Below the pieces are notes generated by a model. That model made no database searches and had not been told where the DNA came from. It saw only the letters and a list, made by a program, of their open reading frames with translations. Shown here in pieces: positions 1-64,000 of a stretch of DNA of 64,000 nt. The stretch is from assembly GCA_019058365.1 (NCBI GenBank), contig JAHPZE010000003.1, forward strand, positions 160,001 to 224,000. The letters run 5' to 3'. Source of the stretch: Promethearchaeota archaeon. GTDB lineage: Archaea > Asgardarchaeota > Lokiarchaeia > Sigyniarchaeales > SOKP01. The position numbers were made by a program, and so were the translations under genes. Positions within the stretch are counted from its first letter, which is position 1. Each line of letters starts with the position of its first letter.

Positions 1-503
1 TAGGTGGAGGTGATGGAAAATTAATAATTTTGATATTTATTACTCATCCCCTAGAATATTTAAATCTAAATTTTGTTACTTCTTACTTTTTATTACTTTC
101 ATTCTTTTTTATGGCAAAATTCATATTAAATTATTTTTTAAATAATATACTTAACGTAAATTCTTCATTTATTACTTTCTTTAACTTAAATTTAAGATAT
201 TCAATTTTCAAGAGATTTTTTATTAAAAGCTTCTATAGATTCTTACAATTTTCAAAATTAAGTGATTATCAGGAAGAGAAAATTAGACTTAAATCCATTT
301 TTCTAGTTTTTAATTATAAAAAAAGATCAATCGAAATATTAGTTCAACTCCGTTCACCATTTATCATAATAATTATACTTACTTACTTATCTGTCTGCAT
401 AATAAAACTAATGTTTTAAAAATAAAGAACAGATTAATTTTATATTAAATAATTTTTATTAAATTAATGAATTTTAATAATTTTTTAATGTGAAAAATAA
501 AAA

Positions 504-899
504 ATGGAAATTGAAAAAACAAGAGAAACTTCATGGAAAATTCAATTAAAAAAAAAAAATGAAATTATTGAAATAACTTCTGTTGAGATTAGTGGTGAAG
601 TCCGGATTATCAAACTAGCTCTTATTAATAATGATAATACAGTAAGAGTTGAGATGAACAAAGAAGAATTTTTTAACTTCCTTTCTTTAATTTCAGCTTT
701 TAAAGACGTTGTTATTGGAGAAGAACCTCTTATTATTGATGAAGAATTGAAATTGATTGAAAATGAGCAGCAAGAGACTCAAGAAGAAGTACCAAAATTA
801 AATGGTAATTTATTTCAAATAAAGACTGATACTACTGAAAAACAGATTGAAGACAATGATAATGAGGAATTGAATCCAGAAGAATGGGATCCTTGGTGA
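504..899 (+). CDS. Hypothetical protein, possible PC4/PUR-like ssDNA-binding fold with acidic C-terminal tail
   Basis: 131-aa ORF; beta-rich N-terminus followed by amphipathic helix (VEMNKEEFFNFLSLI); acidic tail ending EEWDPW. Confidence 0.45.
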   Translation: MEIEKTRETSWKIQLKKKNEIIEITSVEISGEVRIIKLALINNDNTVRVEMNKEEFFNFLSLISAFKDVVIGEEPLIIDEELKLIENEQQETQEEVPKLNGNLFQIKTDTTEKQIEDNDNEELNPEEWDPW

Positions 900-908
900 G
901 ACTTTTAT

Positions 909-1397
909 TTATTTTATCCTTTCTATTTTGTATTCACAGTAATCTAATCTTAATTCCTCTAAACAGCATTGAGTTTCAGACACATTTACTCTATAAAGTG
1001 CAAATTCTCCAATACCAGTTAATAATCCCGTCACAAAATAACAGAAATATTTAGATTTGTTTTCCAATTCTGAGGAAATATTATGAAAAAGATCTATGAT
1101 TATTAAATCCTCAGTAATTTTTTTTAGTTCGAAACGCCCCCATCCATGATTACTCAAAATATTACAGCATTGATTCATTAAATCTTCTAATGTTTTTGGT
1201 TTTAAATTTTCATCCCAATTCTGAATTAATGTCCAACCTGCCTTCTTACCGAGCCAAACTAATAAAGATTTTACTCCCTCTCCATAAATAGAGGATAAAA
1301 TATCGAGTACTTGAGGGGGAAAAAATACAAATCGATCATTATATAGGTGATACTTCCCCTTGCTATACTTAAACCCTTTCAATTTTAAATTTCTCAT
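909..1397 (-). CDS. V4R-domain protein (Bet3/TRAPP-related fold)
   Basis: GWGRFE, CYFVTGLLTGIGE and ETQC..C motifs typical of V4R domains. Confidence 0.8.
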   Translation of the reverse strand: MRNLKLKGFKYSKGKYHLYNDRFVFFPPQVLDILSSIYGEGVKSLLVWLGKKAGWTLIQNWDENLKPKTLEDLMNQCCNILSNHGWGRFELKKITEDLIIIDLFHNISSELENKSKYFCYFVTGLLTGIGEFALYRVNVSETQCCLEELRLDYCEYKIERIK

Positions 1398-1568
1398 AAT
1401 ATTAATCAGCGTTTTTTCTTATATAATCTTTTGTAACAATTATATCGTTAATAAAAACTTAATTTTGTCAAATATAATAAGGTTAATTCAGATCAGTATT
1501 GTTAAAAATTTAATTTGCAATTATATTATGAGTCCTTTAAATACTTTAAGAATCATATTGTTTAAGGA

Positions 1569-1868
1569 ATGTTAGAGTTCAGTATTTTTTTATTTGAGTT
1601 TTTATTGATGTTTAGTATAATTATATTCATCTTTATATATTCTGCAATTTCTGTTGATATGCTAACAACTTTGATTTCTTTATTAATTTTCTTAATTATA
1701 TTAGTTCCCTTTTATTTAGTAATATATAAATTTGAAATTTTTGTATATATTAATAATTTAGAAAACATTAATTTTTTCAAATTCCTTTTTTTTTATTCTA
1801 AACTCATAAATGTGTTTATTGGGATGTATTTAGTTATAGAATTATTCTATCTTTTCATAATTTCTTAA
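1569..1868 (+). CDS. Small hypothetical membrane protein
   Basis: 99 aa with about 3 hydrophobic segments; fills the gap between flanking genes. Confidence 0.5.
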   Translation: MLEFSIFLFEFLLMFSIIIFIFIYSAISVDMLTTLISLLIFLIILVPFYLVIYKFEIFVYINNLENINFFKFLFFYSKLINVFIGMYLVIELFYLFIIS

Positions 1869-1885
1869 TTAAGCATTATCTTACT

Positions 1886-3412
1886 TTAGACAATATTCAT
1901 TATATTTATAAATGAAGAGATAAACGTTAAGATGAAGAGTAAGTTAGAAATTATGATTATTAAAAATTTGTTCTGGTATTTAATAATATTCAAGAAATTA
2001 TTGGAAGTAATGGATATACTTGAGATAAATACGAAGGATAGTAAGATTATATAGTAAAAATTTATTATATTATTAAAACCAATTGAAATTGTAGGAGTTA
2101 TTGAATTTATATTTCTTGTCATTACCACGAAAAAAGGAAACATTCCTGAAATTGCCCCAATTAAGATCGGTAGGAGGAAAATGAAGAAGAAAATTTTAAA
2201 TTTCTCTCCTTTTATAATTAAATTTAGTTTTTTTTCCAATTTTTGATGTTTATATACAAGGTTTATAATATCAATTATTTTTTCAGAAGATAGTTTTGAA
2301 TTTTCATCTACAAATTTCTCGATTGCATCTAAGATTAAATTATAACGTATAGATTTTAGTTCTAACTTAAAAAATTGGATTATATCATGAAATGAACAAT
2401 TAAAATTCAAGAGATGAGTTAATTGATTTTTTATGGTTTGTTTAAGAATCTCATATTCATTTTTATTCTGCGTGTATGATTTTAAAAAAGATTTTTCAGG
2501 CGAAATATTGTTTTTTAAATTCATCGCAAAACTTTTTAAAAACAATAAAAATTCATTAAATTTTTTCTTTTCTATATTTGAGTTGTTATTTAGAAAACCA
2601 ATCAAATAAGTATTTTTATGAACAAATTTGGAACTTAAAAAATTTAATAAGTACAAATAGAAAGGAATTAGTAAGATTAGAATTATTAAGTTAATTAATT
2701 GAAATAATATCAAAAAACATAATCCTATTGGAAAAAATGTACCAATAAAAAAGATAATACTAATTTTTGATTGAACTTCTCTTAAAAAGATTTTATAGTT
2801 TTTTTGTAGCGTATTTTCTCTAAACTCATTAAATTCAGCCCTAGATTCAAAATTATTGATTATTAAATTTTTTAAATATAGATTAAAATCCTTAGAAGGC
2901 GTTATTGTCTTTAATAACTCGGCTTCTGGTGTACTCCCTTCATGAATTCTTTTTAATATGTTTTTAAAATCACCTGAAATTGGAATCTGATAATTTTTAA
3001 TTAACTTAATAAAACTAATACAATAATCGGAATTCTTTTTTAAAGTTTTACAAATTAATGAAAAATCTATCTTGATTAAATATAGTATTGCATTAATTTC
3101 TGATTCTTTTTTGTTAATTTCTTGATAGAGAATTGCATTAAATTTATACGAGAGAGCCAAGGATAAAATTACTGAATATAAAATTACTATTATAAGGTTT
3201 AAATCTATTAGAATTAATGAAAGTAATATAATTAAGCTAAATGATGATAAAAAGATTATAAAACTTGCCCTATAAATGTTATCTTGATTAATATTATATA
3301 AATTTCTGTAGAAATAATTATAGCTTTCATTCAATACCTTAAATTTCAATTTAGGTAAATTATGATTCTTGAATTTATTACAAAATGCGATATATTTTCC
3401 GAGATTTTTCAT
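1886..3412 (-). CDS. Type II/IV secretion platform membrane protein (TadB/TadC, T2SS-F-like, two repeats)
   Basis: Two soluble helical domains each followed by TM hairpins; same operon as the secretion ATPase. Confidence 0.7.
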   Translation of the reverse strand: MKNLGKYIAFCNKFKNHNLPKLKFKVLNESYNYFYRNLYNINQDNIYRASFIIFLSSFSLIILLSLILIDLNLIIVILYSVILSLALSYKFNAILYQEINKKESEINAILYLIKIDFSLICKTLKKNSDYCISFIKLIKNYQIPISGDFKNILKRIHEGSTPEAELLKTITPSKDFNLYLKNLIINNFESRAEFNEFRENTLQKNYKIFLREVQSKISIIFFIGTFFPIGLCFLILFQLINLIILILLIPFYLYLLNFLSSKFVHKNTYLIGFLNNNSNIEKKKFNEFLLFLKSFAMNLKNNISPEKSFLKSYTQNKNEYEILKQTIKNQLTHLLNFNCSFHDIIQFFKLELKSIRYNLILDAIEKFVDENSKLSSEKIIDIINLVYKHQKLEKKLNLIIKGEKFKIFFFIFLLPILIGAISGMFPFFVVMTRNINSITPTISIGFNNIINFYYIILLSFVFISSISITSNNFLNIIKYQNKFLIIIISNLLFILTFISSFINIMNIV

Positions 3413-3425
3413 TTAATTAACATTT

Positions 3426-3848
3426 TTAGTATAAATTAATAATATTAACTTTTATCAAAATAGAACATCGAGAAATATTTAAAAGATATTCTTTGGGTAG
3501 AATTTGGTGAAAGTTACAATTTATAAATGTCTCATTGTATTCTAAAATTTTATAACAAATTTTTTCTTCAATAATGAATTCATATTTAACAATATGGTTA
3601 TAAAAAGTGATGTTTAAATTACCCGGATATTGTATTTTTTTAAGATATATTTCATCTGTATTTTCAACAACGTAGTCAATACCCTGGTTAATTTCCTCAA
3701 TAATTTTCATATAGGCGTCTAATTCATTCTTTTCAATATGATTAAATTCTGTTAACCTTCCAAGAAAGGGAATTAATATTGAAGAAAAAATCGTTAGAGT
3801 AAAAATCCCAAACCCAATTAGTAGCGTTTTTTCTATTAGGTTTGTCAT
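3426..3848 (-). CDS. Pilin-like protein (minor pilin candidate)
   Basis: N-terminal NLIEKTLLIGFGIF hydrophobic helix resembles the Flp pilin at 15985-16185; lies between ATPase and platform genes. Confidence 0.6.
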   Translation of the reverse strand: MTNLIEKTLLIGFGIFTLTIFSSILIPFLGRLTEFNHIEKNELDAYMKIIEEINQGIDYVVENTDEIYLKKIQYPGNLNITFYNHIVKYEFIIEEKICYKILEYNETFINCNFHQILPKEYLLNISRCSILIKVNIINLY

Positions 3849-3864
3849 ATAAATGAATATTAAT

Positions 3865-6045
3865 TTAAGGATTTAAACTTCTATTCTTTTTCCATTTATT
3901 CCAAAAGTGTTCTAATTGGTCTATAGTTCTTAAGGAATAATATGAAATTTTATGAAAGAAATCAACTAGCTCACTATTTCTTAATTTTTTATTATGTAAT
4001 AAAAATTCGAATATTTGATTGAATATTTTAATGAATGATAAGAACCTCTCTTTAGTTAAAGCTATATATTTTGTTAATTCAACAATCACATTTGTTTCAT
4101 AAAGGGGTTTTTTCAATAACCATTCTTCAGCTTCCGGATTATATTCAAAAATTGAATTACAAATTGAAATTTTTGTATCACTGGATTTACTAATTTCAAA
4201 TACACCTACAACCCTTCTTTTATTAAAATCTTTTTTCATTAAAATAATTAGATCAAGATCATTTAGACATGATCTATTTATATTGAAGTGATAAATAAAA
4301 CGATTTATAAGCGAATCAATATCTTTTGAGTGGATTGTTTGAAAACCCCTTAATCCAGCAGCAAGACAATGAAACATAGCTTCTGCTTCTTCCTTTGTTA
4401 AAATCTCTCCTAAGTAGATAGTATCCGGTGTTCTATGTAAAAGAGTTTTGATTTGATTGCTTTTTGAATAATTACTTGATATTGATTCTTCTAAGGAGTC
4501 TACCCTATATTTTAATTGATGTTTACAATATTCAAATTCATTTAATGATTCTGTAATATTTTCAATATATATCTTTCGAAATTCTTTTGGTGTCAATAAA
4601 TCTAAAGCATTAATTAGTGTTGTTTTTCCAGTATCAGTTTCACCTGTAACTGTAATATTTTTTCTTCTGATAATAGTGAAATACAAAAATGCTGCTATTA
4701 ATGGATCTATGGTTCTATTTTTTAGTAAATCTTGTATAGTTAGAATATTTTTATTTAACTTTCTTATATCTAAAGCAAAATTATTAATTTGGATAGGCTC
4801 TACATCGATAGAAAATCTACAATGAAAATGTTTATTCTTAATAACAAATTTTATACTTGGATTCATAAAATCGAGCCTCTGACCACTATATAATCTAATT
4901 AATGTTTTAATTCGTTCGATTTCTTTCGAATTAAATCTTATTTGTGTTCGACATCGGCCATAGGTTTGATGATTTATGTAAACTTCATCTTTTGGTGAAT
5001 CAAGGAATATTTCTTCAATAAAATCATCAATTAATAAGGGAAATAATTTTTCTAAGTTTAATTTTTTTAATACTGTAATAAAACCTATTTTTTTATTCGC
5101 AGATTTTGATAACTTATATTTTGAATCTAATACTTTTAGAGCTTCTCTTTTATAGATTTTTATTAAATTTGCTAAGGAAATTAATTGATCAAATTCAGCA
5201 ATTTCTATATTTTGATGGAGAGATTGACTTATTTGTTCGAAGTAATCCTCTTGTTGTTCTCCCTTATAGAAAAAATCCACTATGTAATTTTTTTCAATTT
5301 CATTTGAGTTTTCATAAATTTTTACCTTAAAAACATCATATTTTCCAGTATTATATGACTGTAATAATATTTTTTCATTAAATACGCTTCCAATTTGAAG
5401 TTTTTCAATGGAATTAAATAGAAATGATTTTCCTAAAAAGATATACTGATAGAAATTATCAACATTTTTAGAATTTCCACTTTCTGTTTGAAAATCTTTA
5501 AATTTTTGTATTATTTTCAAATTATTTAGAAGTCTAAGGACAAACTTTTCTGATGTTTTAATAGAATTAATACAATTTTGACAAATTGAATCATTAACAT
5601 CATTTTTCTTCAAATAAGAAATTCTATTTTTAAAATTGAGATAAACTATAACTGGATTATAATATTCGTATTCCTTAATTTTATAGAAAAAAAAAAAATT
5701 CGGCAGATTCTTACATTTAAATTCTTTATAATTACATTTTTCATCTCTAATCTTTTTGATTTTGTAATTTACTCTTCTAATTTTTTTTAAAATCTTGAAA
5801 TAATCTAAAAATAATTTGATTTGATCAGCATTAACTAAAATCTCATTGCATAATATTGAGAGAAAGTCAAATTTTCTATCTCGGTATTTATATAAAATGT
5901 TTAAAAAACAATAAATGCATTTTTCGGATTTAAAGAAATCATTTTCATTATGAGGGCAATTATGACAATCTAAAACCAAAAATATGTCTTTTTTACCTTC
6001 CAAATTATCTTTTTCTGTAAAATAAATTAGATCTTTCAAAGCCAT
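3865..6045 (-). CDS. Type II/IV secretion ATPase (TadA/CpaF/VirB11 family) with Cys-rich N-terminal extension
   Basis: Walker A GETDTGKTT, Walker B YLGEI, His box TIHS, IRK motif. Confidence 0.88.
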   Translation of the reverse strand: MALKDLIYFTEKDNLEGKKDIFLVLDCHNCPHNENDFFKSEKCIYCFLNILYKYRDRKFDFLSILCNEILVNADQIKLFLDYFKILKKIRRVNYKIKKIRDEKCNYKEFKCKNLPNFFFFYKIKEYEYYNPVIVYLNFKNRISYLKKNDVNDSICQNCINSIKTSEKFVLRLLNNLKIIQKFKDFQTESGNSKNVDNFYQYIFLGKSFLFNSIEKLQIGSVFNEKILLQSYNTGKYDVFKVKIYENSNEIEKNYIVDFFYKGEQQEDYFEQISQSLHQNIEIAEFDQLISLANLIKIYKREALKVLDSKYKLSKSANKKIGFITVLKKLNLEKLFPLLIDDFIEEIFLDSPKDEVYINHQTYGRCRTQIRFNSKEIERIKTLIRLYSGQRLDFMNPSIKFVIKNKHFHCRFSIDVEPIQINNFALDIRKLNKNILTIQDLLKNRTIDPLIAAFLYFTIIRRKNITVTGETDTGKTTLINALDLLTPKEFRKIYIENITESLNEFEYCKHQLKYRVDSLEESISSNYSKSNQIKTLLHRTPDTIYLGEILTKEEAEAMFHCLAAGLRGFQTIHSKDIDSLINRFIYHFNINRSCLNDLDLIILMKKDFNKRRVVGVFEISKSSDTKISICNSIFEYNPEAEEWLLKKPLYETNVIVELTKYIALTKERFLSFIKIFNQIFEFLLHNKKLRNSELVDFFHKISYYSLRTIDQLEHFWNKWKKNRSLNP

Positions 6046-6177
6046 TTAAACATTTTTTATAAAGAAGAATTTAAATAACCCACTTTTATCTCTAAGGGAA
6101 TATTAGTAAATAAAAATCTAAATGAAAAAATTTATTTATTTTAAAAAATTTATTTCCAAAAGTTAATGTGATAAAGG

Positions 6178-7197
6178 ATGGGTCATCGTAAGAAACACGC
6201 TCCAAGACATGGGTCGCTAGCATTTCTTCCTAGAAAGAGAGCAACGCAAATAAAAGGTCGAGTAAGACATTGGTTAGATAGCTCAGATGAGATTAATTTT
6301 CTTGGTTTTGCTGGATTTAAAGCGGGAATGACTCATATAACCTATATAGAGGATCAAAGAAATAGTCCTTATTATGGAAAAGAATTGATGAAGCCAGTAA
6401 CAGTAATTGAAGTCCCTCCATTAATCCTGATAGGGATAAGAGTCTATAATGAAGATGAATATGGTAAGTATATTGTTGGAGAGCTATATACTCATGAATT
6501 TAATAATTATTTATCTAGGAAAATAAATCTTCCAAATTTAGTTAATTATGATCCTAAAGTGTCTAAAAAAGAAATTCTAAAAGTTTTAAATGACAAAAGT
6601 GAAATTCGAGGCATTTTTCAAACGCAACCATACCACACATCATTACCCAGAAAAAAACCAGATATTATTGAAGTAAAAATTAATTCAATAAACCAATCTA
6701 AGGATGAATTTGATTTCGCTTATAAAAGTTTGGGTAAAGAAATAAGAGCACGAGACGTTTTAGCTGAGGGGGGGTTAGTAGATGTAGTTAGCATTACTAA
6801 AGGAAAAGGTTTCCAAGGTCCTGTTAAAAGATTCGGAATTAAAATTCTAACTCGCAAAAATAATAAAATAAAGAGAGCTGTTGCATGTATTGGTCCGTGG
6901 CATCCCGCTAGAGTTCTCTATACAGTTCCACGTGCTGGACAATTAGGATTTCACCAAAGAACAGAATACCATAAAAGAATTATGGTAATTGGCGAAAATG
7001 AGGAAGAAATTAACCCAAAAGGGGGTTTTATAAGATATGGGAAAATTCGAGGAGATTACATATTGATTTTAGGGTCTATTCCTGGATCTAAAAAAAGATT
7101 AATTAGATTAAGAAAAACTATCAGACCATTAAGATCTTTTGTTGTAAATACTCCTGAAATTACATTTATTAGCCGAGAGAGTCAACAAAGAAGATAA
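6178..7197 (+). CDS. rpl3: 50S ribosomal protein L3 (uL3)
   Basis: PRHGSLAFLPRKRA, GFKAGMTH, TKGKGFQGPVKRFG motifs. Confidence 0.98.
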   Translation: MGHRKKHAPRHGSLAFLPRKRATQIKGRVRHWLDSSDEINFLGFAGFKAGMTHITYIEDQRNSPYYGKELMKPVTVIEVPPLILIGIRVYNEDEYGKYIVGELYTHEFNNYLSRKINLPNLVNYDPKVSKKEILKVLNDKSEIRGIFQTQPYHTSLPRKKPDIIEVKINSINQSKDEFDFAYKSLGKEIRARDVLAEGGLVDVVSITKGKGFQGPVKRFGIKILTRKNNKIKRAVACIGPWHPARVLYTVPRAGQLGFHQRTEYHKRIMVIGENEEEINPKGGFIRYGKIRGDYILILGSIPGSKKRLIRLRKTIRPLRSFVVNTPEITFISRESQQRR

Positions 7198-7219
7198 TTT
7201 AATACAATCTGGTGATATT

Positions 7220-8008
7220 GTGGATAAAGTCAATGTTTATAATTTGGATGGCAAGAAAAAAGGGCTTATTGATAAACCAAAAATATTTGATGTAAAACCA
7301 AGAATTGATCTTATTCAGATTGTAAGTGCATCCGCTCAAAGTAAAAATAAACAGGTTCAAGGAAGAGATAAGAGAGCAGGGTTAAGAAATACTGCTGAAA
7401 GTTGGGGGACAGGACACGGGATGTCTAGAGCTCCTAGAATCCAAGGTAGTGGGTTTATTACAGCAAGGCAGGTGGGACGAGTCCCTTTTGCTAAGGGGGG
7501 GCGAAGGACACATCCAATAAAAACAGAAAAAAAGATTAAGAAAAAAATTAACAAACAGATCAATAAACAATCAATAATTTCTGCAATTTCTGCATCTGGT
7601 GAAAAAACTTGGATTCAAAAAGGGGGATTTATTATTGAAAATGTACCTGAAATCCCTTTAGTTGTCGATGATAAAATCCAAACAATAAAAAAAACCAAAA
7701 AAATTTATTCAATATTATGTAATTTGGGATTAAAAGAGGATTTAATTAAAATTAAGAAAAGCAGAAAGATTAGAGCAGGAAAAGGAAAGTCAAGAGGTCG
7801 AAAGTATAAAAAAAAGAAGGGAATTTTAATCGTAATTAAAGAGGATTATGGAATTATTAAATCCTCAAGAAATATTCCTGGAACAAGTGTTATTAGAGTG
7901 GAAAATTTATCAATTAAAACATTAACACCCGGTGGCATATCTGGTAGATTGATTCTTTGGACTCAATCTGCTTTCAATGAATTAAATAATTATGAGGTGC
8001 TAATTTAG
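7220..8008 (+). CDS. rpl4: 50S ribosomal protein L4 (uL4)
   Basis: AESWGTGHGMSRAPR, RAGKGKSRGRKY motifs; follows rpl3. Confidence 0.97.
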   Translation: MDKVNVYNLDGKKKGLIDKPKIFDVKPRIDLIQIVSASAQSKNKQVQGRDKRAGLRNTAESWGTGHGMSRAPRIQGSGFITARQVGRVPFAKGGRRTHPIKTEKKIKKKINKQINKQSIISAISASGEKTWIQKGGFIIENVPEIPLVVDDKIQTIKKTKKIYSILCNLGLKEDLIKIKKSRKIRAGKGKSRGRKYKKKKGILIVIKEDYGIIKSSRNIPGTSVIRVENLSIKTLTPGGISGRLILWTQSAFNELNNYEVLI

Positions 8009-8272
8009 ATGGAAGAATTCTATAAAATTATTAAAAGACCGTTAATTACTGAAAAAACTTTTGATTTAATCGAAAAGGAGAATAAACTGGTCTTTATAGT
8101 AAATAGACAAGCAAATAAAAATCAAATTAAAAGAGCTATTGAAAAATTACACAATGTAAAAGTAAAAAAAGTTAATACTATGATTACTCCAAAAGGAGAG
8201 AAAAAAGCTTTTATAAAGCTACACCCCGAATATTCCGCCCAAGACATTGCAATTGATTTAGGTATTTTTTAG
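8009..8272 (+). CDS. rpl23: 50S ribosomal protein L23 (uL23)
   Basis: [24 protein letters not shown] motifs. Confidence 0.97.
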
Positions 8273-9391
8273 ATAATAATTACTTTTAAATTCTTGGCAA
8301 TTAAATTTTTGTATGTCTTTTGGATTGATTATTTTAATATTTTCCACTAATTTTATTGATTTAGCTTTTATTAGTTTCTTATATCCCAATTCATTTAATA
8401 TTAGAATATAAATAATATATTTTGGATAATATTTTTTAAGGATTCTTAGAATATATTTAGAATCTATATTTTCTAATATAATAAACAAATAACTGTGTTC
8501 AATAAACATTAGGTTATCACCCAGTCTTACATATTCAATTTGATTATTTAATAGATTTTGTTCAAATTTCTTATTGATTTCTGGTAAAGACAGTGGTATA
8601 GAATTAATTTTAGGAAAAAATAGATCTAAAAAATCATTTAAAAAATAAAAGGTGTCTTTTATTTCTAATCTCCAAAGATAATTAAAAATTGTCCTAATTT
8701 TAATATCTTGTTTCTTAATTAAGTTACTTTGAAAAAAGTCATTAATGCTATTCTCAAGATTAATTGTATTTTCAACATTTTCACATTCTTCGACAAAGTA
8801 AAAGGATATTTTAATATCATCATTATTATCTGTTTTAAAATTAATAATTAAAACTCCTTTACTCCCTAAATTCTTTATTAGATTTAAGAAGTCTAATATG
8901 AATGATTTTTTTTTTTTAATAAAATCTAAATTAATAAGAAAAAAACTAAAAACCTTTGAATTATTGTCATTTGAAATTTTTATTGATTCAGATAATTTGG
9001 TGACAAAAGAATTAGAATTTATTTCTTGAGAGATATTAGATAAAAATTTGGTTTCTAAATCTTTCTCTTTTAAAAATTTAGCAGAATTATGAGTTTCAAA
9101 TATGTTTTGTTGGATAAAATTAAAGGATTTGATTATTCTTTCTCTTTTAGAATCTTCAAAGTTTAAAAATAATAATTTTTCACAATTTTTACGAGTATCT
9201 ATTTGGATAGTGTAATATTGAATTAGTCTTTTTCTTAGAAATTCATTTAAAACGGATAAAATTGATTTAGAATTTTTATAAACAAGTATAGCGAATGCAA
9301 TGATTTTATCATTTTTTCTTATACTCTTATAGTAAATAAGGTGATTTTCAATCAAATAGTTGAATAGTTTATACTTTCCCTTTTTAACCAT
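8258..9391 (-). CDS. Hypothetical protein
   Basis: 377-aa open frame, no recognised motif. Confidence 0.6.
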
Positions 9392-9423
9392 ATCATTAAT
9401 AATTTTGACAAGAATTATAAAAA

Positions 9424-9456
9424 CTGATACTTTTTATTAATCATTTTAAGTATCAG
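9424..9456. promoter_or_regulatory. Inverted repeat, operator-like
   Basis: CTGATACTT-N15-AAGTATCAG in the divergent intergenic region. Confidence 0.35.
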
Positions 9457-9644
9457 AAATTCATAATTTCAACCTATTGTAATAGTTTTTTGAAATAATA
9501 ATATTTTTGAGAAATTTAATATTTGTACATTAAAATAGCTGAATAGATATTCTTAACTTTAATCTAATTACTATCAATTAAAACATTAATGTTAAAACAA
9601 AACTTAAAAATCATTTCCATGTTATATTAAATAAATTTCTAATT

Positions 9645-10919
9645 TTGGTGGTAGAATTGTTAAATTCTATTAAGGAGTTTTTGTTAAGTTTAAATCCAGA
9701 TATTATAATTCAAGCACCATCAAGAATAAATTTAATAAATCCCTTAGATGCTGTTGAAGGAGATTTTTGGATGCCGTCAGTAGCGATCAATGGGGAAAAG
9801 AACCCACTTTCAGTATTCTTTTATATTAAAAATATTGTCAATAAGAGTAAATTAAAAATATATAATTTAAAAATTGAACGTAAAAAATATTCTTTCGAAC
9901 TAATTAGAGATGAAAAATTGTTAAAGAGTGAAGATGAAATCAGGCGAAAAATTGAGGGGCAAGACAAGTTAATTTATGCTAGTATCGCTAGATTCTTTAG
10001 AATGAGTTCTTATTTTGAAGAAATGTTTAAAAAAACTAACTTCGAAATTGGGTTAATTTCAACAATTCCTTTACAAAGTGGTTTAGGTGGTAGCGCTGCT
10101 ATAATAATTGCCATTCTTTATGGATTTGCAAATTATTTCAATATTTTTAATAACTTAAAATATGTGAAGAAAAATGAATTTCCAATAAATAAATATATAA
10201 TAGCAGAAATGGCGACTAAAATTGAGGATGAAGATTTAAAAATTACATCGGGTTATGGAGACCGATATGTAATAAGCAGGGGGGGATTGAGTTTTTGTTC
10301 CTATTATGGTAAGCTTTCCCATAAAGAAATTTCAAAAGAACCTTTAGCAATCTATGATAGAATCGATAAAGTATACAATTTAAATGATATTCCTATAATT
10401 GTTTGTTATTCGGGAGTACTTCATGAAAGTGGGGAAATCCATAGGAAGTTAAGGAAACTCTATTTAGAAAGCAATCCTGAGATTATAAAAAGCTATAAAG
10501 AGTTAGGAAAAATAGCTTGGAAGTCTAGATTTGCTATAATGTGTCGTAACTGGAAGGAGCTAGGAAAATATTTTAAGCAAAACACTATAATTATGAACAG
10601 GATAATGAAAGACGCGGGTTTTGAATATGGGATTGGACTAGCAAATAATATTTTAATCGAAATAATAGAAGAACATCCCGAGGTATATGCTGCTAAATTA
10701 ACTGGTGCTGGGGGTGGAGGCTCTGTTTTTGCATTGGTTAACGCAAATAAATTAGAAACCATCTTAAATTATTGGAAAGACAGACTAAATGAGATAATTA
10801 TAAATAAAGAAAAATTTTCTTCAAAATTTCCTTCATATCCATTAGAAATAACCAATAATTTGAAAAAGGCTCAATTTTTCCGAATTAAAATTGATAAAGA
10901 TGGAGTGAAAAAGTTATAA
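9645..10919 (+). CDS. GHMP-family kinase (sugar kinase-like)
   Basis: APSRINL, PLQSGLGGSAA, KLTGAGGGG motifs. Confidence 0.9.
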   Translation: MVVELLNSIKEFLLSLNPDIIIQAPSRINLINPLDAVEGDFWMPSVAINGEKNPLSVFFYIKNIVNKSKLKIYNLKIERKKYSFELIRDEKLLKSEDEIRRKIEGQDKLIYASIARFFRMSSYFEEMFKKTNFEIGLISTIPLQSGLGGSAAIIIAILYGFANYFNIFNNLKYVKKNEFPINKYIIAEMATKIEDEDLKITSGYGDRYVISRGGLSFCSYYGKLSHKEISKEPLAIYDRIDKVYNLNDIPIIVCYSGVLHESGEIHRKLRKLYLESNPEIIKSYKELGKIAWKSRFAIMCRNWKELGKYFKQNTIIMNRIMKDAGFEYGIGLANNILIEIIEEHPEVYAAKLTGAGGGGSVFALVNANKLETILNYWKDRLNEIIINKEKFSSKFPSYPLEITNNLKKAQFFRIKIDKDGVKKL

Positions 10920-10961
10920 TCCATAAGTAATTATATTATTAAAAGAGATTGAGGATTTAAA

Positions 10962-11138
10962 TTGAGCAAATTCGAGAGATATAAAAAAAAAACTGAAACT
11001 TATATAGACCCCCATAAACATTGTAAAAAGTGCGGAGAAATGATAGATGAAGCGTTTTCTTATTGCCAAGATTGCTATGAAACCTTAAAAGAAAAGAAAA
11101 AAAGAAAATTCTTCAGGAGGAAAAATAAAGATTCATAA
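10962..11138 (+). CDS. Small Zn-ribbon protein, DUF2116-like (58 aa; not in ORF track)
   Basis: TTG start after GAGGA; MSKFERYKKKTETYIDPHKHCKKCGEMIDEAFSYCQDCYE...; two CxxC pairs. Confidence 0.75.
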   Translation: MSKFERYKKKTETYIDPHKHCKKCGEMIDEAFSYCQDCYETLKEKKKRKFFRRKNKDS

Positions 11139-11177
11139 TTAATAATCCACTATTTCTAAACTACAGAATTTCTAAAA

Positions 11178-12884
11178 TTAGATATTTAATCTCTCTATCA
11201 GCCAATTTTTATCTAATAAGGATAAAAAAGGTCCCAATCGTGGACCGCTTTTTTTACCTAAGATAATTTGATAGAGTGCTTCAAATAATTTTCTCGGGGG
11301 GTAATTTAATTCATTTTTAGCTAAAGAAAAAATCCTATTTTGAATAGAATCAGCATCTAAAGCTTCAGTTTGATTTATATATTCTTTTAATAGTTGTATT
11401 CCTTTAATTTGGTTTTTTTCCATTTTTTTTATAATATTTTTATTAATTTCATTAGGTATTGTGAAAATCTCTATTTTTTTCTCAATTTCTTTCTTTGTTT
11501 TAGGATCTTTTTCTGTTTCTAGTATGTTTTTTACTTCTTCAATCCAATTTTTAGTACGGAAAAGAAGCGCCTCGAATTCCTGTTTTGTCATTATTTTTTC
11601 AAAATTTTGCATTTCCATATAGGATTTTGCTTTTTCATAGAGTTTATCCAAACTTAAAATATTCTGAATTTGAGTGAAAAATGACAAAATTTTCAAGGGT
11701 ATTCTTTTTGTTTTCGTGTATGGAACATCGGATACTTGAGTTAAGGGAAAAATGTAATTGAAAAACCTGCTATCTTCGGAATCTTCAGTTGTTTCTAAAC
11801 CATAATAAATATTTTCCATTCTTTCATAATAATCATAATATTGGGGTAGTTCTTCAATCCTAAATGTAATATGTTTTGTTGGAATAGTTTTTAAAATAAT
11901 TGTCCTATAAATCCTTGGATCTGCCATATCTAGGTATTTCGTTGGAGTAAAAACATGCCCTTTAGAAGTTCCCATATCTTGATCTCCTAATCTTAACCAT
12001 TCATAAGGAACTTTAACCGGTCCTTCATAAGCATATAATTCTTGACATAATTCAATTCCCGTATCATAAGCACCTCCTTTAACACTATGATCTTTACCCG
12101 CGGGTTCACAAGTAGTATTATATATAGCCCATTTTGCAGGCCAATCTACACGCCAATTTAATTTCAGTCTCCCACTCCAAATAGATAGAATTCCATCATA
12201 CCCACACGCCTCACATACGTATGAGACTGTTTCTTTCTCTTTAAAAAATTCTTTCACTCTATTTGGGTTAATAGATCCTTCACCATCTCGGTGTTGAATT
12301 CGATTACAATTTTCACATATCACCATTACGGGCATCCAATTTCTCTGCATTTCAATAAAATCTTCTTTATCTTCTTCTTTTAGGGTGGGAATTATGTATT
12401 TCTTTAATATTTCTTTAATTTTTTCTGTATTCTCTAAGGCAATTTTAATTTTTTCTTGCATTTTTTTTGTTTTGTATAACTCATGAGACCATACAATTTT
12501 TGTTTTAATTCCAAAACTAGGAAATACATTAATTAATTCATTACCAAAGTGATGAGCATAACTCTCACAACTACAATCACTATATGGACATGGAATCATA
12601 GAAAATGGTTTCCCAATGTGTTTATTTTGGAAATCTTTTGAGATATATAACGGAAATCGTTTAGCCGCGTCTAAACTGTCGAAGAATAATAAATTATTAA
12701 CCACTTTACCATCTTTTTCAAAGATTCTTCTTAAAGTATCACAAATTATTATTTCTCGTAATATTCCTAAATGAATATGACCTGATGGTGTTTTACCGGT
12801 AGAGAGTGTTATTTCTTCAGGTTTTCGTGAGTAGATTTTTTCAACAATTTCTTCTACCCAATGAACTGGAAAATCTTCATTCAA
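11178..12884 (-). CDS. lysS: Lysine--tRNA ligase, class I
   Basis: TPSGHIHLG (HIGH), KLNWRVDWPAKW, EPAGKDH, MGTSKG (KMSKS-like), GPRLG. Confidence 0.96.
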   Translation of the reverse strand: MNEDFPVHWVEEIVEKIYSRKPEEITLSTGKTPSGHIHLGILREIIICDTLRRIFEKDGKVVNNLLFFDSLDAAKRFPLYISKDFQNKHIGKPFSMIPCPYSDCSCESYAHHFGNELINVFPSFGIKTKIVWSHELYKTKKMQEKIKIALENTEKIKEILKKYIIPTLKEEDKEDFIEMQRNWMPVMVICENCNRIQHRDGEGSINPNRVKEFFKEKETVSYVCEACGYDGILSIWSGRLKLNWRVDWPAKWAIYNTTCEPAGKDHSVKGGAYDTGIELCQELYAYEGPVKVPYEWLRLGDQDMGTSKGHVFTPTKYLDMADPRIYRTIILKTIPTKHITFRIEELPQYYDYYERMENIYYGLETTEDSEDSRFFNYIFPLTQVSDVPYTKTKRIPLKILSFFTQIQNILSLDKLYEKAKSYMEMQNFEKIMTKQEFEALLFRTKNWIEEVKNILETEKDPKTKKEIEKKIEIFTIPNEINKNIIKKMEKNQIKGIQLLKEYINQTEALDADSIQNRIFSLAKNELNYPPRKLFEALYQIILGKKSGPRLGPFLSLLDKNWLIERLNI

Positions 12885-13023
12885 TTTTTATTCACTTTAG
12901 AGCTTTTACTTTAATGAGGTAGTGTTTTGTATTACAAAAATTTTTCTATTATGAAAAATTGTATATTTAACGTAAGCAAATTATATTTATCATTTTTGCT
13001 TTTAAATGGTAGTGAGTTAATTA

Positions 13024-14856
13024 ATGAGGATTGCTGTTTTAAATAAGGATTTTTGTAAACCAGATAAATGCAGTCCCTTTGGGGAAAAACCTTGTATCAA
13101 ATATTGCCCCAGAGTAAGGACTGGAGATAAAACAATAGTTTTAAGCTCTGATGCAAAAAGCGTTATAATAACAGAAAGTTTATGTTCTGGAGAAGGTATT
13201 TGCATTAAAAAATGTCCTTTTAATGCAATACATATTGTAAATTTACCCGATCCTCTGGAAAATCAAATTTCATATCGATATGGACAAGATCAATTTTCCT
13301 TATTTCGAATGGCAATCCCTAAAAAAGGAAAAGTGCTTGGACTCATAGGACAAAATGGAATTGGTAAAAGTACATTATTGAAATTACTTTCGAATGAATT
13401 GATTATAAATTTTGGTCGGTTTGGAGAAGAAACTCCCGAATGGAAGGAAATAATTGAACATTTTAAAGGTTCTGAACTACATCAATATTTCATTGAATTA
13501 AAAGAAGACAAAGCTAAGATTGTCCACAAACCTCAAAATATTACAGTGATCCCTAAATTTGTATCGGGAAAAGTATTTGATCTTTTGAATAAAAATGATA
13601 TGGGAGAACAACTGGATCAAATTTCTAAGGAATTGAACCTTACAGAAATCTTAGACAGAGAAATTTCAGTACTTTCAGGAGGAGAATTACAAAGAGTGGC
13701 CATTGCAGCAGCTTATCTTAAAGACGGAGATATATATTTATTTGATGAACCGAGCTCATATTTAGATGTTAGTGAAAGAATCAATATGGCTAAATTAATC
13801 CGTACATTATCGGATAAAAATAAGACTATAATTGTTGTCGAACATGATTTAGCTATTTTAGATTACTTAAGTGATTACGTTTCAATTTTATACGGAATCC
13901 CTGGTGTTTATGGAATAGTATCATATCCTCAAGGTGTTCGAGTGGGTATAAATATCTATTTGAATGGATATATCAAGGATGAAAACATGAGGTTCAGAGA
14001 GGAGGCTATCTTATTTCATGAACGTCCACCTCAAGAATCTTTATTTGATTCTGGAGATGTCATTTTTTCTTATGATGATATTGAAACTTCATTAGGAAAC
14101 TTTCATCTAACCGCTTCTGGGAGTGAAATTCATGCTGGTGAGATTATTGGAATATTAGGACCAAATGGTATTGGTAAAACTACCTTCATAAACTCAATCG
14201 CAAAAACTATTACTACTGAAATTAAAGATTTGGATGAGAAAATAGAAGAAAACAATGAAGAAAATAATAAAAAATTGAAGGTAATAATAAAACCACAGTA
14301 TATTAAAATTGAAGAGGAAGGATCAGTATCAGATCTTATAGCACAAATTAGATTAGCTCCCCATTTGAGTCAATCCTATAAGAAGAGATTGATAAATAAT
14401 TTAAATTTGGAGAATATAAGAGAGAGAAGTTTTTCTGAATTAAGTGGAGGAGAATTACAGCGAGCAGCAATTGCTAAATGTCTTTCTACAGAAGCAGATA
14501 TTTATTTATTAGATGAACCTTCAGCGTTTTTAGACGTTGAAATGAGATTACAGGTTGCTCAATTACTTCGTAAATCTATCGAAGAGTTAAAAAAATCTGG
14601 TTTTGTTGTAGAACATGATATAATAACACAAGATTTTATTGCTGATTCCATATTAGTATTTGAAGGGATTCCTGGTTTAGAAGGTAAGGCTTTACCTCCT
14701 CAAAATTTGAGGGATGGATTTAATACATTTTTAAAAATTATGGGAATAACATTTAGGAGAGATAGCATTACGAAAAGACCTCGTGTAAATAAATTAGGAA
14801 GTAATAAAGACTTATATCAAAAACGCATAAATGAGTTTTATTATATCCCTAAATAA
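13024..14856 (+). CDS. rli1: Ribosome recycling ATPase ABCE1/RLI1
   Basis: N-terminal Fe-S Cys cluster plus two ABC domains with LSGGELQR. Confidence 0.97.
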   Translation: MRIAVLNKDFCKPDKCSPFGEKPCIKYCPRVRTGDKTIVLSSDAKSVIITESLCSGEGICIKKCPFNAIHIVNLPDPLENQISYRYGQDQFSLFRMAIPKKGKVLGLIGQNGIGKSTLLKLLSNELIINFGRFGEETPEWKEIIEHFKGSELHQYFIELKEDKAKIVHKPQNITVIPKFVSGKVFDLLNKNDMGEQLDQISKELNLTEILDREISVLSGGELQRVAIAAAYLKDGDIYLFDEPSSYLDVSERINMAKLIRTLSDKNKTIIVVEHDLAILDYLSDYVSILYGIPGVYGIVSYPQGVRVGINIYLNGYIKDENMRFREEAILFHERPPQESLFDSGDVIFSYDDIETSLGNFHLTASGSEIHAGEIIGILGPNGIGKTTFINSIAKTITTEIKDLDEKIEENNEENNKKLKVIIKPQYIKIEEEGSVSDLIAQIRLAPHLSQSYKKRLINNLNLENIRERSFSELSGGELQRAAIAKCLSTEADIYLLDEPSAFLDVEMRLQVAQLLRKSIEELKKSGFVVEHDIITQDFIADSILVFEGIPGLEGKALPPQNLRDGFNTFLKIMGITFRRDSITKRPRVNKLGSNKDLYQKRINEFYYIPK

Positions 14857-15108
14857 AATACTCCTTAATTTCGATTGGAAAATAATCAAATTAAAACCAA
14901 TAATCTGGTTTATTTCTATTTTAATAATATTATTTAAATATTTTTTATGAATTATAAGCTGGGTTCTATACTAAAATTTAAAGATATTTTTAATTTCTCC
15001 TATATTAAAATAAGTTTGCAGTGGAAATCTTGGTCCCTATATTGAAATTAATACATTATTAATAAATAGGGTTGAATCAGATATAAAATATAAAGAAAAA
15101 TAAATTAG

Positions 15109-15363
15109 TTAATCTTTAAATTTCCAAAAAACACGTGGTCGTCCTCTATTTCCATCATTGCGAGAAAATCTTTCAATTAATTTCTTTTTCTGAAGCTTTA
15201 CAAGATTGTCATATATAGTAGTTCTTGGAGTTTCTAGTTGCTTTACTAAATCTCGCCTTGTTAATGGCCCCACGTCTTTTAAAGTTTTTATTAAATTAAA
15301 TTGAATGGGTGATAGATATGCTCTTGGTTCAGGATAATTTTCTAATGATGTTTTATTTGCCAT
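15109..15363 (-). CDS. Small winged-HTH transcription regulator (TrmB-like)
   Basis: GPLTRRDLVKQLETPRTTIYDNLVKL...GRPR. Confidence 0.8.
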   Translation of the reverse strand: MANKTSLENYPEPRAYLSPIQFNLIKTLKDVGPLTRRDLVKQLETPRTTIYDNLVKLQKKKLIERFSRNDGNRGRPRVFWKFKD

Positions 15364-15577
15364 GATTTATTCCTCCACATCTTTAAAATAGAAAGAAATA
15401 CGACAATTTAACGACTTTTTAAATTTTAAAGTGAAAAAATTTATTCTTATGATCTAAATAATTCCAAATGATATATAAATGATGCTTATTTATGTAGTAT
15501 TATCATCAATTAGCATAAGATTTAAAAATTAAAATTTTTACTTTCATATTGTAAAACTAATTGTTATTCATTAAAAG

Positions 15578-15949
15578 ATGACTGAAACTGCAAGAACAAC
15601 TGTTACAATTAATAAAAGTTATATGAAATTAATTGAAGAATTAGTAGATGTTTTTGGAGCAACAAAAGCACAAGTGATCAGTAATATAGTGGAATATTTT
15701 TTTAATGATAGTAAAAATGATCCTCTTTTAAAGAAGTTAAGAGCAAGAAAAAGAAAAGATAAACCCCCTGAGAAATCTGATCTTGATAAAAGAATACAGA
15801 ATTATTTAAGAAGGGCAGATAAAATACCTTTCGAAATATTTATTGAACACTTAAAATTAGATTCTGAGTTTGTAATAGAACATCTAGATGACTGGGCTGA
15901 AAAATATGATTTTATGGTGATTGAGAATAAGATAATTAAAACTAAGTAA
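15578..15949 (+). CDS. Ribbon-helix-helix domain protein
   Basis: RTTVTIN strand followed by two helices (TKAQVISNIVEYF). Confidence 0.65.
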   Translation: MTETARTTVTINKSYMKLIEELVDVFGATKAQVISNIVEYFFNDSKNDPLLKKLRARKRKDKPPEKSDLDKRIQNYLRRADKIPFEIFIEHLKLDSEFVIEHLDDWAEKYDFMVIENKIIKTK

Positions 15950-15984
15950 ATTTAATAACTTCTTTTAAACGATTATTTAAAATA

Positions 15985-16185
15985 TCACCGAAATAAATCA
16001 AAAAAATCATTTGACAACCCAACAGTCCAATCTAACATTGAAGTAACAACACCAATGATAATGAAAAAAATGAATAATGCAAACCCAACTAATAACGCAT
16101 ATTCAATAAGATTTCCTCCATATTCATCAGAAAAGAACTCTTTAGCTTTAGATCTAAATTTTTTGAAAAAATTTTTAAGCTTCAT
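15985..16185 (-). CDS. Flp/Fap-type pilin
   Basis: Basic leader, FSDEYG|GNLIEYALL with E+5/Y+6, then hydrophobic helix; 66 aa. Confidence 0.8.
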   Translation of the reverse strand: MKLKNFFKKFRSKAKEFFSDEYGGNLIEYALLVGFALFIFFIIIGVVTSMLDWTVGLSNDFFDLFR

Positions 16186-16257
16186 TATTACATCTATTTT
16201 TAATTACTCTTTTAAACTAAACTAATTCTAATTGGACTCTTATTTGAAAATATATTT

Positions 16258-16671
16258 TTAGAATTTTAAAATTTTATAGACTTCATTAAGCTCATCTTCG
16301 GGTGCTTGAGTTCTAGGTATTTTAATTCGAAATTTTTCATCATCATAATTTCGTGGGATTATGTGAATATGAAAATGTTTAATAACTTGCCCTGCAGCGG
16401 CAAAATTATTTTGAAGTATATTATACCCATCAATTTTTAAATTTTTATGAATCTTTGTTGCTAAATTCTTTACTTCCTTATAGACTTCAGTAAGCTCATA
16501 ATTCGGTATGTCTTCTAAATTTGAATAATGATTTTTGGGGATTACAATAGTATGTCCTTTAGAAATAGGAGAAATATCTAAAAAGGCTAAAACTAATTCA
16601 TTTTCAAATAATATTTTTGAAGGAATTTCTTTATTAGTTATTTTACAAAATAAACAATCTTTTCGTTTCAT
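16258..16671 (-). CDS. hit: HIT family hydrolase
   Basis: DCLFCKI, GHTIVIPK, HFHIHIIPR. Confidence 0.95.
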   Translation of the reverse strand: MKRKDCLFCKITNKEIPSKILFENELVLAFLDISPISKGHTIVIPKNHYSNLEDIPNYELTEVYKEVKNLATKIHKNLKIDGYNILQNNFAAAGQVIKHFHIHIIPRNYDDEKFRIKIPRTQAPEDELNEVYKILKF

Positions 16672-16802
16672 ATCTATTAGACTCTTTTTAGTTTTAAGAT
16701 ATTTTCGATTTAATATATATATTTTAATTTAAAATTAAAAAACCTTTACTCAGTTTTATCATATTAAAATATCCAAATTTTCCATATTAATGCTTTTAAA
16801 GA

Positions 16803-17627
16803 GTGATTGAAATGTCGCTTCAAGAAATAAAAGAGATTTTAACAAATAAATTTTCACCTAAAGCATTTAGATTCAATTCAGAGATATATGGCTTATATTA
16901 TGATAAGAGTTTAAATAATAAAATGATAAAGAAGGTAATGCTAACAATAGATCTAAGTTTACAAGCGATACATTGTGCATTAAAACAGAAAGTTAATTTA
17001 ATAATATCTAATCACAGTCTAATTAATAAACCAATATTAAAATTTAGACAAAATCTAATAAATAAATTAATATTACTATCAAAGTTCCCAATTTCAATAT
17101 TTGTATTAAATTCCTCATTTATTGCAGCAGAAGGAGGAGTTTCAGATACACTCGTAAATGCTCTTTATTTAAAATTAGAAAACATATTTGAAATTAAGAA
17201 TAAAGAAGGAATAAAAATCCCTATTGGAAGGATCTGTTCACCATTACATTATTTAAATAACAAAGACCCATTTACGTTAGAAAATTTAGTACAACGGATA
17301 AAAACAAATTTGAACTTAAAATATGTTTCATTCGTTGGAAATCTCAAAAAATCAATCAATAAGATATGTATTGTTGGTGGACAGGTTTCGGATGCAAACT
17401 GCATAAAGAAAGCTATGAATTTAGGATGTGATTGTTATATATCGGGAAAAATTGACTATTTTGACGCTGTTTTTGCTAGAGATATGGGACTCAATTTAAT
17501 AGAAACACCTCATTATAAGAATGAAATATTAGCAATGAAAAAATTGTGTAATATTTTGAGTCTAGAGTTTCCTGAAGTTGAATTTATATTATTTAAATCT
17601 AAAAACCCATTTAATACTTATATGTAA
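16803..17627 (+). CDS. Nif3/DUF34-family protein, degenerate metal site
   Basis: Overall Nif3 layout (KKVMLTID, PIGRIC, DCYISG, PHYKNE) but several His ligands replaced. Confidence 0.75.
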   Translation: MIEMSLQEIKEILTNKFSPKAFRFNSEIYGLYYDKSLNNKMIKKVMLTIDLSLQAIHCALKQKVNLIISNHSLINKPILKFRQNLINKLILLSKFPISIFVLNSSFIAAEGGVSDTLVNALYLKLENIFEIKNKEGIKIPIGRICSPLHYLNNKDPFTLENLVQRIKTNLNLKYVSFVGNLKKSINKICIVGGQVSDANCIKKAMNLGCDCYISGKIDYFDAVFARDMGLNLIETPHYKNEILAMKKLCNILSLEFPEVEFILFKSKNPFNTYM

Positions 17628-17723
17628 GATGGTTGATAAAAGTTTAAATTTTTTAAGAGATAAGTTGAATTTAAAAAGTAATAATTTTATTTACCTATCA
17701 TAAACATTGTAAGTGAGAATCTT

Positions 17724-18305
17724 ATGCCTATAATGGAATATAATGGTAAGAAACCCGATATAAGCCCAAATAGTTATGTTTCACCTATGGCGACTTTAAT
17801 TGGAGATGTTCGTGTCAACGATAATGTAATAATTTGGCCCGGATCAATTATTCGCGCTGAAAATTCACCAATCAATATAGGAGAGTACACAACTATATTT
17901 GATGGAGTTATCTTGTTTACACGCTCACAAAAGAGCTCAATAAATATTGGTAGATATTGTATTATAGAAACAGCAGTTACACTTTTAGGATGTTTTCTAG
18001 AAGATTACATTCAAATAAAAGAGGGCTCATTAATTTATGAAGAAGCATCAATTGGTGAAGGAGTAATAATTTTAAACCAAAGTCAGGTTCCACCTGGATT
18101 AACCATCCCTGCCCGAGCTGTCATGAGGGGAATTCCCGTTGAACCCATAAGAGAACAAACGCGTAATGATGTTCTTAAACAGAAAGAAAAAGCTGAAAAT
18201 TATTCTCAACTATTCATTAAAATCAAAAATCAACTACCAAATGCTCAAGGATATTTATTAACCCTGCCAGATTTTATCAAAATGATGTTAAGAAAAGAAG
18301 AATAA
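17724..18305 (+). CDS. Gamma carbonic anhydrase-like left-handed beta-helix protein, His ligands missing
   Basis: ATLIGDVRV, IWPGSIIRAE, hexapeptide repeats. Confidence 0.8.
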   Translation: MPIMEYNGKKPDISPNSYVSPMATLIGDVRVNDNVIIWPGSIIRAENSPINIGEYTTIFDGVILFTRSQKSSINIGRYCIIETAVTLLGCFLEDYIQIKEGSLIYEEASIGEGVIILNQSQVPPGLTIPARAVMRGIPVEPIREQTRNDVLKQKEKAENYSQLFIKIKNQLPNAQGYLLTLPDFIKMMLRKEE

Positions 18306-18327
18306 AAAAAAATCTTTATATATTTAG

Positions 18328-19215
18328 TTATACCATAATATTAAGCATTTTTACAAGATCTTTATACCTTGAACGAAGTGTAACTTCAGTTACTCCCACT
18401 AAGTTTGCAATATCCTTCTGAGAAACCTTTTTATCTTTCTTTTTACAAACTAGATATAATGCACCAGCACATAGACCTTTTGGATCTTTACCACTTGTAG
18501 AATATTTTGAAGTAAAATTGTGTAAAATCTTTATAGTTGCATTTTCTGCATCTACATCTAACTCCAATTCAGCAATAAACCTTGGAATAAGAGAGATGGG
18601 ATCTGTTGAGGGTGCTTTTAAATTTAATTCTCTAATCAAAGTTCTATAACATCTTCTCACATTTTTTGCACTAATAGACGTCTCATCTAAAATCTCTTGC
18701 AAAGTTCGTGGGATTTTTCTTTCTCTGCAAGCGAAATATAAACACGCTGCGACCATCCCATTAATCGATCTCCCGCGTAATAATTTCTTTTTGAAAGCCT
18801 CTATATATAATCGTATTGCTGCTTTTTTAACATGATTAGGCAAGTTTAGATTACTACCTATTCTTTTTAATTCGGTAGTAGCAATTAACATATTCCTCTT
18901 ATCCCATGTCATCCGGGAATTCCATTTAGCAGCTCTTTTCAAATCAGGGCTTTTAATATTTGCTTTATCTATAATTGTGCTTAAACCCATATCTGGTAAT
19001 AAAATTGAAATCGGAGATCCTGTTCTTTCTCTAGATTCCTTTTCCTGCTTGGTAAAGGCTCTTTTTCCACTATGGGATATATCGACTATTCGTTCACTGA
19101 TGACTAAACCGCATTGTCCACATACAGTTTCTCCTTTCTCGTGAAGTAAAATAATCTTACCTTCACATTCAGGACATAAATTTGAAAAATTACTTAAATC
19201 TGATTCAACTTCCAT
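18328..19215 (-). CDS. tfb: Transcription initiation factor IIB
   Basis: CPEC/CGQCG Zn ribbon, RGRSI, GKDPKGLCAGALY, VTEVTLRSRY cyclin repeats. Confidence 0.96.
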   Translation of the reverse strand: MEVESDLSNFSNLCPECEGKIILLHEKGETVCGQCGLVISERIVDISHSGKRAFTKQEKESRERTGSPISILLPDMGLSTIIDKANIKSPDLKRAAKWNSRMTWDKRNMLIATTELKRIGSNLNLPNHVKKAAIRLYIEAFKKKLLRGRSINGMVAACLYFACRERKIPRTLQEILDETSISAKNVRRCYRTLIRELNLKAPSTDPISLIPRFIAELELDVDAENATIKILHNFTSKYSTSGKDPKGLCAGALYLVCKKKDKKVSQKDIANLVGVTEVTLRSRYKDLVKMLNIMV

Positions 19216-19478
19216 AATAACAACCCTATATAATTTTTAAAATAATTTATATTATTAAAACCTATTAATTGAAGATTTTTTAGTAGAAATTATCCCGTGT
19301 AGCGAATAAAATTGTATTATAAAAACTGACTATATTGCGTGACTGAAATGCTAATATATTCTTTGATGCAAATAATATAAATATAAATATAATATATAAA
19401 TATTTCGCTAGTACGTAATTATATTAGAGCATGTCTATGATGGTTTTAAAAAATGATCTATTTTTTCATAATAAGTTC

Positions 19479-20078
19479 CTATACTAAATAAGGAAAACTA
19501 GTTGAAAATCCCAAAAATATTATCATAACGATTGATGTTATCAAGAGTCGAATTATACCATGTGGATTACTTATCACACGATTATTATTAATTAAATAAT
19601 AAAGACTCAAGAAGAAATATATTATACCTAAAAATGAAGCAAGTGCTATAATAGGATGCATGTATAACAATAATCTATCAAACATAAGTTCCGGAATGTA
19701 ACGACCTAAGATATCTATTAAGAAGAAAATTAAACCGTTTGGTAATGGAGACAATATCCAAATCAAAAAATAAATTAGATAATTGAATAGGATTCCAAAA
19801 CCAAAAGATATATAAAGTGTTCCTAATATCAACCGTACTTTTCCGAGCTGATCTTCTTCCTTCATTATACCTTTACTCCTTTGCTGAAGATAAATCCCTC
19901 TTAATCTTGTCAATGTTAATAATCCAATAAAGAATATTAAAAAAACAAATGTATATTTCATGAATGGAAAAATAGCTTGAAAAAACCCAAAATACGACCG
20001 TTCTAACTCAGATAATATAATACCTGAAAGCAAATCTTCTATGAAATCGTTATTCATGAAATTTAGTATAAAATTCAA
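19479..20078 (-). CDS. Hypothetical membrane protein
   Basis: About 4 hydrophobic segments. Confidence 0.6.
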   Translation of the reverse strand: MNFILNFMNNDFIEDLLSGIILSELERSYFGFFQAIFPFMKYTFVFLIFFIGLLTLTRLRGIYLQQRSKGIMKEEDQLGKVRLILGTLYISFGFGILFNYLIYFLIWILSPLPNGLIFFLIDILGRYIPELMFDRLLLYMHPIIALASFLGIIYFFLSLYYLINNNRVISNPHGIIRLLITSIVMIIFLGFSTSFPYLV

Positions 20079-20185
20079 TCTATTTTATTATTCTATTGTG
20101 AATATTTAAAGTCTACACATAATCTAATTTAAAATACTTATAAAAATGAGACAAAAACCAGCACCCAAGATAAGTACACTTACAA

Positions 20186-20653
20186 TTAAGTTATCTTTTC
20201 ACATTCATTATTGACAATTTTCATTGTCGCGTTAAAATCTTGCCACCAATCTTGCCCTTGCTGAGCTACCAACATAGGATCGATCTTATGAGAATCTAAG
20301 CATCTGATTTCTTCTTTATGGGCTTTAATTTTTCCTTTCCATATTTGAGAAATAATATTTTGTAAATTAATTTTTACTTTTTTAATTAATTCTTCGTAAG
20401 GAACCGAAACATCTTCAGTTTTTTGTAATCTTTGAAGTTGGTCAAACTTAACCTTTTCTTTTGCTCGATTTAAATCACTACAACTGATTTTAATAGAAAA
20501 CGGTTCCTCCTTTCCCCATTTGCAAAATTTTTGAATATCACATAAAGAACAATAACTTTCAAAACTAATTGTGTAATCCTCAAGACCAACTATAGAATAA
20601 TTTAAAATTTTTGGCATTTTTCTACTTTTGTTTATTAATAATAACATACACAC
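20186..20653 (-). CDS. Hypothetical Cys-containing protein (true start possibly MPKIL)
   Basis: CSLC..FC motif, protein-like composition. Confidence 0.6.
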   Translation of the reverse strand: MCMLLLINKSRKMPKILNYSIVGLEDYTISFESYCSLCDIQKFCKWGKEEPFSIKISCSDLNRAKEKVKFDQLQRLQKTEDVSVPYEELIKKVKINLQNIISQIWKGKIKAHKEEIRCLDSHKIDPMLVAQQGQDWWQDFNATMKIVNNECEKIT

Positions 20654-20724
20654 TTTAAGCTATTATATTTTAGGGCTTTCAATTTTTTGGTTTAATTTAA
20701 AAAGGTATTTATAAAAAAAAATTC

Positions 20725-21554
20725 ATGAAACCATCAAATAAAAAGACATTTTATCTCACGGTAATCTCTATATCTGTTATAATTGGTATTATTTCAGTTA
20801 TCTTATTGTATATATTTAATTGGAATGCAATAGTTCAGTAATATCTTATCCATGAGGGCGCTTTAGGCGTAGTATTGATCCTTTCGAGTAGAATAATTAT
20901 TTTATCTGGAATGGTCACATATACCTTTTATAATAGTTTCAGCAAGAACAACAATATTTTTCGGATTTACCGTTTTTATTCGGGATTTTCTTCTTATTTC
21001 TTGTATTCGGAAAGGCTTTTGATTTATTTGTGGATTTCATTTATTTTCAATTGAATGAGACTCTTGTTTTAAATACCCTTAAGATTCGATACTTCATTAT
21101 GATCTTTGACTTCTTACCAATGATATTTCTTAGTACTGAAATGATTCTATTTTCCTTTTCATTGCGATCAAGATTAAACAGACTTACCAACGAGGAAATG
21201 CGCAATAAGATTAGCTGTCGATTGATTTTCAGCATTTTATTTATTGAGTTCATAGTCGGAATATTAGCACCAAGTATTCGAACCTTAACCATATATTATA
21301 CTGTTATAATCATTCCTTCATCAATTACAATATTCTGGCTCTTTCGATTTGCTTATAAAAGCAAACATCTCTCTCCAGTCAACACGTTAATCTTGACAAT
21401 AGGATTTGGAGCTTATTTAATTTCTCAAATAGTCCTCTCTTTAGCACAGTTTATTATCGGAGAATCTGATACTTTCTTGATTTTTCCTAAATCAATAGAT
21501 TTGGTTATTTTCCATGTTATCTTTCTAGGTTTTTACCGGGAATCTAAGTATTAA
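20725..21554 (+). pseudogene. Disrupted multi-pass membrane protein gene
   Basis: ATG 20725 frame (MKPSNKKTFYLTVISI...) hits TAA at 20839, hydrophobic reading continues, then shifts frame near 20934 (TAG) into QEQQYFSDLPFLFGIFF, which is in frame with ORF 21030-21554. Confidence 0.7.
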
Positions 21555-21615
21555 ACTAATTTTTTTCTAAATTACTTTTTCTTTAAATAATTCGTATTAA
21601 AGTTTAAGTTATATT

Positions 21616-22842
21616 ATGTTTAAATTAAAAAGAAACGGATCAAAATCATATTTTAATATAAATTATGTTTCATTTGTATTTATATATTTAACCTATTCAT
21701 CTATATTTGTTTTTCTTAATAAATTTCTTCCAATTCTCTTTTTTGATGTATTAGATATTAATAGAATTATTCTTGCATTAATGCAGTTTCTTGCTTATTC
21801 CATATTATTATTACGTCCTGTTTTAGCTACAATAACAGATAACTTCAGAATTAAGGGTTATCAACGGAAATATTATATTATTCTTTCTGGATATTTATTA
21901 GCGTTATTCTACATTCTTATTGGGTTTAACTTCAATAATATTTTAATGTTTGGAGTCCTTTTATGTTTGATTTATATTTCAAGTATGATGCTAGATGTTT
22001 GTTCAAAATCCTTAGTTATTGATATTTCACCAACTAACGTAATAAAAAAAAGAAACCTCTTTTTTGTGTCTTTAGGCGAAGCTTTAGGAAATTTTTTTCC
22101 TTTCTTTTTATTCTTTCTTCTTATCAATGATGTTCATTCAATAAATTCTTGGGAAACTATGATTTACTGTAGCTTTCTTTTATTAATACCTTTATTAAGT
22201 ATTTTGCCATTTATTATTGAGAGAAGGCAATGGAATCCTCAAGTCATCGAAAAGCCCGAAAGGATTGAAATTTCTGAAGAAATTAGTCTAAATTCTAATC
22301 ATAAACCTAAATTAACATTCATTTTACTCTGCATTTTTATCTTTTTTGCATTTAGCGATGTAATTTTCGCATATCCTTTTTTTCCTTATCTAATACACAA
22401 ATTTGGACTCAATAACTTTAATATATTTAATCTCTTTTTAAGCTTTTATTTTCTCATAAGTATAGTGAGTAGTGCAATTGGTGGATTTCTTGTTAAAAAA
22501 GCAAAACCTAAAATTATTATATTCATTCTAATCCCAATAATCGGAATTATTTATTTGATGTATATAATTGTCCCTTTTACATATTTTACTATATTATATT
22601 TTTTAGGATGCTCTTTAGGGACAATTGCTAACTTTAACATTACAGTATATATTATGAAGTTTAAACAAGGAGATAAATCAGTCTATTTTCACCTTATAGC
22701 ATCCTTCAGACATCTAGCATGCTTCATTTTTATTCCATTAGGAACTCTACTTTCCAGTTTTATAATTACTGAATATCTTATTATCATTGGTGCTATATTG
22801 TTGAATATCTCAATCCTTCCTTTAATTTTTGTAAAACTCTAA
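21616..22842 (+). CDS. MFS transporter (AmpG/BT1-like), candidate RiPP exporter
   Basis: About 12 TM segments; RPVLATITDNFRIKGYQRKYY motif-A region; convergent with ycaO. Confidence 0.85.
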   Translation: MFKLKRNGSKSYFNINYVSFVFIYLTYSSIFVFLNKFLPILFFDVLDINRIILALMQFLAYSILLLRPVLATITDNFRIKGYQRKYYIILSGYLLALFYILIGFNFNNILMFGVLLCLIYISSMMLDVCSKSLVIDISPTNVIKKRNLFFVSLGEALGNFFPFFLFFLLINDVHSINSWETMIYCSFLLLIPLLSILPFIIERRQWNPQVIEKPERIEISEEISLNSNHKPKLTFILLCIFIFFAFSDVIFAYPFFPYLIHKFGLNNFNIFNLFLSFYFLISIVSSAIGGFLVKKAKPKIIIFILIPIIGIIYLMYIIVPFTYFTILYFLGCSLGTIANFNITVYIMKFKQGDKSVYFHLIASFRHLACFIFIPLGTLLSSFIITEYLIIIGAILLNISILPLIFVKL

Positions 22843-22879
22843 AAAAATTAAAAGAAATATTTTTATGATAATTATAATT

Positions 22880-24649
22880 TCAACAAAAGAAATCTTGGAT
22901 CTTATGATCATAGTGATTTTTAATAACCTTGAAAAGATCCGGATATTTAGATGTAATTTTTTTCTCGATAAATTCAAGTAAACCATATCTACATGTTCGC
23001 ACATGCCTGCAATTATTACATTCTTGATGACAATTTGGAATCAATTTTTCTAGCCTTGTTAAGAGTTTTTTTGAAAAATCTTTAAATGGTTCATTTTTAA
23101 ACGTAATTGGGATCTCATTGGATTTCCTTAATTTCCAAAATTTTTTAAAGAGATCAGAATTGCCGTAAGCTAAACAAAGCAAAGAAAAAAACTCCCATGT
23201 AGATATTCGTCTTAGAGCAAGTGTATCAATTCCTAGAAATGTTGAAAGGTTATAATTTTTTATCACTACATAAATCAACGATTCAGATCTAGATAATATT
23301 TCTAAGTCAATTGATTGGATATCTCTTATATTTGTTATGAGTATTTTCTTTAGCTTAAATACTTGATCTGGCATGTATAAGAGATAATCAAGTATGCAAC
23401 ATTCGAGTTCTGGAACAAATAATCTTATTGTAGGAAAACCAAGCCAATTATAGTCTCTCATATAAATATACCAACCATTTTTTCTACAAAATTCTGTAAG
23501 ATTTTTTAGTTCAACAAGAAAATTTTTATCACTATAATCCCATTTCTTAAAACTTCCAAAATTTACAATTAGAAATTCTAATTTTTTTGAAGGATACATT
23601 TGCTGGACTTCAAATCTATATTTGAAAAAACCTTCTAATGGGAAATAGTTGTTTATTTCGGGAAAAACTTTATACAATTTTGAAATACTTAATAAATAGC
23701 GTTTAGTATATCTTAATCTAATTTTATGAAATGGAAAGACTTGTAATTTTTCGGTAAAACATCGCTCAATTGCGAAATTAATGGAAGTAGCTGCGGATAT
23801 ATGAAATTCCAGTTTATCGATCTGTTTATGGTGAAAAACTACACCGACTACAGGGATTCCTTTGTTTAAGCTCAAATCTTTTACAATAATATCAATATTC
23901 TCTTTATTAAATTTCTGTATAATTTCTTTATTATTATTTGAAATATATTCTGATGGTATTGTAGGGCATTTTATATTATCAGAAATTACTTTTATTATAG
24001 TATAAGTTTCGAAAATCTCACATAAAGCTTGCACAAAAGCTTCTTCGTATGAATTTCCCGAGGCACATCCTTTAGTTGAGGATAAGAAAATAGTATCAAG
24101 AAAAACTTCTTCATTTGTATAAACATTCTTAAATGGGAGATACATCTTATTGTATCCATCCCAATTAGGTAAGTATGGATTGTTTTTTCGTGTTTTTTTA
24201 AAAATTCTCTCATTTAATTCTTTATCTTTCTCGGATATCTCTGTATTAAATATAGGACAAATCTTTGGTTTTAATAGGTTTCGTGAAAACCACCACCCAA
24301 TTTGAATTCTTTCTATTAATTCAGCATATCCACTAGCAACACTAGCCTCTAAAGTCGTACCTTTCCCAAAGGAATTATATAGAATAAAATCATTACTAAC
24401 CTCTAAAGCATGACTGAGATTTGTACTAGTGATCCATATATCTTCGATTGAACTTGTATAAGAAGAATGCTCAACAAATTTATTTCTTTTTAAGAAAAAT
24501 TTTAATGATTTTGTTATATTCTGAATGGTTTCTTGAAATGAAACGGCTTTATAACCATTCACTTTTTCAGAATTTCTAAAACCATTAAACTTTGGATAAA
24601 AAATATGTGTTCTATCCTGTTTAAAATAGGATTTATCAATTATTGTCAT
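22880..24649 (-). CDS. ycaO: YcaO-family ATP-dependent peptide backbone-modifying enzyme with C-terminal Cys cluster
   Basis: GKGTTLEASVASGYAELIER, STKGCASGNSYEEAFVQALCEIFE, DLSLNKGIPVVGV, AIERCFTE, LGFPTIRLFVP; C-terminal CxxxCxxCxxxxxC. Confidence 0.92.
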   Translation of the reverse strand: MTIIDKSYFKQDRTHIFYPKFNGFRNSEKVNGYKAVSFQETIQNITKSLKFFLKRNKFVEHSSYTSSIEDIWITSTNLSHALEVSNDFILYNSFGKGTTLEASVASGYAELIERIQIGWWFSRNLLKPKICPIFNTEISEKDKELNERIFKKTRKNNPYLPNWDGYNKMYLPFKNVYTNEEVFLDTIFLSSTKGCASGNSYEEAFVQALCEIFETYTIIKVISDNIKCPTIPSEYISNNNKEIIQKFNKENIDIIVKDLSLNKGIPVVGVVFHHKQIDKLEFHISAATSINFAIERCFTEKLQVFPFHKIRLRYTKRYLLSISKLYKVFPEINNYFPLEGFFKYRFEVQQMYPSKKLEFLIVNFGSFKKWDYSDKNFLVELKNLTEFCRKNGWYIYMRDYNWLGFPTIRLFVPELECCILDYLLYMPDQVFKLKKILITNIRDIQSIDLEILSRSESLIYVVIKNYNLSTFLGIDTLALRRISTWEFFSLLCLAYGNSDLFKKFWKLRKSNEIPITFKNEPFKDFSKKLLTRLEKLIPNCHQECNNCRHVRTCRYGLLEFIEKKITSKYPDLFKVIKNHYDHKIQDFFC

Positions 24650-24814
24650 ATTCTTATTACATGTTTATTTATTTCTATAAAATTTCTATAAGTCAAACAA
24701 ATTTCTAATTTCAATTTAAACTCCTAAAAACCTAAAAAATTTGAAAAATGATTTCAGTTTTTCAAAATAGTAGTTAAAAAATAAATATAAAACAGTTTTA
24801 GGACACGAGAAGTT

Positions 24815-24840
24815 AGAAAAGAAGAAATAAAAAGAAGAAA
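24815..24840 (-). terminator. Oligo-U/pyrimidine tract after precursor ORF
   Basis: Minus strand TTTCTTCTTTTTATTTCTTCTTTTCT about 30 nt after the stop codon. Confidence 0.45.
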
Positions 24841-24869
24841 TATAGTAATTTAATTTGATAGTGATTTAC

Positions 24870-25010
24870 TTAATATGGAAATCCAGTTCTGCCATGAGGG
24901 ACTTGAAAGCGTGGGCATCCCTTACCGCCATGAGGGACTTGAAAGCGTGGGCATCCCTTACCGCCATGAGGAATCGTAAATAAATCAAATATCATCTCAT
25001 TGCTATTCAT
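24870..25010 (-). CDS. Putative multi-core RiPP precursor peptide (46 aa; not in ORF track)
   Basis: MNSNEMIFDLFTIPHGGKGCPRFQVPHGGKGCPRFQVPHGRTGFPY; co-oriented and directly upstream of ycaO; repeat period is a multiple of 3; TATA-like box upstream, U-tract downstream. Confidence 0.8.
   Translation of the reverse strand: MNSNEMIFDLFTIPHGGKGCPRFQVPHGGKGCPRFQVPHGRTGFPY
24891..24971. repeat. Perfect 36-bp tandem repeat (2.25 copies)
   Basis: GCCATGAGGGACTTGAAAGCGTGGGCATCCCTTACC at 24891 and 24927, then GCCATGAGG at 24963. Confidence 0.98.
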
Positions 25011-25079
25011 CTTTATTAAACCCTAATTATTAAATAATGAATTAATTAGTCATTATTCAATAACTTATGTTATCTCATA

Positions 25080-25087
25080 TATTTAAA
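25080..25087 (-). promoter_or_regulatory. Candidate TATA box for precursor gene
   Basis: TTTAAATA on minus strand, preceded by an A-rich BRE-like stretch, 70 bp upstream of the ATG. Confidence 0.4.
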
Positions 25088-25224
25088 GTTCTAATATTTT
25101 CCTACACCTAGAGACAGGTAATAAAAAATAAAAGAAAGTAAAGTAAATCCTTAAATTGAAATAGAATTAAGTTAAATTATTTAAAAGAAAATCAACTTTT
25201 TTTTCTTAAATATAACGTTCTCTT

Positions 25225-28200
25225 TTGCAGATAATGGATTTCATAAATGAATTTGAACATCTAAAAAGGCTTTCATTAGGTAAAGAGCTCGAAGATATTG
25301 ATATAATTTTTCAAAAGTATATAGATTCTATATATAACTATTTAAAGTTAGAACCTGTTCATAAAAATGTGAGAATACACCTCTTGGAAAAAGAAAATTT
25401 ATTAAAAGAAGAAAAGGAAATTAATCCCTTTGATATTGGGGTTGCTCGATTCATCCAAGACAAAATCTTACATTTAGAGATCTCTCAAAAATATACTGAA
25501 TTTTTACCGTATATCTTATTAAGAGAAGCATATTATATTTTTCTTCCGAAAAGAAGTGTATCTGTTGAGATAGCAGTAAATTCATTTATAGAAAAGGATT
25601 TACAAGATTTAGATGAGATTGGCAAGTGGCAATCAATGATTCGAGAATGCTTTATCCATGATGATTCTGTGAGTAAAATTATGACGGCTTTTGAAAAATT
25701 ACATCTGGAAGTAGCAGACTTATGTAAAATATTTTTTAATATGGTTAGGAATAATATTTCCCTAATTGATAAAGACATGGATGATTTAGTTACTCGACTT
25801 CAAGAAGAAATAATGTCTAAACTCTCAAAAATTTTCTATAACGATGAAATGGTTGAGACTTTGAGAGTCCTCATCGAAATATTTTATAGAGTTAAACAAT
25901 ACACCGCATTATTGAATTATCAGGAACATTTTAAAATCTATAAAGAAAAAAATATAATAAAGAGTGATTTGAGTTTAAGGAAATTTACATCAAATATGAA
26001 ATTAATAAGCAATAATTCTCTACTTAGCCCTAGTTATCTAACCCGGTGGAATACAATCGATGTATTTGTTTGTTTCTGTTATATGAGATTCCATCCTAAA
26101 ATAACTGTTTCTCAGATAAATAGGATTTTAAAAACCTTTCCTTTTTTTCTAGAACCCAGAACTGCTTACTCTTCTGGCTTTTGTCCAGATATTTTTGGAT
26201 TTTTCATTTTACCAAGAGTCTACTTTTTAGATTTTATAGGCATATTAAACAGAATGAAAAATAATAATTATTTGACTAAATTATCTGTTTATAGGCTTAA
26301 CTATTTCTTTAATTTTGCTAACTTAAATTTTCTTAGGAGTTTTCATAAATATGAATCTCTTATTAATCCCTTTCACAATCAATATGATATTAAATTTGAG
26401 ATAAATTATTTCTTAAACTATGGTGAAAATTTTCATCAGAAAGAATTAGATCTGCTTGATTTTTTGATTTTAGATAGAATTAGGTTCTTTTCTACAAATT
26501 CATTTGGATTTGAAAGAAGAGCTAATACTTTAACAGACCTAAAAAAAAGTATTATTGAAGAAGTTACATATCAAAGAAATCTTATTATCGATATTAAAGA
26601 ACTTGCCAAAAAAATTTCTGAAAAACCAAAAATTAAATCCAATTTTCTTAAATTTTTAGATACCAACCAAACTTATGGACTATTTTATATTAAAAATGTC
26701 TTAGATTCACTACTAACAATATTGATCTTTATTGAAATATTTTTCATAAAAAATCCGAATATTAAAAACACATTTAATTTTAAAGAATGGATTAAGAAGC
26801 ATGGATTATCTAATCTAATTGAGAGTAATCTATTTTTAAAAAAAAAATTTATAAAAACACTGATTTTTAATGACTTCGTACCGCTTTATTTTAATTCTAA
26901 AGAAAAATTCAAGGAGAAATTAAACGAATACAAGATATACAATCAATTCATAGATATATGTTTCAATCTTAAAACATTCAATTTAAAAGTCATAAAACAG
27001 ATTGTTGAAAATCCGGAAACTTTGAAAAAAGTTTATGAAAAAAAAGAGTTAAAACTAAAAGAGATATATGAAATAGTGAAACTAACAGATATTACAAGTA
27101 AAGAAGTTGAAGAAAGAATAGCAGGATTCCTTAAAAATAAACCACCCATAATAGAACCGTGGTTACTTAACACTCTTGGATATTTATATACGAATATAGA
27201 AGATTTAGTTTTTATAATTAAAAATGATGAAGAAACCTTGAAAAAACTTAATTTAATTAAAAAGTTTTTTCCCTTTTTTATAATCTTTACTTCAACAGAT
27301 TTGATCTCTAATGAGGATATAATTTTTACTGAAGTCAGTTTCCCCAACTTTCATTACCGTGATGCATATCAATTTTATTCCATATTATATAATACATTTA
27401 AGGAAAATCTACTAATCGCTAAGAGATATTTATCTAGTGGATTTACTCCTGTATTTTCTTTAAAATCCTTTTATAATTTCGAGACACGTCAATTCTTTTA
27501 TACTAAAGATTTATTTAAGCAATTCTTTCATTACATACAAAAAACTTTAGGAGAAAATTTTGAGTTTATTCCAATTAAAGATAATAAAATCTTATCAAAA
27601 TTACTCTCAAAAGAAAATAATATGTTTAATTTGGTAAAAACAATAAAAAACAGACAATCAAGAGATAAAATTGATTATAAAATTAAAAACTTAAAAAAAT
27701 TAATAGAATTTAATCTCAATCTTGATAAATCATTAAAAGATTTAGAAAAATATAAAGAAATAAAGCAAGAAACCTTTTTTAAAAAATATGTAAACTCTAT
27801 CCGATTCATTCCCTCTTTTCAACATTTTGGATTTGATCAGTTTTTTTTGTATATTTTCCCGATAGATATGAGTAAAATCGATTTAAAACTTCTATTTCTC
27901 AATAATTTTCAACAAATAAAATGTTCCTCATCAATTGATGCTCCCAATCCATTATTAATTAAATATATCATGCCTAATAACACTCCCAATGATAAATATC
28001 TCCATTGGTTGGTGAAATCAATGAAAGTAATTCAAGAATACTCTTTATTCTCTGTTAAAAAAATTTATAGTTTATTACATTTTGATTACAATCTTGCTGA
28101 AAATGGTTGGGAATATGATGCTGATAAATTTAAAAGCCACTTGGAAAATATTCTCTTTAAGTCGGGTTATGAGATTGAAATTCCTAAAGTGAGAGAATTT

Positions 28201-28857
28201 AATATTTCAAAACAATTAACCTCTTCTTATTATGATCCAAAATCTGAGGAATATGAAACTCTCACCAAAATCTATGGTCGGAAATCCTTGGATATGAAAT
28301 CTTATTTAGGAACAAGAAATTATAAAGTTGTAAACTCAATTAAAAACTTATTAAACAAAAAATTAATATTTCCATATTTATCCCTAAAGAATTTAGGATT
28401 TCAAGATAAACTTCTTATAATTCTTCCCAATATTAAATCCAAATCTAAAGACATTTTATTACAAATATTCAGTTACTTTAATTATGGTTTTATTTATGAA
28501 ATTGAAGGAGAATTTTACATTTATGGATTTGATAAGGAAGTAAAATTTGAGGAAGGATTAATGATAAAACTGTATCTTCCAAAATCCAAGTTTAGCATGT
28601 TTCATAAATTTCTTGAAGTCTTTAATTTATTATTTGAATATTTAGAAATCCCCCATTATTTATTTTTATATGATTTAGTTAACAGTAAGGAGTTAATTAA
28701 ATCGGTTTATGGAAATATTCAGTTCCTAAAACAATATAATCCTTTAAAGAATCTAAAGTGGAATAAAAAGGACAAAATTTGGTTGAATCATAAGGTATTT
28801 ACTCAGAAATTTGAACCTATATATCCAGATTTACTTTATAATAAAGAAGATAATTAG
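25225..28857 (+). CDS. Very large hypothetical protein with repeated Lrp/AsnC-like modules (start may be ATG 25234)
   Basis: 1210 aa; recurring P..xxLG-hydrophobic-strand junctions (PSFQHFGFDQFFLYI, PYLSLKNLGFQDKLLII, PWLLNTLGY). Confidence 0.55.
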   Translation: MQIMDFINEFEHLKRLSLGKELEDIDIIFQKYIDSIYNYLKLEPVHKNVRIHLLEKENLLKEEKEINPFDIGVARFIQDKILHLEISQKYTEFLPYILLREAYYIFLPKRSVSVEIAVNSFIEKDLQDLDEIGKWQSMIRECFIHDDSVSKIMTAFEKLHLEVADLCKIFFNMVRNNISLIDKDMDDLVTRLQEEIMSKLSKIFYNDEMVETLRVLIEIFYRVKQYTALLNYQEHFKIYKEKNIIKSDLSLRKFTSNMKLISNNSLLSPSYLTRWNTIDVFVCFCYMRFHPKITVSQINRILKTFPFFLEPRTAYSSGFCPDIFGFFILPRVYFLDFIGILNRMKNNNYLTKLSVYRLNYFFNFANLNFLRSFHKYESLINPFHNQYDIKFEINYFLNYGENFHQKELDLLDFLILDRIRFFSTNSFGFERRANTLTDLKKSIIEEVTYQRNLIIDIKELAKKISEKPKIKSNFLKFLDTNQTYGLFYIKNVLDSLLTILIFIEIFFIKNPNIKNTFNFKEWIKKHGLSNLIESNLFLKKKFIKTLIFNDFVPLYFNSKEKFKEKLNEYKIYNQFIDICFNLKTFNLKVIKQIVENPETLKKVYEKKELKLKEIYEIVKLTDITSKEVEERIAGFLKNKPPIIEPWLLNTLGYLYTNIEDLVFIIKNDEETLKKLNLIKKFFPFFIIFTSTDLISNEDIIFTEVSFPNFHYRDAYQFYSILYNTFKENLLIAKRYLSSGFTPVFSLKSFYNFETRQFFYTKDLFKQFFHYIQKTLGENFEFIPIKDNKILSKLLSKENNMFNLVKTIKNRQSRDKIDYKIKNLKKLIEFNLNLDKSLKDLEKYKEIKQETFFKKYVNSIRFIPSFQHFGFDQFFLYIFPIDMSKIDLKLLFLNNFQQIKCSSSIDAPNPLLIKYIMPNNTPNDKYLHWLVKSMKVIQEYSLFSVKKIYSLLHFDYNLAENGWEYDADKFKSHLENILFKSGYEIEIPKVREFNISKQLTSSYYDPKSEEYETLTKIYGRKSLDMKSYLGTRNYKVVNSIKNLLNKKLIFPYLSLKNLGFQDKLLIILPNIKSKSKDILLQIFSYFNYGFIYEIEGEFYIYGFDKEVKFEEGLMIKLYLPKSKFSMFHKFLEVFNLLFEYLEIPHYLFLYDLVNSKELIKSVYGNIQFLKQYNPLKNLKWNKKDKIWLNHKVFTQKFEPIYPDLLYNKEDN

Positions 28858-28958
28858 CATATTTTGATATAAATTTGCTATTGACAAGTAAAGAGTGTAG
28901 ACTCATTCAAGTCTTATTTAAAATTAAAATTTGTCTATCTGGCATAGTTTTATAAAAT

Positions 28959-29102
28959 TCACCCATTCCTTTGTTTTACATCATTATTTTGAAAAGAGTC
29001 AATAACTCCACCACAGATAGGGCAATAATTATATTGTGAATCTATTTCTACACACATTCTACAAGATGGGCATCTTATGTATATAATTTTATGAAAATAC
29101 AT
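28959..29102 (-). CDS. Small Zn-ribbon protein (47 aa; not in ORF track)
   Basis: MYFHKIIYIRCPSCRMCVEIDSQYNYCPICGGVIDSFQNNDVKQRNG; CPxC...CPxCG. Confidence 0.6.
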   Translation of the reverse strand: MYFHKIIYIRCPSCRMCVEIDSQYNYCPICGGVIDSFQNNDVKQRNG

Positions 29103-29215
29103 GAAAAATAGTCTATAATCCTCTATTTAAATTCCTACATATTTTTCAAGGTCATAAAATTTAAACATCATATAAGATATTTTTTTAAGTATAAGACATT
29201 TGATAGAGAAAAAAT

Positions 29216-29290
29216 GGACCTATAGCCTAGCCTGGATAGGGCGTCGGACTTCTAATCCGAAAGTCGCAGGTTCGAATCCTGCTAGGTCCG
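29216..29290 (+). tRNA. tRNA-Arg(TCT), intronless
   Basis: Acceptor GGACCTA/TAGGTCC, anticodon arm TCGGA-CT TCT AA-TCCGA, T arm GCAGG TTCGAAT CCTGC. Confidence 0.97.
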
Positions 29291-29293
29291 CTC

Positions 29294-30451
29294 TTATTTT
29301 GATGCTTTTATTTTTAAATCAACAACAACTAATTCAGATTTTGGTGAATAATGCTTTACAATTTTAGAATTAATAATAGACTCAATTTCCCAATTAAATC
29401 GAGTTAATTGTTCCTCAAGATTCTTTAAAGATCTCTCTCTAGGGTTTGGTTTTTCTGAGAATTGATAAAAATGTAAGATCCCACCAGATTCTTTCATTAA
29501 AAAAGTAGCAATATCTAAATATTTGATTGAGTCTTCGGGTAAATTCATGATTATCCTACTTGCTCTATTGTATAGAAGTTGACCTAATTGGTTTTTTGGT
29601 TCAATAAGATCTTTAACATCAATGTTGTTGGGGATAATTCTTCCCTTTAGGTTATTTAACTCGACATTATCTTTCAGATATTGATAAGCATTAGGGTTAA
29701 TATCAAAGGCATAAATTTTGACATTTTTTTCTTTAGCAATTTGAATAGAGAAAGTTCCAACACCAGCAAACATGTCAACAATTATCTCGTCTTCTTGTAT
29801 CTCAGTTGAAGCAATCCTTCTACGTTCGAAAACTAATCTTGGAGAGAAGTATGTATTTTTAACATCAACTTTAAAAATGCAATCATTTTCTTTATGAATT
29901 GTCTTAGAAATATCATCACCATATAAGACCTCTAATTCTCGTAAGCGATATTTTCCTTTTATTTGACTTTTTTTCTCATAAACAGTTTCAACATTTTTAT
30001 TTACACTTGATATTACTTCAGCAATTTTCTGTTTGTAATTATTGAATATTTTGTTATTTATATTATTTAACTTATCAAACTCAATAATAGCTATATGTCC
30101 AACAATATCATATGATTTTGGAATAAATTCTGAATATTTATCAGGTATTTTACCTTCTAATGCTTTCTGAAGGGTTCTATATTTATAATTTTCATTGGGG
30201 AGTCCTTCTTTGGAAATTATTTCAAAATTAATTTCTTTATCTACTAATAAAATTACTTTATCGATTAAATCTTGGTCATTTACTATTGGAAATAATATAT
30301 TGTCATTCTCATGTAAAATTTTAAATTTTTGGTCAATAAATTGGGTATTCTTAAACTTATTTCTTAAAAAGTTAATGAAGGTTTGACCATCTTTCATTTT
30401 TAACTTAATAAATAAGATCTCAGCTTGGCTATTGTTTCCCATTTCTCTCAT
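29294..30451 (-). CDS. trm5: tRNA (guanine37-N1)-methyltransferase Trm5/Met10 family
   Basis: SYDIVGHIAI, YFSPRL..ER, DMFAGVG, RIIMNLP. Confidence 0.9.
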   Translation of the reverse strand: MREMGNNSQAEILFIKLKMKDGQTFINFLRNKFKNTQFIDQKFKILHENDNILFPIVNDQDLIDKVILLVDKEINFEIISKEGLPNENYKYRTLQKALEGKIPDKYSEFIPKSYDIVGHIAIIEFDKLNNINNKIFNNYKQKIAEVISSVNKNVETVYEKKSQIKGKYRLRELEVLYGDDISKTIHKENDCIFKVDVKNTYFSPRLVFERRRIASTEIQEDEIIVDMFAGVGTFSIQIAKEKNVKIYAFDINPNAYQYLKDNVELNNLKGRIIPNNIDVKDLIEPKNQLGQLLYNRASRIIMNLPEDSIKYLDIATFLMKESGGILHFYQFSEKPNPRERSLKNLEEQLTRFNWEIESIINSKIVKHYSPKSELVVVDLKIKASK

Positions 30452-30875
30452 TTATTTCAAATATGATTGATAATTTATTTCCAGGAACTTTTAGCTTTTC
30501 GATTAATTCACGTTTTATATCCTCGGAAGATTTCGTACAATTTATAAGAACTGTTCTATCACAAATAAATGTGCTTTTACGAAAAACCATCTCATTTTTA
30601 TCCAATAATCTTAATTCTTTACTTCCAAAACCATAAAAAGAATCTTGAAGATCTTCTAGTCTTAAAGTGATTTTTATTTTGCTTTCCTCTTGTATTTTTT
30701 TTTTCAAAATGCTATTTAAATCAAAACAAGCTTTTGAGGCATTACTTCCTATGATACAGTTTCCTTTCTTAGTCAAGCTCTTTTCTTTTGTAATTTCTAT
30801 AGTTGTACTATGTGTGCAGAGAATATTTTCGTGTCCATAGGCAGAAATCTTTTCTAATATCGCCATATATTTCAT
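30429..30875 (-). CDS. DUF371 family protein
   Basis: AYGHENILCTHSTTIEITKE..LT..GNCIIG, VFRKSTF. Confidence 0.88.
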   Translation of the reverse strand: MKYMAILEKISAYGHENILCTHSTTIEITKEKSLTKKGNCIIGSNASKACFDLNSILKKKIQEESKIKITLRLEDLQDSFYGFGSKELRLLDKNEMVFRKSTFICDRTVLINCTKSSEDIKRELIEKLKVPGNKLSIIFEINERNGKQ

Positions 30876-32518
30876 TCATCTCTAAAAAATTGTAGTAAAT
30901 CGTTTAAATTAGTAAAAGCCGAATAGTTTGATAGAAATTTAGATTTTAAGATAGGTTCTAATCCATGAATTGGATTAATAGTCTCAAATTCTATAACTTC
31001 ATTAAATTGATTTATGTAGGTCTTGGGAATTAATACTCCACATTTATAATACTTGCTATAATTTTGATTAATGAAAATATTTGACTTCTTAACCGAATTC
31101 TTATAAAGTTCATCATCCTCTTCGGAGACTGATGTTGATTCAAATTGTCCCATCGGATATGTGTTTATTAATTCAAGTGGAATTATTCCAAAATAAAAAG
31201 AATTAAATACAATATGTATGTCTTTAACAGGGATTTTTGTATTATCCTTTATCTCTTTAAGCCAATTTTGGATTGTTGGAGAATTTTCTCCTCTAGCATC
31301 TAATTCTGGTAATATTATTAAAAACATTACATTTTCTGGAACCCGATAATTGATATTAATCCTTTTCTCATATCTGCTAAACAAAGGTCTGTAAATATCT
31401 TCAGGAGAAACAAACATTCTCCCATGCTTCTTATAAACTTTTTCACAGTGTTCAAATGTTAGAGTTTCATTTTTTAAGATACGTGCTGCTTTAACTAAAT
31501 TGGGATGTGCTCGTATACGTTGATTAACAAGTTCCCACAAATTCCCCTCTCTTATTGCTTGTCTAATTGTTTTTAGCTCAGAAAAAGAAATATATAAGTT
31601 ATGTTCTGCTAAGAGTTTAATTCGCAAATTATCATCAAATTTCCTCAGTTCATTTGGGTTAAATTTTGCACAAATTGGGCAGTGACATGGAAATTCTTCT
31701 AAATCATCAAGGTTTTTAGTACCTGTAGATACTGTAAAATATCTATTCTCTTTAGCGAATAAGATATACGCAGCAGAATCCATTAAATCGCAACCGCATG
31801 CTATAGCTAAAGAAAAAAACTGTGGTAATCCTAACCCAAACATATGTAACGGTTTATTTGGGTTTACAATTTTTTTCACATTCAATAAAATTTGAAGAGC
31901 TACATCAAACCTATAATCGAGAAAAGATTTTACTAATCCCCCTATCGCATAGACACCAAAATCTAGTTTATTCATTTCATTAATACATCTTGTTAGAAGA
32001 TCTTGGTATTTACCTCCATGAATCGGTCCAAACCATACGCAATTTTTATTTGATCGTCTTTTGATATTCTCTTTTGCCCTATCTATTGTGGCATCAACCT
32101 TAGTTTTTGCTTTTTCATATGCATCATCAGGCTGTACGGGAAGATCAAGGATCACTGGAAAATCTGATTCAATCTTTTCTTGGAACAATTCGATCTCTTT
32201 AGCTTCAATCTTCATATTAGATGTGTTATACATATATTGCTGAAATGCCCCACTATCCGTGGCAATAAGGCCATTAAAATCAAGATATTTATGAATTTTT
32301 TTCTTTAAGACGTCTTCTTTTACAACTTCATTTTGAAAAAGGATATAAGCATTCGTAAAAACAGCTTGAGCATCAAAACTTTTTATACTCGAAGGTGAAA
32401 TTATATTTTTAAAAGGGTGTACTACAGGAAAAAGATTAGGTGTAATCAATTGCTTATTATTGACTTCTAATTTTCCTATTCTACCTAAAGCGTCTATATC
32501 TAGAATTTCGTACTTCAT
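30872..32518 (-). CDS. tgtA: Archaeosine tRNA-guanine(15) transglycosylase
   Basis: TDSGAFQ, HMFGLG, GCDLMDSAAY, CHCPIC Zn site, HNL. Confidence 0.95.
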   Translation of the reverse strand: MKYEILDIDALGRIGKLEVNNKQLITPNLFPVVHPFKNIISPSSIKSFDAQAVFTNAYILFQNEVVKEDVLKKKIHKYLDFNGLIATDSGAFQQYMYNTSNMKIEAKEIELFQEKIESDFPVILDLPVQPDDAYEKAKTKVDATIDRAKENIKRRSNKNCVWFGPIHGGKYQDLLTRCINEMNKLDFGVYAIGGLVKSFLDYRFDVALQILLNVKKIVNPNKPLHMFGLGLPQFFSLAIACGCDLMDSAAYILFAKENRYFTVSTGTKNLDDLEEFPCHCPICAKFNPNELRKFDDNLRIKLLAEHNLYISFSELKTIRQAIREGNLWELVNQRIRAHPNLVKAARILKNETLTFEHCEKVYKKHGRMFVSPEDIYRPLFSRYEKRININYRVPENVMFLIILPELDARGENSPTIQNWLKEIKDNTKIPVKDIHIVFNSFYFGIIPLELINTYPMGQFESTSVSEEDDELYKNSVKKSNIFINQNYSKYYKCGVLIPKTYINQFNEVIEFETINPIHGLEPILKSKFLSNYSAFTNLNDLLQFFRDE

Positions 32519-32545
32519 TTGGTTTCCTTTAAGAATTTACATTTA

Positions 32546-33151
32546 TTAATCAAAAAATTCTTTTAAACGATCCTCTTCAAATAATTTTTCAAGCCAATCA
32601 ACTTTTCCAATCTTATAATTTTCTCCATTGTTATTTTCAACTATAATTTCAACGATAGTTCTTGCTACAGTTTCAATAGTAATATTTGTCGTGTCGATTT
32701 CAAAAATAGGTGATTTCATTTGTTTTTGGATAAAATAATTGATACAATTACCCAAAATTTCAGCTTGAATGTTTTCAGTAATTTTTTTTATATCATAATT
32801 TTTTTTTTCTAATCTTTTAAATAATTCATCCGGATCACATCTTAAAATAAAAGTATAATCAATAAATTTTTCTGGAATTATATCTGAGAAATGACTTTCT
32901 ATTATCAGATATGTTGGTTTATCTTGTTTAATCTCTTCAATCCTATTTAAGACATAAGGTAGAAAAATATCAAAATCTACAACAAAAGTTTTTCGTTCTG
33001 TATCATATTCAAATGAAAAATTGTCTGAAACGGCTAATTCATTCAAAGAAATTATTTTAACATCAATTAAGTTAGAGATTTCCTTTGCTACTGATGTTTT
33101 TCCACAACCAGGTGTTCCGGAAATAATGATATTTTTCATTTTTAAATACAT
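32546..33151 (-). CDS. Adenylate kinase 6 / Fap7-like kinase
   Basis: IIISGTPGCGKTS, IIESH, LRCDP, ENIQAEI. Confidence 0.9.
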   Translation of the reverse strand: MYLKMKNIIISGTPGCGKTSVAKEISNLIDVKIISLNELAVSDNFSFEYDTERKTFVVDFDIFLPYVLNRIEEIKQDKPTYLIIESHFSDIIPEKFIDYTFILRCDPDELFKRLEKKNYDIKKITENIQAEILGNCINYFIQKQMKSPIFEIDTTNITIETVARTIVEIIVENNNGENYKIGKVDWLEKLFEEDRLKEFFD

Positions 33152-33315
33152 AATAGAAAATGATAATTAAAAAAATGAATGAACATAATTGAATTTAATC
33201 CAGATTAAAAATTATATAGAATTAGTAATCAACCGAGAAATATCGATTATTAATATTTATCTCTAATCTTATTAATATTTATCTTTACATTTTAATGAAT
33301 TATAAGTAATGTCAT

Positions 33316-33386
33316 TTATTTGTAGAGACAATTATCTCTACAAATAACAATCAAGAACATAGATTTATATATTTGTAGAGATAATT
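33316..33386. promoter_or_regulatory. Palindromic operator plus third half-site upstream of fic gene
   Basis: TTATTTGTAGAGA-caatta-TCTCTACAAATAA (33316-33347); TATTTGTAGAGATAATT (33370-33386) next to TATA-like TTTATATA. Confidence 0.7.
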
Positions 33387-33393
33387 CCTAATT

Positions 33394-34284
33394 ATGGTAA
33401 ATGTGATAAAAAAAAGTGTTAGCGGAAAAGAATATTACTATCTTTCTTATTCTTATCGAAAGAATACTAAAGTGAATAATATATCAAAGGCAATTGGGAA
33501 AGAACTTCCGGAATACGAAGAGTTAGGTCATATTAAAGAGGAGTTTTGTTATGAAATATTCCAGAAACTATGGATGCCTATAATAGAAAAAATGACAAAA
33601 AAATATCGAGAAAGATTTAATTCCTTACCAAAACCAATACAAGTAAAAGATTTAAGGACTTTTGGAGTTAGATTTACTCATAATACAAACAGAATTGAAG
33701 GATCAACTCTAACATTAAATGAAGTTGCTTTAATAGTTGATGAACCTAATGTTCCAATCAAGAAACCAACACACGATATAATAGAGGCAAAATCACACAT
33801 GAGTGTTTATGAGGAGATGCTTACAAGTAAAAAAAAAATTGATTGGGATTTGCTTTTAGATTGGCATGAAAAAATTTTTGAATTAACAAAACCAGAAATT
33901 GCAGGAATTATAAGACAATATCCGGTTCAAATAAGTCGGAGTAAATATATTCCTCCAATGGCGGGAACAGAATACCTTTTGGATGATCTCCTTAAATGGT
34001 ATAATGATAATAAAAAAAAGTTACATCCAGTTTTTCTAGCATGTATGATACATTATAGATTTGTTTCAATACATCCTTTTGGAGATGGAAATGGGAGAAT
34101 GTGCAGAATTCTTATGAATTACATCTTATTTAAAAATAAATATCCTATGTTCGATATTGAATATAAAATTAGACAGAGCTACTATAATGCTTTAGAAAAT
34201 GCTAATTTAAAAGAAGATGATATGATCTTTATTGGTTGGTTTTGTAAAAGATATATTAAAGCAAATGAAGTATATTTGAAATAA
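33394..34284 (+). CDS. Fic family protein (AMPylase)
   Basis: Intact HPFGDGNGRMCR; inhibitory-helix-like TNRIEG. Confidence 0.93.
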   Translation: MVNVIKKSVSGKEYYYLSYSYRKNTKVNNISKAIGKELPEYEELGHIKEEFCYEIFQKLWMPIIEKMTKKYRERFNSLPKPIQVKDLRTFGVRFTHNTNRIEGSTLTLNEVALIVDEPNVPIKKPTHDIIEAKSHMSVYEEMLTSKKKIDWDLLLDWHEKIFELTKPEIAGIIRQYPVQISRSKYIPPMAGTEYLLDDLLKWYNDNKKKLHPVFLACMIHYRFVSIHPFGDGNGRMCRILMNYILFKNKYPMFDIEYKIRQSYYNALENANLKEDDMIFIGWFCKRYIKANEVYLK

Positions 34285-34350
34285 TAAATTTATATCTTTT
34301 CGAGGAGGAAAGGTCAAAAAAAAATTATCGGAGCTAGTCTATGTGATAAG

Positions 34351-34454
34351 TGGGAAAGGGGGGCTTCGAACCCCCGACCTCACGGTTATCAGCCGTGCGC
34401 TATACCAGGCTAAGCCATTGAAGAGATGCTTCGAATAAAAGAATCCACTCTCCC
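34351..34454 (-). tRNA. tRNA-Ile(GAT) with a 30-nt non-canonical intron (34418-34447)
   Basis: Anticodon arm CACGG-CT GAT AA-CCGTG, T arm GGGGG TTCGAAG CCCCC, 3' acceptor CTTTCCC-A; 5' acceptor GGGAGAG separated from TGGCTTAGCC by an insert with BHB/BHL-like pairing. Confidence 0.85.
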
Positions 34455-34648
34455 AAGCCGCTTTCCCTTTCAAAGATTAGTACTAAATTCTAAAATACTT
34501 TATAGTATAAAAATTAAAGTAGTTTTTATCATAGTACGATTTGATTGAATAATTTAAATAATATATAACTAAAAAATTTTTTGACCAAAAAAATAATAAA
34601 ATATGCTTATTTTTAATAAATATTAAATCATAGATGTGTTGAATAAAA

Positions 34649-35233
34649 TTGAAGTCTGGATATAGTTATGTCAAAGAAACATTTGAAAAACACGAGAAAG
34701 GATATCAATCGCCACATTGGTATCGTGGAATAGAATATCGAAAAGGTAGATCAATTCAAAGAGTTGAAAAACCAACAAATCTTCATCGAGCAAGAACATT
34801 AGGTTATAAAGCAAAACAAGGATACATAATAGTAAGAGCAAGAGTAAGGAAAGGAGGCATGCATAAAATTCGCCCAAAACGAGGAAGAAAACCAAGAGCC
34901 TTGGGTGTTTCTAGATACACAACAGGTAAGAATCTTCAATGGATTGCTGAGGAACGAGTTCAGAGAAAATATCCAAATATGCAGGTTCTAAATAGTTATA
35001 AAATCTATGCTGATGGGAAGCATTGGTATTATGAGACAATTTTAGTTGATCCTAATCATCCTGTTATTAAGTCAGATCCCAAAATTAATTGGGTAACTGA
35101 ACCACAACATACGAAGAGAGTAACTCGTGGTCTTACATCAGCAGGAAAAAGAGCTCGAGGCCTTCATAAGAAAGGTTGGGGATCAGAAAAAACACGACCA
35201 AGTATTAGTGCAAATAAAGGTCGAGGTAAATAA
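34649..35233 (+). CDS. rpl15e: 50S ribosomal protein L15e
   Basis: ARTLGYKAKQG, IAEERVQRKYPN, RGLTSAGK. Confidence 0.97.
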   Translation: MKSGYSYVKETFEKHEKGYQSPHWYRGIEYRKGRSIQRVEKPTNLHRARTLGYKAKQGYIIVRARVRKGGMHKIRPKRGRKPRALGVSRYTTGKNLQWIAEERVQRKYPNMQVLNSYKIYADGKHWYYETILVDPNHPVIKSDPKINWVTEPQHTKRVTRGLTSAGKRARGLHKKGWGSEKTRPSISANKGRGK

Positions 35234-35276
35234 ATTTTTATTATTTTATCAAGACTTTTTAGAATTTTAGATAATA

Positions 35277-36083
35277 TTATAACTTATTTATACTAATTGT
35301 CATTCCACCATCGAGGATTATATTTTGACCCGTAATGTAATCTGCCACCGGTGAAGCTAAGAATAATGCGACATCAGCTACCCATTTAGCTTCACCAATT
35401 TTATTTATTGGTATTTTTACACCTCTGGTTTTTAAAAAATCTCTGATAAGTTTAGGATCATTATTATAAATAGGTGTTAAAAATACTCCTGGCGAAATTG
35501 CATTAACTGTAATATTGTTGGCGCCTAATTCAAGAGCCCATAATCTAGTAAACGCTAATAAGCCAGCTTTACTTGCACTATAAACCCCAAGATATGGATT
35601 AGTCCCATTCGGCGTTCCTGCACAAGAAGTAATGTTAATTATTTTTCCCGCGATTGGTGTAAAATGCTTTTGTCTTCTCATTTGTTTAAAAAAAGCTTTC
35701 GTAACATTCCAAGCTCCTTTTAAATTGACAGCCATGACTTTGTCATAAATTTCCTCTTTTGCTTTTAAAGAAGTATATAATCCACCATCAATTCCGGCAT
35801 TATTTACTAATAAAAAGAGGTTATCGAATTTTTCAAATACACGCTCAACCATTTGTTTTACTTGTCCAGAATCCGAAATATCAGCTTTTACTATAAGAAC
35901 CTCAACATCATATTCTTTACGGATAATATCTCGTGTTTGTTCTAAACCTTCTTTATTAATATCATTTATAACTAAATTTGCTCCTTTTCTAGCAAACGCT
36001 TTTGCCATTTCTCTTCCAAATCCACCACCACCAGCTCCAGTTATTAAAGCGACTTTTCCTTTCAAAAAATCTTCTTCTGACAT
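35277..36083 (-). CDS. Short-chain dehydrogenase/reductase
   Basis: TGAGGGGFG, NNAG, YSASK. Confidence 0.93.
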   Translation of the reverse strand: MSEEDFLKGKVALITGAGGGGFGREMAKAFARKGANLVINDINKEGLEQTRDIIRKEYDVEVLIVKADISDSGQVKQMVERVFEKFDNLFLLVNNAGIDGGLYTSLKAKEEIYDKVMAVNLKGAWNVTKAFFKQMRRQKHFTPIAGKIINITSCAGTPNGTNPYLGVYSASKAGLLAFTRLWALELGANNITVNAISPGVFLTPIYNNDPKLIRDFLKTRGVKIPINKIGEAKWVADVALFLASPVADYITGQNIILDGGMTISINKL

Positions 36084-36106
36084 TTTATTTCACTTTTAAT
36101 TAGATT

Positions 36107-37843
36107 TTATTTTCCAAATAAACCTTTATTTTTTTTATATTGAGCTAATAATCTCATTGGAGGAGGTGTTTCAAAAGCAATACTCACATTAATTACCGCT
36201 GGTTTTTTAGAATCAATAGCTCTTTGTAAAGCAGGTTTTATATCTTCAGGATTTTCTACTTTTTCTCCATAACATCCAAATCCTCTTGCAATTTCTGAAT
36301 AATCAATTGAAGGTAAATCAACATCGCAGTATCTTTTGTTAAAACCTTTTTTCTGATTGCTTTTTATCATTCCCCATGCACAATTATTAGCAATAACAAC
36401 AACTATTGGCAAATTTAATCTTACGGCGGTCTCTAATTCTTGTACATTAAATAGAAAACTTCCATCGCCATTTAAACAAATTACAAGTTTATCTGGTTTT
36501 GCCATTTTAACTCCAATGGCATAGGGAATTCCAACACCTAAATGTCCCATAGAAATTGGGAAAAATGTAGACCTTGGAGGACGAGGTTTTAAGTTAATAA
36601 ACTTATATGAGAATACAACAATATCTCCCCCATCAAGTATTATTTGTGCATCCTCCGGGATATAATCAAATACTTCATAAACAAGTCTTTCCGGTTTCAT
36701 TGGTAATTTCTTATATTCAAGAATTTTTAAATTTGTATTCAATTGATTCTTACAAAGGTCTTGTAAATAAGTATTCCATTCAGACCATTCAGCTATTTTA
36801 TCTTTTGGTAGGGATTTTTCCATTTCTTTTAAAAGTTGTTTAATTACAGCTTTACAGTCTCCAACAATTCCTACTTCAATCGGTCTATTTTTTCCAATTT
36901 CACTAGGATCGATATCAATTTGGATAATTTTTTGATTTTGACTCCACATTGGGGATGCTCCATAAAATATTGAATAATCCCATTTACACCCAAATGATAA
37001 AACTACATCAGATTCCGTAGCAGCTGTCCTATAAGCATTATTTATTAAATAAGAATCTAAAAAATTCTTTTTATCTCTTCCAATTGAACCAATACCATTA
37101 ATAGTAGTGCTTGTTGGTATCATATATATCCCTGATAAAGTTTTTATCTCCTCTGAAGCTTCTGAAGCAATAATTCCCCCACCAGTAACTATAAGAGGTT
37201 TTTTTGCCTCTTTTAAAATTTCAATAGCTTTTTCAATATCTGCTAAAGAGCCGTTAGGTCTACTTAATGCCCTATAATTTTCTGGGTCTAAAACCTTTTT
37301 AAAATCTTCATCAGTAGCCTTTCTAACTAATGCAGTTTCCCTGAATTCTAAATATACCGGACCTTTTCTTCCTGATAAAGCAATTTTCATTGCTTTTTGA
37401 ATCGCATGCGGAATTTCTTCTGGTTCTTCAACTTGAATTTGGGTTTTTGTAATCGGTTTCATTAATGCTATTTGATCAATTCCCCCTTGTAAAATGCCAG
37501 TATCTTCGAACATACGACCTATTTGTGCTCCAATAACAAGCATAGGAATTGAATCTGCATTAGCTGCGGCTATAGCTGGCACAAGATGAGTTACACCGGG
37601 ACCAACAGTTCCAAGGCAAACACCAATTTCTCCTGTAGCTCTCGCCCACGCATCTGCCATATGCCCTCCTGCTTGTTCATGTCTGACCATTACTGTATCT
37701 ATACCTTCTTCTCTGCCCCAACGCTCAATAGCATCATAGATTCTTAATAATTCACCACCAACTATGCCAAATATTTTAGTAACACCTTCCTTTAAAAGAC
37801 ATTTAACAACCAAATCGCCACCATTTAATATTTGATTTGACAT
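36107..37843 (-). CDS. Thiamine pyrophosphate enzyme (acetolactate synthase / 2-hydroxyacyl-CoA lyase-like)
   Basis: RHEQAGGHMAD, GPG, GDGSFLFNVQELET, NNCAWG. Confidence 0.9.
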   Translation of the reverse strand: MSNQILNGGDLVVKCLLKEGVTKIFGIVGGELLRIYDAIERWGREEGIDTVMVRHEQAGGHMADAWARATGEIGVCLGTVGPGVTHLVPAIAAANADSIPMLVIGAQIGRMFEDTGILQGGIDQIALMKPITKTQIQVEEPEEIPHAIQKAMKIALSGRKGPVYLEFRETALVRKATDEDFKKVLDPENYRALSRPNGSLADIEKAIEILKEAKKPLIVTGGGIIASEASEEIKTLSGIYMIPTSTTINGIGSIGRDKKNFLDSYLINNAYRTAATESDVVLSFGCKWDYSIFYGASPMWSQNQKIIQIDIDPSEIGKNRPIEVGIVGDCKAVIKQLLKEMEKSLPKDKIAEWSEWNTYLQDLCKNQLNTNLKILEYKKLPMKPERLVYEVFDYIPEDAQIILDGGDIVVFSYKFINLKPRPPRSTFFPISMGHLGVGIPYAIGVKMAKPDKLVICLNGDGSFLFNVQELETAVRLNLPIVVVIANNCAWGMIKSNQKKGFNKRYCDVDLPSIDYSEIARGFGCYGEKVENPEDIKPALQRAIDSKKPAVINVSIAFETPPPMRLLAQYKKNKGLFGK

Positions 37844-37909
37844 AATTAGACCTATAGAAAATAAAAAATAAAGTTTATTATAAAAAGAAATTCAACAGAT
37901 ATGTATAAA

Positions 37910-38353
37910 TTAAAGAGCAATCAATTCGAGATAATAACCGAAAATTTCCTTAGTATTTAAATAATAAAATTTAACTCTTCCAACGTTACCTGACTGAATT
38001 ACATCTATATTGTATAGATTCTTAAAATGCATAATAAGGGTCTCAGTATCTTTAGTATATACACCTAAGTGATGTAGCCCCACCTTACCTTCTTTAAGAA
38101 ATTCTGAATATAAATGATCCCCAGTGGATTCCAATAATTCAATAATTTCAAACTGTTTACCACTAAAATTTTGCATTATCTTTTTCATTTTAAATTCTAC
38201 TTCATTTCCTCTATAATTTACAGTGCTGGTTTGTTCAACAATATTGATCTTTCCCTTAAAATCTAGTAATGCTTCATAGAATTCTGCCGCTTTTTCAATA
38301 TCTTTGACAAGGATACCAATTTGATCAAAATTTGATAGTTTTAATTCTGTCAT
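37910..38353 (-). CDS. VOC/glyoxalase family protein (methylmalonyl-CoA epimerase-like)
   Basis: DQIGILVKDIEKA, FEIIE, GLHHLG, LELI. Confidence 0.85.
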   Translation of the reverse strand: MTELKLSNFDQIGILVKDIEKAAEFYEALLDFKGKINIVEQTSTVNYRGNEVEFKMKKIMQNFSGKQFEIIELLESTGDHLYSEFLKEGKVGLHHLGVYTKDTETLIMHFKNLYNIDVIQSGNVGRVKFYYLNTKEIFGYYLELIAL

Positions 38354-38370
38354 TCTTAATATACTGAATT

Positions 38371-39660
38371 TTATTTTACTTTTTTTGCAAAGTGTAATTT
38401 ACTAACTGGTTTTTTTAGAGGAAAATCTCCTTTTAAAATCATTGATTTTAACTGTTCTGCTAATTTTATTGCTCCATGTCTATCCGATTGTCTTAAAACA
38501 ATTGGGATGTAATTATCTTCGAAATTAACTCTTTTCATATCTAATTCAAATGCTTCTGGACATAGATGAGTGCAATTTCCGCAATTAAAACAACGAGATC
38601 GATCAATAGCAGAGATCATGCCCTTTTTTATAATAAATGCATCAGTTGGGCACTTATCAATAACTTTACATTCTTCACAATTTTTACACGCAACAGGATT
38701 AAATTTCATCATAAAATTGTTATCCCAGACATCACCATAAGTCATTTCTCCTACTTTTTCACGTCCTACAAGACTTAAAATTGTTAATTTAATAAATTTA
38801 TCTGATTTCACTATATTATTGAATATTTTTTCATTTAGTATAGGAATAGGAAGGGCGATACTACAAATAGGTTCTAATCCATAAGAAGTTTTGAAAGCAC
38901 CCATATACTCTTGCTTCATTCCTTCAAATGGAGCAATAGTCATCATATTAGGCTTTTCGATATAATTACGGGTTCCAGGCCCTATTAGATGTCCAATAGT
39001 TCCATTTACAAGAACAGGTGATCCAACTCCAAATGATTCAAATTCGGGATCATTTTGAAAAGGATTAAGGGCACCACACCCCGAAAAAGTTATCTCTGTT
39101 TTATTAGGAGAAAAAGGTAAACAGGAGAAAATAGTATTAACCTGATCTGTTTCACAGTTAATCATTGCGTTATAATTTTTAATAGCTTGTCTAGTACCTG
39201 CTAATTTAGCAAATTGCATATCTTCTAATTTCATTTGTTTTTCAATAGTCTCACCTTCAGCACTCATAGCCATGATTGTTACTGATTTTCCTTCAACAAT
39301 TTCCCTAAAAAGAGAACCACCACAATAATTATTAATGGTTTTACTTTGAGTAGTGCCATAAATAATAAGATCTACAATTCCTAAATATTCATTAGGGCAT
39401 GGTCCAGGAAAAGCTGGTATTCCGTTTATATCAACTTCGGTAAACTTTCTCAATGTTTTAGGTGGTGAAAGGCGAAATGAGAATATGCCCATAATTCCAC
39501 TCATAAGTCCTTTGGTTGCAGTTGTAACAACATCTACATCTTCAAAATTAACCTTCTTGCCTTCATTAATCCGATCTAACAATTCTTGAACGGTTAATAT
39601 GACTGCCGAACCATCTTCGATCTTTTTTCTGATTTCTGAAAGTTTTCTTTTTTTAACCAA
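38371..39660 (-). CDS. DUF39 / methanogenesis marker 16-like metalloprotein with ferredoxin domain
   Basis: VDVVTTAT, GPCPNE, SGCGALNP, CxxC..C...CP and CFNCGNC..CP, RQSDR. Confidence 0.85.
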   Translation of the reverse strand: MVKKRKLSEIRKKIEDGSAVILTVQELLDRINEGKKVNFEDVDVVTTATKGLMSGIMGIFSFRLSPPKTLRKFTEVDINGIPAFPGPCPNEYLGIVDLIIYGTTQSKTINNYCGGSLFREIVEGKSVTIMAMSAEGETIEKQMKLEDMQFAKLAGTRQAIKNYNAMINCETDQVNTIFSCLPFSPNKTEITFSGCGALNPFQNDPEFESFGVGSPVLVNGTIGHLIGPGTRNYIEKPNMMTIAPFEGMKQEYMGAFKTSYGLEPICSIALPIPILNEKIFNNIVKSDKFIKLTILSLVGREKVGEMTYGDVWDNNFMMKFNPVACKNCEECKVIDKCPTDAFIIKKGMISAIDRSRCFNCGNCTHLCPEAFELDMKRVNFEDNYIPIVLRQSDRHGAIKLAEQLKSMILKGDFPLKKPVSKLHFAKKVK

Positions 39661-39786
39661 TAGAAATCATCACTTAATTTCAAAAACTATCAATTTAAAT
39701 ATTTATTTATAATAAAATTTTTTTATTTATAACATTCTTAACATAATTATAAAGAGTCAAGCAGTTCTTTTGAGGTTGTAGTAAAT

Positions 39787-40512
39787 TTGTCATATTTTGA
39801 ATCAAGATTGCTGGTAGATTTCAATGATTTTAACGATGTTCTAAAAAAGTTAAAATTATGTGAAGAATTAGGAATAAAAAATGTAATTATTGAACCTATA
39901 AATAAGTTTATTACAATATCCTTAGAAAATAAGAAGAGTATAGAAAGAGAGACGAATTTAAATACTTTTTATCGAATTAATTTAAGATTTGATAATCTCG
40001 AAAGCTTTAAAAGAAGAATTCAAGCTTTTAATAATTTTTTTGATATTCTTTCAATTGAATCTTTAAATAAAGAAGTACAATTACACGCCGCAAGAGATTC
40101 AAGGGTAGATATAGTTTCGTTTTCAAATCCCGAAATAATGAAAACACTTACTCCTGGAGTTGTTTCACTGACTAAACAAAATAAATCATTTTTAGAATTT
40201 TCAATGGCTCCAATTATGGTGAGAAATAAAATAAATCAATCAAAAAATTTCAGAAACTTATATAGAACCATCCAGTTAACACTAAAATTAAAAGGTAATT
40301 TTATTATAAGTGGAAATTTTAATAATATATATGATTTTAGACATCCAAGAGCTTTAATAAGTATTTGTAATTCTCTTTTAGGAATTCCTTTAGATAAAGC
40401 TAAAAAAATTTTTAATGTTAATCCTATTTTATTATTGGAAAAATCTAAAAAACAAAATTTGAATAATAATGAACCGGAAGTGAGAATAATTAGAGGGGGC
40501 GATTTACGATAG
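39787..40512 (+). CDS. rnp3: RNase P protein subunit Rpp30
   Basis: AARDSRVDIVS, IISGN..NIYDFRHPRAL; precedes Pop5. Confidence 0.85.
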   Translation: MSYFESRLLVDFNDFNDVLKKLKLCEELGIKNVIIEPINKFITISLENKKSIERETNLNTFYRINLRFDNLESFKRRIQAFNNFFDILSIESLNKEVQLHAARDSRVDIVSFSNPEIMKTLTPGVVSLTKQNKSFLEFSMAPIMVRNKINQSKNFRNLYRTIQLTLKLKGNFIISGNFNNIYDFRHPRALISICNSLLGIPLDKAKKIFNVNPILLLEKSKKQNLNNNEPEVRIIRGGDLR

Positions 40513-40832
40513 TTAGAAAAGAAAGGCAAAGATATATCTTTTTTAAAATTATTACAGAAAATAAAACAGATATTACTCAAAATTCTCTAGTAAAATCAAT
40601 TTGGCAATCAATCTGGCGATATTTTGGATTGAAAGAAGCTAATAAAATTGGGTTATGGTTAATAGAACTTAACATTGAAGAAAAATATGGAATTATAAGA
40701 TGCACTCACCAAACAAAAGAAATATTAATTTCCTCTTTAAGCCTCGTGCAAGAAATTAATGGACTCAGGGTGATACTGGTACCTAAAAAAACTTCAGGGA
40801 CAATTAGAACTATAAAAAACCAATTAAAATAA
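40509..40832 (+). CDS. rnp2: RNase P protein subunit Pop5 (extended to probable ATA start)
   Basis: In-frame upstream IVRKERQRYIFFKI carries the Pop5 R-RY motif; GIIRC and TSGTIR downstream. Confidence 0.85.
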   Translation: MVRKERQRYIFFKIITENKTDITQNSLVKSIWQSIWRYFGLKEANKIGLWLIELNIEEKYGIIRCTHQTKEILISSLSLVQEINGLRVILVPKKTSGTIRTIKNQLK

Positions 40833-40873
40833 GTTTAATAGATACGAATGAAAAAATCATATCTTAATGAAAA

Positions 40874-41314
40874 ATGAGGGTATATATGTTAACAAAAGCA
40901 CATATTCAGCCGATTAATGACATTTCTAAAGCTACTCTAAAAATTTCCTTATTAGACATTAAAAATATAGAGAAAAATCCATTTCTTTTAATAGTTCAAT
41001 CAACAATAGAAAACTCAATAAAATTATCAATTTATCCACTAAAAAAAGAAAAAATTTTAAAAGTAACATTCTCAGGATTTGATTTTTCTAATGAAATCTT
41101 TGATGACATCTCAAAAATTTTCCAGAATTTTCAAGTTATTCATACATCAGGAGCAATGATAATTAAGAAACAACTATTTTATGAATGTTATTTGAATCTT
41201 AGTTTAGATGAAATCAAATTTAAAGATTTAAAAGCTTCTTTAGATAAGATTAAAAATATATTTAAAGAAATAAAAATAGAAGAAATTGGACTAAAAAAAA
41301 GCAAAGAAAATTAA
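40874..41314 (+). CDS. Hypothetical protein, possible C-terminal ACT-like domain
   Basis: Alternating strand/helix pattern with VIHTSG..FYECYL. Confidence 0.5.
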   Translation: MRVYMLTKAHIQPINDISKATLKISLLDIKNIEKNPFLLIVQSTIENSIKLSIYPLKKEKILKVTFSGFDFSNEIFDDISKIFQNFQVIHTSGAMIIKKQLFYECYLNLSLDEIKFKDLKASLDKIKNIFKEIKIEEIGLKKSKEN

Positions 41315-41316
41315 TC

Positions 41317-41766
41317 ATGGATATATGGAAAGTTTTTTTAAAATTCTCAGATGGCGAAGCTAAAGAATTAGAACTATTTGACGCTAAAGTATTTTTTGGA
41401 GGATACCTAAAGATAAAAAGAAGTTATTTTAATGCTCTTTTTAAAACAATCAAGATAACTAAAAAATATTTTACACAAAAAGCAATAGAAAAAGTAATAG
41501 GACCTAATAAAGATAACTGGACCCTTAATCCTTGGATGCTAATAATTGTTAAAGATAATGAAAAAAGAAAACCATTTTGGTTTTTCATCAAAAGAGAAAA
41601 AGATCTGTCTGGAATACTTGTCGCTATAGGACCTAAACCATTTGCAGAATTTAATAATAAAAATTTATCAGAAGCAAAACGAGAAATTAAGAGTCTGATA
41701 AATTATATTGTAGCGTATTTAAATAAGTTTAATTGCGTTATTATGCTCCCAAATTACCTTCGCTGA
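41317..41766 (+). CDS. Hypothetical protein
   Basis: 149-aa ORF coupled to the previous gene. Confidence 0.65.
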   Translation: MDIWKVFLKFSDGEAKELELFDAKVFFGGYLKIKRSYFNALFKTIKITKKYFTQKAIEKVIGPNKDNWTLNPWMLIIVKDNEKRKPFWFFIKREKDLSGILVAIGPKPFAEFNNKNLSEAKREIKSLINYIVAYLNKFNCVIMLPNYLR

Positions 41767-41959
41767 ATTATTACTATCTAAATCAGATTAATCTGATAAT
41801 ATTTTCTTTATTATTTACTTTTAATTGCTAAATTTGATGTTGAAACTTCAGAAAAATACAAAGAATATGCGAAAAATATTAAATTAAATTTTAATTATCA
41901 ATTTTAATATCAGTTAATACAGAAAATAGAACAATTTAAAATTAAATGGCCTATTAATC

Positions 41960-42769
41960 TTGAAGAAACTAAGTGTCAGAGTCATAATCTGCATACTAGT
42001 TGTGAATTTGACCATTATTCCATTCCTTTTTGCATTAAGTGGCTATGGAACAACTGAAGAAATCGATTCTAAGTTCGGAGATACACCAGTAATTGATGGA
42101 TATATTGATCTTTTTTCAGGAGAATGGAATAAAGCCATGAAAGTTCAGATTAATTTAGGAGGTTCACCTCCTAAAGGTTTACCCATTAGTTTGTGGGTTA
42201 TGCAAAATGATTTTAATCTCTATATTGCAGTACAACTTGAATTAGAACAAGGATATCATAATATCACTGAATTTATAGGACTTATTATTTCAAATAGTTC
42301 TTCTAAGGCAAAAGAAGATTTTATCGACGCGAAAATTATTCAATTTTCTAATATTTCAGTGGATAATTTTAATTATTTTGACTATCATATTAACAATAGT
42401 ATTTTTTCTATTGATACTGAAGTTAATGGTAATGGTGCTGCAAATTTGGACGGGGTTACTTCCACATATGAATTTTCTATTCCTACTAAGAATACTCTTG
42501 ATAATGTGGAAGATGTAGTATTAGATTATGGTAATGCCTATGCTTTTAATATTACTTATGGAGATGTACCCATTTATCCAAATGGAATTAAAAAAAGCAC
42601 TACAGTTCTCATAAACCTAATATCATTACCCTCTTCATTACCATCACTTACTAATATAATTTTATTTGCATTTTGTATAGTAGTTTTTAGCATTATAGGA
42701 ATTCTCTACGGGTTTTACATATATAAAATTTTGAGATTGAAAGCATTTATTAAAAGAGTAAAACGGTAA
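41960..42769 (+). CDS. Membrane-anchored surface protein (CBM9/DOMON-like beta sandwich)
   Basis: Signal peptide, PVIDG...EW, YEFSIP, C-terminal TM plus basic tail. Confidence 0.65.
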   Translation: MKKLSVRVIICILVVNLTIIPFLFALSGYGTTEEIDSKFGDTPVIDGYIDLFSGEWNKAMKVQINLGGSPPKGLPISLWVMQNDFNLYIAVQLELEQGYHNITEFIGLIISNSSSKAKEDFIDAKIIQFSNISVDNFNYFDYHINNSIFSIDTEVNGNGAANLDGVTSTYEFSIPTKNTLDNVEDVVLDYGNAYAFNITYGDVPIYPNGIKKSTTVLINLISLPSSLPSLTNIILFAFCIVVFSIIGILYGFYIYKILRLKAFIKRVKR

Positions 42770-42770
42770 A

Positions 42771-43187
42771 ATGTCAAAAATTCCTAAACAACAAGAAAAG
42801 GAGCTAAAATCAAAGGAAAAATATCGATCTAACGAAAAATTTGCATATAGATCGGTAGTAATCTCAGCCATTTTAGGAGGAATTTTTTTTATTATATCTC
42901 TCCTCTTTAATACTGGATTTATAACTATTTTTATGAATAAAGATATATTTTGGAATTTTATTGATATCACAATTAAGGTATTAGCTATTATGTTTTTTTT
43001 TTTGTTTATGATAACGAGTATTGGAAATTATAAAGAATTAATTGGTAAACCATTAAATTGGAAAGAATTACTTTTTCTATTCTTGCTTTCTATTGGGCAA
43101 ACTATCTTAAATATTTGGGTTTTTACTTTTACGCTTTTTGGACTTGCAATCATACTAATCTACCTATATATAGTCCAAGAGTTTTAA
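42771..43187 (+). CDS. Hypothetical membrane protein
   Basis: 3-4 TM segments. Confidence 0.65.
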   Translation: MSKIPKQQEKELKSKEKYRSNEKFAYRSVVISAILGGIFFIISLLFNTGFITIFMNKDIFWNFIDITIKVLAIMFFFLFMITSIGNYKELIGKPLNWKELLFLFLLSIGQTILNIWVFTFTLFGLAIILIYLYIVQEF

Positions 43188-43212
43188 AACAGAACTTTTC
43201 ATAAAGTTAAAA

Positions 43213-43956
43213 ATGGGTTCGGAAATCTTATTCATTGGACATAGAGGAACTAGAACTAGTTTTGATGAAAATACTGTAGAAGCATTTAGAAAAGCTATAG
43301 AATTTGGGGCGGAATATATTGAATTTGATGTCCGGAAAACTAAAGATAAAGAACTTATTATTCTGCATGATTCATCTTTAAATAGAACCACAAATGGCTC
43401 TGGGAAACTAAAAAACTTCAATTATAATGAAATTAAAAAATATAGAACTAAAAATCATAAATGTGCCATTCCACTCTTATCAGAAGTCTTAGAAGAATTA
43501 AAAGGAGGAATAAAGTTTATAATTGAGTTAAAAGAAGATGATTTAACTGATGGAATTCTAGAAATAGTTAACAATTTCAATATATTTGAAGAATGTATAT
43601 TTAGTGGGAGAAATTTAATAGATTTACAAGAAATTAAAAAGATCTATCCAAAAAGTAGAATATGCTATAATCTTACTAAAGGAGTGGGTTTCAAAATCAA
43701 AGATTTTTTGAGATTAGGGAGATTTAAACAATTAGAATTTAAACCAGATTTAATAAATCTACGGTCAAATCTAATATCTTCAGAATTTATTGAAATTTGC
43801 CATAATAATAATATTAAATCTTTAGCATGGGACTTTATCTCATATAAAAATCCAATATTTCAGATTAAATCTCTAATTAATTTAGGTATTGATGGGATTT
43901 TATTTGATAATCATAGAAATATTACAAAAATTAAAAGCTGGGTTAGCTCAACTTAA
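43213..43956 (+). CDS. Glycerophosphodiester phosphodiesterase
   Basis: GHRG, ENT, IEFDVR..KD, LHD..LNRTT, GIDGI. Confidence 0.93.
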   Translation: MGSEILFIGHRGTRTSFDENTVEAFRKAIEFGAEYIEFDVRKTKDKELIILHDSSLNRTTNGSGKLKNFNYNEIKKYRTKNHKCAIPLLSEVLEELKGGIKFIIELKEDDLTDGILEIVNNFNIFEECIFSGRNLIDLQEIKKIYPKSRICYNLTKGVGFKIKDFLRLGRFKQLEFKPDLINLRSNLISSEFIEICHNNNIKSLAWDFISYKNPIFQIKSLINLGIDGILFDNHRNITKIKSWVSST

Positions 43957-46013
43957 TTATCTATCTTAATCCTTGAAATCCCATTAGGTAAATATAAAAT
44001 AATTTCATCTATAGATAATAATTTAACCCAAATTCTTAAATCTTTATCAGTGTTTTTTATAAAAAAAGATTTGATCTCTTTAGCTAGTTTTCCTTTGGTA
44101 AAACCACTTGATTTTGAGGGTATAATATTTACTACATATTTAGTTTGCTTTTTTATTGCCGATTCCGGACCAGAAATGATTTTTGGGTAAAAAGCTTTAC
44201 TTATTTCAGTTAAATCCACTTTTAAATCAATAATTTTTAATCCTATTGTCAATTCAGTCTTTGCATTTTTAATAAAATTCTTTTTACCAGAAATAATAAA
44301 AGACCCTTTCGGTAAAAACTCACCTGAAGGAGGACTTTTTGAAATTTGATTTGGGTGTACATAAAATATATCAACAACGCCCCAGTTTTCTTTCCATGCT
44401 CTTGAATAACTTGCTACAAAATCAGCAGTTTCCTGAATAGTATTTAATGGAATTTCTTTATCTTCTGTGTTTTTAATTACTACTAATGGAGAGCCAGGGA
44501 AGTTAGTATGAAATATTAGATCTTTTGCTTCGATATAATTTTTAAAAATAGTTTCATTCGAACTAGCATCTCTTCCACCGATAATTAGAAACCCATCAGA
44601 AGATATAAACCATCTATACTTCTCATACCATTTTTTCTTTGGCTTTTTAATGAGGAAATCAACTTCGGCTTCAATTAACTCTTTTTCAAGTTTTAAATTG
44701 TCAATTTTCTTTTTAGTTTTTTCAATAGCGATTATAGTTCCTTGTATTTTTTTCTCAGCTTTTTTACCCTTGGAGTATATATAATTAGCATTTTGTCCAA
44801 TACTTTTTTTTAAGTCAATGTAAACATTATAGTCATTAACTCTTATTAATAGTTGATTAGTTGAAGGAATCACTTTTTCGTAGAATTCCGTTCCATTTAA
44901 AGATCCCAACTTTGCAGTTTGCAGTTTATTATTAATTTCTTCCCATTGATAACCTTTTTTTTTTGCTTCCAATATTACAGAATATAATTTTTCTAACGAA
45001 TTTAAATTAGTGTATATTGTTTCTCCAATTTCGTAATATTTTTTCTTTTTAATCTTAAGCTCCTCAAGATATCCCTTTTGATTTTGTAAAATTTTTTCTT
45101 GAGATTTAATTTGATCATCAATTCTTTGATCCTTTGGACTCTTTAAGGCTTCAGAATCTATTTTAGAAAAAAATTCATCAACAGCTTCATTAAATGTAAC
45201 AAAATGTTTTTTATCGTAATCTCTAAGGATTTCAAGATTAAAAGGAAGTACAGATATTTGATTCTCTTGTTGATCAAAAATGATTTGAGCATCAATTTTG
45301 CCAAATAATAATTGATTTCTTAAATTTTTAAAAGAATCATATAAATTTTGGTATTCTTCATCAGAAAGGTTTTTTCCAAGAAGTTTTTTATCAATTTTTC
45401 CTCTATGACATATTTCTTCACTATATAAACCAGATATGTGGATATTTCTTGAAAGATCTCTCACAATTTCAATTTCAGAGTTTTTAAATAAATCTTTAAA
45501 ATCTTCTTTATTCAACGTAATAAAATTCTTTCCTTGACTTTTAGGAAAAAAATATTCTTTTTTAGCAAGGAGCTCTCTCTCTCTAAATATTCTATATTTT
45601 TTTGCAATTTTAATAATATTATTTTCATCGATAAGGAGAAAATTTCCCTTATTAAATAATTCTATTACAAATTTCCAAGGTTTATTTTCCTTATTGCTTA
45701 ATTCGATTATGATGATTCGATCAAATTGGTGTTGGGAAATTTTTAATATCCTACGATTTCTTAAAAGTTTTCTTAAAGATCCAATATATTGACTGGGATA
45801 ATTTGGAACAGGATAATCATAATCTGTTAAATTTATCCGAGAATCTTTTTTAATAATTAAATTTTTCTTTCCAAAATTAGTATTGATTTTAATTATCAAT
45901 AAATCTTCTATTTCATAGATATTTAATATTGTACCATTAGTCAATATTAAATCTAATTCTTTGACAATAACAAATACGTCAAAATTAGAAAATTCTTTGG
46001 TTATATTAATCAT
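43953..46013 (-). CDS. rqcH: Ribosome quality control NFACT protein (RqcH/Rqc2)
   Basis: FDRII, ELF.KGN, WYEKYRWF, GGRDASSNE, SGEFLPKGSF. Confidence 0.93.
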   Translation of the reverse strand: MINITKEFSNFDVFVIVKELDLILTNGTILNIYEIEDLLIIKINTNFGKKNLIIKKDSRINLTDYDYPVPNYPSQYIGSLRKLLRNRRILKISQHQFDRIIIIELSNKENKPWKFVIELFNKGNFLLIDENNIIKIAKKYRIFRERELLAKKEYFFPKSQGKNFITLNKEDFKDLFKNSEIEIVRDLSRNIHISGLYSEEICHRGKIDKKLLGKNLSDEEYQNLYDSFKNLRNQLLFGKIDAQIIFDQQENQISVLPFNLEILRDYDKKHFVTFNEAVDEFFSKIDSEALKSPKDQRIDDQIKSQEKILQNQKGYLEELKIKKKKYYEIGETIYTNLNSLEKLYSVILEAKKKGYQWEEINNKLQTAKLGSLNGTEFYEKVIPSTNQLLIRVNDYNVYIDLKKSIGQNANYIYSKGKKAEKKIQGTIIAIEKTKKKIDNLKLEKELIEAEVDFLIKKPKKKWYEKYRWFISSDGFLIIGGRDASSNETIFKNYIEAKDLIFHTNFPGSPLVVIKNTEDKEIPLNTIQETADFVASYSRAWKENWGVVDIFYVHPNQISKSPPSGEFLPKGSFIISGKKNFIKNAKTELTIGLKIIDLKVDLTEISKAFYPKIISGPESAIKKQTKYVVNIIPSKSSGFTKGKLAKEIKSFFIKNTDKDLRIWVKLLSIDEIILYLPNGISRIKIDN

Positions 46014-46085
46014 ATTATGTTTAAATCCTTATTTATCAATAATATATAATGATTTTTATAATAAATAATATTTATAATAATAATT

Positions 46086-46526
46086 ATGGGAAAGCGCAAG
46101 AAGGTAGATATTAAAAAAAGAAGACATAAATTACTAAGAAACAAGAAGAAAGAACTACAGAAAAAGACAATTCAAACTGAAAAAAAACCATTAACAATTT
46201 TGGATCTTCGATTAGAAAAGGAAACAAAGTTATATTGGATTCGGGCACTTACTGGAGCGTTAAGTGCAATCATAGGAAGACTTCTATTTGGATTAATAGG
46301 GTGGTTTATGTTTCTATGGATGCTAATTTGGTGGTTCTTATTTCCTTTCGTAGTTAGTTTTATAATTTATAATTATGAATATGATAAAGAAGAGTGGAAT
46401 TGGAAAAATATAATTCTTCCAGGTATAGGTATGTTTTTCTTCTTGTTTATGATTTTCGGTGTTTTTTTTCATACAATACTTAATTTTATACCGAAATTTT
46501 CATCAGTCCTAGAGTTATTTCTATAA
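46086..46526 (+). CDS. EMC6-like three-TM membrane protein
   Basis: LYWIRALTGALSAIIG..GLIG and GIGMFFFLFMIFGVFFHT resemble the EMC6/Rab5ip TM pattern. Confidence 0.55.
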   Translation: MGKRKKVDIKKRRHKLLRNKKKELQKKTIQTEKKPLTILDLRLEKETKLYWIRALTGALSAIIGRLLFGLIGWFMFLWMLIWWFLFPFVVSFIIYNYEYDKEEWNWKNIILPGIGMFFFLFMIFGVFFHTILNFIPKFSSVLELFL

Positions 46527-46543
46527 GAATAATCTTTTCATCT

Positions 46544-47050
46544 TTATAATTGTATTCTTTGTATTATTTTTTTCTCTTTCTTTTCTTTTGAAGTAAATAC
46601 GATTTCTTCTAGTTTGTAAATCCTTTCACAATATAAGCACTGAATTTTTAAAGGTTTTCCTTCAAGAACCATGAACTCAGTTGATATGGGTTCTTTTTCT
46701 GAATTTGAAATGCATGTTTCATTGATACATAATATTAATTTTTTAATTGTTTTTGGAAGTTCCACTTTTTTCTTTTCAATGACTTTATAATTTTCAATTA
46801 AAGAAATTGTAGCATTAGGAGATAATATAGATATCTGTTGCATTTGTGTTTCATTCAAAAAAACATTCTCAATTTTTATTATATCTTTTGTTTGATATTT
46901 CTTTGATGAAACATTAACTCCAATGGTCATTAAATTTTTAGATTCATCAATACCAGTAAGATTGAGAATTGTTAAAGCATACCCCGCATCTATATGATCA
47001 ATAACAGTACCTTTAGATATTTTATCAATTTTTAATTTTTCTTCTAACAT
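46544..47050 (-). CDS. pyrI: Aspartate carbamoyltransferase regulatory chain
   Basis: GTVIDHIDAG, KDIIKIEN, CINETCIS, CLYCE. Confidence 0.95.
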   Translation of the reverse strand: MLEEKLKIDKISKGTVIDHIDAGYALTILNLTGIDESKNLMTIGVNVSSKKYQTKDIIKIENVFLNETQMQQISILSPNATISLIENYKVIEKKKVELPKTIKKLILCINETCISNSEKEPISTEFMVLEGKPLKIQCLYCERIYKLEEIVFTSKEKKEKKIIQRIQL

Positions 47051-47115
47051 TTCCTTAAAAAAAAATTACCTTAATTGAAAAAATTTTTGATAATTTCAAA
47101 ATAAAATGATTTTCT

Positions 47116-48186
47116 TCATAATAATGGAATTGAAATAAAAAATAAAATGGCTGACAAAAAGAAATTATAAGATAAATTGTCATCAATCTCTAAATCTAAA
47201 TAATCCAATAATCCAATTATCAATGCGCCCACTAAGGGAATTAAAAAGAACCCTAATAAGCTAAATCGACAAAAACTTCTTAGCAAATATAATAAAACCA
47301 ATCCAGATATGAAGGCAATAATAATACCAGAAATTAATCCTTCATAGGTTTTATTTGTTTTTCTAATTCTTCTGAGGCCTATAGTCCTACCTATTAAATT
47401 AGATGTTATATCTCCAAAAATAGACATCACCATTGAAGTACAAATGATTACTGGACCTATTGGTTGAATTAATCCATAAATAATTATTATCGAAAAACAT
47501 CCAATACTCATTGAAATGTGAGGTCCTAACCTTAAATGTAATTCTTTTTCTCTTAATAATTGATTGACTGGTTTTAAAGGGTACATCTCAGGTGTTAATA
47601 TTCTTACTATATCAGCAGTTAATAAACCTAATAAGGAAATTCCAACTAAAAAAATTACCAAATTTTGTGTAAAAACCATTATATCCCCTCCAATATGAAA
47701 TAACTTTGAAATGAAATCAGGTATGTATTCTAAAATATATACAAAAAAATTTTGGATTAAAAATCCAAGTGTAAAATAAAAAAAAACAATTCCTAAAACC
47801 ACTAAATGTGTTAATTTTCTATATATATCAAATTTAAGAGGGAGTTCTGTAAATGATGGTGGTTCACTCTTATTCCCTCTATATTTAACATTTTTAACTC
47901 TATGTTTCTCTCGAGAAATGAAAAGATAGAAGAGAGGAAGATAAAAACCAATAGAGCCGATTAGTAAAATATTAAATGGAAAAACTAAGAATTCTTTATT
48001 GGAGAGGTTTAAAAATTTTTTCAGTATGAGATTAGCTGTAATTGACGTTATTAGAATAAACCCGTTTGCTAAATTATTTATAAATGCCCCCTTTTCTTTA
48101 TTTTTTCTTGCTAAATACGTAATATACAAAATAATAAACCCATAAGTATACAGAATACTAACAATTATTATCGAAAAAATATTCAA
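47116..48186 (-). CDS. Dolichol/phytol kinase-like membrane protein
   Basis: RKLTH, FGD..S.LIG, KTYEG, IDDNL. Confidence 0.85.
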   Translation of the reverse strand: MNIFSIIIVSILYTYGFIILYITYLARKNKEKGAFINNLANGFILITSITANLILKKFLNLSNKEFLVFPFNILLIGSIGFYLPLFYLFISREKHRVKNVKYRGNKSEPPSFTELPLKFDIYRKLTHLVVLGIVFFYFTLGFLIQNFFVYILEYIPDFISKLFHIGGDIMVFTQNLVIFLVGISLLGLLTADIVRILTPEMYPLKPVNQLLREKELHLRLGPHISMSIGCFSIIIIYGLIQPIGPVIICTSMVMSIFGDITSNLIGRTIGLRRIRKTNKTYEGLISGIIIAFISGLVLLYLLRSFCRFSLLGFFLIPLVGALIIGLLDYLDLEIDDNLSYNFFLSAILFFISIPLL

Positions 48187-48406
48187 TAACGACCAAACTC
48201 ATGAAATTTTAATATTTAAAGGTTTTATTTTTTTTAATATTTTCTTGATGACTAAAGAGTTAAAATATAAAAAAAAATAATTGACATTTATTGATTAAAG
48301 CCAATTCTTCTGAGAGTAAAGTCTTTTGAAATGTTTGAGATTTTTAAATCCTTTAATAAAGTTATAGAAAGAGATAATTAAAATATAATAAAAAGTATAA
48401 AGAGAG

Positions 48407-48811
48407 CTAGCGCCCTTCAAAAATTTTATAGAGATTTTTTGCCGCAATTCTCATTACTTTTACAGTCTTCATTAGTGTATCAATTATAGTTCCAGCGCAT
48501 ACAATCACTAATCTTCCAGCGTTAGTAATAACAATATAACCATTTTCTGCTCTTACTATTATCTCACTTAAATCTTCTTGGAATAAAGTCTGGATTGTTG
48601 ATCTCCCCGTCATTAACAATGCGCTAGCGAGTCCGCAGAATTGGTCCCCGTCAACATGATATTGTGGTAAAGCAGAGAAAGCAATTTGATATCCTTCAAA
48701 ACTTACAAGTGCGATTGCTTCAATATCTGCATTGGAGGTTATAAATGTAATTTGAGGACTTATTTTTTCGATATCATCTTGATTGATTCCTAAATCAGAC
48801 CCAAATTGAAT
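48407..48811 (-). CDS. Roadblock/LC7 domain protein (extended to probable ATT start)
   Basis: Open frame upstream of the called TTG encodes IEAIALVSFEGYQIAFS, the roadblock N-terminal half; EIIVRAENGYIVI downstream. Confidence 0.85.
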   Translation of the reverse strand: MQFGSDLGINQDDIEKISPQITFITSNADIEAIALVSFEGYQIAFSALPQYHVDGDQFCGLASALLMTGRSTIQTLFQEDLSEIIVRAENGYIVITNAGRLVIVCAGTIIDTLMKTVKVMRIAAKNLYKIFEGR

Positions 48812-49234
48812 AAATCCACACCTTTAGTGCTTTTAGGTTTTATAAATATTATTATAATTATAATAATTTTTATCTTATTATATTTTTATTTTTAACATTT
48901 GAAGTTTCTTTTAGGTTGAAATTAATAAAATAAGACCTAAGATTTAATATAACGTTCTAACTAGGATATTGATCTCTTCTATGATTATTCTTATAAATCA
49001 CAATTTGTAAATACCTAAAAAAATATCTAATATACTATTCAACAAAATTATCTTAACCCTACTATAATATTTTTATACAAGTACTTTATTTACTATTCAA
49101 AAGTAAATTTTAATATTTTATAATCTTAAAAATATTTAACGCAACCTTTGAGTTTTTTTAAAGGGTTTGTGAATGAAATTTTTATACTTAAAATTAATTG
49201 ATTAATAATTACGAGATATTAATGAAATCAGATT

Positions 49235-51541
49235 ATGATAACCACACGTGAATCTATAAGTTATCAGTACTCATTGATTTTTGGATATGCGTCTCCAAAT
49301 GATGTTGTTGTTGGAGATGTAATTGGTGTTGGAAGGCTAACGAGAAAAAAAGTGAATGAACTATCGCAAGAAGTTATTAAATATTTAACAATGTATAATG
49401 CGATTTTAAGGGATTATACAGGAGCTGAACTATTTAGTATTGAGTTTGATTTATACAACGTTGATGAAAAAAGTGCTCGAATTAATATTTACCCAAAATC
49501 AATGATATTCATACCAGGTAAATTTAAGGACTGTGAAAGTCTATTGCTTGCTTTAAAACCTGAGACTGGGGTTTTAGATATACATAAATCTAGAGAATCA
49601 TTGAATAATATAAGTAAACTATTTTTTGAAGTAGAAGAGTTTTCTAATCGCCCAGAATTAAGGAAAGAAAATAAAGAACAAGTATATGACAAATTTGCTA
49701 CTAGATTTAATAAAAAACTTTATGGAGAACTAGTCGAAGATAAATGGAACAAGAAATTGATTGGTTTAAGTAAAACTCTGCCAACAGAAAAAGAAATGTT
49801 GAATACATATGCTAAGGTTATCTCTAACGTTGAGGTTTTATGGTATAAAAAACCAATGGAGATTAAATTTTTAAATCCGAAATTTCAAAAATTTAAAGCA
49901 CCTTTTAGTGGGCAACAAGCTATTGAACATCTTAAGTTTTCAATATCCGAACCAAGTGCTAATTTTATTGTAGACAAGACTTTAGATTTAGGCACTAATC
50001 TAATTAATTTAGCAAATACCGGAACTTTAGATGAATCTCAAGATGAATTAATTATTTTTATAATTAATCATATTAACCTTAAGATAAGAGAATATATTGA
50101 ACCTCAAACAGCAGAATGGCTTGTATCCAATGTAAATAAGTTATTAAATGATTTACAAGAATTTTTAAATAAATTTTTAGAATATTCTAGGAATTTCCTC
50201 GGTACCGGTGAAATGGGGAATTTAAATGAATTACTTCGCAAATATGAACATTTTATATTAAATAAAGCAAAATTAGAAGGCGAAAATTTCGAGAATATCT
50301 GTAAAATAACAGAAAAATTTATCGAACAATCAATAACTCAAAAAGAAAGTTTGCGAATAATAGAATTGAGTTCTGTTTTCAACTATTTTTCAGAAATTAT
50401 CAATGCAAGTCTTAATTTAATTAGAAAATCACTTCCAAAATATCTTTCTTATCGTCGATTAAAAACTCGAACTATAGAATTGATAGAAAATTTAGAGGAA
50501 AAATTTAATCAGGAACAAAAACCAGCAAAGGTTTTAGGGCAGAAATTAATAAGAAAATTTAAAGAATTTCTTTTTAACCAAATTGAAACACACTCAATTA
50601 TACTAAGAAAGGATCTTAAATTTAATGAAAAAGAACTCATAAATGAGTTTAATTTGTTAGTGAATAAGAATGCTGACATTTTTTTTAACGAAGTAGCTTT
50701 AAATATAGATGATTTAGTATCTTTTGCAGAAATCCAGATGGAATCCAATATAAATAGTATAAGTAATCACATAGAAAAATTTAAAAAATTTTCAAGAGAA
50801 TTAAACTATTTATTAAGCTACGTTCTAAGGCATTCTACGATAAGCCGTTATATTAAGGAAGAACCTGATAAGGAAATCAGTGATCCTGTAACATTTTCAA
50901 ATAGATTTCATAGATTTTTAGAAAAGAGAATTGGAGGTATAAATTTAGAATGGAAATTTTATATACTTGAGTGGATTAAAGATTATTCTAAGAAATATCT
51001 TAAACCAGAAGAACAAAGAACGTGGACATTAACGGAAGTATATGATGATTTTATTGGATATTTTGAAGAGAGAGAATTAAATGAGCAAAAAATCGAAAAT
51101 TTCTTAAAATTCTTAGATAATTACATTCCAAAATTAACAAATCCCGAAGAGAGAAAATTATTGCTTGAATTTTATAAAAATTATGAACTTAGTATTGATA
51201 TCAATATTGAATTTCCAAAGTACATCAAAAATAGTATTAAAAATGAGTTAAAGAATCTAAATCCACAATTGGAAAATATCCTTCCTTTTAATTATTTTTA
51301 TCTAAATGAGGATGAGACCTTCTACAATTATGTTAAAAATTCAGAATTAAAATACTTTTCAAAATTAATTCCAAGACCTTTAACTATAACTTTAAAACAC
51401 ATTTTAACAAATGAAGAAAAAGAATTATTTAAAGGAGAGCTTTTTCATGTAATAGATTTCAAATTTTGGCACGATAATGCTAGATTTGAATTATCAGATA
51501 ATTTTAATGAAGTTTATAGAGAATGGGTGAGAGATTTATGA
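49235..51541 (+). CDS. Large helical hypothetical protein
   Basis: 768-aa ORF, no motif recognised. Confidence 0.7.
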   Translation: MITTRESISYQYSLIFGYASPNDVVVGDVIGVGRLTRKKVNELSQEVIKYLTMYNAILRDYTGAELFSIEFDLYNVDEKSARINIYPKSMIFIPGKFKDCESLLLALKPETGVLDIHKSRESLNNISKLFFEVEEFSNRPELRKENKEQVYDKFATRFNKKLYGELVEDKWNKKLIGLSKTLPTEKEMLNTYAKVISNVEVLWYKKPMEIKFLNPKFQKFKAPFSGQQAIEHLKFSISEPSANFIVDKTLDLGTNLINLANTGTLDESQDELIIFIINHINLKIREYIEPQTAEWLVSNVNKLLNDLQEFLNKFLEYSRNFLGTGEMGNLNELLRKYEHFILNKAKLEGENFENICKITEKFIEQSITQKESLRIIELSSVFNYFSEIINASLNLIRKSLPKYLSYRRLKTRTIELIENLEEKFNQEQKPAKVLGQKLIRKFKEFLFNQIETHSIILRKDLKFNEKELINEFNLLVNKNADIFFNEVALNIDDLVSFAEIQMESNINSISNHIEKFKKFSRELNYLLSYVLRHSTISRYIKEEPDKEISDPVTFSNRFHRFLEKRIGGINLEWKFYILEWIKDYSKKYLKPEEQRTWTLTEVYDDFIGYFEERELNEQKIENFLKFLDNYIPKLTNPEERKLLLEFYKNYELSIDINIEFPKYIKNSIKNELKNLNPQLENILPFNYFYLNEDETFYNYVKNSELKYFSKLIPRPLTITLKHILTNEEKELFKGELFHVIDFKFWHDNARFELSDNFNEVYREWVRDL

Positions 51542-53925
51542 TTAGTGGAGTAAAAAGAAAAAAAACCGCAGTTGAAAGTACTTATAGATTTTTTCAAACT
51601 GTTGACTTAATTATATCTCATTTTAAAAGGGAAGCTGATAAAAATAAAATTTTTGAACTTATTGGTAAGAAAAATAGTTTTGATGATTTACTAAAAGCTA
51701 CCGCGACTATTCATATTTATCACAGTTTAGGAATCCGAGTTCAAAAGTTATTAGATAAAGACAAATTTACTTTCGATTCAACTAAGAATTTAGAACTTAC
51801 AGAGAAAAAGGTGATTAATGAGGAAGTTGATTTACTATTAAAAAACTCATTAAATTTAGAAGTAAACCTCCTCAACAAGATAATTGATTTAGAAAATAAG
51901 ATTATTTCTTTTTTAATTGAAGAGAGAAAGGAAACTCTCCAGAATATTGAAAGAGAGAAATTAATAAAGGATATTGAAGGTCAAATTGAACAAGAATTAC
52001 AAGAAATCATATTGAACTATCCCCCATTCTACTTTTACGATTTAATTGGTGATTTGATTGGACTTAATGATGAAATTAAAAAAGAAATTTTAGAGGAATC
52101 TGCTGCTTTTAAGGATATTTCTGTCGAATTAGAGAAAAAACTTGAGTTGGAAGAAAAAGAAGATAAATTCATAGAATTAGCGACATTGGACAGGCTGATA
52201 GATAAAATACGTACACAATTCGAATTTAAATCATATAAAGAATTACAAATTCAAGCAATGCCCATAAGAATGATAAAAAGAAGAGTATTAGAATATAATT
52301 TTAACCGATTTCCTATTTCAATACCCGGTTTGAAGGTATTCATGGAAGCGAATAACCTAAAAAAAGACCTTATTTATAAAATTGAAAATGCTCTTAAAGA
52401 AAAAATCGATTATGAACAATTTGAGGCAAAAATCCTTAGTTTTTTAAGATTAGCGTTAATTAAAAAATTAAAAGAGAACCCGAATGATTTTATCTATTTT
52501 CTACAAAGCATAAATGAATGTGGTTTTGAAGATATAATTTATATATTACAAAAATATGGGGTTTACAATATTTTACATTTTTTAAATGTAGATGAAGATT
52601 TAACAGAAAATGTTAAAAAAAATATGGTTAGGTATAATATAAAAAAATTAGATATTATATCATTAAATGATACTAAACAAAATTTAATATATTTAGCAAA
52701 AAAGGCGATTTCCGAGCAGAATATTCAGAATGTCAGAGAGATTTTTGAAAAATCTGAAAAAATCTCTGAATTTGACCTATTAGAAATTATAACCCTAGAT
52801 ATAAATAAGGATCCGGATTTAATAAGATTTTTAGAAGAAAAAACTGGAACTAATATTAATGATTTAAGGCAGTATATTAGGAAAAAACAAGCAATTGATA
52901 AAGTTTTTTTATATGAACTGAAATTAAAAAATTACTCTCACTTATTATTTATCTTAGAGTTCGAAGATATTATCAATGAATTAGCAAAGGATATTTTCTT
53001 TTATATCTTATCCAAAATTTTAAGACAGCTTAGTAGGATAATTGAGGTTTATCTTAAGGTTTCTAACGATAGATCATTATTTTTATTAGCATTAAAGAAA
53101 ATGGGGGGAACAACTGATTCAGAAGAATGGATAAATGTAAAAATAGAAGAGTTGATCATTAAAAGAATAAATAAAAGACAAGAAGAATTAGTCATAGTAT
53201 TTGACGCAAATAATCAACCCTTCTTAGTTAATGGATTTATTTTGGCACGGTTGATGGAATTATCTTTAAAAGAAGCGATTGCTGTTCTAAAAAACAATCC
53301 AAGTCCTATATATGAAGATATAGCTCAATTAAAGTTAAAGTCAGATATAATATCTCCAATTTCATACTGCATTGGATATGATATAATTAAAAGAATTGAA
53401 AAATTTGAAGAAAGTCGAAAATCAGAAGTAGAGCAGATAATTGAATTTAAAGAAAAAAAAAAAGAGGAAAAAGCTAAGAAAATACGTGAAGTGCAAGAAT
53501 TAAGTACTTTAAATTGGATTGAACGTAGAATCACAAGTTCACTAATGAGAATTAATAGTCCTGGGATTAACCCAAATCAGTTATATTGGCAAGAAAAAGA
53601 TACGAAAATAGCTACTGATAATATAAAACTTCATAGTGAATTAAAAGGTGATCCAATTGAGCTAATAAGTCAATTTTTTAATTTTGCCGTAGAAAAAATT
53701 AGAAATTTAACTCCAGATGTTAAGTTACCCAATTATGAAAAAATTATGAATAATGTGAACGATATTACTGAAAAATTATTAAATGTACGACTTGGTAGAA
53801 CTCCTACCCCCGAGGAAAAAAAAAATTTACTTGATGGAGAAAGGTATGAAATTGGTAATCAAATTGCTGGAAAAATTGGGCGCTTATTAGATAAAGCATT
53901 ATATATAAAATTTAAAAGTAGATAG
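51523..53925 (+). CDS. Large helical/coiled-coil hypothetical protein (start possibly ATG 51538)
   Basis: 800-aa ORF; ATGA overlap with the upstream stop. Confidence 0.7.
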   Translation: MGERFMISGVKRKKTAVESTYRFFQTVDLIISHFKREADKNKIFELIGKKNSFDDLLKATATIHIYHSLGIRVQKLLDKDKFTFDSTKNLELTEKKVINEEVDLLLKNSLNLEVNLLNKIIDLENKIISFLIEERKETLQNIEREKLIKDIEGQIEQELQEIILNYPPFYFYDLIGDLIGLNDEIKKEILEESAAFKDISVELEKKLELEEKEDKFIELATLDRLIDKIRTQFEFKSYKELQIQAMPIRMIKRRVLEYNFNRFPISIPGLKVFMEANNLKKDLIYKIENALKEKIDYEQFEAKILSFLRLALIKKLKENPNDFIYFLQSINECGFEDIIYILQKYGVYNILHFLNVDEDLTENVKKNMVRYNIKKLDIISLNDTKQNLIYLAKKAISEQNIQNVREIFEKSEKISEFDLLEIITLDINKDPDLIRFLEEKTGTNINDLRQYIRKKQAIDKVFLYELKLKNYSHLLFILEFEDIINELAKDIFFYILSKILRQLSRIIEVYLKVSNDRSLFLLALKKMGGTTDSEEWINVKIEELIIKRINKRQEELVIVFDANNQPFLVNGFILARLMELSLKEAIAVLKNNPSPIYEDIAQLKLKSDIISPISYCIGYDIIKRIEKFEESRKSEVEQIIEFKEKKKEEKAKKIREVQELSTLNWIERRITSSLMRINSPGINPNQLYWQEKDTKIATDNIKLHSELKGDPIELISQFFNFAVEKIRNLTPDVKLPNYEKIMNNVNDITEKLLNVRLGRTPTPEEKKNLLDGERYEIGNQIAGKIGRLLDKALYIKFKSR

Positions 53926-54099
53926 AAATCAATTTGAAATTAACAAAATTTTGAGTACAAATATAATGCTTATAATCTTTTTCATTTTCTCTTTTTAACA
54001 ATATTAGTTTTGAACAACTTGTAGGAAATAATAAAGATATTAAAAGATTCATTATTTAATCTATATAAAATTAAATTAGAAAATACGGATTATATTCTT

Positions 54100-54375
54100 A
54101 TGGTCTTAATATTTTCATGGATTAAGAAAGAGTTAATCTATATAAAAGATTCTCTCACTGAAATTATTAAAGCGATAATTCTCGTAGCTTTAGCATCTTC
54201 AGGTATAGCATTTGCTTTATTACTCCGATATTTAGGATATAATGGGACAATAATCACATTTGTTGGGATTGTAGCAGAATTTATCTCTTTATTCATTTGT
54301 TATTTCTTATTTCGTAATTATTTGAAATCAGAGGAAAAAACTGAATCCTCTAAACCAAAGGGAAAGAAAATCTAG
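54100..54375 (+). CDS. Small two-TM membrane protein
   Basis: Two hydrophobic helices, charged tail. Confidence 0.6.
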   Translation: MVLIFSWIKKELIYIKDSLTEIIKAIILVALASSGIAFALLLRYLGYNGTIITFVGIVAEFISLFICYFLFRNYLKSEEKTESSKPKGKKI

Positions 54376-54387
54376 TTAATGAAAAAA

Positions 54388-55110
54388 TTATATAAAATTT
54401 TCCCAAGGTCTTTCATCAATTCGTTGGGAGATTAAATAATCTTTAACGTCAATTTTTAATATATTAGGATCATATTCCCAAGCACCTTCTTTATTAAATG
54501 AAATACATCTAAGTTTTTCAATATTAAATTTAGACTTAATTAAAAAACCATACATAGACACTTGTGGTAAAGAAAGTAAAAAATTACCCTCCGGTTTATA
54601 ATCAATTACTTTAACTATATCATTTTGAATTTGAATTAAATCAATATGTCCCGTAATTATATTTTTTTTCTGGGCATTCCAAATTGGAACTTCTATAGCT
54701 ATAGCATCCTTATCTTTTATCAAAATATTTTTTAAAATAGGTTCATGTCCTGGTGCTCCAGGGAAATTATTAGCTTGATAATTCTCATAGACTTTTTGAG
54801 CATACTTTGGTAATTTCGAATTAGAATCATGATACTGAATTTTATTAGATCTAATAAGATTTTTACTAAAACTTCTAATAAAAGTATTTTTAATACCTCT
54901 AATTTTAAATTGAGATACTCTTGGAAATTGCTTTGTATTAAATAGATTGTTGGGGATTAATCCCTCTAAAACCTTCTTAAAATGGTCTTTAAGGCGATTT
55001 AATTCTTCTCTGTTAGAAGTTATTTGCAAATATTTTTCTCTATGGTGTGTTTTATTCCAATTAAAGGAATAGGGAATATTTTGATGAATAAAAATTTTTT
55101 TCTTAAGCAA
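54388..55110 (-). CDS. PD-(D/E)XK nuclease family protein
   Basis: EVPIW, TGHIDL, VIDYKP, QVSMYG. Confidence 0.85.
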   Translation of the reverse strand: MLKKKIFIHQNIPYSFNWNKTHHREKYLQITSNREELNRLKDHFKKVLEGLIPNNLFNTKQFPRVSQFKIRGIKNTFIRSFSKNLIRSNKIQYHDSNSKLPKYAQKVYENYQANNFPGAPGHEPILKNILIKDKDAIAIEVPIWNAQKKNIITGHIDLIQIQNDIVKVIDYKPEGNFLLSLPQVSMYGFLIKSKFNIEKLRCISFNKEGAWEYDPNILKIDVKDYLISQRIDERPWENFI

Positions 55111-55578
55111 GCTTTATACTCTCTAAAAATTTACCAATTCTATATAATACAATTAATATAAGTCTTAAATTTAATTTAAGAATTTTATTTATTAAAAAGA
55201 ATATATTAACAATTTATTAATTTCTTAAGAAATGTTTGCTCAATTTAGCTTATTTAAATTAAATTAATGTGTTTTTTAAAGGATTCTATTAAATTTGAGG
55301 AAATTAGACTTTTTCCTTTACAAGCTATTTTACAAATAGAAAATTTACAATTAAATATCTGTTAATTTCAAATTAAATTAATAGAATTCTTTGATTCTTT
55401 AAAGAATCTTTTGCAAAATCCTTAGGGTTAAATTTGAATTAACCATAAGCTTTTTAATGAAAAATTATAATCTTATATTTAGGCTTAGTAAATAAAGAAA
55501 AATATTGTTTTCTAAGTATTCAAATTAACATGAAATTAAATCTATTTCAAGAAATAAATCATTAGAGATGTTAATTCT

Positions 55579-56064
55579 ATGGATCATGATTATAAAAAAG
55601 ATAATCCTAAAAAGAAAATCAAAGTCAAGGATAAAGAAGAATTAACCCTATCGTATAAAAAAGAAGAATTTCTTGAGCATTTCCCATACCTGATAAAAGA
55701 GATATCTGAAAAAACAAAATCAATAGAAATAAATTCAATTAATTGTCAAATTGAGCAAATTCATAAAGAAAAGTTTCAGATTTCAAAAAATGATTACCCA
55801 AATGAGCTATATAATCCGGGAGCGATTGATTTTATCAGAAGATGTTCAAGCAAAAAGGATGCAATTAATATACTAGATTATTTAATGAAAAGAAATGAAA
55901 TTAATAAGGAAGATTATAAATCTTATAAGAATATTATTTCACAAAAAGGGGGGTTAGAACGAATTATTAACGAGAGTGGTGGTTTAAAAAAACCTGGATA
56001 TTATATGAGAAAATATTATAAAAAGGATATGAAAAATCAAAAATTAAATAGTAATGAGGATTAG
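55579..56064 (+). CDS. DUF2095-like protein
   Basis: FPYLIKEI, YNPGAIDFIRRC, KKPGYY. Confidence 0.75.
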   Translation: MDHDYKKDNPKKKIKVKDKEELTLSYKKEEFLEHFPYLIKEISEKTKSIEINSINCQIEQIHKEKFQISKNDYPNELYNPGAIDFIRRCSSKKDAINILDYLMKRNEINKEDYKSYKNIISQKGGLERIINESGGLKKPGYYMRKYYKKDMKNQKLNSNED

Positions 56065-56072
56065 CATCATTT

Positions 56073-56145
56073 GACAGATGATGAACTTATGACAAAGCTA
56101 GCTGCTTGCTCGGTAGCAATGACGTTGTCGCCCCAAACTGATGTC
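56073..56145 (+). ncRNA. C/D-box sRNA, predicted guide for 23S rRNA Gm2251 (E. coli numbering)
   Basis: Terminal stem GACA/TGTC, C box ATGATGA (56078-84), D box CTGA (56138-41), guide TGTCGCCCCA complementary to P-loop UGGGGCG(G/A)CA. Confidence 0.85.
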
Positions 56146-56160
56146 TTAACTTATTGTTAA

Positions 56161-56409
56161 CTATTTATTTAATCTTTTTCGAAAAAGAACTCCCTTCTCA
56201 GATAAAAAATATTCATCATTATTTTTTTTAATAAGACCTAAATCGAATAAAACTGGGATTCTCCCATTTATGCATGATATTGGTAACCCAGAAAATAATT
56301 TAATTGTCTCGTAATTTTTTGCCCCATTATCGATCGCAACCAGTATTTCAATTCCCATATAACCTAAAATATTCTTTAAATCTTCTGAAGTTTCTTCTTC
56401 ATTAGGCAT
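56161..56409 (-). CDS. Small winged-helix protein
   Basis: EILVAI...LFDLGLIKK..YFLSEKG. Confidence 0.7.
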   Translation of the reverse strand: MPNEEETSEDLKNILGYMGIEILVAIDNGAKNYETIKLFSGLPISCINGRIPVLFDLGLIKKNNDEYFLSEKGVLFRKRLNK

Positions 56410-56477
56410 TATAAATCGTGTGTTTGTAAATTTTATTAAAGAACAAATTCCAATATCTACGTTTTTTTTAATTATTA

Positions 56478-57734
56478 TTATTTTTGTGTGATTTTCTTTT
56501 TTTTAGAATTTTTTTTTCTCGTATTTTTTAAATTAGATTTATTTTCTTCTATTGGAAGAACTATTTCTTCTTCATTAAATTCCTGTCCTTCTTTAAGTTT
56601 GGTGGAGTATTTATTTGCAACTACAGGTTCAGATTCCTTTGGTAAAAGTTTCCTCATCCATTCTGGAAAAGCAGTTGTAATTTGCAAATTGGTTTTCAAA
56701 ACAATATAAGTCTCACCATTATAATTTAATTCTTCAATGACATCATATTTCTTTAAAAAATCAATATTTTCCATTAAGGAATCTAAAGATTTTTTTGAAA
56801 CTAGTTTAGGTAATTTATCTTTTGAAATTAACCCATTTCTTAATTCTGAAAGGACATTATATTTTTTCGAATCCGCCATTATTTGAAATAAAGTAAAAGC
56901 ATCTTCTTTTATTTGTTCCTTAGTTTTCTTTTCATATTCACTATAGTATTCTTGGACTTTAGGAAGGAGTAGTTCTATCAATTCTGGCTTATCATCAATA
57001 TACTCAATGACACTATCGGGTGGTATCCTTTCAGCGTTTACTTCTTTTAATAAAAGTACATATTTCTCTACTAAACCTATTTGGTTAATAAAAATAAATT
57101 GTTTATCGACTAAAGTATCAATAATCTCATTAAAATCTTTTTCTGGAAACTTCTCAATATACCATTCTCTTAACCATTCTAACGGGATTGGACCTTTAGA
57201 CAACTTTTCTAATGTCTTGAATATATGTTTATCATTTAATAAAATAGCTATTTTCTCTTCTTCTGTTTTTTCTCTTGTATCTTCAATAATTGCCCAATAT
57301 AAATTATTTACCCAAGCTTCTATTAAGGATTCATTTTTAACTATATTCTCCTGATCATCTTCATCAAAATTATTTATATCATTTATATAAAATGCTGTAA
57401 AAATTTCTTCATTTGATTGCAATCGTTCTGAGAATTCAGTGCATAGAATTGATATTTTTTCTTCAATTTCAAGAGGAATTTGTTGGTCAAGAATAATTGA
57501 AACCATTAACATTTCTTTATTTCCTCGCGCCCAATCTGAATGAATCTCAAAGTAATAATTCATTGATTTTAGATTTTCAAAAGAATGAGTAAAAAAGCCC
57601 TCACTAAATTGTTGATCCATGATGTTAGCTACTTTACCTGATAATTCCTTTTCTAAGATATTCCTTGGGTAAGAATAAAACACTAATGGACCAATTTTAC
57701 GATGAAAATATGATAAGACGACGATAGTTTTCAA
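56478..57734 (-). CDS. Longin/uDENN-like protein with two C-terminal winged-helix-like regions (NPRL2/folliculin-like)
   Basis: N-terminal IVVLSYFHRKIGPLVFYSYP; ARGNKEMLMVSII. Confidence 0.65.
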   Translation of the reverse strand: MKTIVVLSYFHRKIGPLVFYSYPRNILEKELSGKVANIMDQQFSEGFFTHSFENLKSMNYYFEIHSDWARGNKEMLMVSIILDQQIPLEIEEKISILCTEFSERLQSNEEIFTAFYINDINNFDEDDQENIVKNESLIEAWVNNLYWAIIEDTREKTEEEKIAILLNDKHIFKTLEKLSKGPIPLEWLREWYIEKFPEKDFNEIIDTLVDKQFIFINQIGLVEKYVLLLKEVNAERIPPDSVIEYIDDKPELIELLLPKVQEYYSEYEKKTKEQIKEDAFTLFQIMADSKKYNVLSELRNGLISKDKLPKLVSKKSLDSLMENIDFLKKYDVIEELNYNGETYIVLKTNLQITTAFPEWMRKLLPKESEPVVANKYSTKLKEGQEFNEEEIVLPIEENKSNLKNTRKKNSKKKKITQK

Positions 57735-57942
57735 TTAATGAATCTCCATTACGAATTCTATATTAGATAACAAGAACCGCTCTTTTTTTCTGTTTAACCT
57801 AAAATAAATTAATATTGAAGATTATATATTATTAAAGATAAATAAATTTATCTTAACTCCACATCTAATATCCTAGGATAATTAATATAAGCAATCAACT
57901 TAAATTATTTTAATGAATTAGTGATAAAATGAAAATTTAATA

Positions 57943-58698
57943 ATGAGCCCCATAAAATTAATTGGATTTGATTTGGATGATTGTCTTTTTGACTCAACGG
58001 GATTATCTGAAAGAGCTAGAATTAAAGGGCTTTATGCAATGATTGACCTAGGCTTAAAAATAGATAAAAAGAAAGCAGCTCAGATATTAGGTGAAATAGT
58101 GAGAGAATACGGTTCAAATTCCTCGAAACATTATAATCATTTCCTAAGAAGACTGAATCAGATGGAGGAAAGCGTTGAATTTCTCTCATATAATGATCGA
58201 TATAAATATATTGCTGGTGCTGTTATGGCATACCATGAAGAAAAAGTAAATTCAATACAATTATACGATGATGTAGAGAAAAGCTTGAGTAGATTAAAAG
58301 ATTTATCTATTAAAACAGCAATTATAACAGATGGAATCCCGATAAAGCAATATGAAAAGATTTTAAGACTTAAAATTGATAAATTAATTGATTTAGTAGT
58401 TATTTCAGATGAAATTGGGATTAAAAAACCTAATCCAGATCTATTCTATTACTGTTTAAAAAAATTTAGAGTTAAAGGCCAAGAAACAATATATGTAGGG
58501 GATCGTATTGATAAAGATATAATTCCTGCTAACTTAAACAATATATATAGTGTATATCTTCATCGAGGAGGAAAGTATGACAGTTATGAAAAAGATATAA
58601 AAATCCAAGATAGTTTTAAACCTGATTATGAAATCTCCAATTTAAACGAATTATTTGATATAATCGATGAGATTAACAAAAAAGGGTCTAAAGGTTAA
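57943..58698 (+). CDS. HAD-superfamily hydrolase
   Basis: FDLDDCL, ITDG, KKPNP, VGDRIDKDI. Confidence 0.93.
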   Translation: MSPIKLIGFDLDDCLFDSTGLSERARIKGLYAMIDLGLKIDKKKAAQILGEIVREYGSNSSKHYNHFLRRLNQMEESVEFLSYNDRYKYIAGAVMAYHEEKVNSIQLYDDVEKSLSRLKDLSIKTAIITDGIPIKQYEKILRLKIDKLIDLVVISDEIGIKKPNPDLFYYCLKKFRVKGQETIYVGDRIDKDIIPANLNNIYSVYLHRGGKYDSYEKDIKIQDSFKPDYEISNLNELFDIIDEINKKGSKG

Positions 58699-58706
58699 TC
58701 TATAAG

Positions 58707-59522
58707 ATGAAAGTGGCTTGTATTCAACCAACAATATTTGAAAACAGAACTAAGTGTTATAACGAAATTGAACTAATATTAAGAGAATTATTAGAAGAAC
58801 ATAAAATTTGTGATATTATATGTTTACCAGAAAGATGGGTTCCTTTTTTTAGAGATTCAACTCAAAATTTTCAAGACCAAAAAGGCGACGATTATACTTT
58901 TATTAAAACTTTAGCCAAGGAATACAATATTAAAATTTTATCGGGAGCAATCTGGGAGAAAAGAATTAATTCAAAAAAACCTACTATAACTTGTTACTTT
59001 TTTGATGAAAACGGTGAAGAAATCGGTAGGCAAGATAAAATCCACCTTTATGCTTACGAACGCGAACATTTCGAGTCAGGTAAAGAATTAAATGTATTTA
59101 AACTTGATAATTCCCATTATTTTACAATTCTTATTTGCTATGATATGGCTTTTTTTGAAACACCTCGATTAGCTATCGAAAACGGTGCAGATATATTGTT
59201 TTCACCGACACAAATAAGAGCTGATGGAATGGAAAATTGGAAAGTCTATCTAAAAGCCCGTGCTCTCGAAAACAGAGTACCTATTGTGGCTTGCAACACT
59301 TTTGGCAAGTTTATGAAAAGAAAATTCCTAGGTAATAGTAAAATCATTTCTTTCCATGAAGGCTATATATCCCCATCAAAATTAAAGATTGTAGAAGGAC
59401 CAAAAAATTCAAGAGGATTTATTTTTGACAATGTCGATTTAAATTTTCCAAGAAAATTAAGAGCAATTCGCTTTAAAGAACAAATTGATAAAAATAAAAT
59501 AAAAGTCAAAACAATTAATTAA
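58707..59522 (+). CDS. Carbon-nitrogen hydrolase (nitrilase family)
   Basis: E-K-C triad: LPE, KIHL, ICYD; ARALEN. Confidence 0.92.
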   Translation: MKVACIQPTIFENRTKCYNEIELILRELLEEHKICDIICLPERWVPFFRDSTQNFQDQKGDDYTFIKTLAKEYNIKILSGAIWEKRINSKKPTITCYFFDENGEEIGRQDKIHLYAYEREHFESGKELNVFKLDNSHYFTILICYDMAFFETPRLAIENGADILFSPTQIRADGMENWKVYLKARALENRVPIVACNTFGKFMKRKFLGNSKIISFHEGYISPSKLKIVEGPKNSRGFIFDNVDLNFPRKLRAIRFKEQIDKNKIKVKTIN

Positions 59523-59546
59523 TAAAACATATTCTTGTAATTTGAT

Positions 59547-60503
59547 ATGAATGGTTCAAAAGAATTAAATAAAATCCTATTTTGTGGTTTAGAAAATGGT
59601 GGAAAAACTTCAATTTTGCTATTATTAGATAAAAAATTTAGTTTATTACCTGTAGTTAAACCAACTATAAAAGCAAAAAGAACCTTCTATACAAACTCAT
59701 TATTGGGAACCTCAATTGCCCGTTGGGATTTAGGTGGTCAAAAAAATTATAGAAAAATATATTTGGGTAATAAGAGCAAATATTTTACAGATATGCAATC
59801 AATATTCTATGTTATAGATATCCAAGCACCTAAAAAATTTGAAGAATCATTAAAATTTCTTAAAGATATTATTAATATAACCTCAGAGTCACATCCTGAA
59901 AATTTTCAGTTATTAATATTACTCCATAAATACGATCCTGACATAAAAAATAAGAAAGAAACTTTAGATCATATTAATTACCTAGAAAATATAATTTCAT
60001 CTACCATTAAGGAAGTTAAGTTTTCTATTTTTAAAACCTCAATATATGATGAACCAAGTCTATTGAAGGCTTTTTCTGATGGTGTTTTTTATGCAACACA
60101 TAAATCTAAAATGTTTGAAACTTTATTGAAAGAATATATGGGTAAAACTTACAATAGTTCTATGCTTCTACTTGATCAAAATTGCTTTATAATTGCTAGT
60201 AGAACCACAAATGAAAGTTATCAGAAAATTTGTGAAGCTATTGCTCCAAGATTAACTCAAGCATTAGAAAAATTAGAGGAATGGGATATAAATACAATTG
60301 ATATTGTAACAAATATAGAATTTCCAGAAAAACAATCAGAATTCCAAAAAGAGGGAATAATCTTTCTTAGAAAATTAGATATAAATAAAACGAGATTTTA
60401 TTTAATCGCACTTTGTTTAAATAAAAAAGTGAAAATTAAATCATATGAATATTTACCATTGTTAGCAAATAATTTAAAAAATTTACTAGAGAGTTTTGAT
60501 TAA
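59547..60503 (+). CDS. Small GTPase (Rag/Arf-like) with C-terminal roadblock-like domain
   Basis: G1 GLENGGKTS, G2 PT, G3 WDLGGQ, G4 HKYD, G5 KTSIYD; C-terminal MLLLDQNCFIIAS. Confidence 0.88.
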   Translation: MNGSKELNKILFCGLENGGKTSILLLLDKKFSLLPVVKPTIKAKRTFYTNSLLGTSIARWDLGGQKNYRKIYLGNKSKYFTDMQSIFYVIDIQAPKKFEESLKFLKDIINITSESHPENFQLLILLHKYDPDIKNKKETLDHINYLENIISSTIKEVKFSIFKTSIYDEPSLLKAFSDGVFYATHKSKMFETLLKEYMGKTYNSSMLLLDQNCFIIASRTTNESYQKICEAIAPRLTQALEKLEEWDINTIDIVTNIEFPEKQSEFQKEGIIFLRKLDINKTRFYLIALCLNKKVKIKSYEYLPLLANNLKNLLESFD

Positions 60504-60684
60504 TTTTCAACTAAAATTTAAAATTTATAATTTCTACATTTGTCCTTTCTTATAATTTTAATTCTAATTGGCAATTAAATCCTCAATTTTTTTAAAAAAA
60601 ATATAGTTTAATTTTACTTTTAGTTACCTCTCTGGGGGGTTTAAATACTTGTGATTAAAATCAATTTAAATAAAGGTTTAAAAT

Positions 60685-61878
60685 ATGATTGTAAGATCTA
60701 ATGTGAATAAATATTATGCAGGGCCTAAGGCTCTATTTGACTCAGATTATATTCCCCCCCACATATTATATAGAAAAAAAGAAGAAAATTCCCTCTTTTC
60801 GATTCTAAATGACTCAATTTCTGATGAGTTTAATCTCAATATAATTTATCAAGGAATTAATGGTATTGGAAAGAAAGTAATAGTTAATAAAGTATTGAAT
60901 GATCTATTAAACCAAAATAAAGATTTCGTTAAAATTAATAAAATTTGTGTGGATTGTAAAAAAAAAACCCCAGAAGAATTAATTTTTTTATTGTTAACCA
61001 AAATAAATGGATTATCAAATCTAAACTTTGATGTTCGATACGTATTAAATTCAGAGATATCTCACTTATGGAATATGTTTAAATTCATTTGTAGTAAAAA
61101 TGATTCTCATTTATTTTTTATATTTAATAACATCGAATATTTAGAACCCGAAATTTTTAAAAAGTTCTTACAATTTGGCAAAGAATCGAATATAACTCTA
61201 ATATCTACTGTAAATAAAATTATACAACCAGGAACAATGGAATTATTCTCTGAATTTGATTTTAAAAAAAAATTGAATTTTTATAATTATCAAGAGCTTT
61301 ATTCTATTCTTAAACAAAGAGTATTACTAAGTTTTTCACATGAAATAGATAGAAACCTAATTAGATATATAACAGATTTAATCTGCGAGCAATATGTACC
61401 AGTTCCGGGTAAAGGAATTGAAATCCTTCGAGATTTATATCCAATATTAAAAAACAAAAATACTTTAGGAAATTTTGAAGTATTAGATATTTGTCAAAAT
61501 GAATTTGATTCTTTTCAAATTTCTGATGAGTTTAGCATGATTAATTATCTTTCTGAAGAAGATATATTAACAGTAATATTTTTAGATAATTTTTCAAATT
61601 ATTTTACTAGCAAAAATAAATATTATATTTCTATAAAAGAATTACACGAATTATATGAAATTTCTTGCGAAAATTTGGAATATGAAAAAAATATTAATGA
61701 ATTTTGTAAAATAATTGAAGAACTTATGAATATTGGAGTTATAAAGCCATCAAAAAGAACAATTCATAAAAATTGTACTCATGAAAGTTTTAATGGTGTA
61801 AATTATGATTCCTTCTTTATATTAATGAATCCTAAACAAATAAAGGTAATTATTGATGCAATTTTTAGCCAGTGTTAA
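60685..61878 (+). CDS. Divergent Cdc6/Orc1-like AAA+ protein
   Basis: FDSDYIPPHILYRKKE, degenerate Walker A GINGIGKK, YNYQELYSILKQRV, C-terminal winged helix. Confidence 0.8.
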   Translation: MIVRSNVNKYYAGPKALFDSDYIPPHILYRKKEENSLFSILNDSISDEFNLNIIYQGINGIGKKVIVNKVLNDLLNQNKDFVKINKICVDCKKKTPEELIFLLLTKINGLSNLNFDVRYVLNSEISHLWNMFKFICSKNDSHLFFIFNNIEYLEPEIFKKFLQFGKESNITLISTVNKIIQPGTMELFSEFDFKKKLNFYNYQELYSILKQRVLLSFSHEIDRNLIRYITDLICEQYVPVPGKGIEILRDLYPILKNKNTLGNFEVLDICQNEFDSFQISDEFSMINYLSEEDILTVIFLDNFSNYFTSKNKYYISIKELHELYEISCENLEYEKNINEFCKIIEELMNIGVIKPSKRTIHKNCTHESFNGVNYDSFFILMNPKQIKVIIDAIFSQC

Positions 61879-62049
61879 ATAGTTCTAAAATTTAAAAGTG
61901 TTTTTTTTAAATTTTAGAAAAAATCTCATTTCAAAGCGATTCCAAAAATCGGAAAATGTAAAACAGATTTTTTTAATAAGATATCTTATATATTTATAGG
62001 TATAATCACACTATTTTTTTATTAATATAGGTAAAAATGGAGATAAATT

Positions 62050-64000
62050 TTGACTCATATTAAAAAAATTTCTATGAGTGGTTTCAAATCTTTTGGAGAT
62101 CGAACAGTAACTATCAAACTTTCAAGCGGATTCACATGCATCGTTGGACCAAATGGGGCAGGTAAATCTAATATAATAGACGCCCTATGTTTCTCGTTAG
62201 GTAGGTTAAGCAAAAAAACTATGAGAGCAAAAAGTCTAGAGGATCTAATCTTTGCTGGTTCACGAGGAAAAAATCCCTCCCAAAGAGCTTCTGTTACATT
62301 ATATTTTGATAATTCTGATAATGTTTTTCCAGGAGTGACTGGTGATTTTGAGATTACTCGTGTTATCAAGAGGGGTGGTGGTGGGGGATATAAAATGAAT
62401 GGAAAAAAAGTCACTCGCCAACAAATACTTAACGCTTTAGCCGCAGCAAATATTGATCCTGATGGTAGTAATCAATTCGTATTACAAGGAAAGATAGTCG
62501 AATTAACACATATGAATCCTGAAGATCGTAGAAAATTTATTGAGGAATTAATAGGACTTCAAAAATACGATGAAATGAAGGATGTTACTTTAAAAGAATT
62601 AGAAAAAGCAGAAAGAGATTTAGGACAATTTGAAGCAATCTTCAAAGAAGTATCCACCCAACTGAAAAAAGTTGAAAAAGAAAAAAATGATGCTTTAGCT
62701 TGGAAAGAATTGGATGAACAAATAAATTTTTTAAACTCACAGTTAATTGCCTTGAAAATTTCAAAATTAAGAGAAGAGGAAGATGAACTAGAAAAAAAAG
62801 TTGAAGTTTCTTCAAAAATCGTTGAAGAACTGCAAGAAAAAATAAACCGGCAAGAAGATGTATTAAAACAAGAATCTCTTGTTATGGATAATATCCAAAA
62901 AACTATTACTGACAAAGAAAAAGAAAGAGAGCAAATAACCGAAAATATAACTCAAATAAAAACTCAAATATCTTCAAGTCAAACGACTTTAGATTTAGAT
63001 AAAAAATCTATCGATAAATTAACTAAAGAAATTGAATCCTTAGAAAGTCAACAAATGAAACTTGAGGAAGGACAGACTTTTGATTCATTAATAGAAAGTG
63101 CATCAAAGGAAATTTCAGAAAATGAAGATCAGATTGAAGAAGCTAAAAAAGAAATTGAAAAGAGGCAACAAAACCAAGCTGAACTAGACCTTAAAATAAA
63201 AAATAATGAAGATGAAAAATCCCTTTTTAAAGCAGAAATATCCAAAATACAACAAAGTGTATCATCTAATAATGCTCAAATTAAGGTCTTAAGAGGAAAT
63301 GTAAAAAAAAATGAAGAAAAGAAGGAAAAATTAGAAAACGAATTACAAAGGCTAAAAAAAGATGCTGAAAGTATCGATGAGGCTATTGAAGCAACTAAAA
63401 AAGCAGAATCAGAAATTAGAAATAGAATAAACGACTTAAATATCAAAATTTCTAAAGAAAATCAAAATCAAAAAGATCTAGAAAATAATATTAACTCCAT
63501 CCAATCAGAAAAAAATCAATTAAATTCTAAATTGGCAAATTTTCAAGCTACCTTATCCTCTATAAGTACAGAAATTAAAATGAATCGTGAAAACATACAA
63601 GAATTAAATGAAAAGAAAACGTCTATAGAGGAAAAGATTACAGATTTAAGTAAAGGTAAAGATGCTGAAAAAGCAGTAAAAGAATTACTGAGTGAAAATG
63701 AAACAATTAATAAAGATTTAATCGATTTAAAAGCAAAATTAAAACAAGAAAATTCAGTCTATAGGAAGAATGAACAAGATTTAGAATTATTGAAAATGAA
63801 GAAATATTCTTGTGAATCAGAAATCAGTGATAATAATGCAAAGATTGATAATATTAATACAGAACTAAAAATTCTTACAAAAGAATTAACAACATTGGAC
63901 CGAGAAAAGAATAATTTAGCGTTGCATGTAGATACCTTAAATAAAAATCTTACAGATATTACAAGTTCCACTGAAAAGTTTATAATTAAAAAGGATAATG
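62050..64000 (+). CDS. smc: Chromosome segregation protein SMC (N-terminal part; runs off window; not in ORF track)
   Basis: TTG start after GGAG; MTHIKKISMSGFKSFG, Walker A GPNGAGKSN, Q-loop VLQG, long coiled coil with no stop seen. Confidence 0.95.
   Translation, partial: MTHIKKISMSGFKSFGDRTVTIKLSSGFTCIVGPNGAGKSNIIDALCFSLGRLSKKTMRAKSLEDLIFAGSRGKNPSQRASVTLYFDNSDNVFPGVTGDFEITRVIKRGGGGGYKMNGKKVTRQQILNALAAANIDPDGSNQFVLQGKIVELTHMNPEDRRKFIEELIGLQKYDEMKDVTLKELEKAERDLGQFEAIFKEVSTQLKKVEKEKNDALAWKELDEQINFLNSQLIALKISKLREEEDELEKKVEVSSKIVEELQEKINRQEDVLKQESLVMDNIQKTITDKEKEREQITENITQIKTQISSSQTTLDLDKKSIDKLTKEIESLESQQMKLEEGQTFDSLIESASKEISENEDQIEEAKKEIEKRQQNQAELDLKIKNNEDEKSLFKAEISKIQQSVSSNNAQIKVLRGNVKKNEEKKEKLENELQRLKKDAESIDEAIEATKKAESEIRNRINDLNIKISKENQNQKDLENNINSIQSEKNQLNSKLANFQATLSSISTEIKMNRENIQELNEKKTSIEEKITDLSKGKDAEKAVKELLSENETINKDLIDLKAKLKQENSVYRKNEQDLELLKMKKYSCESEISDNNAKIDNINTELKILTKELTTLDREKNNLALHVDTLNKNLTDITSSTEKFIIKKDN

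Follow-up and report, generated by a model that had tools for sequence, protein, structure and literature searches.

A three-unit peptide gene beside a YcaO enzyme and a giant Lrp-like regulator: a candidate peptide-signaling cassette of Loki-type Asgard archaea

RESULTS

The locus lies within a 64,000-nucleotide stretch of DNA (the window) and contains a 46-amino-acid precursor gene absent from the gene calls (24870..25010, minus strand), a gene for a 589-amino-acid YcaO protein (22880..24649, minus strand), a gene for a 408-amino-acid MFS transporter (21616..22842, plus strand), and, head-to-head with the peptide gene, a gene for a putative receptor/regulator of 1,210 amino acids (25225..28857, plus strand). 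Besides the MFS and regulator genes, the flanking genes include Trm5 and the TFIIB region. The open reading frame (ORF) coordinates bear out the layout given in the original prediction: ycaO follows the peptide ORF on the same strand at a distance of 220 nucleotides, and the MFS and YcaO ORFs converge, with stops 37 nucleotides apart. In a Pfam profile search the 408-amino-acid protein is MFS-like, with PF07690 just below the cut-off (E 2e-7) and BT1 above it; we assign it to the regulator/peptide cassette described below. The window had been said to lack TfuA, mcr, an E1/ThiF-like partner, and a flavin dehydrogenase, and the genome search agrees: neither TfuA nor McrA occurs anywhere in the genome, which is 100% complete (search controls positive), and the locus contains neither an E1/ThiF-like partner nor a SagB-like gene, the three ThiF genes and the two SagB-like genes over the cut-off being on other contigs. 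A protease, also said to be missing, was not seen when the window was inspected by eye.

The 46-residue peptide consists of a 13-residue leader without a GG motif, followed by three PHG..G.P units separated by R-x-x-x linkers, and it ends in an aromatic residue. Core units 1 (residues 14 to 21; 24948..24971, minus strand) and 2 (residues 26 to 33; 24912..24935, minus strand) are identical and contain Cys, whereas unit 3 (residues 38 to 46; 24873..24899, minus strand) is divergent and carries Thr but no Cys; the boundaries of unit 1 are drawn by comparison with single-unit relatives, e.g., a 9-codon ORF in locus L146. At the DNA level the three 36-nucleotide units are 100, 83, and 61% alike, and the G+C content of the gene is 45% against 27% for the window. 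We regard this ORF as beyond chance and the gene, on these comparative grounds, as real, since a sister species (G005/L001) keeps its frame, start, stop, and length at 70% amino acid identity, with synonymous changes at Cys and Arg codons (TGC/TGT and CGC/AGA) and the repeats altered in step, since the other minus-strand frame is not open in that species, and since a two-unit version was independently gene-called elsewhere (P0095/L066); the gene would be translated. In the sister peptide all three units contain Cys. The linker across the multi-unit family reads P-[RQK]-[FIV]-x-[AVT]-P-H; F-x-(I/V)-P-H-G was dropped as a cleavage motif, units 2 and 3 of the sister peptide not keeping it.

The TATA-like box and U-tract claimed for the peptide gene were both found. 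A TATA-like promoter element (25080..25094, minus strand; TTTAAATA at 25087-25080) lies about 77 nucleotides before the ATG and recurs in the sister species, and a U-rich tract at about 24815..24842 (minus strand), with similar tracts after other family members, is probably the terminator. Between the element and the start codon, a 14-bp inverted repeat (25027..25063), weakly kept in the sister allele, is a possible operator or hairpin.

The 589-amino-acid protein, the only YcaO encoded in the genome, matches PF02624 (E 2e-38), and its predicted structure (pLDDT 84) is closest to E. coli YcaO (4Q86; Foldseek E 5e-20), to which it is 19% identical. It has no N-terminal E1 domain and stays below the cut-offs of NF040716, the uL16-thioamidating equivalog (92 bits versus 700), TIGR03266, used for the MCR thioglycine type (60 versus 365), and TIGR03604, used for the azol(in)e/TOMM type (66 versus 219). 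The description of this enzyme as stand-alone is accurate for the locus, where it has no partners, but passes over a C-terminal extension of 170 residues in which four cysteines are conserved (C540, C544, C547, and C553; 22991..23032, minus strand), a tail common to the Asgard clade and to many bacterial 600-amino-acid YcaOs. An atlas search with the tail gave no usable match, and the last 12 residues contain no Pro, i.e., there is no Pro-rich tail.

Among the residues that we take to bind ATP and Mg (K61, S71, E75, E78, N187, E191, Q195, E199, E202, R203, R286, and E290 in E. coli numbering), all are kept except R203, presumably an ATP-binding residue, which is replaced by T215. Arg occupies this position in 81 of 82 other matches and is retained by 198 of the 202 sequences that match the motif; only the window lineage has Thr. 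This, together with a long branch for the window enzyme (0.86 in a quick tree), would suit a catalytically dead protein that merely binds peptide or is decaying. We nevertheless hold such a dead enzyme to be highly improbable: the dN/dS of ycaO is 0.24, similar to that of neighboring genes and indicative of purifying selection, the other ATP-site residues are kept, and the same two sequences, from the window and its sister, alone carry Lys (K193) at the position equivalent to N181, a plausible charge compensation for T215. With Thr replacing Arg and a new Lys, the enzyme offers a natural variant of the active site, and it has an uncharacterized four-Cys domain.

The occurrence of YcaO is patchy (2/54 genomes in the genus and 27/400 in the phylum). 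YcaOs that adjoin peptide genes (the window, L008, L053, and L050/L228) form one subclade in the quick tree (SH-aLRT 91); enzymes of this clade adjoin short peptide genes in four lineages. Three genera-level lineages have YcaO no more than about 4 kb from the regulator, and a fourth has it next to a family-type peptide. The expectation that YcaO homologues would be accompanied by PHG repeats failed as a general rule: in about 9 of the 13 YcaO lineages of the Asgard clade, neither a peptide nor a regulator lies close by, and the repeats are absent from all distant homologues. The nearest bacterial YcaOs neighbor either a short ORF, a beta-barrel, and a C39/ABC exporter or a SPASM enzyme, an MFS transporter, and LuxI/LuxR.

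Nor is the multi-unit peptide tied to YcaO. Its leader-bearing, multi-unit form appeared YcaO-specific among 114 cassette regions, an appearance refuted by three 49-amino-acid multi-unit relatives, one of which, a three-unit PHG peptide, sits in a YcaO-free locus (L302). Cys before the last Pro of the unit is present in both YcaO-linked multi-unit alleles and missing from the three other multi-unit relatives; it also occurs where cassettes without YcaO encode single-unit peptides (L146 and L085). Further pattern matches were due to chance in one genome (G270) and probably so in two others (G197 and G266), and a tandem-unit search of viral contigs gave no match.

One could propose that the cassette works unmodified and that YcaO, acting on a protein or some other peptide, either rides along as a passenger or is itself a target of regulation. 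The L302 peptide and the fact that most clade YcaOs are without a peptide nearby suit this proposal, as do a look-alike of the peptide promoter element behind the U-tract (24714..24727, minus strand; 12/14 bases, about 72 nucleotides before the ycaO ATG), which is probably a promoter of ycaO itself, and the best fold match, E. coli YcaO, a protein modifier that works without TfuA (PMC13063428). (A sigma-70 promoter scan, whose model is unsuited to archaea, stayed at chance level.) We consider it unlikely, however, given that such patchiness is unlike a housekeeping modifier, that McrA is absent and the NF040716 score far below its cut-off, and that YcaO recurs near the regulator or a family-type peptide in four lineages. 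The enzyme is 97.6% identical between the sister species while the peptide differs, and so it is either permissive toward the peptide or works on another substrate.

On balance, we judge it fairly probable that YcaO modifies the peptide. With regard to the product, the lack of TfuA, of an E1 partner, and of a Pro-rich tail, the four-Cys domain, and bacterial neighbors in ItfB-like clusters make an amidine or a thiazoline likeliest: (i) our first though tentative choice, by analogy with ItfB, is an amidine formed with ammonia (NH in place of O, -0.98 Da); (ii) a Cys-derived thiazoline (-18 Da) is somewhat less likely; (iii) an N-terminal macroamidine seems doubtful; and (iv) a thioamide from free sulfide is doubtful to the same degree. 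The mass test put forward earlier omits the exchange of O for NH that is likeliest for an ItfB-like enzyme.

The regulator occurs in 117 of 134 genomes of the family and is missing from all of the roughly 265 remaining genomes of the phylum; because the search scored only two candidates in each genome, the copy numbers are minimum values. In 55/102 loci a short G/P-rich ORF diverges from it, compared with 7/102 for the opposite strand, 1.6 ± 1.2 loci in a shuffled control, and 2.3% of the intergenic strands of this genome, with the ORF criterion tuned on these same 102 loci, which are kin; about half of the regulator copies have no peptide by the filter used. The peptides come in a leaderless form (8- to 16-mers), with an MFS gene alongside in 26/39 cases, and a longer form (36- to 44-mers) with a hydrophobic, signal-like front, with MFS in 1/15, and their genes have TATA-like boxes and U-tracts of their own. 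Neither His nor Cys is conserved family-wide. The regulator adjoins 17 of the 20 closest MFS orthologues, whereas YcaO adjoins only 2. The enzyme slot is filled by a B12 radical-SAM enzyme in L115, L120, L128, L133, and L067, by YcaO in the window, and by both in L008. These gene neighborhoods show the linkage of regulator, peptide, and MFS and indicate that YcaO is a rare add-on to the cassette, its slot elsewhere taken by the B12 radical-SAM enzyme. The minimal YcaO pathway originally proposed thus survives in part, in that the peptide is precursor-like and multi-unit and the YcaO looks active and has RiPP-type bacterial relatives, but not as a self-contained system of precursor, YcaO, and MFS, as the peptide family and MFS travel with the 1,210-amino-acid regulator, which that account omitted.

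A short ORF followed by a hairpin or U-tract ahead of downstream genes, together with leaderless forms that have no export signal, might instead suggest a cis-acting leader (attenuator) or an intracellular small inhibitor of the regulator that is never exported. This seems very unlikely to us, since one form has a signal-like hydrophobic front and is arrayed in tandem where no gene in the same orientation could be its target, while MFS goes with the leaderless form and is often convergent instead of downstream.

The architecture of the regulator emerged from its predicted structure. Residues 1 to 186 match gluzincin peptidases (Z 7 to 8), with HExxH absent (LLREAY instead) and both His missing in all 32 aligned members; residues 196 to 754 match the Lrp-derived NirDL (Z 12.9, rmsd 5.2, 291 residues aligned); and the C-terminal module matches Lrp proteins (PH0061, Z 5.9; a halophilic Lrp, Z 5.8). 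An atlas lead (0.81) points to an AsnC/MarR HTH cluster. Foldseek gave no match below E 0.001, sequence searches of PDB and Pfam returned nothing, and no TPR family was found in the 32 members, the model showing alpha/beta modules behind the peptidase-like head. The protein is hence predicted to combine a dead gluzincin-like head with repeated Lrp/AsnC-like modules and would bind DNA.

A block comprising the peptide gene, the spacer, and the first ~900 regulator codons (24850..27900) is 64 to 78% identical to the sister species, while its flanks are 95 to 99% identical; diverged four-fold sites number 15/22, 11/34, and 18/40 in the block versus 7/167 in ycaO. This divergence against conserved flanks indicates that peptide and regulator front move together, and we read it as a pherotype-like swap of both as one block between the sister species. 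Within one genus, peptide similarity tracks regulator residues 1 to 185 (rho 0.34, P = 0.04) and 441 to 780 (rho 0.38, P = 0.02), weak and uncorrected Mantel correlations, and does not track the C-terminal part of the regulator or MFS. Joint divergence of peptide and regulator is also expected from physical linkage and recombination.

DISCUSSION

The locus is best explained as one of the copies of a Lokiarchaeia-type cassette that runs through the family, composed of a tiny Gly/Pro peptide, a giant Lrp-like regulator, and, for leaderless forms, an MFS transporter. Such a cassette would serve signaling from cell to cell, and we see the chances as evenly balanced that the locus is a peptide signal/receptor cassette whose signal is tailored by YcaO. 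Its operation would involve the following steps: (i) the precursor is expressed from its own promoter, yielding three copies of a unit of about eight residues; (ii) in every unit, YcaO uses ATP and Mg to phosphorylate a backbone amide and exchanges the oxygen; (iii) a housekeeping protease presumably cleaves the R-x-x-x linkers; (iv) the MFS transporter may carry the units across the membrane; (v) the unit binds the cognate regulator via the peptidase-like head and/or the Lrp ligand domains, a step to which we give slightly better than even chances; and (vi) the bound regulator alters transcription, including that of this cassette. More broadly, and more tentatively, there may be a Loki-type peptide signaling in which a dead-metallopeptidase/Lrp-array receptor (a single chain), strain-specific pherotypes exchanged through recombination, multi-copy precursors, and swappable tailoring enzymes (YcaO or B12 radical SAM) that mark the signal chemically are combined, this locus being its YcaO-modified, multi-unit case.

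Alternatively, the modified units could be an end product, an antagonist or metal binder exported by MFS, with the giant protein only a pathway regulator that senses something else. Precursor, enzyme, and exporter are indeed adjacent, related bacterial YcaOs lie in product clusters, multi-unit precursors raise yield, and the units contain His and Cys; yet these two residues vary across the family, most cassettes are without any tailoring enzyme, and the units, Gly-rich and 8 to 10 residues long, differ between close species along with the regulator front. We therefore think an end product unlikely, and nothing was found that favors metal binding or antagonism, as suggested earlier, over signaling.

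Published work includes broad statements that Asgard genomes contain RiPP clusters (PMC12144867, PMC11051675). Our literature search, of incomplete coverage, found neither a characterized Asgard RiPP, in line with the original prediction, nor a comparable peptide/regulator pair in archaea, so that the module, widespread among Loki-type Asgard archaea, is apparently undescribed in the literature searched. New are a family of multi-unit precursors, the swap of alleles, and the assignment of YcaO to the role of optional add-on. If the signaling reading is true, the prokaryotes most closely related to eukaryotes signal by means of processed, multi-copy peptides, and the two natural allele pairs, from the window genome and its sister, make cross-specificity testable without culturing.

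The regulator resembles Lrp/AsnC (FFRP) proteins and NirDL in the repeated winged-helix and RAM-like modules of its model and differs in having several modules in one 1,200-amino-acid chain, a peptidase-like head, and no Pfam match by sequence. As for the enzyme, methanogen YcaO/TfuA forms the thioglycine of McrA. The E. coli enzyme makes the thioamide of uL16 with no need for TfuA (PMC13063428). The window YcaO is similar to such protein-modifying YcaOs in length and, for the E. coli enzyme, in fold, but the low identity and bit scores, the patchy distribution, the genome without McrA and TfuA, and the four-Cys tail set it apart.

The locus shows a general RiPP trait in that a short gene for a ribosomal precursor adjoins the gene of a tailoring enzyme. 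Cyanobactin precursors of the PatE type join a leader to several cores with conserved linkers and are processed by the subtilisin-like proteases PatA/PatG and an E1-fused heterocyclase. The likeness extends to the leader, the several cores, the conserved linkers, and a YcaO enzyme (PMC8442711), whereas here the YcaO has no fused E1/RRE, no PatA/PatG-type proteases were seen among the flanking genes, the leader is just 13 residues, and the cores are copies of free-standing mini-genes. Amidine RiPPs (streptamidine, bottromycin, and klebsazolicin; PMC8442711) are comparable in their short product and YcaO chemistry, and bottromycin YcaOs are likewise partner-free; in contrast, the window locus has no E1-like partner, hydrolase, or dehydrogenase, the first residue of its unit would be Pro, a secondary amine, and its YcaO is without the Pro-rich C-terminus of AmiD (PMC8442711). 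A Pro-rich C-terminus is an azol(in)e/TOMM feature (PMC8442711); the Cys/Thr in the core would fit that class, and the missing tail and the lack of an E1/ThiF partner in the locus would not.

A further comparison is with ItfB of Bacteroides thetaiotaomicron, a YcaO with a fused Fe-S-recognition domain that makes a backbone amidine from NH4Cl (PMC11002830, PMC10352776). Judged by architecture and neighbors, the two seem to share a partner-free YcaO with an added domain (here the four-Cys tail), a precursor that ends in an aromatic residue, and, among the nearest bacterial matches of the window YcaO, the short ORF, beta-barrel, and C39/ABC exporter of an ItfB-type cluster. The window system differs in that it is without a GG leader, a C39 exporter, and a SPASM enzyme and has a multi-unit precursor, MFS, and the giant regulator.

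In Rgg/SHP and other RRNPP systems, a tiny peptide gene with a short C-terminal active part and allele diversity lies beside a cytoplasmic regulator composed of HTH and TPR. The cassette resembles these in its tiny peptide gene head-to-head with the regulator, the short C-terminal active part, the allele diversity, and the adjoining tailoring enzymes, and differs in a regulator of ~1,200 amino acids with a predicted gluzincin-like head and fused Lrp/AsnC-like modules, and in leaderless forms accompanied by MFS. Radical-SAM RiPP clusters controlled by shp/rgg exist in Bacillota (PMC11002830); in the archaeal cassette, by contrast, the enzyme would modify the neighboring signal-like peptide itself.

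Peptide gene and YcaO

The MFS gene (21616-22842, +), the ycaO gene (22880-24649, -) and the 46-aa ORF proposed as peptide precursor (24870-25010, -) lie where the original prediction had placed them, separated by 37 and 220 nt. The ORF, built on three 36-nt units, is a real gene, since the sister species (97% YcaO identity) conserves its start, stop and length, with repeats altered in step and Cys and Arg codons differing synonymously, and since a two-unit version exists at another locus. A 14-nt promoter-like element at similar distance upstream of both the peptide gene and ycaO suggests separate but co-regulated transcripts. At 20725-21554, a membrane-protein gene lies in pieces (38, 59 and 174 aa), and the sister-species copy is fragmented too.

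There is no doubt that the 22880-24649 product is a YcaO, given its PF02624 match (E = 2e-38) and a predicted fold that resembles E. coli YcaO. It is single-copy in the genome, has a dN/dS of 0.24, and its closest homologues are labelled Promethearchaeota/Lokiarchaeota. ATP-site residues are retained with one exception, Thr215 in place of E. coli R203; Lys193, found in 2 of 202 sequences, the same two that carry Thr215, possibly compensates. TfuA and McrA, already noted as absent from the window, are missing genome-wide, and ThiF and SagB-like genes occur outside the locus. Two SagB-type flavin dehydrogenase matches over the cut-off, on other contigs (C48:66080-66574 and C16:237480-237923), could either oxidize azolines in trans or be ordinary nitroreductases.

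The peptide family and its giant putative regulator

PHG repeats, sought beside other YcaOs, were not found. At two of these loci, L008 and L053, another kind of short ORF is oriented divergently to a homologue of the 1,210-aa gene of the window (25225-28857, +), which encodes a putative receptor/regulator and itself lies head-to-head with the peptide gene. The window genome has a second copy of this giant gene; opposite it lies a 36-aa ORF, and a B12 radical-SAM gene comes next. This second cassette (C35:134249-139952; L067:6250-11953), 20-26 kb before the window, comprises a 1,216-aa regulator, the 36-aa signal-type peptide, with a TTG start, and the enzyme gene, after which comes a frameshifted second peptide copy (about C35:140115-140230).

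The giant gene is present in 117 of the 134 family genomes and in none of the other phylum genomes searched. A short Gly/Pro-rich ORF lies on the divergent strand upstream of 55 of 102 copies, counted with a filter tuned on these same, related loci; the same criterion was passed by 7/102 on the other strand, by 1.6 on average after shuffling and by 2.3% of window-genome intergenic strands. The peptides take two forms, each accompanied by TATA-like and U-rich signals: (i) leaderless 8-16-mers, usually with the MFS gene (26/39), and (ii) 36-44-mers that begin with a hydrophobic stretch, frequently occur in tandem and rarely have the MFS gene (1/15). The unit triplicated in the window peptide is defined by relatives with a single unit, among them the L146 ORF of 9 codons, which reads PHGGEVCP after its Met. 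Upstream of the regulators of L100, L161 and L164 are arrays of 3-4 different signal-type peptide genes with GGP-like tails.

A profile search returned three further three-unit peptides of 49 aa each, one of which sits at the equivalent chromosomal position, accompanied by regulator and MFS but not by YcaO. The regulator beside this YcaO-free peptide is frameshifted just past its peptidase-like head (L302:5176-5209, likewise L303 and L304, from three separate assemblies; 179 + 997 aa), which may mean that the allele is broken or that the head domain is split off.

In the model of the 1,210-aa protein (pLDDT 73), residues 1-186 form a gluzincin-like head, matching aminopeptidase N and thermolysin at Z 7-8, and the modules behind it are Lrp/AsnC-like (Z 12.9 to NirDL, 5.8-5.9 to Lrp proteins). 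The zinc His residues of gluzincins are absent from the head in 32 of 32 members. A cytoplasmic peptide sensor could plausibly be built in this way, with a dead peptidase fold joined to transcription-factor modules.

The sister-species locus is 95-99% identical outside one block, running from the peptide gene to about codon 900 of the giant gene, where identity falls to 64-78% and silent sites have diverged too. This block is best read as an old allele swap, in which peptide and regulator front moved together, leaving ycaO and MFS behind. In another genus, peptide similarity weakly tracks regulator residues 1-185 and 441-780, and does not track the C-terminal part or the MFS. Both patterns would fit cognate pairs, although linkage alone could yield them.

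The enzyme slot

Among the closest 20 MFS orthologues, 17 adjoin the giant gene and 2 a YcaO. Most loci have nothing between peptide and MFS; at least five carry a B12 radical-SAM gene in that position, which in the window is taken by YcaO. Within the genus, 2 of 54 genomes encode a YcaO, and across the phylum 27 of 400 do. Together with the YcaO-free three-unit peptide, this suggests that the precursor design and the transporter predate the link to YcaO. Of the minimal YcaO pathway originally proposed, the peptide gene is real and the YcaO intact, but a self-contained three-gene pathway is not supported: the MFS and precursor design go with the regulator, and YcaO is optional. The expectation of similar peptides beside homologous YcaOs was likewise borne out only in part: family-type peptides adjoin clade YcaOs in four lineages (window/L001/L066, L008, L053 and L050/L223/L228), which fall in one subclade (quick tree, support 91), but the locus neighbourhoods of about nine other clade lineages contain no such peptide.

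L008 carries tandem paralogous 35/39-aa signal-type peptides (9468-9575, 9744-9863) with both YcaO and B12 radical SAM, which makes this a cassette with two enzymes. A 95-107-aa acidic helical protein, a possible YcaO partner, adjoins YcaO in three other lineages (L008:4385-4699, L053:1602-1925, L050:8042-8329, L228:1488-1775); the L008 and L053 copies are homologous, and a homologue was not found in the window genome. Another Asgard YcaO branch (L011, L047, L048, L052; the L052 copy split) sits among ftsZ, glycosyltransferase, PLP enzyme and ThiI-like genes, with no peptide nearby. Genome G049 has three YcaOs of 845-877 aa, from a different clade, beside helicase-like genes (L020:1847-4384, L020:6335-8872, L021:4852-7485), in a possible mobile element.

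Possible chemistry and comparison with known systems

The four-Cys C-terminal extension of the window YcaO is common to bacterial 600-aa YcaOs, whose neighbours are either a short ORF together with beta-barrel and C39/ABC exporter genes or else SPASM, MFS and LuxI/LuxR genes. One such cluster (L214:1-8863) encodes LuxI/LuxR, an acyl carrier-like ORF, a SPASM radical SAM, an MFS and an S9 peptidase. In architecture and neighbours this recalls ItfB as described from Bacteroides thetaiotaomicron, where the YcaO is joined to an Fe-S-recognition domain and the enzyme forms a backbone amidine from ammonia (PMC11002830; PMC10352776). The window YcaO lacks the Pro-rich tail that characterises azoline formers (PMC8442711). 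A thiazoline may be the product instead, because among multi-unit alleles Cys precedes the last Pro only in the YcaO-linked ones, and not in the three other relatives, but Cys is also found in single units of YcaO-free loci. Alternatively, the enzyme could possibly act on a protein, by analogy with E. coli YcaO (PMC13063428).

The unit to study is the set of regulator, peptide and MFS; YcaO is not its core but a tailoring enzyme that can be present or absent; we give a signalling-plus-modification reading of the whole locus an even chance. The module is apparently undescribed in the literature searched and is directly testable. Membership of the LAP/TOMM, thioamitide, MCR, uL16-type and cyanobactin groups failed in each case on the features tested. 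The regulator is not established as RRNPP-like in structure, and the likeness is one of proposed working: the locus would behave as an Rgg/SHP cassette with a RiPP enzyme attached.

Follow-up and report, generated by a model that had tools for sequence, protein, structure and literature searches.

A Multi-core Peptide Gene Beside a YcaO Enzyme and a Giant Divergent Protein in a Lokiarchaeial Genome: Candidate Precursor of a Peptide Signal

In the 64,000-nucleotide stretch of a Promethearchaeota archaeon genome analyzed here (the window), a previously unannotated gene encodes a peptide of 46 residues built around three short cores, and lies between a gene for a stand-alone YcaO enzyme and one for a giant, divergently transcribed protein. 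We regard it as about an even chance that this peptide is a precursor carrying several copies of a signal, which YcaO would tailor and the cell would export; it would then be a polyprotein version of the single mini-genes found elsewhere in Lokiarchaeia.

Results

The Peptide Gene

The peptide gene and its parts are as follows.

24870..25010, minus strand: multi-core peptide gene, 46 aa, from the ORF call and from orthologues in G005 (L007:8109-8249) and JGI contigs L015-L022
24972..25010, minus strand: N-terminal extension of 13 residues, of which the sister species shares 10/13 residues and 33/39 nt
24948..24971, minus strand: core 1, a Pro-x6-Pro octapeptide with 7/8 residues shared with the sister species, and with the length and ends of the leaderless mini-peptides
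24936..24947, minus strand: spacer 1, four residues, in which Arg alone is conserved with the sister species
24912..24935, minus strand: core 2, a copy of core 1 with no differences
24900..24911, minus strand: spacer 2, from the sister-species alignment
24876..24899, minus strand: core 3, here without Cys and with Arg-Thr and Phe, followed by one Tyr and the stop
24817..24842, minus strand: pyrimidine/U-rich tract 3' of the peptide stop, judged from its sequence a candidate archaeal terminator

The minus-strand ORF from 25010 to 24870 has 46 codons and the translation given in an earlier note on this DNA. That note also described a 36-bp repeat that is GC-rich relative to its flanks, and both features were borne out. 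Tandem Repeats Finder placed an array at 24891-24971 (period 36, 2.2 copies, 100% matches, score 162), far ahead of the next best of the 44 repeats that it reported in the window (score 69). Units 1 and 2 are identical at 36/36 nucleotides and core 3 matches at 18/24. The array has a GC content of 0.59 and each flank one of 0.19, a contrast that stems mainly from amino-acid composition, because the peptide is rich in Pro, Gly, and His and the excess falls at codon positions 1 and 2 (GC at positions 1/2/3 of 0.72/0.62/0.34 in the window and 0.75/0.75/0.19 in the sister species).

Homologue names suggest a host of Lokiarchaeia type (Promethearchaeota). An orthologue occupies the matching position in G005, a genome of the same genus, and in several salt-marsh contigs. 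The window and sister-species genes are 75% identical at the nucleotide level, with start, stop, and frame conserved. In the minus-strand frame the residue is unchanged in 33 of 47 codons, 5 of the 19 changed codons are synonymous, and there are no internal stops, whereas the sole antisense frame open in both species has 0/19 synonymous changes and the remaining four frames contain internal stops. This comparison indicates that the minus-strand ORF is a real gene.

When metagenome and genome collections were scanned with degenerate DNA versions of the core, only one relevant locus, L243 of the sister species, was among the matches listed. A PHGG repeat on another contig (C52) was rejected; it is the antisense strand of the N-terminal Pro-Pro-Trp-Gly repeat of a 276-aa membrane protein (G000:C52:43167-43997, plus strand). 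An ESM Atlas search with the peptide gave no usable match, and a sigma-70 promoter and terminator scan, based on a model unsuited to archaea, stayed at chance level.

Core Boundaries

The earlier note had read the precursor as a short leader followed by repeated cassettes, with an F-x-(I/V)-P-H-G recognition or cleavage motif analogous to cyanobactin cassettes. The leader and cassettes hold up, in that the N-terminal extension is conserved in the sister species and the cassettes adjoin a YcaO gene; we suggest that the extension is a leader or an export tag, a Sec signal being unlikely because it is short and acidic. A Phe does stand three residues before every PHG in the window genome. The motif, however, did not survive comparison with the sister species, which has Val at position -3 and Thr or Ala at -1 at two of its three junctions. 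Between species the octapeptide PHGGxGCP is conserved and the four-residue spacer is changed save for its Arg, so that the cores are conserved and the spacers variable, the opposite of cyanobactin cassettes. Leaderless mini-genes of the same genus (L147 and L149) start with Met-Pro-His-Gly-Gly and reach a Pro end eight residues later. Taken together, the leaderless genes and the pattern of conserved core and variable spacer suggest that the mature peptide begins with PHG, which would not be a recognition site, and that the peptidomics ions proposed earlier (GKGCPR/RTGFPY-type) are therefore probably the wrong targets. This comparison defines a Pro-x6-Pro octapeptide as the conserved unit and corrects the predicted product to octamers starting Pro-His-Gly.

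In the sister species core 3 is the same as the other cores, unlike the diverged core 3 of the window. Full 36-bp units are alike at 33-36/36 positions within a species and at 23-26/36 between species, and the three-unit form occurs in both. The description of the units as recently duplicated thus agrees with their near-identity within each species, but not with a three-unit layout in both species whose units differ this much between them. The pattern points to repeat homogenization or slippage on an older multi-unit layout, or to separate re-amplification, with homogenization fitting better than a single recent duplication. The sister species has two units (L243), three (L007, L015, L016, L020, and L021), or four (L017 and L018), counts that come from short-read assemblies of apparently one salt-marsh campaign and some of which may be artefacts. 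The earlier note had proposed a comparison of copy number in related genomes and had named frame-breaking variants as evidence against its reading; these variants all keep the frame. Contig depth in run X1, which is possibly the source sample and in which no contig spans the repeat, was 143 across the repeat and 83-87 in the flanks, which fits two identical units.

The Divergent Giant Protein

The earlier reading overlooked the association of the peptide gene with a divergent protein of some 1,200 residues.

25225..28857, plus strand: protein of about 1,207 aa, head-to-head with the peptide gene, in no Pfam family, putative receptor/regulator (the regulator below)

Homologues of this protein occur in 119 of the 135 family genomes. 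A structural model of 1,199 residues had a pLDDT of 70.5 and a pTM of 0.59. In VIA-align comparisons, model residues 6-255 aligned over about 170 positions to M1 aminopeptidases and thermolysin (Z 7-8.4, rmsd 3.3-4.8); this gluzincin-like head has no HExxH, and both zinc-binding His are absent. Beyond the head, the model matched the Lrp-like protein NirDL (Z 14.6, rmsd 5.4, 299 residues aligned) and the AsnC family (Z 6.5-8), and the ESM Atlas gave a weak AsnC-HTH match. The protein is predicted to consist of a catalytically dead gluzincin head followed by Lrp/AsnC-like wHTH and ferredoxin-fold units, and we infer that it may be a peptide-binding transcription regulator, with a putative DNA-binding role that depends on a medium-confidence model and on fold matches that are mostly middling. 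With the whole regulator as query, neither Foldseek nor a PDB sequence search returned anything significant, and no TPR protein was among the best 50 VIA rows for the regulator, which barely cover parts of the model.

Comparison of the window with G005 set the peptide and the regulator apart from their surroundings. The genes for YcaO, MFS, TFB, Trm5, and a tRNA-guanine transglycosylase-like protein are 92-99% identical, with dS of 0.06-0.14, whereas the regulator is 69% identical in amino acids with dS of 0.69, and the peptide has dS of 0.61. The first 900 residues of the regulator are 50-71% identical and the last 300 mostly 85-93%. In this single species pair, peptide and regulator thus diverge about tenfold faster than their neighbours. 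At bacterial pherotype loci peptide and receptor are exchanged as a pair, and one of the two species appears likewise to have replaced both at once, as a swapped signal-receptor allele. In Bacillus comQXP and staphylococcal agr, close relatives show hypervariability in the signal and in the receptor's N-terminal part, and conservation in the C-terminal part and the flanking genes; those receptors are membrane histidine kinases, and at the present locus, unlike there, YcaO as the processing enzyme has not followed the peptide in its divergence.

The Module Across the Family

On the far side of the YcaO gene lies a transporter gene.

21616..22842, plus strand: MFS transporter, convergent with YcaO, weak MFS_1/BT1 match; its family is the module's commonest neighbour

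Homologues of this transporter number 42 among module neighbours, 36 of them as the nearest long gene, and a representative matches PF07690 with an E value of 9e-17.

We surveyed the DNA upstream of 110 giant-protein homologues for mini-genes. Pro-ended mini-ORFs (ATG start, Gly in the last 8 residues) were divergent from the regulator at 33 of 107 loci and on its strand at 1, compared with 1.7 (maximum 5) in shuffles and 5/336 at control genes, under criteria set after the first 30 loci had been seen and across related loci that are not independent. Met-Pro mini-ORFs, at 108 loci, were divergent in 42 cases and on the same strand in 4. The excess of divergent mini-ORFs is large despite the post hoc criteria and kinship. 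A Shine-Dalgarno site is plain at many mini-genes. At about 40% of regulator loci (63 of 110 were labelled) there is no peptide by the survey criteria.

The peptides take three forms. Some are leaderless 8-10-mers; others are precursors of ~35-45 residues that resemble signal peptides and close with a short tail ending in Pro; the third form, the multi-core precursor, is limited to the window lineage and G005. Leaderless peptides most often have eight residues after Met (20/38); 12 have the form Pro-x6-Pro and 5 start with Pro-His. Both L147 and L149 peptides start with PHGG and end in Pro, and that of L149 ends Cys-Pro. Two or three separate mini-gene copies lie upstream of the regulator at L149, L140, L117, L122, L162, L079, and L103; several of these copies precede a similar short hairpin, and L149 adds a PHGG-starting copy on the opposite strand.

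Tailoring genes vary from locus to locus. L139, the same chromosomal site as the window by its neighbours (70-93% identical), has just one leaderless peptide and lacks a YcaO. At L117, L130, and L134 the YcaO slot holds a B12 radical SAM gene, and methyltransferase and ThiF genes occupy it at other loci. Most loci have a regulator and a peptide, often with an MFS gene, and no tailoring enzyme. From this gene order, the module is a regulator, a peptide, and an MFS transporter, with an optional tailoring enzyme.

In FastTree trees of the regulator, peptide type tracks the tree, as kinship alone would lead one to expect. The window regulator branches apart from those of L147 and L149, while the window MFS is 57-72% identical to those of the L147/L149 peptide group, so the locus looks mosaic, and the PHGG resemblance may reflect module shuffling or convergence.

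A second module lies on the same contig beyond the window (G000:C35:134249-139952). It comprises a regulator paralogue (41% identical), a divergent 36-codon signal-type peptide gene with a Pro end (138048-138158), and then a B12 radical SAM gene. The idea that this B12 radical SAM enzyme acts in trans on the window peptide was dropped, since the enzyme has its own peptide and regulator; no close homologue of it was found in G005.

The YcaO Enzyme

22880..24649, minus strand: stand-alone YcaO, 589 aa (PF02624, E 2e-38), beginning 220 bp past the peptide stop on the same strand

This is the genome's sole YcaO, and homologues occur in 10 of the 135 family genomes and 2 of the 54 genus genomes. 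Besides the PF02624 domain it has the YcaO fold, matching E. coli YcaO in Foldseek (E 6e-20, TM about 0.6) and in a PDB sequence search (E 9e-11). It carries every one of the residues that we take to form the ATP/Mg site of E. coli YcaO (E75, E78, N187, E199, E202, R203, R286, and E290) except Arg203, which is replaced by Thr215; Thr is present in both sister species, whereas Arg holds the position in all 13 other aligned homologues and in 52 of 53 proteins with a readable motif. The dN/dS of the gene between the window and G005 is about 0.24, similar to that of its neighbours, and this apparent purifying selection argues against decay.

The enzyme was compared with known YcaO classes. Its profile scores are 92 against a cut-off of 700 for NF040716 and 66 against a cut-off of 219 for TIGR03604. 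The TfuA partner (PF07812) was not found in the genome (100% complete), no E1/ThiF partner is adjacent (three ThiF genes sit on other contigs), the window holds no nitroreductase-family (flavin dehydrogenase) gene, and there are 0 Pro among the last 12 residues where a Pro-rich C-terminus was sought. By gene content and profiles, the locus falls outside the defining tests for azole peptides, cyanobactins, and thioamitides; TfuA-independent thioamidation is possible. E. coli YcaO is a uL16 thioamide synthetase whose clade is marked by a pI of 4.4 and no neighbouring small ORF (PMC13063428); the window enzyme has a pI of 9.1 and the peptide gene 220 bp upstream.

Pro-ended peptides also turn up close to six more YcaOs of the Loki clade (L011, L061, L062, L440, L441, and L443). 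At four of these six, a Cys falls within the last six peptide residues, compared with 8 of the 63 automatically labelled loci overall, a tally that amounts to about four related lineages. Downstream of the L443 YcaO (32% identical to the window's) is a mini-ORF whose last six residues, directly before its stop, are those that end core 1, with a rough chance of 6e-7, calculated post hoc; it starts with TTG and has no clear ribosome-binding site. At many Asgard YcaO homologues no peptide is visible nearby.

We consider it somewhat probable that the window YcaO modifies the peptide. Thiazoline formation at Gly-Cys would be the single most likely chemistry, if still a tentative assignment; amidine formation, macrocyclization, and MusD-type ATP-driven cleavage are jointly a lesser possibility, and a TfuA-independent thioamide is unlikely, as is an enzyme with weak or no catalysis.

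Discussion

Proposed Mechanism and Alternatives

In the scheme that we favour, YcaO would spend ATP on activating one backbone amide in every core, and either housekeeping peptidases or YcaO itself would cut the cores out ahead of Pro1 and behind Pro8. The MFS transporter would carry the peptide across the membrane, and the peptide would then bind the giant protein, perhaps at its inactive peptidase head, altering transcription from the shared intergenic region and so acting as a lineage-specific signal. Three cores would yield more peptide per transcript, as relatives may achieve with two or three separate mini-genes. The Arg203 to Thr change, the lack of Cys in core 3, the absence of an adjacent protease gene, and the many orphan YcaO homologues are points against this scheme. 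A broader version, on balance doubtful, is that the locus belongs to a family-wide system of peptide communication in Loki-type Asgard archaea, unrelated to RRNPP, in which a single-chain, Lrp-like dead-peptidase regulator reads Pro-ended octapeptides, and allele swaps together with plug-in tailoring enzymes bring variety into the code; the locus would then be its polyprotein form, with an atypical YcaO that both modifies the several copies in one precursor and helps to release them.

The alternatives differ mainly in what the peptide does. With module and processing unchanged, the MFS might export an effector RiPP, antimicrobial or otherwise, and the giant protein might regulate the cluster while sensing something else. 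RiPP-type tailoring enzymes (YcaO, B12 radical SAM, ThiF, and methyltransferase) beside an exporter, and amplified cores suited to bulk production, are consistent with this, and streptococcal Rgg regulators do control RaS-RiPP clusters with some inhibitory products (PMC13361665). We consider an effector unlikely because most loci lack a tailoring enzyme and because the co-divergence of peptide and regulator, in which YcaO and MFS take no part, suggests that the regulator reads the peptide. It is rather unlikely, too, that the peptide is an unmodified signal and YcaO a bystander, a degenerate enzyme, or a modifier of a cellular protein. Such a role would agree with the Arg-to-Thr change at the ATP site, the orphan homologues, the U-rich tract between the two genes, and the closest solved fold, that of E. 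coli YcaO, which thioamidates uL16 (PMC13063428). The pI and the NF040716 score, however, are far from those of uL16-modifying enzymes; non-acidic members of the E. coli group are linked to RiPP clusters (PMC13063428); and the window YcaO sits in a variable tailoring slot and is rare in the genus, with the L443 hexamer also speaking for a link to the peptide.

The remaining alternatives concern the nature of the ORF itself. That F-x-(I/V)-P-H-G is a protease recognition sequence with the cores following it, as in a cyanobactin precursor, is very improbable: repeated cassettes beside a YcaO and the Phe at -3 at all three window junctions suggested it, but the Phe is unconserved, the cores rather than the spacers are kept, the leaderless homologues start at PHG, and neither the PatA/PatG recognition sequences (PMC10885120) nor an adjacent protease of that kind is present. 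PHGG resembles the copper-binding octarepeat of prion protein. An uncut, 46-residue His/Cys metal-binding repeat peptide would suit this resemblance, the one His and one Cys of each intact unit, and the variable unit number, yet it is highly unlikely given that most homologous mini-peptides lack His and Cys and that the locus has no metal transporter. Finally, the antisense PHGG shadow on C52 demonstrates that accidental motifs occur, but the view that the ORF is a chance GC-rich duplication, or that the antisense ORF is the real one, is scarcely credible with start, stop, and frame kept at 75% nucleotide identity, synonymous changes confined to this one of the open frames, and the ORF filling the peptide position of the module.

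Comparison with Known Systems

The exported-signal reading invites comparison with Rgg/SHP and RopB/LCP of Bacillota (PMC10518010, PMC13361665), in which an 8-10-codon mini-gene with an RBS is likewise divergent from a cytosolic regulator. RRNPP/LCP systems typically have a short peptide gene that neighbours its regulator in divergent orientation, the arrangement seen here; in those systems the peptide leaves the cell, is taken up again, and alters transcription through its receptor. Together with RaS-RiPP clusters, those systems also share leaderless and precursor forms, downstream radical SAM/ThiF genes and transporters, and lineage-specific codes. They differ in that RRNPP receptors bind the peptide with a C-terminal TPR domain, whereas the present regulator is modelled as gluzincin plus Lrp/AsnC at about 1,200 aa, and in that the peptides here are Gly/Pro-rich and Pro-ended rather than hydrophobic and belong to an archaeal host. 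No homology of the locus to Rgg/SHP or RopB/LCP systems was detected.

Like cyanobactin precursors of the PatE type, the window precursor combines several cores in one short peptide adjoining a YcaO-family enzyme. Cyanobactin flanks are conserved recognition sequences (PMC10885120), whereas here the spacers vary, the YcaO is unfused to an E1-like domain, and the extension has only 13 residues; neither PatA/PatG subtilisin proteases nor an E1-fused cyclodehydratase was present among the ORFs of 14-36 kb. Streptamidine and bottromycin (PMC8442711) also pair a stand-alone YcaO with an unannotated short precursor, and their precursors carry motifs up to three times; the window YcaO, in contrast, belongs to another subfamily with a C-terminal four-Cys cluster and has no hydrolase or oxidoreductase genes alongside, and no likeness of its precursor to that family was detected. 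Among solved structures the best match in sequence and fold is E. coli YcaO (PDB 4Q84-4Q86), which is similar in length and also has no TfuA; the window enzyme differs from it in being basic, in having an adjacent small ORF, and in the Thr at the Arg203 position.

Asgard archaea are the closest prokaryotic relatives of eukaryotes. A literature search found no description of peptide signalling, or of a regulator-peptide-MFS module, in Asgard archaea, and characterized archaeal RiPP products are few (PMC12144867). The locus may belong to an undescribed archaeal peptide-signal system. New at this locus are the polyprotein form, the corrected core boundaries, a YcaO in the tailoring slot, and the apparent peptide-receptor allele swap. 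It brings together, in a compact set, an octapeptide within easy reach of chemistry, a single enzyme, a single transporter, and a single candidate receptor, with the sister-species allele as a specificity control, as well as a natural YcaO variant without the conserved ATP-site Arg.

Other YcaO Loci

Several observations were made around related YcaO genes. The four-Cys cluster at the YcaO C-terminus (window positions 22880-23050) is present in 125 of 161 subfamily proteins, many of them outside the Loki clade. The L443 mini-ORF (L443:2048-2098, plus strand) lies 10 nt 3' of its YcaO, and the next gene is Rce1-like (CAAX protease family). At L062:6137-9622 and L441:5427-8948, a signal-type peptide, a 91-99-aa helical protein, a YcaO, and a convergent S26 signal peptidase are clustered beside the same TFB gene as in the window; L441 has two S26 stretches. 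One cluster at L011:6385-15656 contains an MFS, a YcaO, a B12 radical SAM gene, two tandem signal-type peptide genes, and a giant regulator. G049 encodes three YcaO homologues (L008:4852-7485 and L010:1847-4384 and 6335-8872; 845-877 aa), each extended at the N-terminus by ~280 residues. Two of the three genes share a contig, separated by 2 kb, and no peptide was seen near the three. A YcaO in G042 (L009:7344-10129) lies right behind a 309-aa gene that by eye resembles a RimK-type ATP-grasp ligase. A non-Loki, apparently bacterial YcaO of the same subfamily (L445:4670-8131) follows a 53-aa ORF and precedes a carboxypeptidase-regulatory-domain protein.

Follow-up and report, generated by a model that had tools for sequence, protein, structure and literature searches.

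The interrupted tRNA-Ile(GAU) locus

The window, by which we mean the whole stretch of 64,000 nucleotides analyzed (C35:160001-224000), belongs to a 100%-complete assembly, G000, of the Promethearchaeia/Lokiarchaeia (4.74 Mb, 29.5% GC). On its minus strand, between a Fic gene on the 3' side and a divergent rpl15e, lies a tRNA-Ile(GAU) gene with an insert in the acceptor stem. We confirmed letter for letter the minus-strand reading given in an earlier note on this DNA. The features are, in the direction of transcription of the tRNA:

34571..34586, minus strand: conserved BRE/TATA-like motif of putative promoter function, upstream edge of the segment that appears to be swapped
34468..34570, minus strand: upstream part of the putative cassette, AT-rich leader or promoter-proximal DNA (from the pairwise alignments G000/G005 and G088/G075 and from motif distances)
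34461..34467, minus strand: decoy acceptor strand GGGAAAG, complementary to tRNA nucleotides 66-72, kept in all 50 distinct 30-nt-intron alleles
34455..34460, minus strand: spacer CGGCTT, a decayed copy of tRNA nucleotides 8-13, variable and 5-7 nt long in relatives
34448..34454, minus strand: exon 1, GGGAGAG, the mature 5' acceptor strand (nucleotides 1-7)
34418..34447, minus strand: 30-nt BHB-type (HBh') intron at position 7/8, with the central strand (-6 to -3) at 34423-34420
34351..34417, minus strand: exon 2, 67 nt, from U8 to the discriminator A73 (Rfam RF00005, 41.9 bits)
34390-34388, minus strand: anticodon GAT, inside exon 2
34358-34352, minus strand: 3' acceptor strand, inside exon 2

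The two exons add up to 74 nt and CCA is not encoded. The Rfam match covers the tRNA body alone (model positions 6-65). ARAGORN run on the window missed the gene, miscalled it as tRNA-Ala when introns were allowed and returned noise at a low threshold. Named records with the same tRNA gene are mostly Promethearchaeota, i.e. Loki-type Asgard archaea. The earlier note had raised the question of an intact Ile-GAU gene elsewhere and we found none in the complete assembly, where the Ile-GAU anticodon arm of this gene is the only one and neither a second 5' piece nor an intron-free Ile-GAU allele is present. A split or permuted tRNA was likewise rejected, since the exons are colinear and the genome holds no second 5' piece. 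A pseudogene or integration scar might be suspected at a gene that tRNA callers miss or miscall and whose 3' end adjoins a Fic gene, but as the genome has no other Ile-GAU gene, and as the exons are almost invariant and the intron covaries across 31 genomes of 5 genera, we give this explanation practically no weight.

The neighborhood of the gene varies. The Fic-domain gene (window 33394-34284) is convergent with the tRNA 3' end and related genes occupy this place in 6 loci, while most relatives have an adenylate kinase gene directly downstream; the Fic gene is possibly a small insertion at the tRNA. On the other side rpl15e is directly upstream only in a subset of relatives (L001, L006, L018-L020 and L081) and most have another small divergent gene there, which indicates that a rearrangement took place here, at the conserved motif upstream. 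The contigs of four genomes (G130, G132, G051 and G142) end exactly at tRNA-Ile(GAU), which is compatible with a population that has mixed alleles or an integrated element. Further along the window, 35277-39660 carries a co-directional cluster whose products look, by sequence appearance, like SDR, ThDP enzyme, VOC and DUF39-ferredoxin proteins.

A 30-nt intron at position 7/8

The position of the intron was determined by comparison with relatives. A first set of 20 tRNA-Ile(GAU) orthologues from the genus contains 16 without the insert, in which GGGAG(A/G)G is joined straight to U8; intron-free relatives read GGGAGAG-UGGCUU. The earlier note had proposed a 30-nt intron at 7/8, a mature 5' end GGGAGAG and the restoration of a 74-nt tRNA by its removal. 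All three points are supported: the predicted 74-nt spliced product is identical to the intron-free genes of the same genus, and exon 1 is the 5' end of most intron-free genus orthologues and is conserved across intron alleles (it is of the GCG type in those with G at 71). The comparison with relatives that the note had advised also gave 50 distinct alleles sharing intron and decoy. In these 50 alleles the first intron base is T in 30, A in 16, G in 2 and C in 2; at its other end the intron has A, G or T. Because the end bases of the intron vary in this way and the flanking exon bases are fixed, the junction is 7/8 despite a TGG repeat in G000.

A survey of the family gave tRNA-Ile(GAU) matches in 99 of 135 genomes, with the insert in 31 genomes of five genera. 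Pattern scans allowing inserts of 20-50 nt added 60 insert loci, every one of them of 30 nt. Overall the intron measures 30 nt in 50 of 52 distinct alleles; lengths of 31 and 32 nt occur once each, both in other genera. Outside the family only a handful of Ile-GAU genes were seen, none of them with the 7/8 intron. Small shares of three public runs, searched as contigs only, contained no join across the intron, a sample that counts neither for nor against splicing. We also considered whether a hidden second copy per genome lies behind the patchy pattern and rejected it, as 96 of the 99 genomes have one match; the two double-match genomes examined were contig-end overlaps and extra short matches stayed at control level. 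We regard a real, functional 7/8 intron in this gene as close to certain.

The earlier note had also offered an alternative, in which the true 5' end is GGGAAAG and the intron is 43 nt long; such an intron would lie somewhere between 7/8 and 14/15. In its favor, the acceptor stem would be perfectly Watson-Crick paired, the 43 nt lie between direct repeats of GGCTT and register 14/15 has a 4-bp GGCU/GGCU helix. It fails on the intron-free orthologues, which carry the inner copy and not the outer one. The outer copy is variable, what would be position 8 differs between alleles (about C in 23, T in 15, A in 8 and G in 4) and the spacer ranges from 5 to 7 nt. When registers 7/8, 12/13, 13/14 and 14/15 were checked by hand, a central helix was found only at 14/15, where G would replace the conserved A14. 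The 43-nt reading is thus very improbable. A variant in which a second intron of 13 nt is removed after the first was rejected by inspection, as it would give G14 and an inner helix of 1 bp.

The splice motif uses the acceptor strand of exon 1

With the 30-nt intron at 7/8, nucleotides 2-5 of exon 1 form one strand of the central BHB helix and nucleotides 6-7 belong to the 5' bulge. The cuts fall after the second base of two 3-nt bulges, with a 4-bp central helix in register. A relaxed bulge-helix-bulge with a 4-bp GGAG/CTTC helix and an inner GGAT/ATCT helix had been read from the single sequence, and the alleles bear it out. The four central pairs (exon 2-5 with intron -3 to -6) are kept in 44, 50, 50 and 50 of the 50 alleles and the inner pairs (intron +2 to +4 with -7 to -9) in 46, 48 and 49. 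The full inner helix runs from +2 to +10 with -7 to -15, and seven of its nine pairs show double-sided changes. In an alignment of 20 alleles 90.8% of the cells were paired and 8 pairs had double-sided change. Shuffled controls, a comparison inflated by the relatedness of the alleles, reached the splice-helix score in 0-1 of 500 cases, and all slid registers scored lower. By inspection and allele pairing 7/8 is the sole fit among registers 7/8 to 10/11; cuts at 8/9 to 10/11 were rejected since a central helix does not form there and the first bases of the intron are variable.

The outer helix that a strict hBHBh' motif has beside the 3' bulge is absent, G1 facing G9, and an outer helix in the precursor would need the spacer and an internal loop. 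The motif is therefore of the relaxed HBh'/BHL type. In addition, exon nucleotides 6-7 can pair with intron -7/-8; the resulting extended helix of 6 bp is a competitor of the strict BHB register. The central helix conflicts with the tRNA fold because exon nucleotides 2-5 are locked in the acceptor stem.

An upstream decoy strand complementary to nucleotides 66-72

The leader of G000 matches tRNA nucleotides 1-13 at 11 of 13 positions and its decoy pairs 7/7 by Watson-Crick pairs with nucleotides 66-72, in agreement with the claim that the leader nearly duplicates nucleotides 1-13 and pairs perfectly with the 3' acceptor CTTTCCC. We searched all alleles for a complement of 66-72 at a spacer of 4-8 nt. 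Among alleles with a 30-nt intron the decoy, 5-7 nt upstream, pairs 7/7 in 43 of 50 and 6/7 in the other 7, against 0 and 1, respectively, of 65 intron-free alleles. The 31-nt-intron allele, L094, pairs 5/7 only. All of the other roughly 33 tRNA genes of G000, many of which have introns at more internal positions, lack such a nearby second complement. Two apparent extra decoys further upstream were set aside, as these loci are cut by contig ends and the hits are most likely indexing artefacts.

The co-occurrence of intron and decoy is not independent proof of function because both are linked in one cassette (see below). The main evidence is the pattern of change inside the decoy. Columns 1, 3 and 7, opposite C, are invariant G. 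At columns 4-6, opposite U, nearly all variation is A against G; the exception is a T that 7 alleles have at one column. Lineages whose acceptor has the pair C2-G71 also have C at column 2 of the decoy (the 3' strand was seen in three alleles and deduced for one), a compensatory change that may be a single event. The 60 columns upstream of the decoy reach a consensus of only 39-84%. Moreover the decoy differs from the inner copy in most alleles and has thus not simply been homogenised with it. Its origin is probably a tandem duplication of nucleotides 1-13, since two loci, L049 and L091, retain a perfect tandem copy. For the spacer, three partners fit about equally well, namely exon 9-12 as an outer helix, the 3' strand of the D-stem and exon 5-8; the MFE fold pairs it with exon 9-12.

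The copy in the leader might instead be a neutral duplication relic that hitchhikes in the cassette, with EndA cutting during transcription, ahead of the synthesis of the 3' strand. Exon 1 and the intron do precede nucleotides 66-72 in the order of transcription, the cassette appears to move as a unit and the perfect copies in L049 and L091 look like such relics. A relic would, however, not be expected to keep its pairing while the adjacent leader and spacer diverge, to change almost exclusively between A and G opposite U, to track the acceptor at column 2 and to differ from the inner copy in most alleles. We consequently hold this explanation to be improbable.

Folding models with and without the leader

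In folding models without the leader, exon 1 is in the acceptor stem with a probability of 0.97 and the mean probability of the central helix is 0.016. With the native leader these values become 0.03 and 0.58, respectively. Replacing the leader by the AT-rich sequence from further upstream gave 0.83 for the acceptor stem and 0.06 for the central helix, and shuffled leaders gave a central helix of 0.20. The native leader raised the central helix over the leaderless state in all 48 alleles folded (48/48). The median cost of the strict HBh' conformer falls from 12.2 kcal/mol without leader to 5.0 with it; the strict BHB register is thus still about 5 kcal/mol uphill when the leader is present. 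After splicing, the decoy still wins in the 2D model in 8 of the 9 alleles tested (0.79-0.98), so that handing the 3' strand back would need tertiary contacts or a protein.

The earlier note had proposed that the leader serves as a placeholder strand. Pairing-compatible conservation, one compensatory change and the folding models support this proposal, and it is likely that the decoy has been selected for pairing with nucleotides 66-72 and acts as such a placeholder. A related possibility is that the decoy pairs with 66-72 but that its main job is to tether the 7-nt exon during ligation or to build a tRNA-like acceptor/T-arm for RNase P/Z, in which case the ends would be trimmed in order and G1 protected until splicing is done. 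The persistence of the decoy-paired form after splicing in the 2D models would suit this, as would the base before the decoy, which is T in 38 of 51 alleles, as it often is before tRNA 5' ends or transcription starts. On the other hand the splice helix hardly forms in the model without the leader, which is enough to explain the conservation, and these roles and the freeing of exon 1 are not mutually exclusive. As the main function of the decoy, we judge tethering or trimming to be a minor contender.

Apparent exchange of the leader and intron as a cassette

On an RpoB tree of 97 genomes the intron state changes at least 22 times. Near-identical pairs differ in it: G000/G005 (0.025), G088/G075 (0.032), and G107/G120 and G104/G113 (0.022). 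The DNA of G000 and G005 is nearly identical up to the conserved TATA-like motif, and in G088/G075 near-identity runs about 20 nt beyond it. In both pairs the sequences align poorly between the motif and U8, where the match resumes. The intron-free close relatives have a shorter, poorly alignable stretch (76 versus 115 nt to G1). Loss or gain of the intron is therefore not a precise deletion, because about 130-150 nt comprising leader, decoy, exon 1 and intron are replaced. The alignments suggest that these four elements are exchanged together, in a recombinational cassette of about 150 nt. The G107 cassette groups with genus g1 (92/81 support) and the neighboring adenylate kinase gene and the RpoB of that genome group with g22, which points, with moderate support, to a transfer across genera. 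The intron state of G104 may reflect mis-binning.

The BRE/TATA-like motif was found upstream of most alleles, with and without intron, and is presumably a promoter element, either of the tRNA or of the divergent gene. TATA-like boxes occur 40-115 nt upstream; in 70% AT DNA TATA-like words are too noisy to place the start. The intron-free g1 alleles L005-L020 share a conserved TTCCC that lies about 10 nt ahead of G1, five bases before GGGAG, and could form a hairpin with the 5' acceptor strand or be a promoter element of the other strand.

Discussion

A functional tRNA-Ile(GAU) with an EndA-type intron at 7/8 whose splicing is assisted by a decoy strand is, on the comparative and folding evidence, the explanation that we consider well founded. 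The machinery for it is encoded in G000, which has two EndA genes, the catalytic alpha subunit aligning through the L1/CSL loop with crenarchaeal enzymes and structures, an RtcB gene and an RNase P RNA. Asgard archaea have an (ab)2 EndA with an L1 loop, and this loop is tied to HBh' cleavage (PMC5829648).

Maturation could proceed as follows. Comparison with relatives shows that the mature 5' strand is the inner GGGAGAG and the intron the 30-nt insert. The transcript would begin upstream of the decoy, which very probably takes nucleotides 66-72; exon 1, thereby freed, would pair with the 3' end of the intron and complete the HBh' motif. As known for these enzyme families, a two-subunit EndA with an L1 loop would then cut after G7 and before U8, and RtcB would ligate. 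It is also possible that the decoy keeps the 7-nt exon attached to the tRNA body after the cut and until ligation. In the most tentative step, the real strand might displace the decoy after ligation by short-range strand exchange, and removal of the 13-nt remnant at G1 by RNase P would make the switch irreversible. We infer both the order, splicing and then RNase P, and the return of the strand with the help of tertiary contacts.

Non-canonical BHB/HBh' introns are known in archaeal tRNA genes, with an extreme case at 3/4 in Thermoproteales (PMC4090602, Yoshihisa 2014, which cites Marck and Grosjean 2003 and Sugahara 2008 for them). The present intron resembles them in its 4-bp central helix, its two 3-nt bulges, its inner helix and its weak or absent outer helix, as well as in its predicted removal by an (ab)2 EndA with L1 loop (PMC5829648). 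It differs in its position, 7/8 not being among those named in the text of PMC4090602, where the list is open-ended. The literature searched, outside which key subscription papers lie, contains no account of a leader strand occupying 66-72 while splicing proceeds; such a helper is new to that literature, and older subscription papers may mention one at 3/4 introns.

Asgard tRNA genes are intron-rich (PMC11291895). The intron described here shares with those of that paper and of a 2026 preprint (bioRxiv 10.64898/2026.10.13.758758) an Asgard host, a non-canonical type missed by callers, repeated gains and a patchy distribution. Unlike here, both focus on Freyr/Jordi/Atabey lineages; the preprint groups a few acceptor-stem/junction inserts as 'other', and neither main text uses the word 'leader'. 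How the introns arrive is left open in the preprint, whereas a swap of leader plus intron is visible here. Split and permuted tRNAs (Nanoarchaeum, Caldivirga, Cyanidioschyzon; PMC4090602, PMC4033280) are similar in that a discarded non-coding leader or trailer sets up the EndA substrate. In contrast, the BHB itself is made from their flanks, in trans or through permutation, and in the colinear gene described here the leader would sequester the competing exon strand.

A leader-driven conformational switch before the final 5' trimming would add a step to archaeal tRNA maturation and would account for an intron in a place where the splice signal has to compete with the most stable helix of the tRNA. 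The swap of the cassette between near-identical genomes bears on how Asgard introns arrive. We lean, with some reserve, towards the broader idea that the decoy is an obligatory, disposable splicing cofactor in cis and that the decoy-exon 1-intron cassette spreads between species and genera; if so, its spread would be one concrete way in which Asgard archaea gain tRNA introns. The locus also provides a small testable substrate of 117 nt with natural plus and minus alleles and a natural compensatory variant, and it makes clear why genes of this kind are missed or miscalled by annotation tools.

Other inserts in tRNA genes

About two-thirds of the roughly 33 tRNA genes of G000 have inserts of about 30 nt or multiples thereof, many at non-canonical positions, and ARAGORN miscalls most of these insert-bearing genes. 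One of them, a tRNA-Thr(UGU) at G000:C43:38970-39070, has an insert of about 30 nt near position 13-15 and no upstream decoy. Another, at G000:C34:25519-25700 (minus strand), is a multiply interrupted tRNA whose anticodon arm is apparently UAU, possibly Ile(UAU). Other introns occur in the same Ile-GAU gene at ten further loci (L055, L084, L099, L101, L103-L105, L109, L110 and L271), where they lie in the D-loop, in the anticodon stem/variable region or in the T-loop, some of them alongside the 7/8 intron.
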